A DNA stretch of 60,693 bases, the filler included, from Globobulimina sp. (lineage: Eukaryota): NCBI GenBank assembly GCA_003354225.1. It is 18 parts of 18 records of this genome, joined end to end, with 100 filler letters (N's around TTAATTAATTAA, not from the genome) between each part and the next. Parts side by side here need not be neighbours in the genome. Positions count along the whole stretch, not along the records: positions 23,651 to 26,928 come from PIVH01003223.1; 17 more parts are not named here. One strand, given 5' to 3'. Shown here piece after piece: positions 1 to 60,693 of this stretch (within the stretch, counting starts at the first letter, position 1; each line of letters starts with the position of its first letter). A program made the position numbers and the translations under genes. The notes beneath the pieces are model-generated. The model made no database searches. It worked only from the letters and a program-made list of their open reading frames with translations, and was not told where the DNA came from.

Positions 1-1
1 T

Positions 2-1402
2 TTATTATCTGCGGTGCCGTCACGTTCCTTTTTTCCGCGTGGTTTTTTATGGGATGAGGGCTTTCATCAGTTTATGATTGGAGTGTGGGATTTAGATTTG
101 TCACTGAATATAATCCAGTCGTGGCTGAATAATATGAATGAGATGGGATGGATTGCGAGGGAGCAGATATTGGGCGATGAGGCACGAATGAGGGTACCCG
201 AAGAGTTCCAAGTGCAGAGACCACATATTGCCAATCCACCCACTATGTTTTTAGCCATTAATGCATTGCTACACAGGTATGGTGGCGGTGGTGGTGATGG
301 GTTGGTGGGCATAGTGTGTGATGATGCGGATGAAGTGGTTGGTGTAGAAGTGAAGGATGACGGCATGCAAGGTGTCAGTGACGAGTGTGTAAGTAAAGTG
401 AGAGAGACTAAAAATAAAATTAAAAACTTTTTGGAGAGGAATTGGGAGGCGTTAGTCTTGCATTTCGAGTGGTACCAAATCACGCAAAAGTCACCAAATG
501 ACCCGGGAAGGTATGCCAAGATGCCATGATGTTTGAAGTAAACAGACTCAAAAACTGTTTATTTTCAATCATGACTGCGTGCTGTGACGTGACATAATTT
601 TATACTTAGATCGTATCGATGGAATGGGAGGGAACAACATCATAACTTACCCAGTGGGTTGGATGACTATCCACGGTATAAAAATGTGACCAGAAACGAA
701 GGTCATGTCGATATACATTGTTGGATGATTCGGTTGTATAAAATTATGAGTGGATTTGCAAAATATTTGAATAAAAATGATGAGGCCATAACATGGGCAG
801 AAAAGTCAAATGAAATTACGTTGTCATTGGATGAATACCATTGGAATGGGGACGTAAATGCATATCAAGATTACGCAATGGTCCATGAAGAATTAGAAGG
901 AGAGAATTGGTCCAATGCCAGCGGTCCAATCATCAAAGTATTTGTGAATCATATTGGTTATGTTTCGGCATTTCCTTTTTTTTTGCAAGTTATAGATGCA
1001 TCGTCACCAAATTTGAAATATGTGTTGAAGCAATTAAGCGATGAAAATGGAATGTGGTCCAAATATGGATTGAGATCGTTAGCAAAAAATGATGCGTTAT
1101 ATGGTGGAGGTGAGGATTATTGGAAGGGTGCAATTTGGATAAATATGAATTATTTAGCGGTGAAAGCGTTATATGATTATAAAGCGATTTATGACGGAGA
1201 TGATGAGGAAGTTAAAAATTTGTTGGAGAAATTGTATAAAGAATTAAGAGATAATTTGATACAGAATTTGTATAATGAATATGCGAAATTTGGATTTTTA
1301 TATGAAAATTATAATGGTGATACTGGAATTGGACAGAGATCCAAACCATTTACTGGATGGAGTGCGTTGATACTAAATATAATTGCTGAGACATACCCGT
1401 AA
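2..1402 (+). CDS. MOGS: Mannosyl-oligosaccharide glucosidase (glucosidase I, GH63), 5'-partial, intron 511-609
   Basis: Motifs [39 protein letters not shown] and PFTGWS. Splicing GT511..AG609 restores [17 protein letters not shown] in frame. Confidence 0.93.
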
Positions 1403-1463
1403 CTCTACGTTGTGTAACGTTTTTGTAAATTTGTACTTGACTCTTTTAAAGTTTTTATTAACA

Positions 1464-3279
1464 ATGGCGAATAATAAGCAGTGTATCACGTTTGAATCAT
1501 GCTTTGGTACATTTTATGACATATTAGGCCAAGTTATTTCGCTATTGGATGTATGTACAGATATTATTGTTTGTGTTGGGTTTTATCAAAAAGATAGGAT
1601 GACATTTTTTGGTATTAGTTTGACCATTATTTTACTGGCATTGATAGCCTATGACGTGGCTTTTGTAGGTAGATTCTCGAGAGAACGTATTGGTGGAGAT
1701 ATTTGTTTATTTTTTCTTTTATTACCAATATCACCATTGTTACCATTCATTTTTTATTTCACTGATTCAAATGAGACTAAATTAGCAAAATTCTTTGAAA
1801 AACACTTTTGTGGATTTAAACTTAAATTTGATTCCAAATATACTAACGATGATTCTTCAAAATTAAGGCAATTCATGGAAGAAAAACTTGAACGTCATTT
1901 TGGTTTCATTATTGAAGCACTGGTTGAAGGTATATTTTATATTGTTTCTTTTGGAATTGTATACATTATGATTTTATATGAAAATATAGCCTTTCCACAG
2001 GCCATAATCCAAATGATTGCAATAGTTATTTATAATGAAGCAGATATTATTTCTATTATCTCGATTTTATTATCAATGTTGAGTGTGTCCAGCAAAGCAT
2101 TTGTATTTTCCATTGCTACAGGTTTGTCCTACTCCTTTCATGCCAAATATTGCCAACTTATTGCTGAAAAAATCTATATTATATTAATATTTTAGCTATG
2201 AATCTAAAACAATTATTCTTCAATTGGTGCTGTGCGGTTACTGATTTTTTTGGAATTTTTTTCTCTGTTTGTTGGGTGTTTTACGAACCGACCACCAATC
2301 ATTTATCCAATGCATTCATGCTCATCAAAAACATATGGTTTTATAAAATTGCTTGTGAGCTAATAATGATTGGAGCAATATCTGTTTGTGTTCATATTGC
2401 AGTGATGGTTGAAGTTTATAGCAATGAAGTTTCTAACTTTAACGGACGGCACCAAAGCGGCTGTGCTAAATTCTGCTTATGTTCAATATTATTTTTACTG
2501 GTGACTTTTTTATGGGCCTCTGGTATCATTGCAAGTATATTAGTTTTTGAAATTGTAAATTGGACATATTTTGCTGGCATATTCTGGTTGTTGGGAACAA
2601 CGCGATTCTGTGAAAATAAAAAATCCGGAGAATTCTGGTATTATTTATTTATATATCAACCATATTAAACTAATATAATATATAAATATAATTAAAGGTT
2701 GAGTATGATCGGATGGGTAAATTCTGCACAAAAACACCGTGTTGGTTCCAGATATAAAGGCTGTGTATCATTCACTAAAAAACAAGATAAAATTATGCGA
2801 ATATCTGCTATTAATTATGCTATTTTAAATCGCAAGCAAGCGGGGCTTAAAGATCTTCCATTAAATAATTATCTCACCCAACATCGTGAAAAGAGTCACT
2901 ATTTGACGGTGACAATGAGTGGAATCAGGAAGCATACGCGGAATAGAAAAAAGACAGAGTTTCTGAGTAAATTTTGGTTTGGTTTGTATGGGTATTTTTG
3001 GGATGATGTTAAAGGCGATTTGGAGTATTATTGGAGAGCATACACACAAACCCGGTCTAGACACACTAGAAATAACTTTGTGAGATATGGTTCGTTAAAC
3101 ATCGGCGGGGCAATTTTGACGTTTATATTTGGTCCAATATATATTTTAACAAGATTGTTAACATTATTTTTCCCAGGATTTATTGTTTTATATTTGTACT
3201 TTGGTTATAATGTTAACATTTGGAACACAGAGTTTGTGGATATGTTCCAAACAGTAATGATAACAATATATCTTGGTTT
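1464..3279 (+). CDS. Multi-pass membrane protein, XK-related-like, 3'-partial; introns 1930-1989, 2122-2195, 2638-2697
   Basis: Three ORFs join in frame through GT-AG introns. Many TM segments; LLDVCTDI and spliced EAFPQAIIQ resemble XK-family motifs. Confidence 0.6.
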
Positions 3280-3379
3280 NNNNNNNNNNNNNNNNNNNNN
3301 NNNNNNNNNNNNNNNNNNNNNNNTTAATTAATTAANNNNNNNNNNNNNNNNNNNNNNNNNNNNNNNNNNNNNNNNNNNN
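3280..3379. other. Artificial 100-nt contig spacer (first of 17)
   Basis: N44-TTAATTAATTAA-N44 (six-frame stop linker). The others start at 6659, 10038, 13417, 16795, 20173, 23551, 26929, 30307, 33685, 37062, 40439, 43815, 47191, 50567, 53943 and 57319. Intervening contig lengths never increase, running from 3279 to 3275 bp. Confidence 0.99.
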
Positions 3380-3431
3380 CCAGGATATCGATGAAGATGT
3401 TTTATTAAATCCAAACAAATACAACTCCACA

Positions 3432-4528
3432 ATGTCAATTGGTAACCAATCCGATGGTTCTGATAATGACAACAATTTGGATGAAAAGGCAAATAATCGT
3501 CACTTACCCCCACCAGTTGTTCGTTTCACAACTTTATCAAAACAAAGTATATACATTACATACATACATATAAATATATATTATTATATCCTTGCACAGA
3601 CAGAAAGAGTTCCGATGCAATGTCGAATGTAGACTGGTCCACAGCCAATTGGTCGTCAATATATTTACATTTCCATAGTGTGGAACACGACCATTATATA
3701 TATCCATGTGTGATGATCGTTGGTATGGTATTTATTGTCGCTATAATGTTCACGGAATTATTCTTCGTCCCACCCGCAACATTTGTATTCTGTCGCTATT
3801 TGAATTGGGTTTTATTGATATTGTTTTCCTACATGTTTGCCTTTGTTATTTCATATAGCAAAGTATCTACCAAACGGTGGTGTGTGTTGCGGGATTATTT
3901 ATATGTTTTATATTGGATAAATTCGGTACTCTGCATCTTAATTGGTTTGATCATGAAATGTTTACCGTTTACAAACACGAAAAGAGGAATTGAGGACAAT
4001 TTAAAATATGTGAACTGTGCTAATGAGGATTATGACTGTGATGGATATAAACATCGATATGGAATATCGCATTTGGAGATGGATATTTTGATAGTTTTGG
4101 CACATTCACTTCCGTTTATTTATTGCATTGCAATGTCGATCATGTTTTCGCATAAAGACTCCTTTCAGAAACCGTGTCGCGAGGTACTTATTGTGATGTT
4201 TGTGGCAATATTTTGGTTTTTTTGGAATATATTCTCTTACGTTGCTACAGATAAATGGACATATAAAGGCATTGATAATTTATATGACAATAATAATACG
4301 GATATGTTGATATTATCAATGTTGGCAATGTTAATTGTTTTATTATGTATAATGTTTATGATATATTGCTTCTGTTATATGTTGCATCATCACTGCAGAC
4401 TATGCGAACATAATTATTCAAGATATTTTAAACCAAAAACATTGGCGGCTAAAATGGAGGAAAAGAAGAGAGAGTTAAATGATATGCCTGATCTTGATGA
4501 TGCCTTCTCGAGTGGCATTGCCCTGTGA
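3432..4528 (+). CDS. Multi-pass membrane protein, possibly FAR-17a/AIG1-like; intron 3547-3599
   Basis: A 53-nt GT-AG intron joins ORF 3432 to ORF 3620 in frame. About 7 TM segments, with AHSLP and WTY motifs. Confidence 0.5.
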
Positions 4529-4600
4529 TAGTTCGCGTTTGCTGTTTTCTTTTTTGTTAAATAATCACACAGTTTAGTTGAATAGCGAGATCTTTGTTGA

Positions 4601-6073
4601 ATGCGTAACTGGTTCAAAGTGCGCAGTCGGAGAGTAAAAAGATGGATAGGATTCATATTTTTTACGTCATACGTTCAAATGATAAATTTCTGTTTACCCT
4701 CTGATTTGTTATCTTATTGTTATTGCTGGATATCAGGGCATATCATAGTTATTATATTTACTTATTTAATTCACAAAGTATGCTCGCCAATCATATATGG
4801 AACTCATCAACATCTTGTGGTGTTTTTATCCACCTCATACCCTTTATACGTTTTTATCCTTTTGCCATGCATTTATTCCACCAATTACATACTCCTATTA
4901 TGTGCATTATACTTTCATGTGTGCACTATAATTAATATTGTTGCCACACCATTTCAATCAAAACCATCCAAGAAACGGTTCAAATGTACATGTTCACAAC
5001 CAATGCATTCTGCATTGTACAGATGTTTGATTAGATGGCCGGGAGAGATTCATTACACATCATCGCTAATATCCATTACGTATATGCCAATTTTTATATT
5101 TCACAGTATGTATCTCAATTATTTCTCGTTACAAATACCTTTCGGAGTTATCATTGCTTATATTTCAACATTTGTATATTGTGCTTACACTCTATTTTTT
5201 TCGCTATCGGATGCCACTAAAAATTGGACGCATATCACAATTAATATGAACAATATTAGCAACGCAAAGAAGCCCATCAAAATAGAACATTGCAACAGTA
5301 TCATTTCCCATAAACATGATAATGATGGAAACAATCATGAAAACGACGCAATTACAATTTATCAAATCACAGACACGCATGTTGATTCTTATTGGGCTGC
5401 TTTGCAATTAAAAGGTTTATGTGAAAAGGTGGTGGCGTATGACCCTGACTTAATATTCCTGACTGGCGACTTTTATTATACTCATAACCATGACATTTGT
5501 GCTGACTTATTATATTTTGCTTTATCTCCATTGCAATCAGTATCATATAAATGTTATGGCTGTCTGGGAAATCATGATTTAAAAAGAGATACATTTCTAA
5601 AAAGTGTCCAGGATATATTTTTCAAATTAAATATAAAACTTTTGAGAAACGAGATAACTTTTCAAAAAACCAGAGTTGGAAATATACAAATTATCGGATT
5701 TGATTATGTATTCAAATATCAATGGCATTTAAGACGATCTATAATGCAAAATGTAATGAAAAATAAAATCAATGAAAGGACTCTTGTTTTGCTTCATGAC
5801 CCATTTGCGTTTGATGAGTTTAATGGGGATGAAAATATCTGTGTTTTTTCTGGCCATACTCATGGTGGACATGTAGGACTATGGATGTTAGGGATAACAA
5901 GATTATCATTATTTAGATTATTGCTAAAGTTACCTGATATGGGGTTGTTTGCCAAGGGAAATAATAAAATGTATGTTCATCGGGGCAATGTGTTATGGGC
6001 AAAATCAATATTACGAGTGGGCGTTCCTTGTGAGTACAGCTGTATTAAAGTTGTTTGGGATAATCAGACTTGA
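4601..6073 (+). CDS. Membrane-anchored calcineurin-like metallophosphoesterase (YkuE-like)
   Basis: N-terminal TM helices followed by DTH, GD, GNHD, HDP and GHTHGG metal-binding motifs. The start may be 4679. Confidence 0.85.
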   Translation: MRNWFKVRSRRVKRWIGFIFFTSYVQMINFCLPSDLLSYCYCWISGHIIVIIFTYLIHKVCSPIIYGTHQHLVVFLSTSYPLYVFILLPCIYSTNYILLLCALYFHVCTIINIVATPFQSKPSKKRFKCTCSQPMHSALYRCLIRWPGEIHYTSSLISITYMPIFIFHSMYLNYFSLQIPFGVIIAYISTFVYCAYTLFFSLSDATKNWTHITINMNNISNAKKPIKIEHCNSIISHKHDNDGNNHENDAITIYQITDTHVDSYWAALQLKGLCEKVVAYDPDLIFLTGDFYYTHNHDICADLLYFALSPLQSVSYKCYGCLGNHDLKRDTFLKSVQDIFFKLNIKLLRNEITFQKTRVGNIQIIGFDYVFKYQWHLRRSIMQNVMKNKINERTLVLLHDPFAFDEFNGDENICVFSGHTHGGHVGLWMLGITRLSLFRLLLKLPDMGLFAKGNNKMYVHRGNVLWAKSILRVGVPCEYSCIKVVWDNQT

Positions 6074-6106
6074 CAGCTAAATTACAAAAACATTCTTTAA
6101 TCTCCG

Positions 6107-6658
6107 ATGCCATTTTATCATTCAACTCGTCTGCTGCACATATTATTTCTCTCAACTATTTTATTCACGGAGACACGTAGCGAGGACAGTGATTGTTTTT
6201 ATGGTTTAAATATCAATGATTCTTCCATATTATACAAAGTTTGCCATAAGAATAGTTCATACATACATCAAGCAACAAAACCCGACCAAAATATATTTAA
6301 TACATATGCAACATCTATAGATATGGATTATTTATGGGTTTTGATCGCTGCAATCTTGGTTTTCTTTATGCAAACTGGATTTACTCTGTTGGAGACCGGC
6401 ATGGTTAAACACGTTAACGTCCAAAACATATTATTTAAAAATGTCATGGATGCATGCATTGGTTCGATTACGTGGTTTTTATTTGGTTATGCTGTTGCTT
6501 TTGGCGACGATGAACAATCCAATGGCTTCATCGGAATCGGAAATCTTGTCTTACAGTCGAAAGATTACAACGCATTTTTTTTTCAATGGGTACGTTTTTA
6601 CATATACACAAAAAAATACATACAGTAAAAAACAAAACAAAATCATATACCGTAGGCC
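6107..6658 (+). CDS. amt: Ammonium transporter (Amt), 3'-partial; intron 6590-6655
   Basis: WVLIAAILVFFMQTGFTLLETG, NILFKN, WFLFGYAVAFG and FFFQW|A, preceded by a signal-like N-terminus. Confidence 0.92.
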
Positions 6659-6936
6659 NNNNNNNNNNNNNNNNNNNNNNNNNNNNNNNNNNNNNNNNNN
6701 NNTTAATTAATTAANNNNNNNNNNNNNNNNNNNNNNNNNNNNNNNNNNNNNNNNNNNNTATTATAGCTGGGGAATGGTTTGAATATCTATTTGAAATAAG
6801 TTGTATTATCACACTTTTATCCCGATATTATAACAAGTCTGTTATTGCAAAAGCATGTTTATCGGATTTAATTAGCTGCAATTTCCAACATTTAATAGCA
6901 AAGACAACATTAAATACAGTCGGATCATTTGGGTCA

Positions 6937-7656
6937 TTGGGCTCATTGTTATCTTGTGGGGTAACAATTGATCATCAAACAGCAAACAAATTTAATGAGA
7001 TTGATGATGAAAGCATCACAATCCCCCAACCTATGCACAGACACAAACGGTTTAGCATTACAGGAACAACATCACCTTTCTATGCGTCACCCAGTCAAAA
7101 AGTAACATTGTATACTAATAAAATAATGAATACTCCGGCAAATGAGGCAGATATTACACATTTAACGGAATCAAAGTCAACAACAACAAGTCCAAGGAAA
7201 GTCAGGTCCTCACCACTAAATACTAGACAATCTAATGTTGCATCAAACAAATTGGATAATATAGTACAATGGATATTATTTCATAGAAACAAATTGAATG
7301 TGTTGCTCAACTATATATTAACATTGATTATATATTCATTGGTTGAGTATGACATATTGATACAATGTGAATCTTTATTGTTGCTATCTATCGCTATATT
7401 GGTTGTATATTCCTTTTGCAGATTAAAATTAAAACATCAATCCCAGCAAATGACAGTTAGTGTAGCTACACAAATGCGTTTTATATTGGTAGCAACTGGA
7501 CCATACTTGCTATGTATTGCATATTTTATATTTGCTTTTGTATCACCGTACCATCGGTTATTTAGACTGGCTACGTATTCGTGCATTCTTTTGGTTGGAA
7601 TTATCGTTCAATTGCTATCGAAATTATGTAGAAAAGATACAAAACTGTTTAAATAA
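6937..7656 (+). CDS. Hypothetical membrane protein (start uncertain)
   Basis: 239-aa ORF with a Ser/Thr-rich region and about 4 C-terminal hydrophobic segments. Confidence 0.5.
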   Translation: MGSLLSCGVTIDHQTANKFNEIDDESITIPQPMHRHKRFSITGTTSPFYASPSQKVTLYTNKIMNTPANEADITHLTESKSTTTSPRKVRSSPLNTRQSNVASNKLDNIVQWILFHRNKLNVLLNYILTLIIYSLVEYDILIQCESLLLLSIAILVVYSFCRLKLKHQSQQMTVSVATQMRFILVATGPYLLCIAYFIFAFVSPYHRLFRLATYSCILLVGIIVQLLSKLCRKDTKLFK

Positions 7657-7674
7657 TAAATTTATACATTAATA

Positions 7675-8382
7675 TCAATAATATGTATTATTGAACACAA
7701 GACGAACACACACAACTTGTTTGCTAATTGGATTTAATTTTACAAGACAACTGCATACATCTCTATTTTCATTGGATGCTGCACATCCATATGGAACAGA
7801 GCATGGATCTCGTCTCTGTAGTGATTGTTTTATCGTTTCCTTCCAAAAATCATTCTTCACGTCATTGCCATTTTTCTCCTCAAAATGAAACCATTCATAT
7901 CCTTTCTTTCCAGAGTATGGGTCTTGAATAACTTTAGCATCCTCAAAATGATCATAATCAAAGATACCAACATTCCCATCGTCACATTCAACAATTTGAC
8001 GGTGCAAATACCATTTTCCATTCAATACAGGTTTTTTTATCCAATTCAACGATGAAGAAAAATAGCAAAACTCACAAATTTCACGAATAACCAAATCATC
8101 CGCTACATTCTCTACATATTGAATTGAATAAAGCAATTTGAGCAAATTAGAAAATTCTTTTTCTGATGTTGTTATTGAATCTAACGGCAATAAATCTTGA
8201 TCCTCATTTTCAATTTCAAATAATTCTTGATTCTCATATGTCTGTTCCAGAAATAATCGATTAGGAATATCCCAACAATCTGCATATTCGCTGTCATGTT
8301 GCACGGATTCATGATACGCCAGTAATTGCCTTGTTGTATAATTATTCGAATTTGATTTATAATTACATTGTCCAAAACACAT
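7675..8382 (-). CDS. Hypothetical protein (start uncertain)
   Basis: 235-aa open frame in AT-rich DNA, convergent with the previous ORF; no motif recognised. Confidence 0.5.
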   Translation of the reverse strand: MCFGQCNYKSNSNNYTTRQLLAYHESVQHDSEYADCWDIPNRLFLEQTYENQELFEIENEDQDLLPLDSITTSEKEFSNLLKLLYSIQYVENVADDLVIREICEFCYFSSSLNWIKKPVLNGKWYLHRQIVECDDGNVGIFDYDHFEDAKVIQDPYSGKKGYEWFHFEEKNGNDVKNDFWKETIKQSLQRRDPCSVPYGCAASNENRDVCSCLVKLNPISKQVVCVRLVFNNTYY

Positions 8383-8687
8383 TTAAATACGTGATAAATT
8401 AATCAAATTTGTTTCTGTATGGCGATTGTCAAAATGTCATTGGAATATCAATTTAAAAACATTATCCAAAACACCTTCAACTCACTTTAACTCCCTTCTA
8501 AACCTCACTCCCATCCTTTCGCAATTCTTAAGCGACAAAATAGGACCAAATTAATCTATTAATTTGAATCCATAATAAACAAAACCTAAACACCCAACAA
8601 ATACATACATAAAACAACAAAGAATTAGCAAAAGAAACAAAGAATTAGCAATTTTAGATAAAGTCGCATTGAATAGTATTAGTATAG

Positions 8688-8972
8688 GATAGTATTAGTA
8701 TAATATTCGCCACGTCATCCTCAGTGAATGCTCAGTCGATGAAGAAAATATTACCAAACGATTGGGCTGCAAGTGATAACTTTGGTGGTTCTGTGTCTAT
8801 TTATCAAAATACTGCCGTAATTGGTGCGTATTCGGATGATGACAAGGGATCAGTATATATATTTACCTTCGACAATACAACACATGAATGGACACAGACA
8901 GCCAAATTGGTGGCAAGTGACGAACAAAAATACGATCAAAGCTTGATATCCATTTTAAATGTTGTGTGGTAA
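8688..8972 (+). pseudogene. Truncated FG-GAP (integrin-alpha propeller-like) repeat gene fragment
   Basis: DNFGGSVSI..TAVIGA..DDKGSVYIF..WTQTAKLVASD. It breaks off after one repeat at about 8940, and the upstream frame is closed by TAG at 8685. Confidence 0.6.
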
Positions 8973-9599
8973 TTAATGTAGTCTTATTAGCATAACACCA
9001 TTCTAATTCATATAGAAAACCCTTCCAAATTATAAAACATCGTCCATTATATCTCATTTGTTGCGGTGGAACTTTAATTCTATCAATATCATAGCTGGCC
9101 GCAGCAGGACTAAATAGTTCCACTGTTTTAAATTTTTTTTCCACTTGAAGAGTTGCAGTGTTGAGTACATATAATGTGTCATCAAAATAAATTGCTTTTT
9201 TTTATTCCGACACACTCGCACCATTTACACTTTGTTGCATCATAATACTCCAATGTTTTCGCATAGTCATAATAACCAGCCGGATTTCCACATAATAATA
9301 GGTCACCTAATGGGAATATCACTTCCTAATTAAATTATTCCATTATTTGCAATATAATCAAAATATGCAAAAGTTATCATACGTCATATCAGTTTTTAAT
9401 TCTCCATAAATATGAACAGCACTCATATTTGCTTTAAATTTAATTATTTTTGTTAAACATTAACTTTTAAGGAAGTAGTAGTACAAAACATACGTGAATC
9501 ATGTTCACTTTGTCAGAAAAATATTCGCGATGCAAACACAAGAGATGTTACAATTCATTCTCATTTTTTATTATGTCGATTATTATGAAAATATTGTTA

Positions 9600-9962
9600 T
9601 GGTGGTGGTTGGTATGGCAATGCTTATGGAAGTATAGGAATTGAGTCAAGCAGCAAAAATAATTTTAAATGGAGGAGTGGAATGTTCATTGGAATTCAAT
9701 CAAAGTCAAACAGAGATGTTTATGCTGATGGTTATGATGGATCTGATGGTCATAAATCCAATTTTGGAAAAGATGAAGAATATGGAATTAAATGGAGTTC
9801 CGGTGATGTAGTTGCGATGAGTTAATTTTGAAAAACAAGAAATGGGATATAAAGTAAATGTGATTGATCAAGGAATTGCTTTTAGGAATCTACAGTTGGG
9901 AAAAACATATTATTTGATTGTTAGAATGTATACACATTTTAAAGGAAATAGCATTTTTTAAA
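9600..9962 (+). pseudogene. Frameshifted SPRY-like domain remnant
   Basis: YGIKWSSGDVVAM followed, in another frame, by NFEKQEMGYKVNVIDQGIAFRNLQLGKTYYLIV; frame break near 9820. Confidence 0.5.
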
Positions 9963-10655
9963 TGATGATGAAAAAGAAAATAAACCACAAATGAATTAAT
10001 TATATAAGGTGTTGTTTTTATATTTCAGAATATAAATNNNNNNNNNNNNNNNNNNNNNNNNNNNNNNNNNNNNNNNNNNNNTTAATTAATTAANNNNNNN
10101 NNNNNNNNNNNNNNNNNNNNNNNNNNNNNNNNNNNNNCATATTTGGAAGGAGTGGAGCACAGATTTGTGTTAGGCACATCTTTGGGGACTAGGAAATATA
10201 TTTATCAGCTGGTACAATATTTGAAGAAAAGTACAACAGGTTCTTTAATACTTATAATAATATTTAATAAACAAAACAATAAATAACGTGTGCATAAATT
10301 AATTGCTTGAATTACCATTTTAATTTCCACTAAAAACCTATCAGTTTTGATCCAAGCAACATCAACTTTGATAATGGCACATGTACGGTCCCTAAACATG
10401 CGCAATTTGAATGAGTCTTGCAATTGAATGGGCGATGATTGAATGTTCAATTATTTGCAAGATCTTTCGTCTTTTATGTATTGGCTGAACATGATAATGA
10501 TGATAGTATTGATATTAATGATATAGAACCATATTGTTATCAATGTTTAATCCATGTAATCGCTAAAAATGCAATAAATGTCAATTTTGATGTGTTTCAA
10601 CTGGTTGATGATTTTCCACTGATACTTAGCTTAACTTCATCAACACTTTCGGACA

Positions 10656-12546
10656 ATGTCTTTCTTTTATGTAAAACTCCTGCTGCTTTGGCTATTATTT
10701 GTTGACAGCAATGCATCAGGCAATGGAATGAATATACTATTTATAGTGGTAGATGATTTGCGACCTGATTTAGCCGGACTGTACGGCCAATCTCAAATCT
10801 ATTCTCCAAATATTGATCGATTAATGCAAAATGGCGTTACATTTACTCATTCATACGCTCAATGTCCAATATGCTCGCCATCGAGAACAAGTTTCCTGAC
10901 GGGCTTACGACCGGATACCACGAGAGTTAAAATCATATGTAATTTGCATGTTATTTCTAGTTGCAATGTGTGCAATTAATCTTAATATAAAAGGTATGGA
11001 CTATAGGTCCATATTTCAGAGAAACAATGCCAGATAAAACAGGATTAACTGTAACAACATTATCGCAATACTTCAAACAAAATGGATATTACACAGTGGG
11101 AGGAGGTAAAATCTTTCATCCCGGAGTGTCATCGGGCGGTCCATCAAGTTCTGAAGGTGGCGCTGACGAACCATATAGGTATTGATACTCTGACATATTC
11201 CCCATTTCTATTCATTCATAAAATATATTGATAACCAAAGTTGGACAGATCCTTATTGGTTTTGTGACCAATTTTATAACGGCACTTTCCAATCGCCGGC
11301 AATGCAGAACTGGCCAACTGGCGATGGCTGTGTCCAGGATATCGAATGTGTGCAATGCTTGCAAGCATACCATTCGTGGGGTAATGCCACATTCAAACCT
11401 GCTTTCAGCGCATCTTCGTGTTCGGCAAAGTGTTACCCCGAAGGCGCAGTGGCCAATTATATCCGACATAAATTGGAATCCATCTCAACCAATGCCAGTC
11501 AACAACCTTTTTTTCTCGCCGCTGGCTTAAAACGTCCCCATTTAGGTTGGTTTGGACCGCAGGCATATTTTGATATGTATGACCCTGAAACTGTGGCAAT
11601 TGCAAAGCACAGAGAACCCGCAATCAATATGCCACCGATTGCTTTTTTCCAAAATAGCTCTGAAATGTGCGGAATGCAGGATTTTAAACAAAATAACTCA
11701 TTGACGTATACTCTGTACGTCGACAACAGCAATGTCAGTAATATCAGCGGTGGCTATTATCGGTTGATAGTGGACGAATATCATTCGACTTTGCGTGCTG
11801 CGTATTATGCAGTGGTGTCGTGGATGGATGATCAGTTAGGTGACATTTTGGATGGTTTACAGGAATATGGCTTTTGGAATGACACAGCTGTGGTTTTTGT
11901 GGGCGACCATGGCTATGCTTTGGGTGAGATGGGTGCGTGGGGCAAGAATACGCCTTATGAATATTCGGGGAGAGTACCCACTATTTTTAGAGTGCCTGGA
12001 CAGATGGGACCGGATAATAAATCGTATGGTGGATTTGCTGTGGATGCTATTGTTGAAATGGTGGACATTTATCCCACTTTATTGGATGCGGCAGGTTTAG
12101 CGCCAAATAAACAGAATGAAGGGAGTTCATTGATGAGTTATATTAATGGCAATGCAGGAAATGAATATGGAACAGATAATGTTGCGTATACCCAAACCTT
12201 TAATGTGTGGCATGCGCCGAATGGGACTGCTTATACTGACATAATGGCGTTAAGTATGCGGATGAATGGCTTGAGATACACTGAATATATTATGTATAAT
12301 TGGAGCACTGCTCAGCCATTGTGGGGAAGGGGTAATTTTGGAGTTGAGTTGTATAATCATACTGAATCGACGGAGAATGATTATGATTCGCATGAACTGT
12401 ATAACTTAGCATATGGTGAGGAATATAGTGGGAAAGTGCGACAATTACATCAACAGTTGGTTGAGAACTGGCCGTATGGACCAAATACTACGCAAAAATA
12501 TCCTACAGCAATTTATGTATCACCTGAAGTGTCTTTATATGATTGA
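10656..12546 (+). CDS. Secreted formylglycine-dependent sulfatase (iduronate-2-sulfatase/choline-sulfatase-like); introns 10926-10993, 11179-11240
   Basis: Signal peptide, [23 protein letters not shown] (CxPxR), GKIFH, RPH, GDHG and WGK motifs; both introns restore the frame. Confidence 0.92.
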
Positions 12547-13094
12547 AAGTTGTAGTTGTGTTTTTTTTATCATGACCTGTTGCAAATATATATACGTCTT
12601 GTTTGAAATTTACAAGTTTACAAAATACTGACAAAAATTCTCACTCTGATATTTACAGCTCTACCATTTGATTTAAATACAATCCCGCAAATAGATTACT
12701 GCGTATTTTGTACCTAGCTAATCTGAAATAACTTATCCAATCATATATTACTGCAATCGGGTGGATGCATGTTTGTTGTTATATTAATTTATTATATTTT
12801 TTGGGATTGTTCAGTACTGCAATAATTACAGATTGTAATGTAATTACTTTGTATATGAATCTCTGAAAATATGCCTACAAATAAATAAATATGAACAAAG
12901 ATTTGACAGTACAAGAATTATAAAATATGCAGTGTAATCCATTTGGAAAACATATTTGAATCCTGACCATTCAAAAGAATAATAAAAATTTGAAACAGTT
13001 CAGGCATGTTATAATATGTTCTGTACAGTATTTGAAAATGCATAATATTTTGTTTGAAACAAGATTATAAGTGTTTGCTTTGTAGTATCCATAT

Positions 13095-13416
13095 GGAAAT
13101 AGACAGCAATTACATTTTGCATGAATCTGATCTTGATGAATTCGAACAAATCCATATATTTTTATCACAGGAAATGAAATGGCTCAATAAGTGGATATTA
13201 TATTTGCCAATATGGGTTACTCTCTCATCATCACATCAAAAACGACCGACTGCGTTGAATATCATTATGTTATTACTTGTGATTACTTGCATTGCACTCA
13301 CTTATGTTCATGCTTTTTGGAGTATGTATTTAATGTCAGCATTGAGCTCTATGCAGGACATGTTTTGGGGCCTATCGTTAGCAGTCACTATGCTCTCTCG
13401 ATGGTTATCAGTTTTG
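13095..13416 (+). CDS. Hypothetical membrane protein, 3'-partial
   Basis: Open frame with hydrophobic segments running into the spacer. Confidence 0.45.
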
Positions 13417-13516
13417 NNNNNNNNNNNNNNNNNNNNNNNNNNNNNNNNNNNNNNNNNNNNTTAATTAATTAANNNNNNNNNNNNNNNNNNNNNNNNNNNN
13501 NNNNNNNNNNNNNNNN

Positions 13517-15094
13517 TTATTTCCATTTCAAATGTATTAGACACTGAACTACCACCACGACGACCAAACAACGATATTAATATTCCATCATGATTAATAT
13601 TGCCCACTTTGCCGCAAACAACAATATCTGTCCCAGCATACAATCCTCGATATTTATTCTGTGTTAACATATTCACATTATTTCCATTTCCAACAACTGT
13701 GTTATATGTATTATAAGTCAATACAATGTATGATAACAATGGAGATTGTAAAATATTATAATATTCGGTTAAAATCGTTTCCGTTTCAGATTGCTTGACT
13801 CTTACATCAAACCCGCCATTTTGTGTTGCAATGCTACGCAATAATGGATAATCTAAATCAGTCACCCAATCGTTGCCATAATCACTGCCAATCCCCAAAC
13901 AAAATATTGATGCCGATGCAGGCTCTAATAAGTTATTATTTGCTTCGAATAATCCATTTTGTATTTCAATGGGGTCAGTAACGCCATATGTTGGCTCACC
14001 ATCGGTGATTAACACAATTTGATTGACATAGTCGAATTTGTGGCTTTCAACCGTATCCTCTTTAATTAAATCAATTGCATCAATGACTGATTGGTAGATA
14101 TTGGTCGAACCACCCGATGTATGTTCATTTATCCAATTTATACTGTCTGGCATTGTTTCACCAGTCACAGAAACCATTGATTCTGAATAAAAGGTTGAAG
14201 TGGAACTAAATAAAATAACATTAAATCTGTCAGTTCCGGCTTTTAAATTGTTAATAGCTCCAATCGTTGCAGTAACAGCCGACTCCCATTTAATTGTACC
14301 CATTGAACCAGATTTATCCAAAATAAATATAACTCGCCGAGGTAATGTTGTTTCATCCTCATAGGAGAATATATGCATAAATGTCAATGATTGCGTGTCA
14401 TACAACAATTGATGACGATTTTGCATTGTTTCTGTTTTATATCTTAATAATATTAATTCTTGTTGAATATTTGCAGAGTTTACTAAGTTAATATCAATGA
14501 TATATTCATTCGAAGACACTTTCTGAATGTTATAATGTGCATTGGTCGACGCAATAATATCTGTATATGATATATTATTTTGATCAAATAAATTAATGCT
14601 AATATCGGTGTTTGTAAATTCGGAATCAATGTTACTGTATATGTTGCTTACTAATAATGACAATTCATAATATCCAAAGCGTCTCAACATAAATCTTTCT
14701 GTAGTTATAGTCAATTTTGCCTCACCACTTTGTTGAATATTTGTTTTAATATTAAAAACATTGGCATCATGGTCTTGGAAACCAATACTGCGTTTAAACC
14801 TAATTCAACTGCATTATTGTATTCAGTTTGTGCTTCTTCTTTTTCTTTCGTTTTTCCTCTAAATATCAAGCCATTTAATTCTGCAATGAAGTATGAGATG
14901 AAAGTATCACTTTGCAATGATATTTCATAACTTAATTCAGCTGGGCTTTCAGTGTTTGTATTTACGAAATAAAAGGAATAATTAGCGAATGCATATCGAT
15001 CTTCAACAATGATATCAATGGTTTGGGATTGCAAAGATATGTCAGCTCCCATGGACAGAGCCATGGTTGCTAGAAAAGCAAGTCGCAGCGACAT
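13517..15094 (-). CDS. Secreted VIT + vWA protein (inter-alpha-trypsin inhibitor heavy chain-like), 3'-partial, with a -1 frame break near 14770-14800
   Basis: Signal peptide, VIT-like N-terminus (KEKEEAQTEYNNAV), vWA motifs FILDKSGSM, GSTNI and LITDG, and SPLL/DIVVCGK. Two ORFs overlap out of frame and no usable intron was found. Confidence 0.8.
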
Positions 15095-15144
15095 GATATA
15101 TGAGCAGTAAGGTTTGACAAATTAAAAACTGTTCAGCAAAAACA

Positions 15145-15984
15145 ATGCCTCTCAATGCGGACCGACCAACTGCTGTAATAACAGGTGCCTCCTCAGGTTT
15201 TGGTAAAGGTGTTGCGATAGCATTGATTGAAAATGGTTGGAATATTTGTATGATTGCAAGATCAGTGGATAAAATGCAACAAATTGCAGCCAAGTATGGT
15301 GATGCAAATAATTGTATTAAAATAATCAAATGTGATGTACTTAATACACCAGAAATATTTGAAAGTTGTAAAGAAATAAGATTGTGGTGTAAAGACAATA
15401 TGAATTTATTACTCAACAATGTTGGTGGCCCTCCGGGATTTGACAAAACCTTAGAAACCACAACATTGAATGACTGGGAATATGCAATGAATTTAAATTT
15501 GCGATCAGCATTTTTATTTACAAAGCAATTATTACCATCATTAAAAAATGCTGCATCCACTTCATGCAAATATAAAAATAATATATATGATGCCTCAGTA
15601 ATTAATGTTAGCTCTGGAATATCTACAGATGCATCGGCTGATTTTGCAATGTCATACACTGTGGCTAAAGCTGGCTTGAATCAATTAACAAAAGTAAATG
15701 CATTCGAATTAAGCAAATATAAAATCAGAGTCAATTGTATCTTACCTGGATATGTACCAACCGGTATATTGGGGAACAAAAAAGTTGCATTCACTGAAGC
15801 AATGCAAGAAGAATTTGAGACTAAAGCATTGAGTGTTGTACCACTTGGTAAACATGGCAGTATTGCTGATATTGTGCAAATTGTAAAATTTCTGTCAAGC
15901 AAAAAAGAATCTGGGTGGATGACCGGACAATTAATTGGTTTGGATGGTGGATACAGTCTGCTTGGTGCATCCGCACAGTTGTAA
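15145..15984 (+). CDS. Short-chain dehydrogenase/reductase
   Basis: TGASSGFG, NNVG, YTVAK (YxxxK), IRVNCILPG and TGQ..LDGG motifs; AT-rich host-like codon use. Confidence 0.92.
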   Translation: MPLNADRPTAVITGASSGFGKGVAIALIENGWNICMIARSVDKMQQIAAKYGDANNCIKIIKCDVLNTPEIFESCKEIRLWCKDNMNLLLNNVGGPPGFDKTLETTTLNDWEYAMNLNLRSAFLFTKQLLPSLKNAASTSCKYKNNIYDASVINVSSGISTDASADFAMSYTVAKAGLNQLTKVNAFELSKYKIRVNCILPGYVPTGILGNKKVAFTEAMQEEFETKALSVVPLGKHGSIADIVQIVKFLSSKKESGWMTGQLIGLDGGYSLLGASAQL

Positions 15985-16106
15985 CTATATTTGTATACAT
16001 CAATGTACACACTTTTTAATTTTAATATTATTTCAATACGTACAGTGTCAGTATTATATACCTTATAAGTTATAATATTATGATCGCAGGCTTCTGATTG
16101 GTCGAA

Positions 16107-16157
16107 TTATAACTTTTTCCATTTACGATTATAAACGCGAGTAGCGATATCGACCAT
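16107..16157 (-). pseudogene. pncB: 5' fragment of bacterial nicotinate phosphoribosyltransferase
   Basis: MVDIATRVYNRKWK matches my recollection of the alphaproteobacterial PncB N-terminus. It lies 27 nt downstream of pncA with an AGAGG ribosome-binding-like motif and stops after 16 codons. Confidence 0.65.
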
Positions 16158-16184
16158 GAGGGGCCTCTTCGTTGGAAATAACGG

Positions 16185-16775
16185 TTAGACAGACACACCT
16201 GCCGCTTGCATCGCATTCAACGCTGCAGCAAGCGACCCATCCAGATCTATTGCGCGGCAGGCCTCGAGCCGCACTGTCACATTAAATCCAAGATTTGCTG
16301 CATCCACTGCCGAAAAATGCACACAGAAATCAGTGGCAAGCCCAACCAGTGTCAGATCCGTTATGCCACGATTGCGCAAATAACCTTCAAGGCCGGTTGG
16401 GGTGCTTTGATCGTTCTCAAAAAACGCAGAATAGCTGTCGATCGCGGATCGGAACCCTTTGCGAAGGATCAGGTCGGCGTTCGTTCGCAAATCGGCGTGA
16501 AACCCAGCGCCATGGGAGCCTTGCACGCAATGATCTGGCCATAGAACCTGCGGTCCATAATGCATGTCCTTCATGTCATAGGGTGCCCCACCAGTATGGG
16601 ATGTGGCAAACGACGAATGCCCAGCGGGGTGCCAATCTTGGGTAAGGACCACGGCATCGAAATCGTCCATCATGGCGTTGATATCGGCGACAATCTCTTC
16701 GCCGCCGGGAACGGCCAGACCACCACCTGTACAAAAATCATTTTGAACATCAATCACGATCAAAGCATTGGTCAT
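16185..16775 (-). CDS. pncA: Bacterial nicotinamidase/pyrazinamidase (Rhodobacteraceae-like)
   Basis: ALIVIDVQNDF, TQDWHP..H, WPDHCVQGS.GA, RKG..DSYSAF and GLATDFCV motifs. Intronless, visibly GC-richer than the host, with an upstream AGAGGGA Shine-Dalgarno-like motif. Confidence 0.95.
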   Translation of the reverse strand: MTNALIVIDVQNDFCTGGGLAVPGGEEIVADINAMMDDFDAVVLTQDWHPAGHSSFATSHTGGAPYDMKDMHYGPQVLWPDHCVQGSHGAGFHADLRTNADLILRKGFRSAIDSYSAFFENDQSTPTGLEGYLRNRGITDLTLVGLATDFCVHFSAVDAANLGFNVTVRLEACRAIDLDGSLAAALNAMQAAGVSV

Positions 16776-17086
16776 CAGTCTATCCCTCTTGTCTNNNNNN
16801 NNNNNNNNNNNNNNNNNNNNNNNNNNNNNNNNNNNNNNTTAATTAATTAANNNNNNNNNNNNNNNNNNNNNNNNNNNNNNNNNNNNNNNNNNNNAGAGAA
16901 CCGTTTGTAATGTCTTCGTTCCAATTTTTTTCGTAAGTTAGAGGTCACCGAACTCATTTGTGACTATTTTTTCGTAATCGATGGTTATTTTTGTCTTAAT
17001 TAATTAAATGTCCGCCATTTCATAATCATGATTCAAATCATTCAATTTCAGCCAGATTCATACTTTATCGGAGAAAGACAAGTTAT

Positions 17087-18219
17087 TCATTTCGAACACT
17101 CGGGTGCTTTTTGGACAACATTTTTCGAAAGATCAATACAACAACCAGTAAAATACAGACCCAGTGATAGGTCTTGAAACCAGTCACTGAAGGTTTCTGA
17201 AATAATACATACGGTGACTGTGATGAAACCAGTCACTTGAGTGTGTGACTGTGATGGTGGATTGGTTGGTGATACCTTTGATGTGTCTGGTATTGATCTT
17301 GCTTTCTCAATCGTATCTGCATCAAAGCAAATGATTGGTGCAGATTGTTGGTAGTTATCACTACTGCATTCCATCTCAATACTGCTCCCAGGATAATGCA
17401 CTATCTGTAAGCCTGCTAACTTTGAAAAATTAGACCGTCCGTTTTGACGATACACCACTTTACATAATTCAGGACATGAAAATGTTGAATTATGTGCATC
17501 CAATGAACCATCTTCGATATACAAAAATGCTGATGCTGAATGCGCTGTCTCCACAGAAATATCGAACGATGTTGTGCCACCAAATTTAATGTTTAATTTC
17601 ACATCTTTTGCTGCATTGTCTACTGTAATTCCAATGTTTGAAACAGATTCCAATACAATTATAATCTCAATACGAGCTGCTAATCTTCTTCGATCATAAC
17701 TTACAATGGCGGTGTTGTTTGCAAAATCATTAATTTGAATATTCGAACAGTTTGTTAATTGTACAAAACATCCATAATTTGCTGGGCAATGTATTGTTCT
17801 GTCCCTCATTGCAATCCAAGTTATGTCGCACACTCGGTTCGGTTGACGATCATCGCAAATATAAACGCATGCTGGATCAGCCCACGAACTAATCTCATTT
17901 GTAGAAAATGTGATGTGTTTTGGATTCACACTTTCATCAATACTTTGAATTGTCAATGATGATTTCGCAAAATAATCACCAGAAATATATATCACTAGGA
18001 TTATGGGTTGTTCTCCCCGCTTGATTGACATCTCTCTGTAACCTGTGTGAATATGTTGCCTTCAGTTGTGCACGGCGAGGCAGCACAGGTCCATCTTCTG
18101 ATCAACCATTCTTCCTTACTATACCATTTGTCACTGATAAAAATTACAGCAATCACAAAAATGACAAAATAAATATATGTTGGCACATCTCCAGATATTG
18201 TGGAAGCATCAAGTGTCAT
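17087..18219 (-). CDS. Hypothetical Cys-containing surface/secreted protein, possibly frameshifted (ORFs 18001-18219 and 17087-18031 overlap)
   Basis: A TM-bearing short ORF overlaps a 314-aa ORF that has an RRRL motif and a P/T-rich segment. Confidence 0.4.
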
Positions 18220-18384
18220 TGAATTGATTCGATTAATTTGATTGATTTTGGGGTATCAGGCACTGTATAAATGGTATTCAATGTTTATAAGGTTGAGACT
18301 GATTTAGTATGCCATGTTCTGATCGAAAACTTCAGTAAAAACTTTTTAATACTTTTGATCTCTAAAACAGAAGTCACTAAAATT

Positions 18385-19449
18385 TCATTCAAGTAACAGA
18401 GGTTCCAAAGATTGCCACAAGACAGGATTCACTTTATCAACAAGTTGTTGTTTTGTAAACCACCCAAAATCATCAACAATGTCATTGATCTCTGGTCTCC
18501 CATTCCCGGAAACATAATATCCTTTTTGAAAAAACAATTGTCCGCCTTTCTTACCGTATTCACTTTCTTGCGTTTCATCATATTCATATTGTTTATGTCC
18601 AAAGGGTTGCTGTGTAATGGCACTGTAATGCAAATATGGTCCAATTCTTTGAGACAACGCTCTGTGCGCAGTTTCAAATAAGGTTTCATTAAATTGCCTG
18701 GTGCTCCATGGGAACTCCCAATATGATTTATCTTTTATTTTCGTCAATAAATATAGCCGTAAATCTAAACACCGGTTCAATGAATGATATTCCTTTAAAA
18801 TGTCATGCTCAGTCACTCTGGGCCTTATTCTCTCATTCTTCTCTTTTTCAGCATCATCACTTTTGATTTGGTCAATGTATAATTCACGAAAATATTTGGG
18901 CATATCTTGCAATAATTTTATCTCTCTTAATACGGATTTATACTCTTCTTCGGCTCTGTACACACGGCTTATTATCGGTAATCGCTCGATAATCAACATT
19001 GAATATACAAAATATGGATGGAGCGCATCGATATCATCTTCGGTTTCTGCATCAATCGATTTAACCACTGATTCAATCTCATGCTCATTGTATAGCGATG
19101 GGATATTGCCAATATTTATGGCTTCACCATCCAATGTTTCATTCGCTTGCCATTGTTTATATAATTCGATTTGTGCTTTTTCTGTTGCTTCTTCTAAGCT
19201 GCTTTTCTCTCGTTTTTGCTTTTCCTGCCGTTTTATCCATGCTTTCATTGCAATTAAGCCCCTTCTTTTGCTGATAATAATACCATTCGAATTCTTTATG
19301 TTTTTGAAATTTCCGGAAAGATTGTTGTTTATATTCATGCCAAAACATGATGTATGCAAAAAAGATTGTGAGCTCTGAATGTGGTGAGAATAAAACTGAT
19401 AATTGTGTGGTTTCGCCCTGCTCAGTGAGCGGGAAGATCGTAGTGCCAT
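18385..19449 (-). CDS. MRPL46: Mitochondrial ribosomal protein mL46
   Basis: Arg/Ser-rich transit-like start MALRSSRSLSR; IIERLPII, PRVTE.D, SLNRCLD..LYLL, WEFP and ETLFETAHRAL motifs with a Nudix-like C-terminus. Confidence 0.75.
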   Translation of the reverse strand: MALRSSRSLSRAKPHNYQFYSHHIQSSQSFLHTSCFGMNINNNLSGNFKNIKNSNGIIISKRRGLIAMKAWIKRQEKQKREKSSLEEATEKAQIELYKQWQANETLDGEAINIGNIPSLYNEHEIESVVKSIDAETEDDIDALHPYFVYSMLIIERLPIISRVYRAEEEYKSVLREIKLLQDMPKYFRELYIDQIKSDDAEKEKNERIRPRVTEHDILKEYHSLNRCLDLRLYLLTKIKDKSYWEFPWSTRQFNETLFETAHRALSQRIGPYLHYSAITQQPFGHKQYEYDETQESEYGKKGGQLFFQKGYYVSGNGRPEINDIVDDFGWFTKQQLVDKVNPVLWQSLEPLLLE

Positions 19450-19504
19450 AATTGCTTTACATAAATTTAAAAACTTTGCTACTACCTCTCTTTTATTAAG
19501 TACA

Positions 19505-20172
19505 ATGGCAGAACAACCTAGTGCGGGTTTAGAAGAATTAAAATTGCGACAAGAAACATTATTAACCAAACTGGGATCACTCCAATCGCGCGTGAATAGC
19601 ATCCAAAGAGAGCAAAATATTCCGTACGATACAAAAAATATAACCAGCTCACAATTTAAACAGTTACAATCAAAACAGTCCCAAATCTTTGACAGATTAT
19701 TAGACATTGCAGGTAAAATTGAAGGTATTGCATCCAAACAAAAGATTGAGTTACCAGCAGGAAATGAAGTATCAGCAGTTATAGATTCTATGGCTAAAAA
19801 TCTCGAAAAACGACAAAAACGAACATTGAGTCAATTAAAATTGTTATCAACCGTTGCAACATCGATTCAAACCTTCGCGATGACGCAAGAGATTAAGAAT
19901 TTGATCATTGATAAGCCGGCGCCGCAGAAAGAGGTTCAAGAGGAAGAAAAAAAAGAGAGTATCCAAGTAAATGCGTATAAATCACGCACCTATGATTTGG
20001 AATTAGTATCGGAAGCATTGCGCGCAGAATGTAAACGAATGGATAATTATAATACTGGCAATGGACAGATTCGCAAACAGCAATTAAACAGTTTATTAGA
20101 GAAAGTAACATTGATTGATGTGGAGAAAAGTATATTGAATGAAGCTCATATTCAATTAATTATAGATTCATT
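19505..20172 (+). CDS. Coiled-coil hypothetical protein, 3'-partial
   Basis: Heptad-rich open frame from ATG 19505 to the contig end, head-to-head with mL46. Confidence 0.6.
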
Positions 20173-20272
20173 NNNNNNNNNNNNNNNNNNNNNNNNNNNN
20201 NNNNNNNNNNNNNNNNTTAATTAATTAANNNNNNNNNNNNNNNNNNNNNNNNNNNNNNNNNNNNNNNNNNNN

Positions 20273-20810
20273 TGGTGGTTGGTGATGGTTATTTCGGGGC
20301 AAAATGGTGATGGTTATTTCGGGCAAAGTGGTGGTTGGTGATGGTTATTTCGGGGCAAAATGGTGATGGTTATTTCGGGGCAAAATGGTGATGGTTATTT
20401 CGGGCAAAGTGGTGATGGTTATTTCGTTGCATATTTAAAGTGACGACGAGAGAACGTCCATATGAGCTAGAGACAGCGTAAAAGGGAGTCACCGCGTTGA
20501 CTCACTTTCAAACTGGTGATGGTTATTTCGGGGCAAAGTGGTGGTTGGTGATGGTTATTTCGGGGCAAAATGGTGATGGTTTTTTCGGGGCCAAATTGGG
20601 GCTATTTCGGGGCAAAATGGTGGTCTTTTCGGGGCAGTTTGGTGGTTGGTGATGGCTCTTTCGGGGCAGTTTGGTGCAATTTGGCGGTTGGTGACTTCGG
20701 GGCATTAAGGTGGTTGGTGACGGTCATTTCGTGGCAGTTTGGTGGTGGATGTTTCGTGGCAGTTTCGTGATGGATATTTCGGGGCAAATTGGTGAGGGGT
20801 TTTTCGGTGC
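20273..20810. repeat. Tandem minisatellite, core TGGTGATGGTTATTTCGGGGCAAAA (~25 bp, optional TGGTGGT prefix)
   Basis: Near-identical units at 20273-20426, a unique ~86-bp interruption, then progressively degenerate units to about 20810. Confidence 0.95.
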
Positions 20811-20866
20811 AAGATAATGGTTCAGAAAAAAGTTCATTGTGCTAAAAACATCAAAGTCTACAAGTC

Positions 20867-22033
20867 ATGGCGTCGACACACCGTGCAGATGCAAGCCTAC
20901 ATACAGAGTGGTACAGTACTAGTTGGTTTAAGGCATACACTGCGGCACTGACCCTCAATGTATTAGGAACCAACAAGCCTGAGGAAATAATCGCCAACAT
21001 TAAGAAAGTGTGTCATGCCATACACTCCCTACCAAACAAAGGGTGTGTGGTGAACACCGAGGGATTCACAGTGCGCGAACAAATTGTTTTTTGGAATGAT
21101 AATGGATACAAAGACGTGAGACCTATTGAAGAGTTAATTAAGTTGGATTCATCAATGGTCCTTTGGAGTCTGTTTACCATCCATTTTAGTGCAACGGAAT
21201 CCCACGTAATTCCTTTTGTAATCAATAAACCATTTTGTCGCTGCTGGGATGTCGACGAGCGTTACACTCACCGTGAGAAGACGCAAATACTCCGTTTTTT
21301 ACGTAGTAGGATGAAGGGTATAAGAGTTGCGTGGTACCACCCAAAAGAAAACATGAACATTGCCGTGTTGGTTAACGGAAAACCACGCGGTAGTTGTTAC
21401 AGCTTGGCGGTTATCACGTTGTATGTCGCCCTTTTGATTTATAATGGGACACCATACTGGCAGCAAATTATCATTAAAGAGAGCGAGCCATTGACAACGC
21501 TGCTGTTTGGTCCGGTCGTTTGGCAGTACTGCGACAAGAATGAGGTGTTAAGAAAGGTTGACTGCGATCAGAAAGAGTTAACCGCCTCGTTACAAGGTCT
21601 ATTGGAAGGATTTCAGCGTCATTTTGCTGACTGGAGACGCCACGCTTTAGTACTTTTGTCAGAGATTGAACGACAACCGTTTTCCTTCCATTTTAAAGAA
21701 CCGGTGGATGAGGAAAAATATGGAATTACAGACTACTTCTCTGTGGTGAAAGAACCAATGGATTTGTCAACTTTGGCAATCAACACGTTATTGGGACAAC
21801 ATACGGAAATGGCGGAGTTTGTAAAAGGATTTCAATTAATTGAAAAGGCAGCAAGAACTTATAATGGGGCGCAGCATGTGGTTCAGCGACAAGCACAGGA
21901 AATGCAACAGTATTTCATGGCACGTTTTAGCATAGTCGTTGACTGCTGTGGTGATAAAACCATACAAAGCAAATGGGAACGCTTGAAACACGGTGGAGGT
22001 GCTGAAATTGCGAGGAAAAATGTGAAAAAGTGA
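20867..22033 (+). CDS. Intronless protein with a C-terminal bromodomain
   Basis: FHFKEPVD..YGITDYFSVVKEPMDLSTL..FQLI..AARTYN. The N-terminal domain is unassigned. Confidence 0.85.
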   Translation: MASTHRADASLHTEWYSTSWFKAYTAALTLNVLGTNKPEEIIANIKKVCHAIHSLPNKGCVVNTEGFTVREQIVFWNDNGYKDVRPIEELIKLDSSMVLWSLFTIHFSATESHVIPFVINKPFCRCWDVDERYTHREKTQILRFLRSRMKGIRVAWYHPKENMNIAVLVNGKPRGSCYSLAVITLYVALLIYNGTPYWQQIIIKESEPLTTLLFGPVVWQYCDKNEVLRKVDCDQKELTASLQGLLEGFQRHFADWRRHALVLLSEIERQPFSFHFKEPVDEEKYGITDYFSVVKEPMDLSTLAINTLLGQHTEMAEFVKGFQLIEKAARTYNGAQHVVQRQAQEMQQYFMARFSIVVDCCGDKTIQSKWERLKHGGGAEIARKNVKK

Positions 22034-22721
22034 CCTGTCTCTTTTGTTGTTTTTTTTGTTGTAACGTATTTTACACTTTCATATTTTTAGTCTAATTGGT
22101 GATAAACAGTGCTGCTTTAATTAAGAAAAAACAACGTGTTACGTGTTGTTTGCAAAATTAGGCTAAATTTGCGGATCTTGTGATGTGTCTGTTTGTACAC
22201 TGTTCCGCTCAGACCTGAAAAACATAGCTAGAACAACCCTTTGTGGGAACGTACTGTTTGTGACACTGTTTTAATGTAACCTGAAAAAGGTGCTAATTTT
22301 GCTGGTATTAAAAAACAGTATACAACACACTGTTCAATAAAATACAGTGTACCCAATATTGTGTCAACACGCTTCATAGACGGCAGTGCAAGGATAGATT
22401 TTTCCAGGATTCTACCATATGAAATAAGAGACAAACAAATCTATGGAATAAAGGTAAAAATTTGTCGTCTATGAGGTGAGAACCCTGATATTAAGATTTT
22501 CTTCAAGTGAGCTAGTCATCTTTTTGACGTACAGTACCGTTTCGAAAATATAGACATGTAAGAAATGACAAATAAGTTAAAAAAAACCAGACAATCCAAC
22601 AAAACAATAGAGGAGAAAAGAAAAGTTGAATAAAGGAATTATATTAACAATCACCAAAAAAAGGTCGGCATTTTACTAAAATATTTTTTTATACAAACAA
22701 AAACAGTAAAAACGAATTTAT

Positions 22722-23550
22722 TTAATCGTCGGATTCTTCAGCTTCTTCATCGGTGGCTTGCTCCGACAACACATCCAAATAATCTTTCTCTAAGAAACCC
22801 AAATCTTCTCTGGCTTCTGCGAATTCGCCCTCTTCCATTCCTTCACCGACATACCAATGAACAAAGGCGCGCTGCGAATACATCAAATCGTATTTCTTAC
22901 TGATTCGCTCACTGAACACGCGCGAAATGGCCGTATTATTACCAATCATCACAATATTTCTCTTTGCCGGCGCGACATCGTCATCAGGCAACACAGCTGG
23001 CGGTTCATCATTTAATCCGACTTTGAAACCGGTCGGACACCATTCCACAAAGGTTACCTTCTTATTCGTCTTCAACCATTGGACCGTCGCATTCGCCTCT
23101 TTCGCCTTCACATCGCCGCGATAATTCACTGAAATCGCCATATATTTATCTTCCTCGGCGTCAAAATCTGCAATTCTGAGTTAAAAAAATTTTAAAGTGC
23201 GATTTTGCGTACATATATTTAAAAAAAAACTAAACTTTGTGAAGAAATTTTGCGCTGCAAAACAAGTTTCGGTAATACCCTGAATATCACATCTCGCGGT
23301 TTCCATTTTTTTTGGTGTCACAACGGGCGCCATGGCAGTAATCATAAAATGTAATCGAGGGAAAGGCACTAAATTGGTCTGAAACTCATTCAAATCCACA
23401 TTTAATTCACCTTCAAATCGTAACGAAGCAGTCATGGAGGATATGCATTTGGTAATTAACCGATTCAAATTGTCATAAGATGGTCTTTTGCGATCCAACC
23501 ATTTCTGACAAATCTCATAAATGGCCTAGTTATCCAATAAGATGGATATT
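22722..23550 (-). CDS. TUBA: Divergent alpha-tubulin (Retaria alpha2-type), 5'-partial; intron 23176-23235; in-frame TAG at 23526-23528
   Basis: SLRFEGELNVDLNEFQTNLVPFPRLHF, FVEWCPTGFKVG and RAFVHWYVGEGMEEGEFAEAREDL motifs, with many substitutions at normally invariant sites. Confidence 0.95.
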
Positions 23551-23650
23551 NNNNNNNNNNNNNNNNNNNNNNNNNNNNNNNNNNNNNNNNNNNNTTAATT
23601 AATTAANNNNNNNNNNNNNNNNNNNNNNNNNNNNNNNNNNNNNNNNNNNN

Positions 23651-24949
23651 TGTACGCGGTTTCTTTCCGAAACTTCCTGCGATGTAAGACTCTATTGTCC
23701 GTATAATGCAGTATGGGGAAGCATTGTTTATTCCGTAGCCAATGGTAGATATCAATGCTATGATTCTGTTTGCTGTCCATGGGATAATTATGATTTTATC
23801 TCCAAAATACCAACAACAGAGCCAACTTCATCGCCAATAATAACTACCAATGGCCCTTCTCAACCACCAACAAACAGTATTAATCCAAGTTTGTCACCAA
23901 CAGAAAACCCAACTTTATCACCAACAGAAGAAGCAAACGAAGAGTCAAACAAAGTGGATGCATTTGCCTTTCTATCTGGTACTTTATTAACCATTTTGGT
24001 TGTGGGCGCCGTAACACTTTTAATATGTATTTTTATTATTTTTATGTGGTTATATGCAAAAAATATGAGAGCTGCAAAAGAGAAGGAAATTATAATAAAA
24101 AATGCGTTGGTTATATTCCTGGCCATTGGTGAATATAATTATCCCGCTGCTGATGATGCGGATGAAGAGTTAAAAAATGCATATTTACCAAATTTAGAAA
24201 TTGATGTGGATCTCAGTAATTTGTCTCAGCTGTTTGGTGCCGAGTTTCTTAATTATACAATATATCCAAACTATGATGAAACTACAAAAACGCAATGGAC
24301 GCAGGATGAGATAATAACTTTATTGACGGACAAAGCGAATTTATTAGAGGCAAATGTAAATAAATTTGATGGTTTATTGGTTGCCATCTCTTCGCATGGT
24401 GTTAAAGATCATATTTGTTGTTCAGATTATAAACTGATTGAAAAACTCGCTGTGCACAGAATATTCTCTCAGAATCATCCGCTGTCCCGAGAGATACCGA
24501 GAATTTTCCTGTTTGATTGTTGTGATGGAGACAAAGAACGAGGTAAAAATATTAAAATTAGGAATACAAATACAGTGAAAGAGGCATTAGAGGATCGAGG
24601 AAAAAATTATACAGTGGAACAAATCGAAAAATTAGAGAGTGTGATTTGGAAACATGATACAAAAAACCCCGACCATCGGCTGGTGGAAATAAATGCTGCC
24701 AATCCAGGATTTCAATCGAAATTAAGTACTGTTAAAGGCAGTTATTTATTGCATGGATTTGTTAAAAAAATGATTGATGATTTGAAGTATAATCGAAATC
24801 AATATATTCATGAGATTTTTGATGATTTACAAAGTGAATTACAAGAACAAGGAAAGCAATTAACGAAAAATACATATAATAATGGCACCAGATATATTAA
24901 ATTACGAAGAAATAATAATAATACTCCAGCAATGCAAATTATGCAATAG
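23651..24949 (+). CDS. Single-pass membrane protein with a Cys-rich ectodomain, P/T stalk and cytoplasmic caspase-like (peptidase C14) domain, 5'-partial
   Basis: The frame is open from the contig start. TM at about 23963-24058, followed by NALVI, DGLLVAISSHG (His), PRIFLFDCCDG (Cys), NPGFQS..GSYLL and GKQL. Confidence 0.82.
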   Translation, partial: CTRFLSETSCDVRLYCPYNAVWGSIVYSVANGRYQCYDSVCCPWDNYDFISKIPTTEPTSSPIITTNGPSQPPTNSINPSLSPTENPTLSPTEEANEESNKVDAFAFLSGTLLTILVVGAVTLLICIFIIFMWLYAKNMRAAKEKEIIIKNALVIFLAIGEYNYPAADDADEELKNAYLPNLEIDVDLSNLSQLFGAEFLNYTIYPNYDETTKTQWTQDEIITLLTDKANLLEANVNKFDGLLVAISSHGVKDHICCSDYKLIEKLAVHRIFSQNHPLSREIPRIFLFDCCDGDKERGKNIKIRNTNTVKEALEDRGKNYTVEQIEKLESVIWKHDTKNPDHRLVEINAANPGFQSKLSTVKGSYLLHGFVKKMIDDLKYNRNQYIHEIFDDLQSELQEQGKQLTKNTYNNGTRYIKLRRNNNNTPAMQIMQ

Positions 24950-25633
24950 AAAATGAAAAGTAATTTTTATAAATTCCAAGCATGCTTTTATGTGAATTCA
25001 TTTTTTTTAATATTTTTATGAGTGTGTGTTTAGATTGGTTTTTCACAAATATTTTATATTAAAGTGTTTCTGTTTTGAGCTGAAAATTTCAAATATGGGT
25101 TGGTTAACAAGGAAAAGAAAACGTCATGGCAAGATATGCTAAATCCAATGTTATGACAAAGAAGGAATGTAATGGCCCTACAACAGCAGCAAAATTGTAA
25201 AAAACAGATAAAAAAAAGATAGACAGACAAATTCAAAAAATATATATGGCAGTTAATCAAACACAAAAAGATTAACATAAAAGTTAATCAAACACAAGAG
25301 ATTAACTTAGACACAATCCAATAAAACTGCATGGCCGAGGGAACTCAACATTGGGTGGATATCAATCAATATGCATAGAACCCATTCAATGAGTAAGAAT
25401 TTCAAATGGGTTCATATATTGAGTTATATCCTTCAGCGCCGTTGATTTCTCTCTTAACCTTTTTTCGTAAATTATGACCTTCGTTTCTGGCTTATTTGTG
25501 CGTAATAAGTACAGTTAATACAGTATACAAACAAACGAACCAGAACCGATTACATCAATTCTTCGGAAATGTTAATTATAATTCTTGAACAATAACGTTA
25601 ATATATATAGAAAAAAAAAAGAGAAGTTTATAA

Positions 25634-26900
25634 TTAATGTATAACAAATCCCATCTTTGTTGCGCTCTGTTTTTTATTCACAGTGTTTGAATCACCAAAT
25701 GACGTAAAATAATCAATTTTCATTGCTTTTAGATCCTCCTCGATTTCCTCTTTGGTAAAGTGAATAAATAACACAGTTATCGAGAATAGACAGATGGAAA
25801 AAGCACAAATAATCCAGGCATTAGTATATGAAATAAGGTGCGGAACGTAGGTAAATAATACTAATGCATACAACATCGAACCTAAAGGACCGCCCGCTCC
25901 GACAATACCCAGACAAAGGCCCATATGTTTTTTATGCGGTAAGCTCGGCACAATGGCAAATACAATACCTTCAGCAATCTGTACGTAAATGCCAAAAAAC
26001 GACATCATTAATAATGAAAATCCAAAATGAAATGAACTATATTCAACAACAAAAACACATAATTGTGCATTTTGAATCGCGTTTGAAACACAAACCTGAA
26101 TGCAAACACCAACAAAAACGCAGATTCAAACACTAAGACAAAGAACAGACAATATATTCTTCCCTGAATACCATATTTTAAATATAAAATATCTGATAAA
26201 TATCCACCAAAACCACGAGCAAATAAACTTAAAAAACTAAAACAAAATGTGATCATACCGCCCGTTTCTATGCTCGTATTGAACTGATTCGCAAAGTAAT
26301 CAACAAAATAATTTAAAACTGTCAGTTCAATGCCGAAGCACAGCGCATATGCTAATGCTAATAGCCAGACGCGATAATCTGACAAAACTCGTTTCCATTT
26401 GTATTTGTTGAATGTACACCAGATCTTTAATGTAATTCGTTCTTTGGATATATTTCCCTTCGGCGTCTCGATGGTATATCTGTAATATATCACCATCACA
26501 ATAAGTAACATTGACGCTCGTACCAACAATGTGAATCTCCAGGCTATATCAGACGATATATGCAATTCATTGATAAACATATTACAAATTGCGGGCGTGA
26601 TAAGCATCGTAACTCCTCCACCTGTTTTTTGTTTAAATGCAATACTTATCAGACGTTGGTTTTTGTTGTCGACATACATACCAAAATTCGCCCAGCCCGG
26701 ACTTAATGCAGTTGCCAGTCCAAGGCACTTAATAGAAAAAAACGAGATAATGTGGTATTGACCGATGACGAAGGAAGCACCCATAATGCCTGCAAAAAAT
26801 GAAAATATTATATATGAGGTGCTGTTGTATGATATGAAGGCTTGGAAAAGTAAGGCAACGCAGGAAATAAATAATAATATTACAGAGGAGTAACGTGCAC
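25634..26900 (-). CDS. NRT2: NRT2/NarK-family nitrate/nitrite transporter (MFS), 5'-partial; introns 26037-26095, 26622-26681
   Basis: GARY, ASFVIGQY, GWANFGGG, YALCFGIELT, FARGFGGYLSD, QIAEGIVFAIVP and GIVGAGG motifs. Confidence 0.88.
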
Positions 26901-27028
26901 CTATTTATATTTTAGCAGGTTAACAAATNNNNNNNNNNNNNNNNNNNNNNNNNNNNNNNNNNNNNNNNNNNNTTAATTAATTAANNNNNNNNNNNNNNNN
27001 NNNNNNNNNNNNNNNNNNNNNNNNNNNN

Positions 27029-27286
27029 TCACATTTTAATATTTATTTTAATTTTATTATTATTATTTTTATTATTTTATTTTATTATTTATTATAATAT
27101 TTTATTATTTTATCATTATCAGCAGGTATGGACAAATCGGCCGCCCTTAAGGGGCGGCCGATTTGTGCACGCCTCCGGCGTGCCCATACCTGCTGATACT
27201 GATAAAATAATAAAATATTATAATAAATAATAAAATAAAATAATAAAAATAATAATAATAAAATTAAAATAAATATTAAAATGTGA
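27029..27286. repeat. Y/T-shaped foldback: 103-bp AT-rich stem with two GC-rich hairpin ears
   Basis: 27029-27131 is the reverse complement of 27184-27286 with one mismatch. Ears: ACAAATCGGCCGCCC-TTAAG-GGGCGGCCGATTTGT (27132-27166) and GCACGCC-TCC-GGCGTGC (27167-27183). Confidence 0.95.
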
Positions 27287-27880
27287 TAATAATTAAATAA
27301 TAATAAAATAATAATAAAATTAAAATAAATATTAAAATGTGGTATTAATTAAATAATAATATAATAATAAAAATAATAATATAACAATAAAACAGTAATA
27401 AAATAATGATTAAATAATAACAAAACAATAAAATATTAAGAAAATAATAAAAATAATAATAAAAATCTGTTCAAAACATAAAAAATAATATACTGGAGTT
27501 AAAATGATTTAAAAATCAATACAAAAACATTAAAAAACATAAAACTTTACAGTGTTTTCAGCAAAATTCATTGGTTATTGGTCACCATGGATTAAAAATA
27601 ATAACTCTGTTGAAAAAAATAAACTCTTGTCTCTTTACTCCTCTGACATGTGGTGGTTAAAAGTTGATATGTTATGAGAAATAGGTTCTTCTTTCTGCCA
27701 TGTTCGATTGTAAAACTTCGTGTTTTTAAACTGTACTTTACTGTATTCTCATTCTGTCACTAAATTTGAATGTTTTTAGTCTACTTTTAATTCTTGACCA
27801 ATACGAGATGTTATCAGATAAAATTTTCAATTTAATACAATAAGACACATCATTAACCCAGTAACCTTCATGATTAATCA

Positions 27881-28562
27881 TTTTGCTTGATTTGAACTGA
27901 TCAGTTCATTAGCTTTCCAAAGATGTATTTCAACCTTACATTTTTAAAAGATAGATTTGTTTCATTAATTACCTGTATTAATTATCGATGGTTATATATT
28001 TTTTAATCAATAATTTTGTTGGATTTGAGCTGATCAGCTCTTTAGCTGTCCAATGATGTATTTCAAAGTTACATTTTTACAAGATGGAATTGTTTCACTA
28101 ATTACCTGTATTAATTATCGATGGTTATGAATTAATAATTAAAAAATTTGCCTTGAAATGAACTGTTCAGCTCATTAGCTGTGCAACGTTGTATTTCAAC
28201 GTTACATTTTTACAAGATAGAATTGTTTCACTAATTACTTCTATTAATTATCGATGGTTATGAATTAATAATTAATAATTTTGCTTGATTTCAACTGATC
28301 AGCTCATTAGCTGTCCAGCGATGTATTTCAACTTTACATTTTTTACAAGATGGAATTGTTTCAATAATTACCTAAATTAATTATTGATGGTTATGAATTT
28401 ATAATTTATAATTTTGCTTCATTTGAACTGACCAGCTCACTAACTGCAGAACGATGTATTTCAACCTAATGTTTTAAAAGATGGAATTGCTTAGTTAATT
28501 ACCTGTATTAATTATAGATGATTTTGAATTCATAATTAATAATTTAGTTTGATTTGAACTGG
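27881..28562. repeat. ~133-bp tandem repeat, 5 copies plus a partial
   Basis: Units start at about 27881, 28014, 28146, 28279, 28412 and 28543. A detached partial copy lies at about 29378-29463. Confidence 0.93.
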
Positions 28563-28975
28563 CATATGTCTTACAATCGATTTTTTGTAATGTTTTTATA
28601 GATACTGCTAAGCTATTATACTGGAATGAAAAGAATAATTGGTTTGATACTAGTGACCTTGAGACGGAAAAGGTCATGCAGTCTGGTCCTTCTTTATTAT
28701 TGCTAAATCATAAAAATGTTACTATATTACTTGATTGACACAAAAGTTGCTTGTAACAGAACCATCCTTGAATACAAATATGTCGCATGACAATCCCCTT
28801 ATTTATATGTTAATGGTAAAAATAAGCCAGTGTTTTTCAAAACGTCCAGCTATTATGAATATTCACTGCATGGTAATAATGGCCTAACACTTATTCTATG
28901 TGAAGGGTTTAGTGTCCCTGGCTTCATAATATATTAACTATCGATGGTTATTAAATGTTATGTTATTGTTTGATG

Positions 28976-29105
28976 GAACAATACATGTCAATCAACTATT
29001 GTTTGGTTGAACAATGCATGTCAATCAACTATTGTTACATTGAACAATACATGTCAATCAACTATTGTTTGGTTGAACAATGCATGTCAATCAACTATTG
29101 TTACA
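28976..29105. repeat. 33-bp tandem repeat x4 (66-bp higher-order dimer)
   Basis: GAACAAT(A/G)CATGTCAATCAACTATTGTT(TGG/ACA)TT in alternating variants. Confidence 0.93.
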
Positions 29106-29464
29106 CAACAATAATACAACAATCATCTATTGTTATGCTGAACATGCGTGACAACAGTTTGGTGTGGTCAACCAATTACAATTTTAGTAATAAAAGTGGG
29201 TAATTTTTACATATTTTTTCACGTTTTACATTTCGATCAAATGACTTCATTTCTTGGTTGCCATGACTACACAGCAGCAGTTTGGGACAGCCGACTTGGT
29301 GTGATTTTATTAACTTAGAACATAGAGAGTAGACCATCATCATGGCCATTTTTTCATCGCGATCGGGTAGGTGCCGAATGATGTATTTCAACCTTTCATT
29401 TTTTAAAACATGGAATTGTTTCCTTAATTAAATGTATTAATAATCGATGGTTATGAATTTATAA

Positions 29465-29822
29465 TATAAAAAGTTAAAAATAAAAAAAATATTCTCATAG
29501 AGAGGTTCGAACCACTCCCCGACCTTCGCCAATGCCGATAAACGTAAAATTATAAAAAGTTAAAAACTAAACAAAAAATTGTTCTCTTAGAGAGGTTCGA
29601 ACCACTCCGCGGCCTTCGCTGATGCCGAAAAGTATAATTATAAAAAGTTAAAAATAAAACAAAAATTTGTTCTCATAGAGAGGTTCGAACCACTCCGCGA
29701 CCTTCGCGGATGCCGAAAAGTAAAATTATAAAAAAAATAAAAATAAAACAAAAATTTGTTCTCATAGAGAGGTTCGAACCACTCCGCGACCTTCCGCGAT
29801 GCCGAAAAGTAAAATTATAAAA
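29465..29822. repeat. ~89-bp tandem repeat x4 containing GGTTCGAACC and a GC hairpin
   Basis: GGTTCGAACC at 29504, 29594, 29682 and 29771, each followed by a variant of TCCGCGA-CCT-TCGCGGA. Confidence 0.93.
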
Positions 29823-29844
29823 ATTTATTGTTTGATTTGAAAGC

Positions 29845-30306
29845 TCATACAGAAATACAAGTCCCAAATTGCTGATCAACTGCAACAACTGTATCGCTAA
29901 AAGCCTTCGAAAGCGCTTGGCCTTTCTGAACCAATTGCATTCTTGATGCTGCACTATCTGGAGCTTGTGCTAAGTCCTGCCAGGCGTTGAAATACTCATC
30001 CATCGATGCTGATAATGAGTATGAGTTCAGCTCAGAGATTGATGATTCAACTTTTAGAAGTTTCTGGTTTTGAGTGCTCCATCTGGATTCTTCGCCTTGA
30101 TCGAAACGAACCTGATTTTCAGCATTGTTATCAATAATTCTTGTTATCTGTTCAAGTTCCATTCCTGTCGGAATCATTCCTGGACTACCAGCCACAGGTG
30201 TGGAAGAAGTATAATCTGCCCTCTGACGGTGATAACCTTCTGTGTTCAGATTAGCGACATTTTGCCCAACAACAGATAAAGCACCTTGCTGTGCAACAAG
30301 ATTCTT
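29845..30306 (-). CDS. flgK: Bacterial flagellar hook-associated protein FlgK, N-terminal fragment truncated at both ends
   Basis: The frame is open from the contig end: QQGALSVVGQNVANLNTEGYHRQR..G...ITRI.D..LSASMDEYFNAWQDLAQAPDSAASR. It terminates after about 150 aa at the repeat array. Confidence 0.88.
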   Translation of the reverse strand, partial: KNLVAQQGALSVVGQNVANLNTEGYHRQRADYTSSTPVAGSPGMIPTGMELEQITRIIDNNAENQVRFDQGEESRWSTQNQKLLKVESSISELNSYSLSASMDEYFNAWQDLAQAPDSAASRMQLVQKGQALSKAFSDTVVAVDQQFGTCISV

Positions 30307-30522
30307 NNNNNNNNNNNNNNNNNNNNNNNNNNNNNNNNNNNNNNNNNNNNTTAATTAATTAANNNNNNNNNNNNNNNNNNNNNNNNNNNNNNNNNNNNNN
30401 NNNNNNTGTTTCATTGATGTTAGTAGTACATACTATATGGGGTTAGGTTCTCAATTGTAACAAGACGAACACATCCTGTAAAAAAAAACAAAAACACGTT
30501 AGTCAGTTAAGTACATATGTTA

Positions 30523-30617
30523 TAAGTAAATGTTCGTCTCATCTTCTCGTCTCGATTAGAAACTGTAAACAAAGATCGCATTGTATTATAAATAAGGATT
30601 AGACGAACATTTACTTA
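30523..30617. mobile_element. Possible MITE / 17-bp perfect inverted repeat
   Basis: TAAGTAAATGTTCGTCT (30523-30539) and AGACGAACATTTACTTA (30601-30617). This can be read as 15-bp TIRs with a TA target duplication. Confidence 0.4.
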
Positions 30618-30760
30618 AGCTTTTTCTCTAACAATTCACAAATGATTAAAAAAAGTTGATCATGAGCAAAATGAAGGTCAAATAGGAAAACTCTAATTGA
30701 TATACAAGAATTAAACACAAGCTTAAGAATTAAACACGAGTATTTTACTGTGAGTCATAT

Positions 30761-32818
30761 TTAATAGATTGGAATGTATTCAATCGGGAAGGAGCTGTTA
30801 TGAAACACCATTTTGCCACCAAAAAATGTCGACACAACATTTGTTTGTAAAATATCCACAACATTTGTGTCCTCATTAAATTGAAATAAATCCCTATCAA
30901 TCAATATAAAATCCGCCAACTTATTGGCTGTGATGGAACCAATAAACTCTTCTTGAAATGAAGCATACGCTGCATTGATAGTGTATGCTTTCAATGCCTC
31001 CATCATAGACACCTTTTCCTTTGGATACCAACCATCGGGCTCAGGATATCCCATCTTTGTTTTCCTAGTCACCGCCGCATAAATACCCAGAAATGGGTTT
31101 ACTTGACCAACCGCTGGGAAATCAGATCCAAACGTCAATTTCACATTGTTTTTCAACATTGATTTCCAAGCATACGCGCCTAGCATGCGATTGTGTTTAT
31201 TTTTATTTCCACATTTTAACCTTTTCTCTGCGAATTCCAAGTCAGACGTCGCATGCGCCGGTTGCATGTTGGCGACAATGGATAACTCATTAAAACGCAC
31301 CAAATCATGAATAGGCTCCACAATTTGGGCATGTTCAATCCTTAAACGTAAACCTGGAATATATTGCTTATCAATTTCATATTCTTTGATTAGTTTCTGA
31401 TACATATCCAAAGCGACACGGTTTGCTCTATCACCAATAGCATGCGTTGAGATTTGCCATCCGGCGGAATACCATTTTTTTATATCATTATAATAATCGT
31501 CAATACGATTATAAATCCATAAACCATCAGTTTCTATTCTGTCACAATACGGATCCAGCAATTTTGCGCCATATGAACCCAAAGCACCATCTAAGAATAA
31601 TTTAACACCGGGCACACTCAAACGATCTCCATACAGAACATATTTATTATAATCGCCTGGTTCATACAAATCCGACCGGAAGTTCTCATCATCATTGTCC
31701 GAGGAACCATGCACATAAACACTTATTTATTTATATTATAAAACGCACAAAAAATATTATTGCGGCAATATATGAAAACAAATGTACCTTAATCGTAAAG
31801 TAAATGAATCGCGCTCTTCATCAATAACGTATTTATACACATTTTCAATAATATCTTTCTGTTCGTCCATGTCATGGACACCAGTCAATCCGTAGCGGTT
31901 ACATTCTTTCATTGCACTGATTAGCATTTTGATATATTGCTTGTTTTTACTTTTATCTTTCTGCTGACCATAGTATGGATGGATATGTTTGGTAACTAAC
32001 CGCTTGGCGTTATCAATAAATAAACCCGTTACTTCTCCCAACGCATTCTTTACGACTTCGCCACCATTAATATCATCCACATTGGGAGGGAATGTGTGTT
32101 TGATTGAATTTAATGCCAAAGTGTTTACTAAAACAGCATGCAAATCGATCCTATATAAAACTAATTTGTATTCAGATAAATATTTATCTAAATCGAAGCG
32201 GGAAGGTTGGCCTTTTGCATTCCAATCGTTCCAACTGTTTTCATCAAAGCCCATTGCTTTTATCCATTCGCCTTTTTGGATGTTATGTTTGCTGATGAAT
32301 TCCTTGATAATTTGTATCGTATTTTCGAAGGATTGCGCTTGTGATATATCAATGGTGTCGGATGACAATGCTCCAAGAAACATAATATGAGCGTGCGAGT
32401 CAATTAAACCCGGCAATATCATGTATTTGGAGGCATTGATGGCACGAACTGTGTTATGTGGAATCTGTAGACATTTGTTGAACAATTTATCCTTATTCTG
32501 GCTGACATAGACAAATTTTGCTGTTGTGACATCGACACAGATAGCCTTGCAATTTGGCATGTTTTCATCCATTGTATATATGGCGCCATTATCATTGATA
32601 ATTATTAACAAATCATGTGGTTGGGATAAGGATGAATAATAATAATTATATGTAAAAAAGGCAGATAATAACAAAATACCGACAGAAAACAATGCAACAA
32701 TAATAATATTGTATGACGTCGCTGATACATTGCTTTTTACATTTGACTCATATTTGGAGGCTTTAGAGAAAGAACTCGGTTTGCTTGATTTAGTTGTCTT
32801 TTTTCTTTCTCTCAGCAT
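30761..32818 (-). CDS. Amidohydrolase family 3 (YtcJ/LAF3-like) with an N-terminal membrane anchor; intron 31722-31787
   Basis: PGLIDSHAH, GLTGVHD, KLFLDGALGS, HAIGDRA, RIEHAQ, GSDFP, YTINAAY and LADF motifs. Confidence 0.92.
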
Positions 32819-33989
32819 GACAGAACAAGCGAGCTAGATATAGGCTGAACTGTGACTGTAGAGTGGTCAAGCTTTTCTAAAAGAATATTAATATACTGTA
32901 AAACACATCACGTTAATTAAAAAAACAAGTACGAAAAAACATATAAAAAATAAATAAAATGATTAATTTGGTTCATTTTTTTTTGAATACCATACCTTTA
33001 ATTTCAGTATCATTGTACACGCGATCCTGATGCTAAATGATGCATATTTCTGTTTATTGCAAATTTCGCGTTAACTCCCATGCCCATGTTTCCCTTTTTT
33101 AACCTAAACATTACAAAACAGAAATTTACAGAAATTTATTTATATTTAATATTCTGATGTGTCATCATTTTTTACTCATATCGATAACATAAAAGACGGA
33201 GTTCACTAATTATAAAACGATGAAATAATGTCTGCTGTGCTCTGGCTCTTAAACAAATTTGAAACCTTGTTATTGAGCATGCCCTTTGGACTACAGCAGT
33301 ATCGATATCATATATAGTACACGCAATATATTTAATTAACTTTCTATCAGCTTTTAATCCATTAAATATCCACTCAAGTTCTGCATAGTGGGTATATGTC
33401 ACAAAAATATAATGTCAAAAGAAATTTCTTTATGAATCATTGAAAAAAATATTTTATTCATAAACAGTTTGAAATATCTATTTTAAATTATATTGCACGA
33501 GTTTGACAGACGATATTGCCATATTTTTTGAGTTGTTTAGGCATAACGTCTAACGCTTGGCTTGTGCATAAAAAAAAACAATGTAACATACACGCATTTT
33601 CATTTGATGCTATAGCAATTAGTAAATTAATTTTTGATTGTATAAATCATCTCGAATCTATATTTTGGAACAATAAAAATATTCNNNNNNNNNNNNNNNN
33701 NNNNNNNNNNNNNNNNNNNNNNNNNNNNTTAATTAATTAANNNNNNNNNNNNNNNNNNNNNNNNNNNNNNNNNNNNNNNNNNNNATTTTATCCGTCTACA
33801 GTCTATATTTATTACACTAATCGAATAAATGTTTAATTATATCAATCATATTTATGTTGAAAAGGATATAATACAGAATTACCTACATTTTTTATATCAT
33901 AAAGTTTTCAGAAACCTTGATATCGTTGCTGGGACGAATAAAATTGTACTTTGCTTTCGATTCAGTTAAATGCACCAATTCTAATATTA

Positions 33990-34703
33990 TTACCTCAAAG
34001 CAGCTAAGATATCATCAGCAAATGTATCATTTTTGTTATGTTGCTGCCCAGTGATAATATTTCTGAATTGCATTAGTTTCGATATGTTGAGATATAAAAT
34101 AGCTCCATCCCATAATGTATAACATATCGTAAATACAATATTAAATATCCATGAAATTGATGTGTGAGACAAATAGCAGCCATATTGATTATAATGTATT
34201 ATTTTTGATTCATACAAAAAACAGACCCATAAAATTATTATGACGACTGCGAAAATATAAAATAATGTGAAGGTAAATTCTGAAATGTGTAAATTTCGAA
34301 ATGCATTTAATTGTGGATTATTTGATAATAATCCTTGAATTCGACTTAATTGAAATAAACCAAAAAATAAATTTTTTGTAAACCACACAAAAAAGGCTAA
34401 GTGCGTTGTGTATCGACATATGTTAAGGAATGGTGACGGTATTTTATATAATATACACAACAATTCTGTGAATAATGAGGATAAAATTGTTAACATTGAG
34501 TACAATAATCTCCATCTTCTTGCTTTTTTAATTTCATTTGAAAGCGTTTTGCGATTTTTTAACTCATAATAAAATATTAATAGACACAATATAAAAAACA
34601 CGGATGAGCCAACTATAAACGTTATCTGTCCATTATACAAAAACTTCTCGAATGAATCATTTGGAATATCACTTGTTAGCTCTTTATCAAATAAAGATCC
34701 CAT
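33990..34703 (-). CDS. Orphan multi-TM (GPCR-like) protein, 3' end unresolved
   Basis: At least 5 hydrophobic segments with a GC motif in a loop; similar in plan to 37816-38880. Confidence 0.55.
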   Translation of the reverse strand: MGSLFDKELTSDIPNDSFEKFLYNGQITFIVGSSVFFILCLLIFYYELKNRKTLSNEIKKARRWRLLYSMLTILSSLFTELLCILYKIPSPFLNICRYTTHLAFFVWFTKNLFFGLFQLSRIQGLLSNNPQLNAFRNLHISEFTFTLFYIFAVVIIILWVCFLYESKIIHYNQYGCYLSHTSISWIFNIVFTICYTLWDGAILYLNISKLMQFRNIITGQQHNKNDTFADDILAALR

Positions 34704-34822
34704 TACAAATCGCAAAAGTAGATGAAAGTTTTCTAGCACTACACTTATTTCAGAAATTCAAGACTGTGTACAAGGATAATTTATTATTTATTTATATATA
34801 CAGTATAAAGTATACAGATACG

Positions 34823-35662
34823 TCATTGTAAAAAGTATCCAAGTGCATTATAAAAAGGCGAGTTCATTCCCCATGGATCCATTAAAGACCACACAGCAAT
34901 ATCTTGGATGCCTTGATCCTTTACATATTGCATCATTTGATTTGAAGCTAAATTATTTGGACCTTGCGCATTGGAGAAACCAGTGGCTGCTTTCCCTCCG
35001 AAATTCTGCACCGATGTTGTTACATATCGTTCAAAGCTCGCTTGATTTGAAGTATACGTATCCATCGTATATAAATCCTTAAATGAACTGGATTTCAATT
35101 CGTTGCAAGTGGCGCCCATATAGCGAGGCGGACATGTTCCAACAACATCTGCCGATAATGTCATCCCATGAGTTTGTAGTGCCGCAGCAAAGGATTTGGC
35201 AAATGATATATATTCTTGTCCTACACTCGATGATGCTGTCACCTCCCAATCTAAATTATAGCCTTTATATTTCATAGCAACCGCTTTATTAACTGCTGCA
35301 GTAATAAATGCCTGCTGTTTTGCGCTACTTTGTAACATGGTTTCTGCCGATTTGGTTGATGCACAATCAATTAATGGCAATATTTGTACACCCGCTGCTA
35401 ATAATGGCGCTGACCATTCTTCCATAACTAAACCTGTTCGAACTGTACCTGATGATTGATATCCAAAGGTTCCATCCGTTTCTAATCGATAGCTGCACAT
35501 TGAGATATATGTGATATTTGCTTTGTGAGCAATTATCTCATTCACTAATGATGTCCACTTTTGGGTGTCATTGTCATGTCTCCAGGTCCAGATAAGTGTG
35601 CTTCTGCTCCATGCTGTATAAATATTACAACATAATAACAAATAGACCAACAAGGAAGCCAT
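34823..35662 (-). CDS. Secreted GH18 (chitinase/chitobiase-like) glycoside hydrolase
   Basis: Signal peptide, AFITAAV..YKGYNLDWE catalytic-type motif, MDTY and a terminal IAVWS. Confidence 0.75.
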   Translation of the reverse strand: MASLLVYLLLCCNIYTAWSRSTLIWTWRHDNDTQKWTSLVNEIIAHKANITYISMCSYRLETDGTFGYQSSGTVRTGLVMEEWSAPLLAAGVQILPLIDCASTKSAETMLQSSAKQQAFITAAVNKAVAMKYKGYNLDWEVTASSSVGQEYISFAKSFAAALQTHGMTLSADVVGTCPPRYMGATCNELKSSSFKDLYTMDTYTSNQASFERYVTTSVQNFGGKAATGFSNAQGPNNLASNQMMQYVKDQGIQDIAVWSLMDPWGMNSPFYNALGYFLQ

Positions 35663-35881
35663 TGGATTCGAATTCGTTTTTCAGATTGTTGAATGTAAAG
35701 TTGTCAAAAACTGCCTTTAAAAATTTAAAAACGGAAAACTGTCACTAATAATAGCCACCAATAATAGCATTACTAATAATAGCCACCAATCATTTGATTC
35801 TATTTGAAAGAGCAGCTGCATTCATTCACGAATATACAACTAAAAAACTCTAGCACTCTTTTTTTTAATTTGCTTCTTGCA

Positions 35882-36944
35882 ATGGCTGCCTTTCTCTTCA
35901 TACTCCTTTTATTGGACACTGCCTATCGATCAAATGCACAAATATCACAATGTGACACAGTTTATACAATTGGTGCTGATGAACTCTGTAGGTTGTCATT
36001 AAGCAGTTTCACAGAAGATTGTGTCACTTTCAACGAGACCCACAATATTGTAGCCACAAATGGTTTAGCTTTGGACCCAATCACTGGAAACATGTACATT
36101 ATTGCCAGCATCGGCGCTAAAAATGGAGATCGTAAATTGTTACACCTCGACCCAACAACAAATAGTTTAACAACTATTGCAATATACACCAATGACAATC
36201 ATAAAATGGTAGGTCTAACCGCAACATGTTCAGGTAATCAATATCTTCCTTCATCTCACTGGCAAACACACCGCAGAAACGAAATTAAACATTTTATATT
36301 ATCTTTAAATAGGCCAATTATTTGGTATCACGGGAGGCCAATCGGACCATAGCTTATTTGAGGTGGATATATCTGATGGCTCGTTATCATTTGTTGCAGA
36401 TTTGGATGCATCGTCAAGAGGTAATGGCATAGCGTATGATCCGATGGATGATCATCTTTATCGTATTGGAGGCAGTGATACATTGGATATCGAACAAATC
36501 GATTTCTTTGGAAATATAACTTCGGATTATTTTGTGAATGAGATTGATATTGTTCGAACCATTGGATATTATAAAGAAGATTATTTATTTATTATTGATG
36601 GCGATGAAGTATTATATGAATTGGACACATTAAGTGGGAATGTCACCCATTTGGCTGATTTGAATAATGTACGAAGGCATAAAGGAATTCTATGTGTGGA
36701 TTATGACGCATTTTGTATTGAAACGACAACATTTATTCCTGATACAACTGTTATAGAAGCAAATCAATCGAATACAGTTTGTAGCAACGATACATATGAA
36801 TGTAGTGATGTGGATGGAACTGTTGTGCTTAGATCTGGTGATAACTGTGAATTCGAGCCATGTCCTTCAGCAGATATTGTAAATAAAATACGTTTATTGA
36901 CAAACATGCTTTTTGTTGCATGTTTATATGCCATTTCATTTTAA
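35882..36944 (+). CDS. Secreted beta-propeller-like surface protein with a C-terminal Cys motif and hydrophobic (GPI-like) tail; intron 36234-36312
   Basis: Signal peptide, GLALDP and GIAYDP blade repeats, CSNDTYECSD.DG..V.R.G.NCEFEPCP and a hydrophobic C-terminus. Confidence 0.7.
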
Positions 36945-37161
36945 ATGAATCGCGTTTTCTTTTACGTTTTTAGTTGATTTTTGTAATTACTTTCTTGGCA
37001 TTGTTTGTTGTATTTAATTTTTTGGTTTTGACTATTTTTTTTATATACCTTTGTGAATAGCNNNNNNNNNNNNNNNNNNNNNNNNNNNNNNNNNNNNNNN
37101 NNNNNTTAATTAATTAANNNNNNNNNNNNNNNNNNNNNNNNNNNNNNNNNNNNNNNNNNNN

Positions 37162-37480
37162 ACAATGGCGATGGTTCGTGTCAAAACCAGAAGATATTTT
37201 CGGCGAATGTTATGCTGACACAGATACAATGTCTGTTTTATGTATTCCGTGTGGAGTGCAATGGAAATGTGAAATATGTGAATTACAAGCTTTAGAATGG
37301 ACGCACGATTCCGAATTTACACCGGGCGGTTGTTCTCTATGTACAAAAATCATTTGTGACGACTGTTCTATTTATGATAAAGGTTCGAATTCTACACTTT
37401 GTTACAGTTGTTATGAAAAACAGAGTTCGAGCGACGATGAGAATTATGATATTAGTAAATGGCACTTTCAATTCGATTAA
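37162..37480 (+). CDS. Cys-rich (zinc-finger-like) C-terminal fragment
   Basis: Five CxxC pairs in about 100 aa at the contig start. Confidence 0.5.
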
Positions 37481-37815
37481 AATTTTGTAGACTAGTTATA
37501 ATTATTTGTATATTAATTATAATTATTGTGCTTATTTTTGTATACTAAATCTCAAATTTGGCGAATGGCGCAAATTTTTATTTTTTATTTAATTTTGTTC
37601 ACGTTCTGACGCCCAATGTTTAATTACAATAATTGTACTTATTGCATTTTCAGATTTTATTCCCAAAATAACTTAAATATATAAGTCAAATATATTAAGT
37701 CACATTTAGAGCGTGCTAGTAGTTGAGTAGTTGCGTATTGAACATAGATAAAAATGCCTAATGTTTGATAAATAAATTAAATTGTTTTTTGAAGTTTTTT
37801 TTTTATAATTTAGTA

Positions 37816-38880
37816 ATGTCACTTTCAATCACATACAGAGGTCCACAATGGGTGATGCCTCAGCTAACACTCGGTGCAATGGAATGTATTGTATGTTGCT
37901 GCAGTTTAGCTTATTCACTCTATGTCTATAAAACATATCGTAATGTTGTCAAAAAAAGCACAACGGCGTTATCAAATTCATTAAAGTTTCTGAATTTATT
38001 TGGCATCGTATCATTTTTATTTAGTGCTATTTCACATTGCATCAACATATATGTTTGGAATACATTTTATTGGCAATATTCAAACGTACAGACTTTAACC
38101 TTTTATCTTACGTATTTATGTTGGAGTTTTGGTCAATTTACATCGTATTTATTATTTGTCAACAGAATCAACGTAACATTCAAGCATTCAATCTACGAAC
38201 CAACTAAGCTCACCACCTTTTTTTTATATGCATTGGCGATTTCATTTATATTAACCTGGACCGCAGCAAATATTGTGCCAGTTTTCACAGAAAACATTGA
38301 TCGAAACTATTTGATAGAATTCTATATATCGATACCCATCATTGTCGAAGACATATTACTCACAATATCAATGACGTATATATTTACATCCAGGTTATAT
38401 GCGGTAATATTGGCACAAACAAGAAATGAATACAGGGAATATGTGAATACGTATGAAAATAAGCAAACGCCATTGATACTAAGTGCCAGTTTAGTAAATA
38501 GGCAAATGGCAATGATTAAGCTCTCAGTCAAAATAACTATACTCACTGTAACCTCGTTAGTTTCATCATTGATATTGATCACATTCCGTTCGATATCTTA
38601 TTGGCATAAATGGGGAACTCCATTGGATAAATTCCATACAATTTGGTTGCAAATGGACACCATGATAAGTTGCTTATGTTTGCTGTTATTTTTACCAAAA
38701 ACGCAAAAATGTTTTGATGTATTTTGCTGTTGCTGTACTGTCATTGTCTCAAAGCTCATGAAACGGTCATTACATAAACAAACGTTATTGGATTCACTGC
38801 GGAAAACAATATCAATCAATTCGACAGAATTAACTCACTCCTCACATATATTAACTCACGAACATTCAATTCAAAAGTAG
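37816..38880 (+). CDS. Orphan 7TM (GPCR-like) protein
   Basis: Seven hydrophobic segments followed by a CCCC palmitoylation-like motif in the tail. Confidence 0.7.
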   Translation: MSLSITYRGPQWVMPQLTLGAMECIVCCCSLAYSLYVYKTYRNVVKKSTTALSNSLKFLNLFGIVSFLFSAISHCINIYVWNTFYWQYSNVQTLTFYLTYLCWSFGQFTSYLLFVNRINVTFKHSIYEPTKLTTFFLYALAISFILTWTAANIVPVFTENIDRNYLIEFYISIPIIVEDILLTISMTYIFTSRLYAVILAQTRNEYREYVNTYENKQTPLILSASLVNRQMAMIKLSVKITILTVTSLVSSLILITFRSISYWHKWGTPLDKFHTIWLQMDTMISCLCLLLFLPKTQKCFDVFCCCCTVIVSKLMKRSLHKQTLLDSLRKTISINSTELTHSSHILTHEHSIQK

Positions 38881-39105
38881 TTGTTTGACGATTTTTTGTC
38901 ATAACATGTGCATAATGTAATATATATTAACTTTTACTTTTTTGCTATGGCTTTTTTTACTTGTCATGACGTTTTTTTTTTCTAAGAACCAACATTTTAC
39001 TTTGAAAACAGTGGTAACTGTTTGGTGTTTGGCAAACCAACACAAAATATTATGCATAATTATGTGACTTTGTTAATTCATAGGATTTCATTTGTTAATT
39101 TGCAC

Positions 39106-40293
39106 TCAGTAAAAAGCATGCTCAATAAATTTCATATTTGCATAACTTCGTTGCTTGATTGAATGTTTGTTTTGTACACATTTCAACAAAACATTATCCA
39201 TATCATCATTTGTTTGAATCCATTTCAAAAAAACATCTGCAAACGATGGCAAACATTCTATTATTCTCTTTTGTTGACATTTCGCAGTATAATTTCCTTT
39301 ATTACTCTCAATCAACTGTCTCAAAAATGATTCAAACCGTTTTGTCCTCCAATGGTAATTAGCCGACGTTATATGTTGAATAAAAGAGAAATCCCTATAA
39401 AACCAATCAATATTTACCTCCGTAAACGCCGGTAATAAGCGAATATATTTCCAATATTTTGCCGTCACAAAACAATTTAATGCGCCTTGTTCTCGCGGGA
39501 ACTCTCTGATCATTCTAGTTGGTATTTTATTGATCGATGCCGCCCATTCCTCCATAATCAACAATGAAATATTGCTTTTCCTCAGAAATAACACGCCCGC
39601 ATTGCCATACGTATTGCAGTCATATTTATAATTTACCACTGATTTCATCGCATTTTGTAAGCGCGGCAGCTCGCGTCCAATGAATCGCGGCGTATCATTT
39701 GTTAATAAAAAATGGATATCATCCATATTATTTATGTAATGTGAATATTTGGATTGGATGTAATTTAACCAGTCATTCAAAGACGTGTTGAATTTAATTA
39801 TATGACTATCTGCATCTAAATATAACAGCCATTTGTATTTGATGTCATTGTAATACTTGAGATAATATGTTAATATTTCAAGCTTGCACCATTCCATTGG
39901 TACCATTTCTTGTTTTTGTTTGTAATGCATTGGATTGCATGTAAATTTTGAATCGTTTGTGGAAGGATCAATGAGTAATAAAGTGTAATTTTGATGATTT
40001 GAATATAAAAAATTAATACAGAATGAATAATAAAAATATGAGGTTTTCAAATATGATATGTTTATGTTATGATGGCTCATTTTGTCTAATAACGTGTATC
40101 TGTTATCAATCATTATGATTAAGAGATCAATCACTTTGTTCGTATTTGTATTCATATTATTCACACCAAAATACATTTTCATGTTACTGTCGTCCTGGTC
40201 GTTAGCAATGTGGATGCTAATATTGTATAATACTGTCACGTAGCAAAACATAACAATTATCATGACAAAAATAATATATTTTGACGCTTTCAT
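39106..40293 (-). CDS. Type II membrane glycosyltransferase, GT34 (MNN10/GMA12)-like
   Basis: N-terminal anchor; WCK, WLLYLDADS (DxD), NAGVLFLR, EQGAL and FIQH motifs. Confidence 0.8.
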   Translation of the reverse strand: MKASKYIIFVMIIVMFCYVTVLYNISIHIANDQDDSNMKMYFGVNNMNTNTNKVIDLLIIMIDNRYTLLDKMSHHNINISYLKTSYFYYSFCINFLYSNHQNYTLLLIDPSTNDSKFTCNPMHYKQKQEMVPMEWCKLEILTYYLKYYNDIKYKWLLYLDADSHIIKFNTSLNDWLNYIQSKYSHYINNMDDIHFLLTNDTPRFIGRELPRLQNAMKSVVNYKYDCNTYGNAGVLFLRKSNISLLIMEEWAASINKIPTRMIREFPREQGALNCFVTAKYWKYIRLLPAFTEVNIDWFYRDFSFIQHITSANYHWRTKRFESFLRQLIESNKGNYTAKCQQKRIIECLPSFADVFLKWIQTNDDMDNVLLKCVQNKHSIKQRSYANMKFIEHAFY

Positions 40294-40538
40294 GGTTTGA
40301 GTTCAGTGAGTTGGTTAAACATTTAATTTGCGAAAAGTGAGAAACGGAGTGACTTTTGGTTTGTGCAAACTACTGGTTATGTGTATATGATATAATACGA
40401 TTCGTTGTAGAAATAATAGTAAAGCGTAATATTTTATTNNNNNNNNNNNNNNNNNNNNNNNNNNNNNNNNNNNNNNNNNNNNTTAATTAATTAANNNNNN
40501 NNNNNNNNNNNNNNNNNNNNNNNNNNNNNNNNNNNNNN

Positions 40539-41107
40539 ATGTCTGGTGTCTGGCCATCAATGCCTGCGATTTCTAATGTTTTTGCATTTGCCAACGCCAT
40601 GTGTCCGTCCATTCGATTCAACCAAATGGGATTATCAGATGGCGGCAACCAACTTTTGTGTGGCAGTGTTCCGCCAAAATTATAATGATCCCAATCCCCA
40701 CCGAGTATCCATTTTCTTTTTGGTTGTGTTTTACAAAAATCTGAAACCCGTTTGGCAAATTCTGATTTTTTAGTTACATCTCGCAACTCGACACTTAATA
40801 ATCTCAGGCCGCCATCTAAAAAATGTAAATGAGAATCTGTAAAACCAGGAACCACCAACTTTCCGCTTGCATCTATAACTCGAGTGTTAGCATCACATTT
40901 TTCCAGTATTTCTTTAGAATTATTCACTTCTGAAATGAGATCGTTTTTTATTCCAATTGCATTCGTATTACTGTTGCTTTTATTGTTTACAAAATGCGGA
41001 CTCCAAATATGAGCATTAATTATTGCAACATTGAAGTTTTGTGATATTGCGGTTGAACTGAATCTTCTCAAAATGGATACAAATCGTCTTTCATTGCTTA
41101 AAAACAT
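40539..41107 (-). CDS. Second amidohydrolase family 3 (YtcJ/LAF3-like), 3'-partial, with a mitochondrial-type presequence
   Basis: VVPGFTDSHLH, WILGGDWD and RMDGHMALAN motifs; starts MFLSNERRFVSILRRFSST. Confidence 0.88.
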
Positions 41108-41245
41108 CAAGAATTACAATATCGATCTGCTGAACAATGCACCGCTGCAACCATTTTCAAACCATTGTCTTTTAGGAATGAACAAAGTTTTCCAGTCAGT
41201 TGAAAATATGTCATTTTAATTTAAAAGCAGTCAATCAACAAACAA

Positions 41246-42640
41246 TTAACAATACATTGAATTCGCATTTCTTAATCTTTGAATCTCTTCATTTAAATAT
41301 GTTTCTATCGTTTCAATTGTAAAACATTCACTATTTCCATTTGAATTACATTCCATTTCCATAGCTTGGACACTTTCATATTGTTGACTTAAAACATTGT
41401 TTAATCTCTTTCCATTTTCGCACAAAGCAAATCGTAAATCATTTTCCAATTCGATATCACTAAAATTACTCACTGAATTCTGTATTGCTATGGATATTCT
41501 CCGCAACTCATCAATTGCAACAACAATAACTTTGTCACTTTCATCCAATGGTTGGACTGCCATAATTATTGCAATCGTAAATAGATTAAAATCATTTGCT
41601 TGCAATGAAGAAATATAATATGACTTTGCAGATTTTAATTGTAAGCCATCAGCACCAAATCTCAAATTAGATGTTAAATGTGAAGGGAATAAATGTAACA
41701 AATTTCGCTTTTTCTCATAATTTATTTCATTAATATTAATATACAAATCGTTATCTGTAAACTGATACAAATTATTGTTTAAAAGGAAGCCGTATTGAGA
41801 CAATAACATAGCATTCGAATTTGGTCCGTAATTTAAAAATAATTGTTTGTTTTTGCTGATGTATTTAACCACATTTATTTGTATCAGGTTTTGTGTCGAA
41901 TTATAATGAAATATAACATTTTCAAGCAATGGATTATGATTTATTTGGTCAATAACGGGAATAAACATATTTTTATTATTATCTTTTGTTGCTTTGTATG
42001 AATACAATGTATATATTCTCGACGAGACCATTGAATAAATGGATAATAATTCATTCATAAACGGATTTAATTTATTTCGTAAATCAAATGTGTTTAAAAA
42101 TTCATTTAAAATTTTAATTTGTTGCGTTAATAATCTATGTACGGATGTATGTTGTATTAGTTTTATTAAATCTGGCCTCCAAAACAAAGGTATATTTGGT
42201 GGCTTATCTGGTAATGTTCGCAAAAACGGTTGAAATGGGTTTGGTAACTTTGATTTTTGTAATTGTAACAAATACATTGCCATTCCGAATGCGGTGAATG
42301 TATCATTCTCAAATATGTTTTCATAAATAAATGGTGCAATATGCAAATGGTTGTCTTTGTTATTAATAATCTGATTTTCTTTTATTGTCTGTTCAAACAA
42401 ACAGCATTTAATTGGTATTTGAATCACAGTGCTTCCGGATTCGATATCTTGTGTCGCAAAAAAACCAGAACCCATTACAGAGTTTAGATTCCTTAATTCA
42501 ATGTTGTTGGAAATGTAGATTCCGTCACACCATAATTTTAATTCTTGTAATTTATCATTTATGCCATGCTCACCACATATGGTGTAAAAATATAATATAA
42601 TATTGAAAATGAAGTATGTTGATCTGCTCAAAAGTGACAT
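41246..42640 (-). CDS. SET-domain methyltransferase (SETD3/Rubisco-LSMT class)
   Basis: G.GFFATQDI, PFLRTLP, VSSR, IPVIDQINH, FLNYG..SNA.LLSQYGF. Confidence 0.85.
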   Translation of the reverse strand: MSLLSRSTYFIFNIILYFYTICGEHGINDKLQELKLWCDGIYISNNIELRNLNSVMGSGFFATQDIESGSTVIQIPIKCCLFEQTIKENQIINNKDNHLHIAPFIYENIFENDTFTAFGMAMYLLQLQKSKLPNPFQPFLRTLPDKPPNIPLFWRPDLIKLIQHTSVHRLLTQQIKILNEFLNTFDLRNKLNPFMNELLSIYSMVSSRIYTLYSYKATKDNNKNMFIPVIDQINHNPLLENVIFHYNSTQNLIQINVVKYISKNKQLFLNYGPNSNAMLLSQYGFLLNNNLYQFTDNDLYININEINYEKKRNLLHLFPSHLTSNLRFGADGLQLKSAKSYYISSLQANDFNLFTIAIIMAVQPLDESDKVIVVAIDELRRISIAIQNSVSNFSDIELENDLRFALCENGKRLNNVLSQQYESVQAMEMECNSNGNSECFTIETIETYLNEEIQRLRNANSMYC

Positions 42641-42688
42641 GCTTGATTTTCCTTTGCAAAAAAAAACTTTACTTCACTTTTATTTTAA

Positions 42689-43814
42689 TTAAGAGTTTAT
42701 TAAAATGTCTAAAATATCGCATTCTTGCTGCAATGTGTTATCTTTCAATATCTCCATTTCTGACAAAATATGCTGTTTAAAATATTGAAATAATACTTTG
42801 TATTTCTTTGATACATACAACCTTGTGCCATACGGATTGTTTGCGGAATCTTCGCCAATCCATTGTTTAATTAATGTTACATATCGACTCAATAATATTC
42901 CTTTGTGAATCCCCGAATTATCGTAATATGATAATACGCCTTCAATATCATCATTATTCTCTCCCTTTTCATCCCCTTCGACATCAACTAATTTTTGTTT
43001 GTTGTCATCTCCATTATTCTCATTATTTGCATCCAACACAATAAATTGATTATTTTTATAACAATTTCCATCTCTGTCTTCGTACTCAACTGACATTTCA
43101 ACATTGACTGCCTTTTCATTTTTATTATTCTTACAATGATTGTTTGGTAAATTTAGTTTAATTAAAATTATCCCTCCTTTTGTACCGCCTTTTCCTTTGT
43201 TCTTTTTTGAAGGGAATAAAGTTTTCACATTTTGGATTTGTCCATCACCAATCATCGAATCTAACTCATTCTCATTGCATCCATAAACATTGCCAATTGA
43301 ACAGGAGTTCCCCTCTGATTTTAAGCTTAAACGCAAATTAAAAACCAACGGAGTTACCATATATTCAAACTCTTCATCCATTTTTAATTTAAATTCAACA
43401 TTTGAATGAACAGAATAATAATTTGAGCCACGGACATTGCCAATTTCTTCAATTAATCCATTGTTAAAATCCAAACCTACGCCAATGAATGTGGTATAAA
43501 TTCTGTTTCCATTCAAATAACTTTTATCCTCCGCACATTTCCCGACTAAATTCAATAAACTTTCTGAGTCTGTCGCGCCAGAATTGGGACAAGCATCCTT
43601 TTACATATTTTTATAATATTCCCGCATCCGATTAATATGGAGAAAGAATAAAAGACATACCGTCAGAAAAATGATTCTGTTTTCGTATGCTGTTAAATTG
43701 CTTGTTGATGAAAATAAGGTTTGATAGCATTGCAATGCTTTTTTAAATCCAATTTCAAAGTTGGTACCGTTATCGGCTTTGATTGCCATTATTATATCTT
43801 TCAATTCCTCCATT
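42689..43814 (-). CDS. vWA-domain protein, 5'-partial; intron 43598-43660
   Basis: GTNFE.G, ENRIIFLT|DACPN, TTFIGVGLDFN and EFEYMVTPLVFNL motifs. Confidence 0.8.
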
Positions 43815-43914
43815 NNNNNNNNNNNNNNNNNNNNNNNNNNNNNNNNNNNNNNNNNNNNTTAATTAATTAANNNNNNNNNNNNNNNNNNNNNNNNNNNNNN
43901 NNNNNNNNNNNNNN

Positions 43915-46900
43915 GAATTGTCTCAAGCAATAAATGGAGAAGGCATCAAAGAGTCTGATTTATCGCCAATTATAATCGAATTATGTGCAGATTGGAAATA
44001 TACAAAACAAGAATATGAAGTATTAGTTCATAAATGGTATTATGCGCATAGAGAGTTAGTAGTTGGTGATGCGGCGTGGCAATTATGTCGAGAACAAGGT
44101 ATAAACTATAAACTATAAATTAGATCTTTTTAAACTAAACAAAGTGTTTTAAAGCACGAAATAATGAAACAACACGACGCCAAAAGGAAGCAATTGAAAA
44201 AGAAAAAGAAAAATTAAAACATTTGCGTAATTTGCGAGAAGATTATGATTCAAATGAGAATAGAAAATGTATTATGGAGGAAATGATTGGCAATTTACCA
44301 GATTTTAGCATTTTAGATAAAAGAGATAAACAGATCGAAGAATGGAGAAAAGCAAAGAAAATGGGGAGACCGCCGGTAATCTCAGACAAAGAATTAGCAA
44401 AAATAACTGGTGTGGATTGTACACAAAAAATCTCAACACAAGAAATCAAAAATAATTTTAAATCCGAAATAAAAACATTAATATTTACACAAAAACTTAA
44501 ATATAGAAACAAATATCAATATGAATATAAGGGAGAAAAACTTTTGAAGCAATTGAATGAGGATCAAATATTTTATTTAATTATTCATAATATGGACAGT
44601 GTGGAAGATGCGGCAAATATTGAGCCAAACTCTCAGTCCTTAGGATTCATCAAAATATTATCGGATATTAAAAATGTAAAAAATAAGAAAAATAATATTT
44701 ATATTGAAATTACAAAACATCATAATTGTAAATCCGATGCATTAGATTTGATTAAAGCATATAATAAATATGATGGTGATTTAAATGTTGCCGATAAGGA
44801 CTGTAAAACAATGATAATGCATGCAATTCATATGAATAATTTAGAATTAACTGAATGGTTATTATCGAAAAATGTGGACTTAAACAATACAACAAACAAA
44901 ATTGGTAACAATATACTCCATATTTTGATGAATCATATCCATCGCGATAAAGCAGTAAATATTCGACAATTATTCTATACCATAATTAATAATATAAACA
45001 ATGATAAAAAATCAATATTAAAAGATTTAAGTAATGCATATAATTTCGATGGTTATACACCTTTATTGTTAGGAATACAACATTTTGTCGAATCTCATAC
45101 AAATACCGGAGAAACTACAGAATTTATTGATTATTTTAAACAGAAAGAAATATTGAATCAATGGACAAAAAATTGTAATGACAAAGATAAAAATAGAGAA
45201 ACATTAAAAAAAAAAAATTTAGAAAATTGGTATAAAAAACACCCAATTGATTATACTGAAATTGATTTGGATGAAATTGATTTTGATATTGTTTGTGCAG
45301 AATGGCGAATTGCACCAAAAGCAGCCACACAATCAGTACAAATAAGTGATATTGACACATTAAGTGGCATTGACCCAGAAACTGGTTTATCCACTACAAT
45401 TAATTCAAAATCGCTATTTGATAATTTAGACACCGAAGATCAGGATATATTAATGTCATCACAACCTGTTTTCCAACAACAACCGGAAGAAGAAAAGGAT
45501 ATTATTTTAACAGCCGAAATGCCGACATGTACAGCAACAGCAACAGCGACAGCAAAAGATGTAACCGGTGAAATAAAGAAAATGGTAATTTGTGGACAAT
45601 TAAATATTGCAAAATCTGTCAATTTACATGAAATATTCAAAACAGAAGATTGGAATCATAACAAATGGATATTAGAGGTTACGTACAGTTTGGGAGACTA
45701 TTTTTGTACAGTTTTTACGGAACAAAACGAAGAAAATGAGGATGATGATAATTTTCAACAATATAATAATATATGGGGCGGATTTCAATATTCATCGAAC
45801 AATCGAAATAATTTAAATAAATTAACAAAAGAAATAAATATTCCACGATATAGAGATCGTATAAAACAAGTTTATCATTACAGATTGACAGAATTGTTTC
45901 GAAAATATTCAATGTCTGGTTGTCATATCGTCGATCATTTAGATTTTAAAAATGATGGCAGAGAACATAAATTATATGTTTATTTATGCAAAAAATTAAG
46001 GATTAAACCACAATTTGCTTATCCAAAAGCAATAAGAAAAAAGAAATCCAGAGTTAAAGATAAAAGACAAAGGGAAAAAGGAAAAGGAAAAGAAACAGAA
46101 AAGGAAAATGTTTATAAAATGGATATTGACGATGGCATATTAACAGAAGACGCAGAATCCGAATCTGATTATGAATTACCTGCTGATCCAGATGCCGTTA
46201 TTTATGATAAAAAACCAAAAATCAAAGAATCCTATTCTGCCTCGCAATTTTTGAATGAATTTATTAATAAATGTGATTGTGATGTTGATAAACAAACAAA
46301 ATTGAAAAAATCATACATTGAAAAATTAGAAAAAGAGCAAAAACAAGTTGAAGAAAAAAAATCTGACGCACAAATAATAAAAATGTCATCGAGTGAAAGG
46401 TTATCATATTTTGCAAAACTAAAAAAACATCAATTGTCATTATGGAATGTAAGTGGACCATGGCAAAAAAAGAAAAAATATGAATTACAATTTTCTGGGT
46501 TTTCGGCGTTGCATTATGCGGCTTATTATGGCGATTTTGAATTAGTTTCATTATTTGTTTTGCACGGAACAAATCCAAATTTATTAACATATGAATCCAA
46601 ACAAACGGCGCTGATGATACATTGTTTAAAACGAAATGATACAAATACAGTATTGCAGATATTATCCGATAAGCGATGTAATGTGAATCTATTTGATAGA
46701 GAAAGGATGACGGCATTAAGCTATGCAATAAATTTCAGCGGTCGACACCTAAGCGACAATGAACGATCATTTCGTGAAACATTCCAAATTGAAAGAATAT
46801 TATTGCGACATAACGCCGACATTAATCATCAAGATATTTATGATCGTTGTCCAGCACATTACATATTTGTATCACTTGGCGAGACTGTATGCAAAGGATC

Positions 46901-47132
46901 GTGTGATCCAATTGAATTAGTATCCGATTTATGCGCATGTAGCAGTGGCAAAGTAGTGGATGTAAATATATGTGATATGTTTGGCAGGACACCAATACAT
47001 TATGCTGCTATGTTAGGCGCACAAATATCGTCAAATTGGTTAATAAAAGAAGGTGGCATCATTTGTGATAATGCAGATTTCCATGGAAATGAACCCTTGG
47101 TTTCTGGAAACTTGCGGCTGAAGAGCAGTTGA
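43915..47132 (+). CDS. Large ankyrin-repeat protein, partial (resembles the ankyrin region of PME-5/tankyrase-like PARPs); intron 44099-44154
   Basis: Ankyrin motifs GNNILH, GYTPLL, GFSALHYAA and GRTPIHYAA, plus DPIELVS. No PARP domain is visible within the contig. Confidence 0.75.
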
Positions 47133-47290
47133 CAACCTGGCAATGAAACACATTAACAATACATTCTAAATATTCTAAAAATTCGAAAAANNNNNNNNNN
47201 NNNNNNNNNNNNNNNNNNNNNNNNNNNNNNNNNNTTAATTAATTAANNNNNNNNNNNNNNNNNNNNNNNNNNNNNNNNNNNNNNNNNNNN

Positions 47291-48789
47291 CAAACGCATG
47301 AAACGTTTCCAATCTGCCATAAGCCCATCCAAAATGTTGATATCTACATTCTGTCTCAATTAAAAACGGTAAATTGTAGGCCGCAAAGCCACCAAAACAC
47401 GATTTCATTTCATAAAACCTCTCCCCTCTGATCCTATTGGTGATCCTCCATCGTTCCATGCCGTACGCCCACACACCGTCTTCGTACACAGTGGCATACG
47501 AATCATAGTACCATCCCGTATATTTTATTCCATTCGTACATACCACATCGAATCCGGCCCTCCACGCATAGCTAAACTCGCTCGCTATGGCTTGAATGTC
47601 AAACCCTCGCAAATCCATATCCACCCAAAATAAATAATCAATGGATATATTGGTCTCTTTCTTATATGACTTAATGGCATGTTTATATATAATAATATTA
47701 ATAAATTCAACTATATTTCCCATCTCATTCATATGTTTATATTGTTCAACAAATAACTTTCAGCTCATATTCTAATGCAATTCGAATACGAATATGCATT
47801 GGAGCTAAATAAAAAAATTAGGCTCAATACATATATTCGAATTACATTGTAGCTCCAACAATAAACATATGAATACATGCGAGATATAATTGAATATTTA
47901 TAAGTATTTACCTTATAATAAGCAGTTATTTTATCCAACAGAAAGTTCCTATAAATCACGTATCTCTCCTCGCGAACATGACTATATCCCTCAGTCTCTT
48001 GCCGTTGCATCAAAGCGGCAATTTCCTCAAATTCACGTGCGGGTTGGATAGGTTTTATAATTAACTTTCCTGTAACAAACAGACAACAGCAATGTCATAT
48101 ATGTGATGTGTAAATAGTGCATAAAGCAGTGCATATAGAACAGTGCAAGGATATGAAAGTAATAAAACAATATAAAAATAGTAAAAGCAACCTCCTGTGT
48201 GGAATATCCTATGATCATCAAAGCTTTTGTTTTGTTTATCGTTTCTATGCTTTATGCGTTGTTTGATTTTGTTAGGCAACGAATGTAAGACTTGCGAGTG
48301 TACATCGTTACAATTTGGAGGGTTTAACTGCCAGTTTTTGATGATTTGCCGAGTGTGATCCTCGCTGTTTGACTCTAATACGAATATATGAGCACTGTCG
48401 AACGCACACCCGAAGATTTGCAGTTGCTGTATAAGATTTGGTAGCGTTTTCTCAGCGTCTTTTACCATCCCAGCAATGGCAATGTTGTAACCTTTGAACA
48501 CGTTCAAGTCGTCGATGGGCGGTTGGCTGAAACCTGCGTTGTTTAGCCAGAGATCGACCTGATTGGTCCAGGTCATGTCTAAGTTGCGCAAGTCTTCGAT
48601 GTGCGGAGTGCAATATTGATATGTGACCCAGAGATAATACAGAAATAAACATTTTAAGCAAAACAATTCCGGTCGTTTGAATTGTGAGCCGATTAGTCGT
48701 TTGAAGCGTAGATAGAGCAGATGTAGGAATATAAATAGGTAACGAAATGGCTTGGTGATGCTTTTAGCTTTGCTGTAGGCCTTGAACAT
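47291..48789 (-). CDS. Type II membrane GT-A glycosyltransferase (CAP59/GT69-like), multi-exon, 3'-partial
   Basis: IAIAGMVKD, VLESNSEDHT, YRNFLL, VDMDL, YDSYA and SCFGGFAAY motifs. Intron 48070-48191 and another starting at 47911. Confidence 0.72.
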
Positions 48790-49029
48790 TGTAATTGGAA
48801 TTATATGAAATAGATCAGTGTGACATGTACTGAAGTGTTAAAGTTTTTTGTTAAACTTTTATTTTATTTGGGTCAAATTAACAATCCTATCTTGGATGCT
48901 TACATTTTTCTCGAATTCCCAATCCATATCATATTCACATATTAAAGTTACTCTTTTGTTAAACAAACATAAAAATGCACAAAAATATCCATATAAAACA
49001 TATACTATACAGCTGATACAACATATGCT

Positions 49030-50566
49030 ATGTCCCAAAAAGATTCAATCAATAAACCAACCATCCAACCTGCTCAGAATACATCATCCCCAACATATGC
49101 AACCAACCCAAAACAAAACCAAAATGCTAAGAATGATATCATATCAACACTGCAACCATCGCAAATGCAACCAATGCGTAGAAAATGTATATGTGGTGAT
49201 TATTTGAGGCAGAGCACTGTGAAAGATCGCCAGCATCGCCTCAAAAACTTTGATTCAATCGTTGTTGTTTGTGACGGCTGTTATCAATCCTATCGAAACG
49301 ATGATGTGATTTTTTATTGCAACAATAAGAGTGAAAAGCATCCAGAAGGCTATGATCTTTGTATGCAGTGCACAACTCAGCATACGGAATCTCCTTCAAA
49401 TATCAAAATGACATTGTTACGAAAAATGGGGTATACTGTTTCTGAGATTGGTGAAGCATTCCGAGCGCTAGCAACCAATGCCGATGTTAACGAAGTAGAG
49501 AGATATTTAATTCAACAGAAACGGATAGCCATTGATAAAGAAAATGAAATCAACAGATTGATGGATTGTGGCTATACATTGCATTTGAAGCACTCAGGTA
49601 TTATTTTCTGTATTTACTATTATAAAATATGTACGTTTGTCAATTTTATGTTATGTGGAATATACACAACAGACAAACCAAATGATGTCTTCACAAGTAA
49701 AAGTCAGAAACATTCATCAGAATTACAAACAAGTTGTGACATAAAAAGTTGTGTGCATTTGGAAATAGTTTTATTTGCACTCAATAATCTTTATCAGAAT
49801 GGTCATGAGGTGGATGGTGATAATATATTATTGATATTGAACGCTTTTTTGCATCTAATTGCTGCACATAATGATGATGAGCAATTTGAATTTATTTTTG
49901 ATAATTTGCAATGTTGTGATTTAACGCAATGCGATGTATTTCAAAGACATTACAGAAGTCGAAGCAGAACAAAATTGAAGCAAAATAATATTAATTATAA
50001 TGCGATTGAAGAAATCATGGATAAAATCCATTGTTATTATCTTCATTGTTATGATATCGGTCAGGAATTTTCTAGAAATGATCGACAATATATTATGGAG
50101 GAAAAGAAAAACGATCAAAATGATATTCACCGATACGCAATGAACAGAAGAATGCATAAAATTATCTGTCAGAAACATAAGGTTTATCAAAGCGTAAAAC
50201 AAATGCAAAATCGAAAAACATCCAAATTCAATCAGATTAGAATGAATACAGCAGATTATAGTTTTGGTGTAGAATTTAACTATTTTGCTGAAGAAAAGCT
50301 GGTTGCAAATGATAATGATGAGCCAGTCAAAGGTTTAACCATTAAACCTAAATATGCCTCGTTAAAGGAAGAATTAATAATGAATGATATATGTATAATA
50401 AATACAGATCAATTTAACAATGAATATGCAAAAGCTTCACTTCTTTTTGCAACTCCATATCGCAAAAATACATATTGTGACATGAAGATATATCATTTGT
50501 TGGTATTAATGATGTATTGCAATTTTGACACATTACAAAATGAATTTAGCAGAACGTATAGAAAAC
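49030..50566 (+). CDS. Multidomain protein: Cys/His zinc-finger-like region, UBA-like helices and a possible ART N-lobe; 3'-partial; likely intron 49598-49672
   Basis: CDGC..YC..H..GYDLC..C, LRKMGY..EAF and LMDCGY motifs, ending in LLVLMMYCN..EFSRTYR. Confidence 0.6.
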
Positions 50567-50666
50567 NNNNNNNNNNNNNNNNNNNNNNNNNNNNNNNNNN
50601 NNNNNNNNNNTTAATTAATTAANNNNNNNNNNNNNNNNNNNNNNNNNNNNNNNNNNNNNNNNNNNN

Positions 50667-52010
50667 GATATTGGAGCCGCAGTTCAGGTCGTTGCCATTC
50701 ATTGAATTCGTCTGATAAATCAACATAAAATACATCATTGGTTATCTCGTTATTTTTATTTAAAATATCCTTATTATGTCCACCAAATATATACAACCGA
50801 TTTAAAATAGCAATATGAATGAAATTCTTTGGCTCTAACTCACTTTTCAAGTATGGCCATATGAGAATTAAATAATTGAATATATGAAATCCAGAAACGC
50901 TTTCAACAAATGCATGATAACTATCATTTTACGATATATGTTTTTATAGTAAGTGCAATATATTCAGTGTTGCACAACAAAAACATACCGGAGATTCATA
51001 GTTATCATTTGTGGAAACGTCGTCAGCCTAATATTTAATTATTTAATTCCTGCACAGTACCTTAACAATTCATATTTTATAAAATATTTGCTTGCTTCAT
51101 CATCTATAAAATGAACCCCTGTACCAATAACATGTACGATGCCATTTACAATTAAACATTTTGTATTTTCCACCTTTTCAATGCCATATTCCGTTGGATA
51201 ATCATGTGGTGCTGCTACAATATCCCAAATACCATGCTTTATATAGAATTTTGCCCAAATATTACCGTCACCAAATAACAAATGCAAGCATTCATTTTCT
51301 AAATCAAAAGCAATAAACGACGCATAATCACTTATCTCATTTGGTAATGATGACAAATGTTCATATTTAGATGTGTTTAAATTATATCTGTAAATACCAT
51401 CTTCAAATTCACTTTTAACAATATGCATATATGCGGTCATGCCAATGATATAATCATTCCCTGTCTCAAACTCATTGTAATATATTATATCTCGCATATA
51501 AATATTTAATAATGGTGGTGTAGGATTTAACATTACTTCAAAGTAAAACTCTTTTATATCATTCATATTCCAATCAAATTCTTCTTCTTTTTGTTTTTGT
51601 TTCTGTTTTTCTTCAGTTGTCGCTCTCCATAATTCATTTGCTTCATCGTTAAACTCGATATCTACATTGGATTGGATGGATTTTCTGGATGTATCATAGC
51701 TAATTAGTTGAGAAAAGCAGGGTGTTACACTCCTTTTGAATGCTGCTATTAGTTTATAGTTTGGGTCGTTTTTATCAATCGATTGCCTCTGATAAAGTGA
51801 TACAGAAGTTTTATTGTATTCACTTTTGATCATTGTTGGTTGAGTGTTGATATTTGAGTGTTGTGGGGTTATATGTTGGTTAGAAGTCGGGTTAGAATGG
51901 GTTGGTTGATAATGGATTTGATTGTGTTCCTCTGATTGCATTGAAGAATCATAATATGGTTCATAACCGCAGCATTTATTATAGATTTCATGGCTTTTAA
52001 CGTTTCCCAT
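50667..52010 (-). CDS. Kelch-like beta-propeller protein, multi-exon, 3'-partial
   Basis: MGN start (myristoylation-like), then NGIVHVIG and NRLYIFGG blades. Confidence 0.6.
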
Positions 52011-52081
52011 TAATAAAAGTAATGTTTCCAAACAAAAAAAGTAAAGATTTTCGCTACTGAAAAGTGAAATATTATCGTTTC

Positions 52082-53942
52082 ATGTCGCGTTTTTGCAGTA
52101 ATAATATTGTTTGCGAGGGATGGATAGACAAAAAGAGTTCCGTTTTCTTTCAATATCATGCAAATAAACTCTAAATATTACTGTCAATTTACAAAGGTAA
52201 ATATATTGGATCTTGGAGAAAAAGATGGACTGTTTTGACAAAAGATGCCGTTTATACATTCAAAAATAAAAAGGTATATATTCCATTGAATGTATACGCA
52301 TATATATTTGCTGTTTGATGCATGTTATTTCTAACCAGATTTACCAAGATCCCACAGAAACGTTGCAAATAAATAGCTTTACATCTGTTGTACCTCAAGA
52401 ATCTGGATTTATAATTAATAAAACATCGTTTCGAACTTATTCAGCATCAGTTTCTCAAAATTGGATGGATGCTATTAAAGCATACGTATTAAAATTGTAT
52501 CAAAATACCAGTCACTGTCAAATGTGAGCGAGATATCAATTATTGCTGCAATTTCCCACTGCAAATACCATATTATGATCAATATACCTATTCCCTTAAT
52601 CAAATCATAGCAAATATTGTAGAATATATGAATAAACATTACCAACTCATCACATTTGTGATCGACACAATTTTATCTGAGTCTTTTATCAGTCAACAGA
52701 TTATTTATGACGATTATGATTGGAGTGAGTGTGAATTAAAAATCACCGATTATCCAAAAGATTTTGTGATGAAACATGGTATGCATTTAGTTGTAGATAT
52801 TGCTATCTATGAACACATAGTCTCATCAAATCATTTAATGTGTCAACATATGGCGAATAAAAATGATTTATGTCCAATTTATGCAAAGATGATATTTCAA
52901 GATATTTTTAGTGAAAAATATTTGACGCATTTATACGAATTTAATCATTTTAAAAATGAATTTACTGACAAACCAGAATGTAAATATGCTGATCAATGTT
53001 CTAAATATAAACGAATAGTGGATGATGGGGGTAACACATTAAAAGATCGAACTCATATAATGTTATACAGACATCCTCCGCGACAAAATAAAATAAAAAC
53101 ACCTGACGAAATCAATTCGTTTTGTTTAAATGACGAATGGGCTGACAATAAACCTTTATACCATCCAACTTTAACAGATAGTACAGGTTACAGCGCAGCA
53201 GATGGATATTTAGAGCAACTGATCGATGAAGTCATTAGAAACGGTGATAAAGCTGATTTATGTTTGGCTGTTGAGGATGAAAAAAATGATAATTATTCAT
53301 TATTGAGCGTAGTAGATCAAAAACTAAATTGTTCCCGCCATCGACGGATGGGGTCACCGTTGAATAGAGCTGAAATGTTATCTGTTTTATTGTATACCGG
53401 CGGTGAGTCAAACTATACGTTATGTGCAGCGCAAAGAAGTGGTGATTATGAAACGTGGAAATGGTTTGATTACTGTTTATATAATGCCATATTAAAATTA
53501 TCAAAACGGGAAAATGGTAGTTACACAATATACACAGGATTGACATCTACCAAATTAGATTATAAATTTGTCGATATTGGTTATTTTAAAACTTATGTAA
53601 GTACTTCATGGATAAAGGAAATTGCATTGACTTTTGTGGCTGGGGAAGGAATGTTGTTTGAAATTGATGAGAGTTTTCGTTCAAATTCGATCTGTTGCGA
53701 TGTATCATGGATATCAAAGTTTGGCAATGAATGTGAAGTATTAATAGCACGGAGCATTGATGCAATAATCAATAGTTTTCAATGTAGAGTTGTCGACAAT
53801 AAGTACGAAACACAAACAGTATCGCTTCAGAGAATTGAGCAGCAGTCACTTGTTATTGGTATTAGCAGTGATCAACAAAGCAATATTGATGAATTCAAAG
53901 AGGAACAGGATAACGTTGACATTCAAACTGATATCGATCATG
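52082..53942 (+). CDS. PH domain + PBZ-like zinc fingers + ADP-ribosyltransferase-like domain, 3'-partial; introns 52137-52196, 52274-52338; unresolved frame change near 52490-52610
   Basis: Spliced EGWIDKKSKYIGSWRKRWTVL..YTFK..NWMDAI (PH); CKYADQC..H..LYRHP (PBZ-like); LLYTG..IYTGL..YVSTSW..NECEVLI (ART). Confidence 0.75.
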
Positions 53943-54281
53943 NNNNNNNNNNNNNNNNNNNNNNNNNNNNNNNNNNNNNNNNNNNNTTAATTAATTAANN
54001 NNNNNNNNNNNNNNNNNNNNNNNNNNNNNNNNNNNNNNNNNNAATTTTATTTAATGTTTCAGTCTCAGAATGTTTTGTCATTAAATGAATATAATCTGAC
54101 AAACACATTAAATATGAATTACTGCAAAACTCAATCAATATTTGCTGCGCATTCAAATCACCTCTTCATTTTATCTGCAGACTGCAGCACACAGTTTGAA
54201 TATGATGGATGTTCCGAAAATAACTATGTAGCCGATACTGTATATATTGAAAGAAATGCATTAAAGTCAGAAGTTTGAGAG

Positions 54282-54397
54282 GTTGAGAGGTTCGGAAGTT
54301 TAATGAAACAGGGATCCACTTCCACTTCAACGATACTTTTATCCACCAACTTCTGAACATCCAAACCTCTCAACGCTAAACTTCTAAACCTCTCAAC
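54282..54397. repeat. Inverted and direct repeats of AACCTCTCAAC upstream of BCKDHA
   Basis: GTTGAGAGGTTCGGAAGTTT (54282-54301) versus AAACTTCTAAACCTCTCAAC (54378-54397), 18/20 complementary, with extra partial copies on both sides. Confidence 0.65.
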
Positions 54398-54468
54398 GTA
54401 CTTCTCAACCTCTTACTTAAACACTGTTTTTTCGTTATATTTCGCAAAAGCTCACTTTTAAACTAATA

Positions 54469-55767
54469 ATGCTCCCACGACACCGCCTGCTGTCTAAAGC
54501 ATTTACAAAATCAACCTCATTACTACCCAAACAATCTCAACGCAGCTGCATATCCGGTGTAAATTCGCCATACTTCCAAATTGAACACGCCCCATGGTCA
54601 CCAGAACCAGTATTTCGCGACACTGCCAAGCATGATCCATTCCCCGTGTTTCGTGTCATGGACTGGGATGGCAATACCATCGACAAAAACTTCTCATTGC
54701 CCTTCACCGAAACAGAATTGATCCAAATGTATGCCAATATGAACTTAGTCACCACCTTTGACGAAACCTTTTACCGCTTGGCCCGTGCCGGCTATATCTC
54801 CTTTTATATGCAGAATAGCGGTGAAGAGGCGTTACAAGTCGGTTCTGCGGCCGCTTGGCAGCCCAAAGATGTCTTATTTTTCCAATATCGCGAGTTGGGC
54901 ACCTTTTTACAGCGCGGCTTCCCACTCCAACAATGTGCCGATGTCTGTTTCAGTAACAACAGCGACTACGCGAAGGGGCGGCAAATGCCCGTCCATTATG
55001 GCTCGAAAAAATTAAACTGTGTCACCGTATCGTCCACGTTGGCCACACAAATGCCGCAGGCCGCTGGTACCGGCTATGCAGTGAAGAGAAGTGGCGATGG
55101 CGATTCCTGCGTAGTGTGCTATTTTGGTGATGGTGCTGCCTCCGAAGGGGACGCCCACTCTGCATTTAATTTTAGCGCCACTACAGAATCGCCCGTGTTG
55201 TGGTTGTGTCGTAACAATGGCTATGCCATATCCACTCCCACGGCGGACCAATATCGCGGTGATGGCATCGCTGCGCGAGCCTATGGCTATGGAATGTACG
55301 CGAGTCGGTTTGATGGAAATGACTTATTTGCGAGCTACATCGCATGCAAACAAGCGCGCGAACTCTCCATCACTGAGTCGCGGCCCATCGTGCTGGAAGG
55401 AATGACGTATCGCGGCTCTCATCATTCGACCTCGGATGATAGTAAAACGTATCGAGGCGATAATGAGGAACATAAATGGAAAACGTACTATAATCCGATT
55501 CGGAGATTGAGGATATTTATGGAGAAGGAATTGGTTTGGAATGATAATTTGGAGAAAGAATTGTTGGAGGATATACAAATGAGAGTTGATGAGGTTGCTA
55601 GAATAGCTCAGAGGACGTTGAAGCCGCATTGGAAACACGTGATTACGGACACTTATGATGAGATGACACCCAATTTACAGAAACAAATGAATGAGTTAGA
55701 GAAACATCTTGAGGAATATGGACATAATGAATACTATAAATTACAACAATATTCTGACGAAATGTAA
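54469..55767 (+). CDS. BCKDHA: Branched-chain 2-oxoacid dehydrogenase E1 alpha subunit, mitochondrial
   Basis: Transit peptide, GYISFYM..GEEA, QYRE, KGRQMPVHYG, YFGDGAASEGD..CRNNGYAIST (TPP motif) and HHSTSDDS. Confidence 0.96.
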   Translation: MLPRHRLLSKAFTKSTSLLPKQSQRSCISGVNSPYFQIEHAPWSPEPVFRDTAKHDPFPVFRVMDWDGNTIDKNFSLPFTETELIQMYANMNLVTTFDETFYRLARAGYISFYMQNSGEEALQVGSAAAWQPKDVLFFQYRELGTFLQRGFPLQQCADVCFSNNSDYAKGRQMPVHYGSKKLNCVTVSSTLATQMPQAAGTGYAVKRSGDGDSCVVCYFGDGAASEGDAHSAFNFSATTESPVLWLCRNNGYAISTPTADQYRGDGIAARAYGYGMYASRFDGNDLFASYIACKQARELSITESRPIVLEGMTYRGSHHSTSDDSKTYRGDNEEHKWKTYYNPIRRLRIFMEKELVWNDNLEKELLEDIQMRVDEVARIAQRTLKPHWKHVITDTYDEMTPNLQKQMNELEKHLEEYGHNEYYKLQQYSDEM

Positions 55768-55796
55768 TCGTTTAAAACATACATATTGATATTGAT

Positions 55797-57318
55797 TTAT
55801 ATATAGAATATAGAAAATGATATACTAGTGATGCTTTCGGATGAATATTGAGTGTAATTATTTAAGATTTTCTTTCTCTTTGCATTGAATACAAAACATG
55901 TCTTTTTAGTTATCATAGAGAAGTATAATTTATGATGAGGTACAATCGATAGGACTTGCGACTGATATTGAGATGGTCGGTACGAATAATTTTCTGCTAA
56001 CGTCACGGTCTAAATTAATTAGAAAAAACACAAAGTTCACTAAGAAATAGAACTCACGTGTTCACTCAAAAAAAGAAAATGTTAAACAGGACAAATGAAT
56101 ATAAACCTGATTATTAAATATTAATAATACATTTTGTCACACAACAATCAAATGTGAATACTTATTTTGCTTATTCATCATTATAAATTTTATATTTAGC
56201 GGCATCTTTGTATATTCTAATGATATCGCCACCATTTATTGCTTCTTTGACTTGGCCATTGCCACTTTCACATATTTTATCCACCACCAAGCACAACACA
56301 TAACAATCTGAGATTACCAGACATATTCGTTAACCAATTACTAACTATGTCTGATGCTCCGTTATCCGCAGCTCCCCCATCTGTCAAAAATATCACAATT
56401 GTTTCTTCATCATAATCGATCTGTATATATATATATGATGGCTGGAAAATATATCCATTTGTACGTACATACCGATTTATTTGCTTCGTTAAAAGCTTTG
56501 CCAAAATCTGTACCTCCATATGGTCCATGTCGTATTAAATAATCCTTAACAAATGTTTTAGAAATTTTAATTTTTTTTTCAATATTTTTTGCATTTGAAT
56601 CAAATAATATTGAGGTGATAACATCATTGCATTCATACTCCGATCTTATTCGAATAAAATCATGAATAGCACTAAATGAACCGAGACGATTGTTTAAATA
56701 ACCTGTTTGTTGAATAAATTTATATTCAGCAAGAGATTGTTGATCATCATCATTGGACATACTCCCCGATTTATCAGATATAAACATAACATGAATGGTA
56801 TTAATTCTACAATAAAATGCGCCAAATGGTTCAACTGCAAAGGGGTCATCATTCCCAGTGATATAATCTTTGACTGCACCACTTATTTTTGGATAAATAC
56901 GTTGAAATAATTGATGCACAATATATTTTTCTACGTCCTTTGTATCATGGGCCTGAATCAAGAGTTTAACGTTTTTCTTTTCTGTCCATTCTTCGCGTAT
57001 TGCAGTTACACCCAATATGACACTTTCTGAATCCTTTGGATCAGGGATGAATGCAAAAATACCATATCCTAATTGTGTAGTTCCACCATAATCGCCCGAT
57101 AAATCCAGCTCAAAATAATGTTCTTGCCTTTTGTTAATAAAACCTGCTAATTTAATGTGCTGGTCAATTTTATTTGATATTTTTGTTGGTAATACAGTTA
57201 ATTCTAAATCATTCTTTAACATTGCTTTTAAAGAATAGCTAAATCGCTCTAATTCTGATTTTTTTATTGTTTGAACTGACTCTGATAAATAACTTTTAAT
57301 CGAATCTGGTTTAATTGA
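55797..57318 (-). CDS. vWA-domain protein, multi-exon, 5'-partial (3' end approximate)
   Basis: FISDKSGSM, GGTDF..A and IFLTDG MIDAS motifs across ORFs 56410-57222 and 56277-56528. Confidence 0.7.
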
Positions 57319-57418
57319 NNNNNNNNNNNNNNNNNNNNNNNNNNNNNNNNNNNNNNNNNNNNTTAATTAATTAANNNNNNNNNNNNNNNNNNNNNNNNNN
57401 NNNNNNNNNNNNNNNNNN

Positions 57419-57855
57419 AAGAGTTTGTGGCTAATAATATTAATATACTGGATGTGTCATGCGGTGCGGAACACACATTGGCCATTGACGATAAATATAG
57501 GATATATGCATGGGGTGCAAACAAATTTGGTCAATGTGGCAGCTCGAGTTCGGGTCGCACCGTTATTCCCGCCATTATTCACACATTAAGACACAGACAA
57601 ATTAAATCAATTAAATGCGGATTTTCTCATTCGTTGGCCTGCACATTTGATAATGAATATTTTTTATGGGGAACTAACAAGAACAATGAATGTGTGGTTC
57701 CTAATAAAGAATATGCAGACGAACAGAATAAAAAACAATGCCAAAAGCAACCTTGTTTAATAAATGAAATAATTCAACAAAAGTGTGACGGGCGGAAAGT
57801 GAAAGGCATTTATTTAGGATGCCGCAATACAAAATTACTGGTCATTCATTCTTAA
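57419..57855 (+). CDS. RCC1-repeat protein C-terminal fragment
   Basis: VSCGAEHTLA..YAWGANKFGQCG and IKCGFSHSLA..LWGTN motifs. Confidence 0.85.
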
Positions 57856-57879
57856 AATATAAAAGTATTAATTATTGGC

Positions 57880-58899
57880 TTACCATATTTCTAATTTTGA
57901 TTCTTTTCCATAATAAATTTTTGAATATTTCTGATATAATGTTTGCAATTTGTCCACATACATTTGATGATGTTTGGTCACCATATCATTTGTGATTTGT
58001 TCATTATTTTTCAACTTTGGTGGTAGCAATGGAGTGTCAACCACAACATTCAGCCTTTTATTCCTCGGCAATATCGGACAAAACCAGCGACCAAATGGCA
58101 AAACGGCAGGGATTCCATAATCACTTAACCATAATCTGAATTTAGCACAACCAGACACATTATAAAATGTGTCCTTTTCGCCAAAGCCAAAAATGGGAGT
58201 CAGACTGTAGCCGTATTTTATGGCATATTTAATAAAACCTTTTCGTTTCTTCAAATATATTCTATCTCTTTTATTTGAGTGCAAACTCGCTTCGTGAAAG
58301 CCACCCGGAACAATGGCACAATTTCTTTGAGCTTCCATAATTTGAGAAACACTTTTTTTATCACATCCTGCTGCGGCACCACTGAGCCGACACAATAAAC
58401 GAAAAAATGGCGACATATACAATGCGTTGGAAAACATGAAAGTTGTTTCTATTGTTTGTGGAGCACAAAACAGCCATCCCAACGCTTGACAAAATATGCC
58501 GTGCGGATGAACACATATTAATGTTGGAATAGCCTCGATTTTATTTGCATCATCAATGTCTTTTTGTGAGTGTGGTTTTGAGGCAATATGCCATCCCAAC
58601 GAGATGTTTTCGTAATACTTGGAATACGCCGAAAACAATAAATTACGAATACAGGAACTCCGCAGATATTTGTCCATACTTTTCCCACTATATGAAATTG
58701 CACAGATTGCGATGATAAGAGTTGATAAAAAATAATATCCTTTCAATAAGCATACAGCTAAAATTATAGGAGAGAGTAAGGATGTGATCCATACTACGAT
58801 ATACATAGTCATGCACATTTCGCCAACAATACTTCTGCCTTCGATTGTGCTCTGGTATGAAAAGTCGATTGGTGTGTCATGATCAGTCTGCTCTGCCAT
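57880..58899 (-). CDS. DGAT2: Diacylglycerol acyltransferase 2 / MOGAT family
   Basis: HPHG, VPGG..EA, RKGFIKYAIKYG..L.P..GFGE motifs. Confidence 0.9.
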   Translation of the reverse strand: MAEQTDHDTPIDFSYQSTIEGRSIVGEMCMTMYIVVWITSLLSPIILAVCLLKGYYFLSTLIIAICAISYSGKSMDKYLRSSCIRNLLFSAYSKYYENISLGWHIASKPHSQKDIDDANKIEAIPTLICVHPHGIFCQALGWLFCAPQTIETTFMFSNALYMSPFFRLLCRLSGAAAGCDKKSVSQIMEAQRNCAIVPGGFHEASLHSNKRDRIYLKKRKGFIKYAIKYGYSLTPIFGFGEKDTFYNVSGCAKFRLWLSDYGIPAVLPFGRWFCPILPRNKRLNVVVDTPLLPPKLKNNEQITNDMVTKHHQMYVDKLQTLYQKYSKIYYGKESKLEIW

Positions 58900-58947
58900 C
58901 TAGTTTGTACTAAAGAAGCTAGGTTTTAAAAAAATTAACAACATTAT

Positions 58948-60648
58948 TTATGAAAAACAGACAACAATGACAACCACTACAATATACATATTATTATTTT
59001 TTTGCTTTGTGTCACTTTCATTTGGACTGGGATAATTGGGATTTGAACTGGGATAATTGGTAGGATTTGAACTGGGATAATTGGTAGGATTTGAACTGGG
59101 ATAATTGGTAGGATTTGAACTCTGATAATTGGTTGGAATGTTGGTACTGTAATAATTGGTCGGATTTGAAGTTGGATAATTGGTAGGATTATGTGAATGA
59201 TTTGTAGGAGCTGAACTTGGTGCCGCTGTAAAACCAGACCCAATGTCAACCACTAATAAATTATTGCCCATTTCATTTGCTTCATCTCCTCTGTTATTCG
59301 TATCACCATATCCTAATTCACCATGATTATTCTCTCCCCAACACTTCACTGCATTACTGGTCGACAATGCGCAGGTATGACCATGTCCTGCTACAATCTG
59401 TATTGCGTTAAAACCAATTCCCAAATCAATCACTCTTAAACTGTCTCCCATTTCATTTGCTGCATCTCCTCTGTTATTCGTATAACCATATCCTAATTCA
59501 CCATAACCATTATACCCCCAACACTTCACTGCATTATTGGCTGACACTGCACAGTTATGATGATATCCTGCTACAATCTGTATTACATTAAAACCACTCC
59601 CCAAATCAATCACTCTTAAACTATCTCCCATTTCATTTGCTGCATTTCCTCTGTGCTTAGTATCACCATATCCTAATTGACCAAAGTCATTCCTTCCCCA
59701 ACACTTAACTGCATGGCTGGTCGACAATGCGCATGTGTGGGAAAATCCTGCTACAATCTGTGTTGCGTTAAAACCAATTCCCAAGTCAATCACTAATAAA
59801 TTATCTCCCATTTCATTTGCTCCATCTCCTCTGTTATTAGTATCACCATATCCTAATTCACCATAATTATTAAACCCCCAACACTTCACTGCATTATTGG
59901 CTGACACTGCACATGTTTGAAATTGTCCTGCTGCAATCTGTGTTGTGTTAAAACCAGTCCCCAAATCAATCACTAATAAATTATTGCCCATTTCGTTTGC
60001 TCCATCTCCTCTGTTATTCGTATCACCATATCCTAATTGACCATACATATTCCATCCCCAACACTTCACTGCGTAACTGGTCGACAATGCACATGTGTGA
60101 TGAGAGCCTGCTACAATCTGTATTGCGTTAAAACCAGTTCCCAAATCAATGTTTAATAAATTAGTGCCCATTTCCTTTGCTCCATCTCCTCTGTGCTTAG
60201 TATCACCATATCCTAATTGACCATATTCATTATACCCCCAACACTTCACTGCATTGCTGGTCGATAATGCGCATGTATGGAAATATCCTGCTACAATCTG
60301 TGTTGGTGTAAAAGCAGAGCCAATGTCAACCTCTAATAAATAAATACCCATTTCATTGCCTCCATCTCCTCTGTTATACCAATCACCATATCCTAATTGA
60401 CCCCGAGTATTCACTCCCCAACATTTCAATGCATGGCTGTTTGATAATGCACAGCTATGAGAACCGCCAGATGTAATATTTCCAGTTATACATTTTTTAA
60501 AACATAATCCAATGATAAACAGTAAAATGGTTTTAAATCCTTTGTCAACGACACAATCCGACAAACTGTCTCTTGCTCCAATCATAATATCAGAAAACAA
60601 CGATAAAATAAACGCAACTGATTCTTTTAATTCAGTTGTTTGTGTCAA
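58948..60648 (-). CDS. Cell-surface RCC1/BLIP-II repeat protein with a P/S/T/N stalk and C-terminal hydrophobic segment
   Basis: Seven 60-aa repeats (AG..HTCAL...VKCWG.N.YGQLGYGD), then PSSNPTNY repeats and MYIVVVVIVVCFS. The start is uncertain. Confidence 0.9.
   Translation of the reverse strand: MTQTTELKESVAFILSLFSDIMIGARDSLSDCVVDKGFKTILLFIIGLCFKKCITGNITSGGSHSCALSNSHALKCWGVNTRGQLGYGDWYNRGDGGNEMGIYLLEVDIGSAFTPTQIVAGYFHTCALSTSNAVKCWGYNEYGQLGYGDTKHRGDGAKEMGTNLLNIDLGTGFNAIQIVAGSHHTCALSTSYAVKCWGWNMYGQLGYGDTNNRGDGANEMGNNLLVIDLGTGFNTTQIAAGQFQTCAVSANNAVKCWGFNNYGELGYGDTNNRGDGANEMGDNLLVIDLGIGFNATQIVAGFSHTCALSTSHAVKCWGRNDFGQLGYGDTKHRGNAANEMGDSLRVIDLGSGFNVIQIVAGYHHNCAVSANNAVKCWGYNGYGELGYGYTNNRGDAANEMGDSLRVIDLGIGFNAIQIVAGHGHTCALSTSNAVKCWGENNHGELGYGDTNNRGDEANEMGNNLLVVDIGSGFTAAPSSAPTNHSHNPTNYPTSNPTNYYSTNIPTNYQSSNPTNYPSSNPTNYPSSNPTNYPSSNPNYPSPNESDTKQKNNNMYIVVVVIVVCFS
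59027..59192. repeat. 24-bp coding tandem repeat (PSSNPTNY)
   Basis: ACTGGGATAATTGGTAGGATTTGA units on the + strand. Confidence 0.85.
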
Positions 60649-60693
60649 TGATATATGTTTTTGTTTGCGTTTCTTGTGATATATGAAAAGGAA

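Follow-up and report, generated by a model that had tools for sequence, protein, structure and literature searches.

Analysis of a 60,693-nt stretch of Globobulimina sp. DNA (hereafter, the window) revealed a gene whose product appears to join a membrane receptor to a caspase-type protease. We put the probability at roughly 60% that the 432 residues encoded here form the C-terminal part of a type I one-component receptor protease that is activated by clustering. The protein is one of a very large family in Foraminifera. Caspases are usually regarded as soluble animal enzymes that are coupled to surface receptors only via adaptors. Here, receptor and caspase-type protease would be parts of one polypeptide, in a protist, and in hundreds of versions with differing outer domains.

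The window consists of 18 contigs of ~3.3 kb each, joined by N44-TTAATTAATTAA-N44 spacers, and position 23651, where the gene begins, is therefore a true contig start. The contig that carries the gene spans positions 23651–26928 (~3.3 kb); its sole other gene is a convergent MFS transporter. A frame free of stop codons runs on the + strand from 23651 to a TAG at 24947–24949. Given the base composition of the contig, 432 codons without a stop are expected with a probability of ~7e-16, which bears out the original prediction of a frame open from the contig start. Ectodomain, stalk, helix and protease all lie in this one uninterrupted frame and are thus contiguous, as had been predicted. A contig of a ~94%-identical relative, obtained in another study, covers positions 23651–24550, from the ectodomain to the catalytic Cys, and its only indels within this interval, +24 nt and −3 nt, are both in-frame. 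Public contigs reach 371 and ~560 nt further upstream of 23651. No run containing the stretch is recorded as RNA; two are presumed to be RNA. When the window's other 17 contigs were searched with the protein by tblastn, no second copy was detected and the matches were weak and Pro/Thr-rich only. Because the gene lies at the edge of a contig in a highly fragmented assembly, we considered whether it could be an artefact of chimeric assembly, of wrong joining within the contig or of contamination with an (animal) caspase, the last being formally conceivable because the relatives come from environmental specimens. Such an artefact is, however, extremely unlikely: the frame is single and stop-free, the same layout recurs in 135/135 independent sequences, runs from three studies have contigs on the stretch, the gene is AT-rich like the remaining window, and no animal caspase with an ectodomain-helix-caspase layout was found described in the literature searched.

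The encoded protein begins with a fragment of a Cys-rich ectodomain (residues 1–50, 6 Cys; 23651–23800, + strand) that is 5′-truncated by the contig edge, so that the signal peptide and the ligand-binding part of this copy are out of view. The fragment has pLDDT below 50 in the AlphaFold2 model, and the codon changes listed relative to the ~94%-identical relative spare every one of its Cys. It is followed by a Pro/Thr/Ser-rich mucin-like stalk (residues 51–100, 56% P+T+S; 23801–23950, + strand), which produced a weak, sub-threshold Pfam match to the MGC-24 sialomucin family; PT-repeat Pfam matches were found in 10 of 128 relatives. A tandem-repeat scan of the stalk yielded two short low-score repeats only, an 8-residue NP(S/T)LSPTE duplication falling under its threshold, and a relative's contig has an in-frame 24-nt (8-codon) insertion in the stalk, after position 23896. 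A single transmembrane helix is predicted at residues ~105–135 (23963–24055, + strand). It lies in the one strong hydrophobic segment of the protein (residues ~102–139, 19-mer maximum of 3.13 on the Kyte-Doolittle scale), modelled by AlphaFold2 as a helix at residues 105–144 with pLDDT ~90. Directly after the helix comes a basic juxtamembrane (stop-transfer) stretch, AKNMRAAKEKE (24056–24088, + strand). Here and below, helices, signal peptides and topology were called from simple hydropathy and charge counts. Composition, hydropathy and the model helix agree with the originally proposed succession of Cys-rich part, PT stalk, long transmembrane segment and basic stretch.

A profile search among 50%-identity cluster representatives produced 2180 matches at E≤1e-3, of which 876 reached E≤1e-10 and 435 reached E≤1e-30; a word-index search with the family profile gave three matches, none of them new. 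Inspection covered the 150 best among the 2180 matches, and residue counts refer to the query and 157 relatives (n = 158). Every sequence of this set with at least 60 upstream amino acids (135/135) has a membrane helix no more than 120 amino acids before the protease, the median gap between helix and domain being 15 amino acids. The ectodomains range from 20 to 2226 amino acids (median 396), and the C-terminal tail past the domain has a median length of 36.5. A Met start followed by a signal-like hydrophobic stretch is present in 57 of the 114 longer members. Among 128 members, Pfam recognized Kelch-type domains in 13 ectodomains and C-type lectin domains in nine; RCC1-like, reelin subrepeat, laminin-G-like and phytase-like domains were matched once each. 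The named clusters (18 of 29 looked up) are all from Nonionella stella or Bolivina argentea, both Foraminifera. Sequencing of polyA mRNA libraries from these two species is described in the available text of PMC8153729. The named relatives derive from field-collected specimens. The family is thus a very large foraminiferal one, with a constant helix-plus-caspase module and highly varied ectodomains, which also include Cys-rich modules and many that belong to no known family. Helices, charges and ectodomains across the family strengthen the receptor reading far beyond what one gene could provide.

The 15 amino acids after the helix contain on average 4.96 K+R, compared with 1.21 before it (135 sequences). 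The excess is on the C-terminal, protease side in 129/135 sequences; the two sides are equal in five, and one has fewer K+R after the helix. This distribution supports a cytosolic protease, as predicted originally, and argues against one facing the outside. Signal peptide, helix and positive-inside charges set the orientation of a protein, not its destination membrane, and the ectodomain may instead project into the ER, the Golgi, a food vacuole or a lysosome and sense cargo or vacuole content. Foraminifera feed by phagocytosis, which makes lumen-facing lectins plausible. Long Pro/Thr stalks and ectodomains of up to 2226 amino acids are, however, commoner in surface proteins, and we consider an endomembrane protein improbable.

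The protease was recognized by its family profile: Pfam Peptidase_C14 (PF00656) matched residues 184–405 with E of 2.2e-10 and 41 bits, above the curated cut-off of 21.4, and 114 of 128 relatives matched it at E≤1e-5. The p20-like (large-subunit) half occupies positions 24089–24529 (+ strand). Its His249 (SSHG; 24395–24397) and Cys291 (FDCCDG; 24521–24523) align with the His of SHG and the Cys of QACRG of human caspase-2, so both residues are where they had been placed, at 24395 and 24521. Gly250 is kept in 158/158 sequences, His in 157/158, Asp289 (24515–24517) in 156/158 and Cys in 154/158. In the model, His249-Gly250 and Cys291 end strands 241–251 and 284–291, respectively. The active-site pentapeptide is DCCDG and not the caspase QACxG; the family consensus is D-[CSA]-C-x-G. 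A charged, disordered inter-subunit linker (residues 294–332; 24530–24646, + strand) separates the two halves. In the AlphaFold2 model the disorder begins directly after the catalytic Cys, with pLDDT below 50 at residues 293–317. From this Cys to the conserved Trp333 there are 0–112 residues in the family (median 49), and two basic linker residues are conserved, Lys318 (24602–24604) in 116/158 sequences and Arg297 in 86/158. The p10-like (small-subunit) half (24647–24910, + strand) includes W333, NPD (339–341), N351-x-GF, GSY (363–365) and the last beta strand, and a short C-terminal tail with the stop codon follows (24911–24949, + strand).

PDB searches with the p10 half only, as a single sequence or as an 11-sequence profile, revealed no caspase, the best matches (E of 0.11–0.12) being unrelated proteins; this half is thus assigned from the predicted fold and from the Pfam match to the whole domain. 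The modelled domain, its p10-like half included, has pLDDT ~90 and consists of six core strands and five helices. When the predicted model was compared with caspase crystal structures by Foldseek, the matches listed (to rank 50) were all animal caspases, with target TM-scores of 0.64–0.78, a best E of 1.5e-9 and alignments of 263–308 columns; the zymogen caspase-8:c-FLIP complex was among them. A PDB profile search returned caspases in 58 of the 60 rows listed (caspase-2, a circularly permuted caspase-2 design, caspase-3 and CED-3), the other two being neurexin-1, matched to the stalk region. Peptidase_C14 clusters accounted for 29 of 30 matches in an ESM-Atlas feature search, the leading clusters being auto-named caspase-3-like, caspase-7-like and caspase-14-like. 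Neither the 60 PDB rows nor the Foldseek matches listed contained a metacaspase or paracaspase. As judged from sequence, predicted fold and language-model features, the protease domain is nearest to animal caspases, and the model has the alpha/beta caspase-hemoglobinase fold. The caspase-like fold proposed originally is thereby supported. The further claim, that the motif layout is nearer to true caspases than to metacaspases, agrees with the searches and the fold, but the p10 motifs cited for it are undetectable by sequence alone. A homodimer prediction for two copies of residues 145–425 scored 0.00 and weighs neither for nor against.

The S1 pocket of caspase-7 is formed by Arg87, Gln184 and Arg233 according to the available text of PMC4357240. 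At the places of caspase Arg, Gln and Arg, the foraminiferal proteins have Asn/Asp, Asp and Leu/Met. The Gln position corresponds by HMM alignment to Asp289, two residues before Cys291. The first Arg position is Asn181 (in the family, Asp in 97/158 and Asn in 42/158) and the third position is Leu358 (Met or Leu in the family), both mapped onto the S1 arginines by a hand alignment with caspase-3. At the positions so aligned by hand, both S1 arginines are replaced, as the original prediction held. The adjoining Lys357, conserved in 127/158 sequences, could alter the charge of the pocket. In the same source, MALT1 has Asp365, Asp462 and Glu500 at the places of caspase-7 Arg87, Gln184 and Arg233, and the S1 pocket of TbMCA2 uses Asp95 and Asp211 (PMC4357240). 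With Asp/Asn and Asp in place of Arg and Gln, cleavage is predicted not to occur after Asp; by sequence, it plausibly occurs after Arg or Lys.

Loss of both S1 arginines would also suit a non-catalytic scaffold that uses the caspase fold only for dimerisation or docking. Pseudo-caspases do exist, c-FLIP being an example and part of one of the Foldseek matches. A dead enzyme, however, is not expected to keep its catalytic residues near-invariant, and His, Cys, Gly250 and Asp289 are retained in the proportions given above; we therefore regard a scaffold as very improbable.

MALT1 and the metacaspases (C14B) share with the foraminiferal enzyme the Asp two residues before Cys and an acidic or polar first S1 position, as far as the available text of PMC4357240 goes. 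The third S1 position differs, being hydrophobic in the receptor caspase and Glu in MALT1; the extra strands of metacaspases are not seen in the receptor-caspase model, which also has no counterpart of the Ig and death domains of MALT1. With animal caspases (MEROPS C14A: caspase-2, -3, -8, -9 and CED-3) the protein has in common the His-Gly/Cys dyad, the six core strands, a linker right after the catalytic Cys and p10-type motifs. It differs from them in having DCCDG with Asn(Asp)/Asp/Leu(Met) in place of QACxG with a basic Arg/Gln/Arg pocket, and in being fused, in a protist, to a membrane helix and ectodomain, with no CARD, DED or death domain reported.

In the mechanism that we favour, a disulfide-rich and probably glycosylated ectodomain on a mucin-like stalk would face the outside or a lumen, one helix would cross the membrane, and a predicted competent clan CD, C14 protease would lie in the cytosol ~10–15 residues from the bilayer. 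The ectodomains would be drawn together by a multivalent ligand, presented by prey, by a microbe or by the surface of a self or foreign cell. The membrane-tethered caspase domains would thereby be gathered and activated by induced proximity, as are initiator caspases and MALT1. Once active, the domain would cleave targets in the cytosol and perhaps the linker within itself. Dimerisation activates MALT1 while its linker stays uncut, and this provides, by analogy, a plausible model for the receptor caspase. We infer the plasma-membrane site, the ligand-induced clustering, the proximity activation, the P1 preference and the biological role.

A surface protein of this kind may also serve adhesion or structure, with a tethered protease that is constitutively regulated and has no ligand-gated switch. 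Varied ectodomains would then adhere to substrate or prey on reticulopodia, while the caspase would remodel cytoskeleton or membrane locally or trim its own tail. Lectin, Kelch, laminin-G-like and mucin-like modules are typical of adhesion molecules too, the very short tether (median 15 amino acids) fits local action, and the conserved Lys and Arg of the linker could serve as self-cleavage sites. Hundreds of divergent ectodomains on a constant enzyme are, however, the pattern of recognition receptors and not of adhesion molecules, and to our knowledge caspase-fold enzymes studied to date are inactive until brought together. On balance, we consider an adhesion function unlikely.

The clustering-activated receptor protease would acquire a broader meaning if, as we suggest tentatively, hundreds of such one-component receptor caspases distinguish between prey, microbes, symbionts or foreign cells on the surface of the reticulopodia, as a protease counterpart of receptor kinases. 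Ligand binding would directly trigger either local self-destruction or a proteolytic signal in the cytosol that cannot be reversed. C14A-like proteases would then predate animals, and their coupling to surface receptors would have come about with no death-fold adaptors. Such proteins would constitute a new class of transmembrane signalling, leading directly from outside recognition to cytosolic proteolysis, and would be candidates for innate recognition in Foraminifera, one of the major marine protist groups. A single chain without adaptors would also be a simple system for studying proximity-induced activation and the evolution of P1 specificity.

The layout of signal peptide, variable ectodomain, one helix and cytosolic enzyme is the same as in receptor kinases (animal RTKs and plant receptor-like kinases), which are activated by ligand-induced dimerisation, as proposed for the receptor caspases, and have likewise undergone large lineage-specific expansions. 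Unlike in receptor kinases, the output enzyme is a protease, and each signalling event would therefore be irreversible. A bacterial parallel is the EACC1-caspase conflict system, in which a constant caspase-superfamily domain is combined with up to 50 alternative variable domains and at least 33% of the proteins have transmembrane helices (Kaur, Burroughs, Iyer and Aravind 2020, PMC7159879, available text). There, the caspase forms the N-terminal part and the variable domain follows at the C-terminus, opposite to the foraminiferal order; the system is prokaryotic and consists of two genes, with an EACC1 partner where the receptor caspase neighbours a transporter; and the variable domains are read as effectors freed by autoproteolysis, not as sensors (PMC7159879).

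The available text of Klim 2018 (PMC5982838) places 'caspase-like' C14 proteins of the foraminifer Reticulomyxa filosa with animal caspases and not with metacaspases, and these proteins are taken as an outgroup in the available texts of PMC10959488 and PMC11251625. They (ETO10778.1) probably belong to the same family as the receptor caspases, which bear on caspase origin as the nearest relatives that true caspases are known to have outside animals. The words 'receptor', 'lectin' and 'Kelch' are absent from the main text of Klim 2018, whose supplementary trees and lists may show layouts, and 'transmembrane' is used in that main text for mitochondrial potential only (PMC5982838). The original prediction that no such system had been described therefore stands in part: the eukaryotic receptor layout was not found in the literature searched, but foraminiferal caspase-like proteins were known (PMC5982838), and a paper of 2020 describes members of the caspase superfamily in bacteria that carry variable domains and transmembrane helices (PMC7159879).

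The logic of the death receptor-FADD-caspase-8 assembly (DISC) is alike, in that a ligand clusters a single-pass receptor and a caspase-fold protease is activated by proximity. The DISC is built from three proteins via death and death-effector domains, whereas the foraminiferal protein is one chain with no adaptor domains reported. A Pfam search with the query protein revealed no DD, DED or CARD, nor were these among the Pfam families of 128 relatives (E≤1e-5; 18 + 16 families listed). Three members carry SAM oligomerisation domains C-terminal of the protease.

The candidate receptor-caspase gene (23651-24949, +) begins at the very first base of its contig (23651-26928), one of 18 almost equally long contigs (~3.3 kb each) with N44-TTAATTAATTAA-N44 spacers between them. 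The original prediction described the frame as open from the contig start, which, given this location, is literally true: the first in-frame stop codon after 23651 is the TAG at 24947-24949, giving 432 residues. Given the base composition of the contig (A 0.37, T 0.29), one codon in ~13 should be a stop, and the chance of 432 open codons is ~7e-16. The 5′-truncated product consists of a Cys-rich part (residues 1-50, 6 Cys), a 50-residue stalk that is 56% Pro/Thr/Ser, a single, markedly hydrophobic segment (Kyte-Doolittle 19-mer maximum 3.13; helix 105-144 in an AlphaFold2 model), the basic stretch AKNMRAAKEKE and a Peptidase_C14 domain at residues 184-405, which scored above the profile cut-off (PF00656, E 2.2e-10, 41 bits against 21.4). 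The predicted catalytic residues lie where they had been placed, His249 at 24395-24397 and Cys291 at 24521-24523 (both +).

A word-index search yielded 14 relatives with 36-47% identity, several of them with Kelch or C-type lectin domains N-terminal to the protease. When 1.84 billion cluster representatives were searched exhaustively with a profile, 2180 matched at E≤1e-3, of which 876 reached E≤1e-10 and 435 reached E≤1e-30. The best 150 of the 2180 range from 254 to 2694 residues and nearly always carry the protease C-terminally. Helices and flanking charges were counted in the query and 157 fetched relatives; in 135 of these 158 sequences, 60 or more residues precede the projected start of the domain. 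Each of the 135 carries a hydrophobic 19-mer (Kyte-Doolittle ≥1.9) in the 120 residues ahead of the domain. The other 23 mostly begin at or near the domain; two relatives among them, P0019 and P0101, are full-length, with the domain misplaced by the projection. Within the 135, 20-2226 residues (median 396) precede the helix, which ends 7-62 residues (median 15) ahead of the domain. Lys and Arg average 4.96 in the 15 residues after the helix versus 1.21 before it, the C-terminal side being richer in 129 sequences, equal in 5 and poorer in 1. By an admittedly crude test, 57 of the 114 sequences whose domain starts beyond residue 200, many of them fragments, have an N-terminal Met followed by a signal-like hydrophobic stretch. 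Together, the helix, flanking charges and signal-like starts point to a type-I orientation with the ectodomain outside or lumenal and the protease cytosolic, as had been proposed. The evidence for the architecture and its topology signals is good, and both recur throughout the family.

The contiguity of helix and protease, another element of the proposal, is borne out by the single open frame and by a public contig. Parts of the query stretch are present in 7 public runs from 3 studies, none of the 7 being on record as RNA; contigs from four of these runs were aligned to the query. In an 843-nt contig the first 283 letters correspond to 23651-23933, so that ~560 nt more lie upstream. A second contig (1292 nt), which comes from a different organism and study, is ~94% identical, spans 23651-24550 (from the ectodomain to the catalytic Cys) and extends 371 nt upstream of 23651. 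Its indels are all in-frame: 24 additional nt at 23896 make an extra 8-codon NPTLSPTE-type stalk unit and 3 missing nt at 24016 remove one helix codon, and the number of stalk repeats therefore differs between close relatives. A partial codon count listed 31 changed codons within the first 199, with 45 differences besides; 23 of the 31 are non-synonymous and 8 synonymous, and no Cys codon is affected.

Source organisms were looked up for 29 relative clusters: 18 were named, all as one of two foraminifera, Nonionella stella or Bolivina argentea (EukProt), and the other 11 were ENA records. We take the EukProt sets of both species to be derived from polyA-selected transcriptomes; if so, those of their members that are full-length and combine signal peptide, ectodomain, helix and protease provide transcript-level evidence for the layout. 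Sequencing of polyA-selected mRNA libraries from both species is described in PMC8153729, where the word "caspase" does not occur.

Among solved structures, the sequence comes nearest to human caspase-2 (E 3.9e-4), to a Drosophila caspase and to caspase-1; the alignment sets SSHG against the caspase SHG and matches the second FDCCDG Cys to that of QACRG. In the PDB, a profile of 15 family sequences matched caspase-2 at E 1.4e-5, followed by caspase-3 and CED-3. Caspases made up 58 of the 60 matches listed, the remaining two being neurexin-1 aligned to the stalk region, and no metacaspase or paracaspase was among the 60. The AlphaFold2 model, built from a 15-row alignment, had a mean pLDDT of 71.8, with ~90 for the helix and protease domain and <50 for the ectodomain and residues 293-317. 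Six core strands, five helices and, immediately behind the catalytic Cys, a disordered linker make up the modelled domain, an arrangement that is the one seen in caspases. The Foldseek matches listed from the PDB, down to rank 50, were animal caspases only (caspase-8, -3, -1, -9, -11, -6, -7, -4, CED-3 and a coral caspase), with E values down to 1.5e-9 and target-normalised TM-scores of 0.64-0.78. Peptidase_C14 clusters accounted for 29 of 30 matches in an ESM Atlas feature search, the top three auto-named caspase-3-like, caspase-7-like and caspase-14-like. The PDB profile, the listed Foldseek matches and the ESM Atlas thus agree with the earlier view of a caspase-like fold nearer to caspases than to metacaspases, an affinity that is well supported across the family. 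The motif resemblances claimed for the p10 (small-subunit-like) half were not significant alone: searches of the PDB with this half, as a single sequence or an 11-row profile, found no caspase.

Residue conservation was assessed in the 158 sequences aligned to the domain HMM. His249 is conserved in 157, Gly250 in all 158, Cys291 in 154 and Asp289 in 156; the last lies two residues ahead of the catalytic Cys, where caspases carry Gln. Position 181 (Asn in the query), four residues ahead of a conserved D-x-D, is Asp in 97 and Asn in 42, Lys357 is kept in 127, and position 358 (Leu in the query) is Met in 68 and Leu in 50. By hand alignment to a caspase-3 sequence, we take positions 181 and 358 to correspond to the first and second arginines of the S1 (P1-binding) pocket of caspases; on this alignment both are replaced, as originally suggested. 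In caspases, S1 specificity is set by Arg87, Gln184 and Arg233 (caspase-7 numbering); the MALT1 equivalents are Asp365, Asp462 and Glu500, and TbMCA2 has Asp95 and Asp211 (reviewed by McLuskey and Mottram, PMC4357240). Compared with these, the domain resembles caspases in fold and overall sequence but differs from them in the S1 positions, two of three being metacaspase/paracaspase-like. Judged from sequence, cleavage after Asp is unlikely and cleavage after Arg or Lys plausible. The length of the charged linker varies, with 0-112 residues (median 49) between the catalytic Cys and Trp333; Lys318 is kept in 116 of 158 sequences and Arg297 in 86, and, speculatively, both would be candidate self-cleavage sites if P1 is basic.

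A Pfam scan of 128 relatives (E≤1e-5) reported Peptidase_C14 in 114, Kelch-type propellers in 13, PT repeats in 10, C-type lectin in 9, SAM in 3, and RCC1-like, Reelin subrepeat, Laminin_G_3 and Phytase-like domains in one each. The remaining ectodomains had no further Pfam family at this threshold, and death, DED and CARD domains were absent from the families reported for the 128. The one or two SAM domains of relatives P0025, P0118 and P0017 are C-terminal to the protease in all three, that is, on the cytosolic side. The presence of SAM, a self-association module, is in keeping with activation by clustering, and in these proteins the module could pre-organise or amplify such clustering.

The evidence best fits a one-component receptor protease, whose activation and function we infer. 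In this reading, a single helix links a variable ligand-binding ectodomain on its stalk to a caspase-fold enzyme, which lies ~10-15 residues away from the membrane. Initiator caspases and MALT1 become active once brought together, which makes ligand-driven clustering a natural switch: ligand would cluster the ectodomains and thereby turn the protease on. In the case of MALT1, PMC4357240 describes dimerisation with the linker left uncleaved. Signalling, cytoskeletal remodelling and local self-destruction of reticulopodia are possible outputs, none of them favoured. With its many members and its changing ectodomains on a constant module, the family is reminiscent of recognition-receptor repertoires. 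The family is large and belongs to an under-studied phylum, and its adaptor-free receptor-to-caspase coupling is directly testable.

The observation as a whole (architecture, topology signals and caspase affinity) is confirmed; its claim that no such system had been described needs narrowing. A caspase-family protease in receptor architecture appears new for eukaryotes, no description being found in the main texts covered by the full-text searches. For bacteria, Kaur et al. 2020 (PMC7159879) describe EACC1-caspase systems in which at least 33% of the caspase proteins carry transmembrane helices and the C-terminal domains come in up to 50 alternatives; neither Reticulomyxa nor foraminifera are mentioned there. 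Reticulomyxa proteins branching with animal caspases (92-95% bootstrap) had likewise been published (Klim et al. 2018, PMC5982838); in its main text "receptor", "lectin" and "Kelch" are absent and "transmembrane" refers to mitochondrial potential alone. In later papers, one of these proteins serves as outgroup (PMC10959488 and PMC11251625), and PMC10565124 restates the grouping.

The sole other gene on the query's contig is a convergent MFS-type transporter at 25634-26904 (-) (MFS_1, E 6.5e-10, on frame 26008-26904); another frame (25634-26125, -) overlaps this one and appears to continue it past an intron or a change of frame. As the contigs have been joined end to end, sequence before 23651 or beyond 26928 is not genomic context, and genes across spacers are not genomic neighbours. 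On the preceding contig, two open frames at 22722-23525 (-) resemble, by reading of the translation, the C-terminal part of alpha-tubulin, and the split between frames suggests an intron. On the last contig, 59026-59229 (-) gave a weak tblastn match to the Pro/Thr stalk of the query (E 0.004, 42% identity) and is probably a further Pro/Thr-rich coding stretch.

Follow-up and report, generated by a model that had tools for sequence, protein, structure and literature searches.

Parvoviral termini are Y- or T-shaped and carry two small internal palindromes; the genomes measure 4–6 kb, and coding starts within a few hundred bases of the end. In poxvirus and asfarvirus termini, a hairpin is followed by tandem repeats, and a GC-rich tip with two ears is not known from their hairpin loops. 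Fold-back elements have inverted repeats composed of tandem subrepeats, and the formation of the Tetrahymena rDNA palindrome is seeded at a short natural inverted repeat.

In the yeast fold-back inverted duplications described in PMC10622511, natural inverted repeats of 3–15 bp lie at the centres, and the duplications form via a hairpin-capped intermediate. Among the mapped chimeras of multiple displacement amplification reported in PMC1855051, 406 of 475 (85%) were inverted, with priming at complementary stretches of 2–21 nt. Wrap-around at hairpin telomeres has been described for Borrelia contigs (PMC10353223), and mismatches in the flip/flop hairpins of vaccinia are functional according to PMC8956199.

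Here, we analyse a palindrome in the draft assembly of the eukaryote Globobulimina sp. (GCA_003354225.1), which a first-pass annotation had taken for the end, or the palindromic centre, of an undescribed linear or extrachromosomal element. We find that it is most likely an ordinary AT-rich palindrome that was seeded by a natural three-way hairpin and lies at a contig break.

Structure of the palindrome

The window, that is, the whole stretch of 60,693 nucleotides that was analysed, is not one continuous DNA. It consists of 18 contigs of 3275–3279 bp each, chained in order of size, with 17 identical 100-base linkers between them (N44, a 12-base six-frame stop spacer and N44). The palindrome lies in the contig at 27029–30306 (GC 0.295), where 27029 is the first base after a linker, and it begins at base 1 of that contig. 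As 27029 directly follows the linker, the contig edge at which the palindrome had been placed is one in the literal sense, and the palindrome has no relation to the sequence that precedes it in the window. This is a caution for windows of chained contigs in general, which must not be read as continuous DNA. The palindrome and its left boundary are made up as follows:

26929–27028, no strand: artificial linker between contigs that are unrelated; what precedes 27029 is no neighbour of the palindrome
27029–27115, plus strand: outer left arm, 87 nt of A/T-rich low-complexity DNA from contig base 1, the exact complement of 27200–27286
27116, plus strand: stem mismatch, T versus C at 27199; the 16th pair and the first outside the 15-bp core stem
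27117–27198, plus strand: GC-rich Y core of 82 nt, with a closing stem of 15 bp (27117–27131 and 27184–27198), ear 1 (27132–27166) and ear 2 (27167–27183)
27200–27286, plus strand: outer right arm, which runs on into the rest of the contig

Positions 27029–27131 pair with 27184–27286 to form a stem of 103 bp, in which T at 27116 opposite C at 27199 is the sole mismatch. The stem closes on two ears that abut one another. Ear 1 has 15 bp (27132–27146 paired with 27152–27166) and a loop of 5 nt (27147–27151), and ear 2 has 7 bp (27167–27173 paired with 27177–27183) and a loop of 3 nt (27174–27176). In the dot-bracket fold, the three-way junction contains zero unpaired bases. The first-pass annotation had described this 103-bp stem with abutting ears of 15 bp and 7 bp, a gapless junction and one mismatch at 27116/27199, and all of these coordinates hold in the sequence and in the fold. 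The centre of the palindrome is asymmetric over 52 nt (27132–27183), and outward of the mismatch 87 of 87 bases are complementary, reaching contig base 1.

Folded as single-stranded DNA, the 258 nt of the palindrome reach −122.2 kcal/mol, compared with −24.9 ± 3.5 kcal/mol for 200 dinucleotide-preserving shuffles (z = −27.8), none of which attains the same stability. The central 92 nt by themselves fold at −47.5 kcal/mol (z = −15.3). The structure is real and lies far beyond chance.

The arms are the longest inverted pair in a repeat search of the window, and no exact repeat in the 18 contigs, direct or inverted, is longer than the 87-nt arm, whereas the assembly passed through exact direct repeats of 54, 59 and 64 nt. 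Only one of the 36 contig ends, that of 27029–30306, carries a terminal palindrome. When the 18 contigs were searched for inverted repeats with blastn, all minus-strand HSPs (6 of 6) fell in the palindrome contig, and the other 17 contigs had none. No 20-mer is common to different contigs among the 18, and neither a partner contig nor the word size of the assembler can be recovered from them. A systematic assembler artefact was rejected on these two grounds, i.e., the single palindromic end among 36 and the lack of a 20-mer shared between contigs. The other end of the 27029–30306 contig has no palindrome, and this contig is therefore not a small replicon hairpinned at both ends.

Surrounding DNA and gene content

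Beyond the palindrome, the contig contains four tandem arrays and a fragment of a bacterial-type gene:

27230–27452, plus strand: AT-rich tandem array, period 56, about 3.9 copies
27873–28561, plus strand: tandem array, period 133, 5.2 copies, with a short palindromic core in each unit
28964–29105, plus strand: tandem array, period 33/66, 4.2 copies, with a 7-bp inverted repeat in the units
29465–29827, plus strand: tandem array, period 88, 4.1 copies, with a 10-bp palindrome per unit and without a tRNA or Rfam match
29845–30306, minus strand: 5' fragment of flgK (bacterial-type flagellar hook-associated protein), TIGR02492 E = 1.8e-35, profile positions 10–150 of 437

The first unit of the 56-bp AT-rich array and the right arm end at the same place, give or take 1 nt. 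The arms share subrepeats with this adjacent array, and periods of 12–33 occur within them (28–33 in the left arm). Partial units of the 133 type are found at 28930–28971 and 29368–29474, just ahead of the next two arrays, and the DNA between the arrays is unique. GC content is 0.055–0.11 across 27229–27528. The almost pure A/T surroundings and the blocks of tandem repeats after the hairpin, both pointed out in the first pass, are thus borne out.

Stop-free frames of at least 100 codons occupy 14% of the palindrome contig, compared with 59–100% of the other 17 contigs. There is no ORF of at least 120 aa in 27029–29844, and no Pfam family rises above chance at E ≤ 1 among the 10 small ORFs of the contig. 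The contig also lacks rRNA, tRNA, any other RNA family and mitochondrial genes, and the whole window contains no Rfam match at the gathering score. An RNA gene was considered for the lone contig match at E ≤ 1, a microRNA hairpin model, and dismissed as chance, as it scores 26.7 bits versus a gathering score of 82.

The palindrome contig carries no gene for Rep/NS1, PolB, a resolvase or a capsid protein, and no replication, resolvase or viral hallmark gene is found among the 61 larger frames scanned in the window. This agrees with the earlier observation that the following 2.5 kb hold no replication gene, for which our ORF and Pfam scans also came out empty, and it leaves the idea of a linked replication, PolB or resolvase gene without a candidate in the contig or in the 61 frames. 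Further contigs with the ear motif, which had been envisaged as well, are absent from the window: with up to three mismatches allowed, the 23-mer of ear 1 finds only itself. The exact 23-mer has two matches in 185,579 prokaryotic genomes. Both are plain terminator hairpins with T-runs (in a Pseudomonas chromosome and in a Desulfuromonadales MAG), without a second ear and without a long stem, and were set aside. With 27029–29850 as the query, blastn (word 11) found nothing similar among 72,556 plasmid and 50,697 phage records. The poxvirus concatemer-resolution consensus matches the window 7 times, with 9.0 matches expected, and matches 27029–30306 0 times. An adapter or a published oligo was also rejected, as the 21-nt core of the ear is absent from the full-text literature searched.

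Eukaryotic context

In two Pfam scans of the window, 17 of 29 and 10 of 32 frames gave matches, and the domains include bromodomain, SET, RCC1, XK-related, GH63, DAGAT, caspase, ART, ankyrin, VIT/VWA and tubulin. The GH63 and tubulin genes are split by short introns, with GT..AG ends read in GH63, and use the standard code. An alternative genetic code was considered for the split ORFs and rejected, as the breaks are short GT..AG introns. NCBIfam matches in 9 of 32 proteins (sulfatase, SDR, E1-alpha and others) had suggested a bacterial window, which was overturned by Pfam and homology. The ORF matched as 'E1-alpha' (BCKDHA-type) is a mitochondrial-type 2-oxoisovalerate dehydrogenase alpha subunit with 76% identity to a EukProt entry; among the 120 matches listed for it, every one that is named to an organism is an animal, at 45–54% identity. 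Accordingly, the palindrome contig is either part of a eukaryotic draft or a contaminant within it. It has no eukaryotic gene of its own, and its assignment to the eukaryote rests on its assembly neighbours and its repeat content.

Comparison with known systems

The locus resembles the yeast fold-back inverted duplications described in PMC10622511 in the 15-bp natural inverted repeat around an asymmetric 52-nt spacer at its centre, in the perfect complementarity outward and in the one-base irregularity at the edge of the seed repeat. It differs from the cases described in that only 103 bp of the second arm are visible and in that the spacer consists of two perfect hairpins.

Mammalian PATRRs and FB-type elements are likewise near-perfect AT-rich palindromes of a few hundred bp with arms of short tandem subrepeats, and are likewise cruciform-capable, hard to sequence and assembly-breaking. 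As in FB-type transposons and MITEs, the inverted repeats of the present locus consist of tandem subrepeats, and the right arm runs into the 56-bp array. Unlike PATRRs and FB-type elements, the locus has a GC-rich double hairpin at its centre and occurs in a single copy in the window. A mobile fold-back element finds no support in a second copy within the 59 kb of the window or in a transposase, and the left flank, where a target-site duplication would show, is absent from the contig.

Two adjacent GC-rich hairpins, islanded in AT-rich non-coding DNA, also make up the mitochondrial double-hairpin elements or GC clusters described in PMC5910586 and PMC4478555. Those elements lie in mitochondrial DNA in many copies, whereas the present contig has no mitochondrial marker, and the double hairpin occurs once in the window and is flanked by a long inverted repeat.

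The likeness to the 'rabbit ears' of parvoviruses, drawn in the first-pass annotation, is fair as far as geometry goes. Like the hairpins of parvoviruses, densoviruses and AAV, the locus has a Y/T junction, a long stem that closes on two small GC-rich internal palindromes, and a stem mismatch. Membership of the parvovirus/densovirus type fails on gene content: NS1/Rep (HUH + SF3 helicase) and capsid genes, which start close to the ends of such 4–6 kb genomes, are absent within 2.8 kb. Unlike parvoviral hairpins, it also has the context of a eukaryotic draft with a bacterial gene fragment, a stem of A/T repeat and tandem arrays behind it.

The hairpin telomeres of poxviruses and asfarvirus are matched in outline only. 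Shared with them are the blocks of tandem repeats next to the terminus (four arrays within 2.8 kb), which are of different kinds and alternate with unique sequence ahead of the first gene. The AT-rich stem with its one mismatch near the tip recalls their incompletely paired hairpins, but it ends in a GC-rich tip with two ears that is not known from these viruses. Further differences are the absence of the resolution motif from the contig and the lack of viral genes beyond the repeats. In telomeres of the resolvase type (Borrelia, N15, Agrobacterium), a perfect dyad runs through the tip. As the centre of the present palindrome is asymmetric over 52 nt, a telomere of this type is excluded.

With the chimeras of multiple displacement amplification described in PMC1855051, the locus shares an inverted junction at a complementary stretch within the priming range of 2–21 nt and perfect complementarity beyond it. 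In contrast to those chimeras, the mismatched base has been kept, the junction seems to be dominant in the assembly, and the case is alone in 18 contigs.

Origin of the palindrome

Three processes give a signature of this kind: the collapse of a natural inverted repeat, wrap-around of a hairpin end or palindrome centre, and a snap-back chimera. The weights that we give to them are judged and not measured. In all scenarios considered, we take the 82-nt Y core to be the natural seed of the palindrome, since self-priming from one ear cannot produce a Y. By our reasoning, simple self-priming of this kind would yield three hairpins and not two, and it was rejected.

The reading that we tentatively prefer is a natural AT-rich inverted repeat of the fold-back type in non-coding, minisatellite-rich eukaryotic DNA, with arms that collapsed in the assembly graph, and not a replicon terminus. 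On our reading of its anatomy, the core is natural, and the right flank has been copied next to it in inverted orientation, starting one base outside the core stem. The mismatch is the first position outside the 15-bp stem, which is where a copy primed from a short inverted repeat would begin. The seed would be the 82-nt GC-rich three-way junction element with its 15-bp stem. A strand switch or fold-back at this 15-bp inverted repeat, in the cell and during replication or break repair, may have copied the neighbouring AT-rich repeat in inverted orientation, which would leave 87 perfect bases beyond a one-base scar. In a short-read graph, the identical arms would merge into one path, and the contig would halt at the outer arm boundary. 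The position of the palindrome at base 1 would follow from this collapse, as the contig then ends at the outer limit of the arm. We infer both the in-vivo origin and graph collapse as the cause of the contig break. Such an element would need no function, and as non-B DNA it could extrude a cruciform or hairpin, stall polymerases and break assemblies.

If a plain de Bruijn assembler is assumed, the word size would lie between 65 and 87, because repeats of 54, 59 and 64 nt were assembled through and the arm of 87 nt is the longest exact repeat. With any word size from 65 to 87, a contig would be expected to break at 27029/27286 if an internal inverted repeat has its outer boundary at that point. 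The preferred reading also draws on the subrepeats that the arms share with the 56-bp array and the coincidence of the arm end with a unit boundary, as in fold-back elements, on the eukaryotic surroundings, on the absence of replication and viral genes, and on the lack of a palindrome at the other contig end.

Several points count against the preferred reading. As the left flank is missing, the internal position of the palindrome is something that we infer. In fast-evolving A/T DNA, a perfect match over 87 bases presupposes that the event was very recent, and this perfection would come free if the arms were the two strands of one hairpin-ended duplex. The number 87 is odd, and so it is a possible word size, with which wrap-around fits equally well. 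The truncated bacterial flgK on the same contig is a second oddity and could point to chimerism. Lastly, some viral and organellar ends likewise have a terminal hairpin with tandem-repeat blocks behind it.

An in-vitro origin is less probable than the collapsed natural repeat, and on the whole we hold it to be unlikely. During whole-genome amplification or library PCR, a nascent strand past the Y core would have folded on the 15-bp stem and copied itself. The left arm (27029–27116) would then exist only in the tube, and the true left flank would be different and lost from the assembly. Tiny eukaryotes are often sequenced following amplification. The combination of a short inverted repeat, one unpaired base and a perfect copy to the contig end is what self-priming one base past the stem would be expected to leave, and the 15-nt stem falls inside the priming range of 2–21 nt reported in PMC1855051. 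The mismatch had been put forward as an argument against an amplification fold-back. It sits where a fold-back copy would begin, and it does not favour a natural terminus. Furthermore, AT-rich repeat DNA and a truncated bacterial gene are found together on this contig, a combination that could come from a library prone to chimeras. However, a natural flank at normal depth would branch the graph at 27116/27117, and the contig would be expected to start there and not 87 nt further outward. As it does not start at 27117, most reads would have to be chimeric, for example because the chimera arose early in amplification. A proofreading polymerase would excise the mismatched 3' base and leave no mismatch, and no inverted duplication is found in the other 17 contigs or at the other 35 contig ends. 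Hairpin self-priming, moreover, is argued in PMC1855051 not to be the main route to chimeras. Whether an ordinary palindrome or a snap-back artefact, the locus would be a worked example of a natural three-way hairpin that seeds a long inverted duplication and so mimics a viral terminus at a contig edge.

Somewhat less probable again is that the assembler wrapped around a covalently closed hairpin end, or around the centre of a large head-to-head palindrome, with the Y core as the tip and the arms as the two strands of the duplex. An extrachromosomal or viral linear element, a hairpin-capped broken chromosome and a linear replicon of a bacterial associate would be the candidates on this doubtful account. 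Perfect complementarity in fast-evolving A/T DNA would need no further assumptions, and both the confinement of the ears and the mismatch to the tip and the extension of the palindrome to contig base 1 would be explained. The perfect segment of 87 nt may equal an odd de Bruijn word size. Four kinds of tandem repeat fill the following 2.8 kb in non-coding blocks, and the first gene points toward the end, a layout that resembles the termini of poxviruses and asfarvirus. Precedents exist in the Borrelia contigs (PMC10353223) for the wrap-around and in the flip/flop hairpins of vaccinia (PMC8956199) for functional mismatches. On the other hand, neither the contig nor the frames scanned in the rest of the window contain a replication, resolvase or viral gene, and the remaining contigs are of cellular type and have introns. 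Telomeres made by a resolvase have tips that are perfect dyads, with which an asymmetric centre of 52 nt is incompatible, and the counts of the poxvirus consensus given above, at 7 against 9.0 expected in the window and 0 in the contig, show no enrichment. The ear motif has no relative in the 185,579 prokaryotic genomes, the 2.8-kb region has no phage or plasmid match with blastn, and the other end of the contig has no palindrome. Wrap-around of a longer palindrome would in addition place the contig start at 27029 only if the word size were exactly 87 or the contig had stopped there by chance. All consequences of a replicon terminus that the sequence allowed us to examine came out negative. 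The end or palindromic centre of a linear element, as first proposed, is a less likely reading without positive support, and the sequence alone does not show the locus to be the end of a linear replicon.

We give still less weight to a more specific form of this idea, in which an undescribed extrachromosomal linear DNA, carried by the eukaryote or by an associate, would have the Y core as its covalently closed tip or as the centre of a dimer junction (the DNA being virus-like, organellar, or a bacterial replicon with a flgK remnant). Such a DNA would combine a parvovirus-like two-eared hairpin with subterminal arrays like those of poxviruses and asfarvirus, and would rely on hairpin priming or transfer without a parvoviral gene nearby; the assembler would have wrapped the tip for one 87-nt word. 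A true hairpin-capped end would represent a new kind of linear-DNA terminus outside the Parvoviridae, with two ears, an AT-rich stem and subterminal arrays.

Finally, the reading as an ITR, the terminal hairpin with which a parvovirus or densovirus, whether free or endogenised, carries out rolling-hairpin replication, has in its favour the three-way junction, the two small GC-rich internal palindromes and the stem mismatch, and is close to refuted by the 2.8 kb past the hairpin without an ORF of at least 120 aa or a Pfam match at E ≤ 1 beyond chance, by a stem of at least 103 bp of A/T repeat that leads into four tandem arrays, and by a bacterial flgK fragment as the only gene on the contig.

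The flgK fragment

The flgK frame is open to the contig end and has its stop codon at 29845–29847, so that about 150 N-terminal residues are encoded. Homology to FlgK covers residues ~12–155 and ends at ~29866, and the cut-off point lies ~40 bp from the 88-bp array. When four full-length relatives were searched against the contig with tblastn, only residues ~12–155 were matched, so that the contig lacks at least 300 further residues of FlgK. The relatives of the fragment are mostly full-length proteins, and a size-restricted search found none of similar length. A word-indexed search with the fragment found 9 relatives of 511–703 aa at no more than 35% identity, and an exhaustive search found 5687 relatives at E ≤ 0.001, the top match having 46% identity; the best full-length relative (469 aa) has 45% identity. 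The abrupt end of this bacterial gene means that the contig could be chimeric. The GC3 of the flgK fragment is 0.31, which is inside the range of the other ORFs (0.20–0.51).

Ear 1 and the tandem arrays of the hairpin contig

An exact copy of a 23-nt sequence from ear 1, a GC-rich hairpin at 27132-27166 in the palindrome that opens the hairpin contig (27029-30306), occurs on the opposite strand in two prokaryotic loci, L001 (5001-5023) and L002 (1097-1119), from a Pseudomonas chromosome and a Desulfuromonadales MAG. In both loci, the matches are the stem-loops of ordinary T-run terminators. Ear 1 thus resembles an intrinsic terminator of bacteria, a likeness that we take as coincidence.

Among the features that follow the palindrome are three different tandem arrays and a gene fragment:

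Features of the hairpin contig downstream of the palindrome
27873-28561: tandem array, period 133, short palindrome in each unit
28964-29105: tandem array, period 33/66, short palindrome in each unit
29465-29827: tandem array, period 88, short palindrome in each unit
29845-30306, minus strand: 5' part of a bacterial-type flgK gene, covering only residues about 12-155

Partial 133-bp units (28930-28971 and 29368-29474) lie one ahead of each of the last two arrays, which suggests that the arrays have a modular build.

The flgK fragment lies on a contig within a eukaryotic assembly. Its best identity among 1.84 billion representative proteins was at most 46%, and its GC3 is similar to that of host ORFs. 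The fragment could stem from lateral transfer, from the remnant of a bacterial associate or from a chimeric join.

Composition of the window and its other contigs

The window consists of 18 unrelated contigs of 3279-3275 bp each, arranged by size and separated by linkers (3280-3379, 6659-6758 and so on to 57319-57418; N44, a 12-base stop spacer, N44). Any feature that spans a linker is artificial.

The contigs outside 27029-30306 show that the assembly is eukaryotic, not prokaryotic. Their domains include bromodomain, SET, RCC1, XK-related, GH63, DAGAT, tubulin, caspase and ART. Short introns are present, for example in the GH63 gene (GT..AG at about 511-609) and in a divergent tubulin gene (at about 23180); the BCKDHA-type ORF at 54469-55764 has no intron and shares 76% identity with a EukProt entry.

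Fragments of the Amidohydro_3 family were found on two separate contigs (30761-32818 and 40541-41113, both minus strand). The former comprises two ORFs, about 43 nt apart, that match profile positions 2-179 and 226-472 and are probably a single gene with a short intron. The Amidohydro_3 gene may be paralogous or allelic.

On another contig, a 25/32-bp G/T-rich tandem array (20273-20806) begins at base 1, upstream of a bromodomain ORF (20867-22030), and may mark another contig break caused by repeats. Elsewhere, 180/360-bp repeats (6.5 copies, 82% matches) and 24-bp repeats at 59020-60450 (minus strand) lie within a 566-aa RCC1-repeat ORF and are coding repeats.
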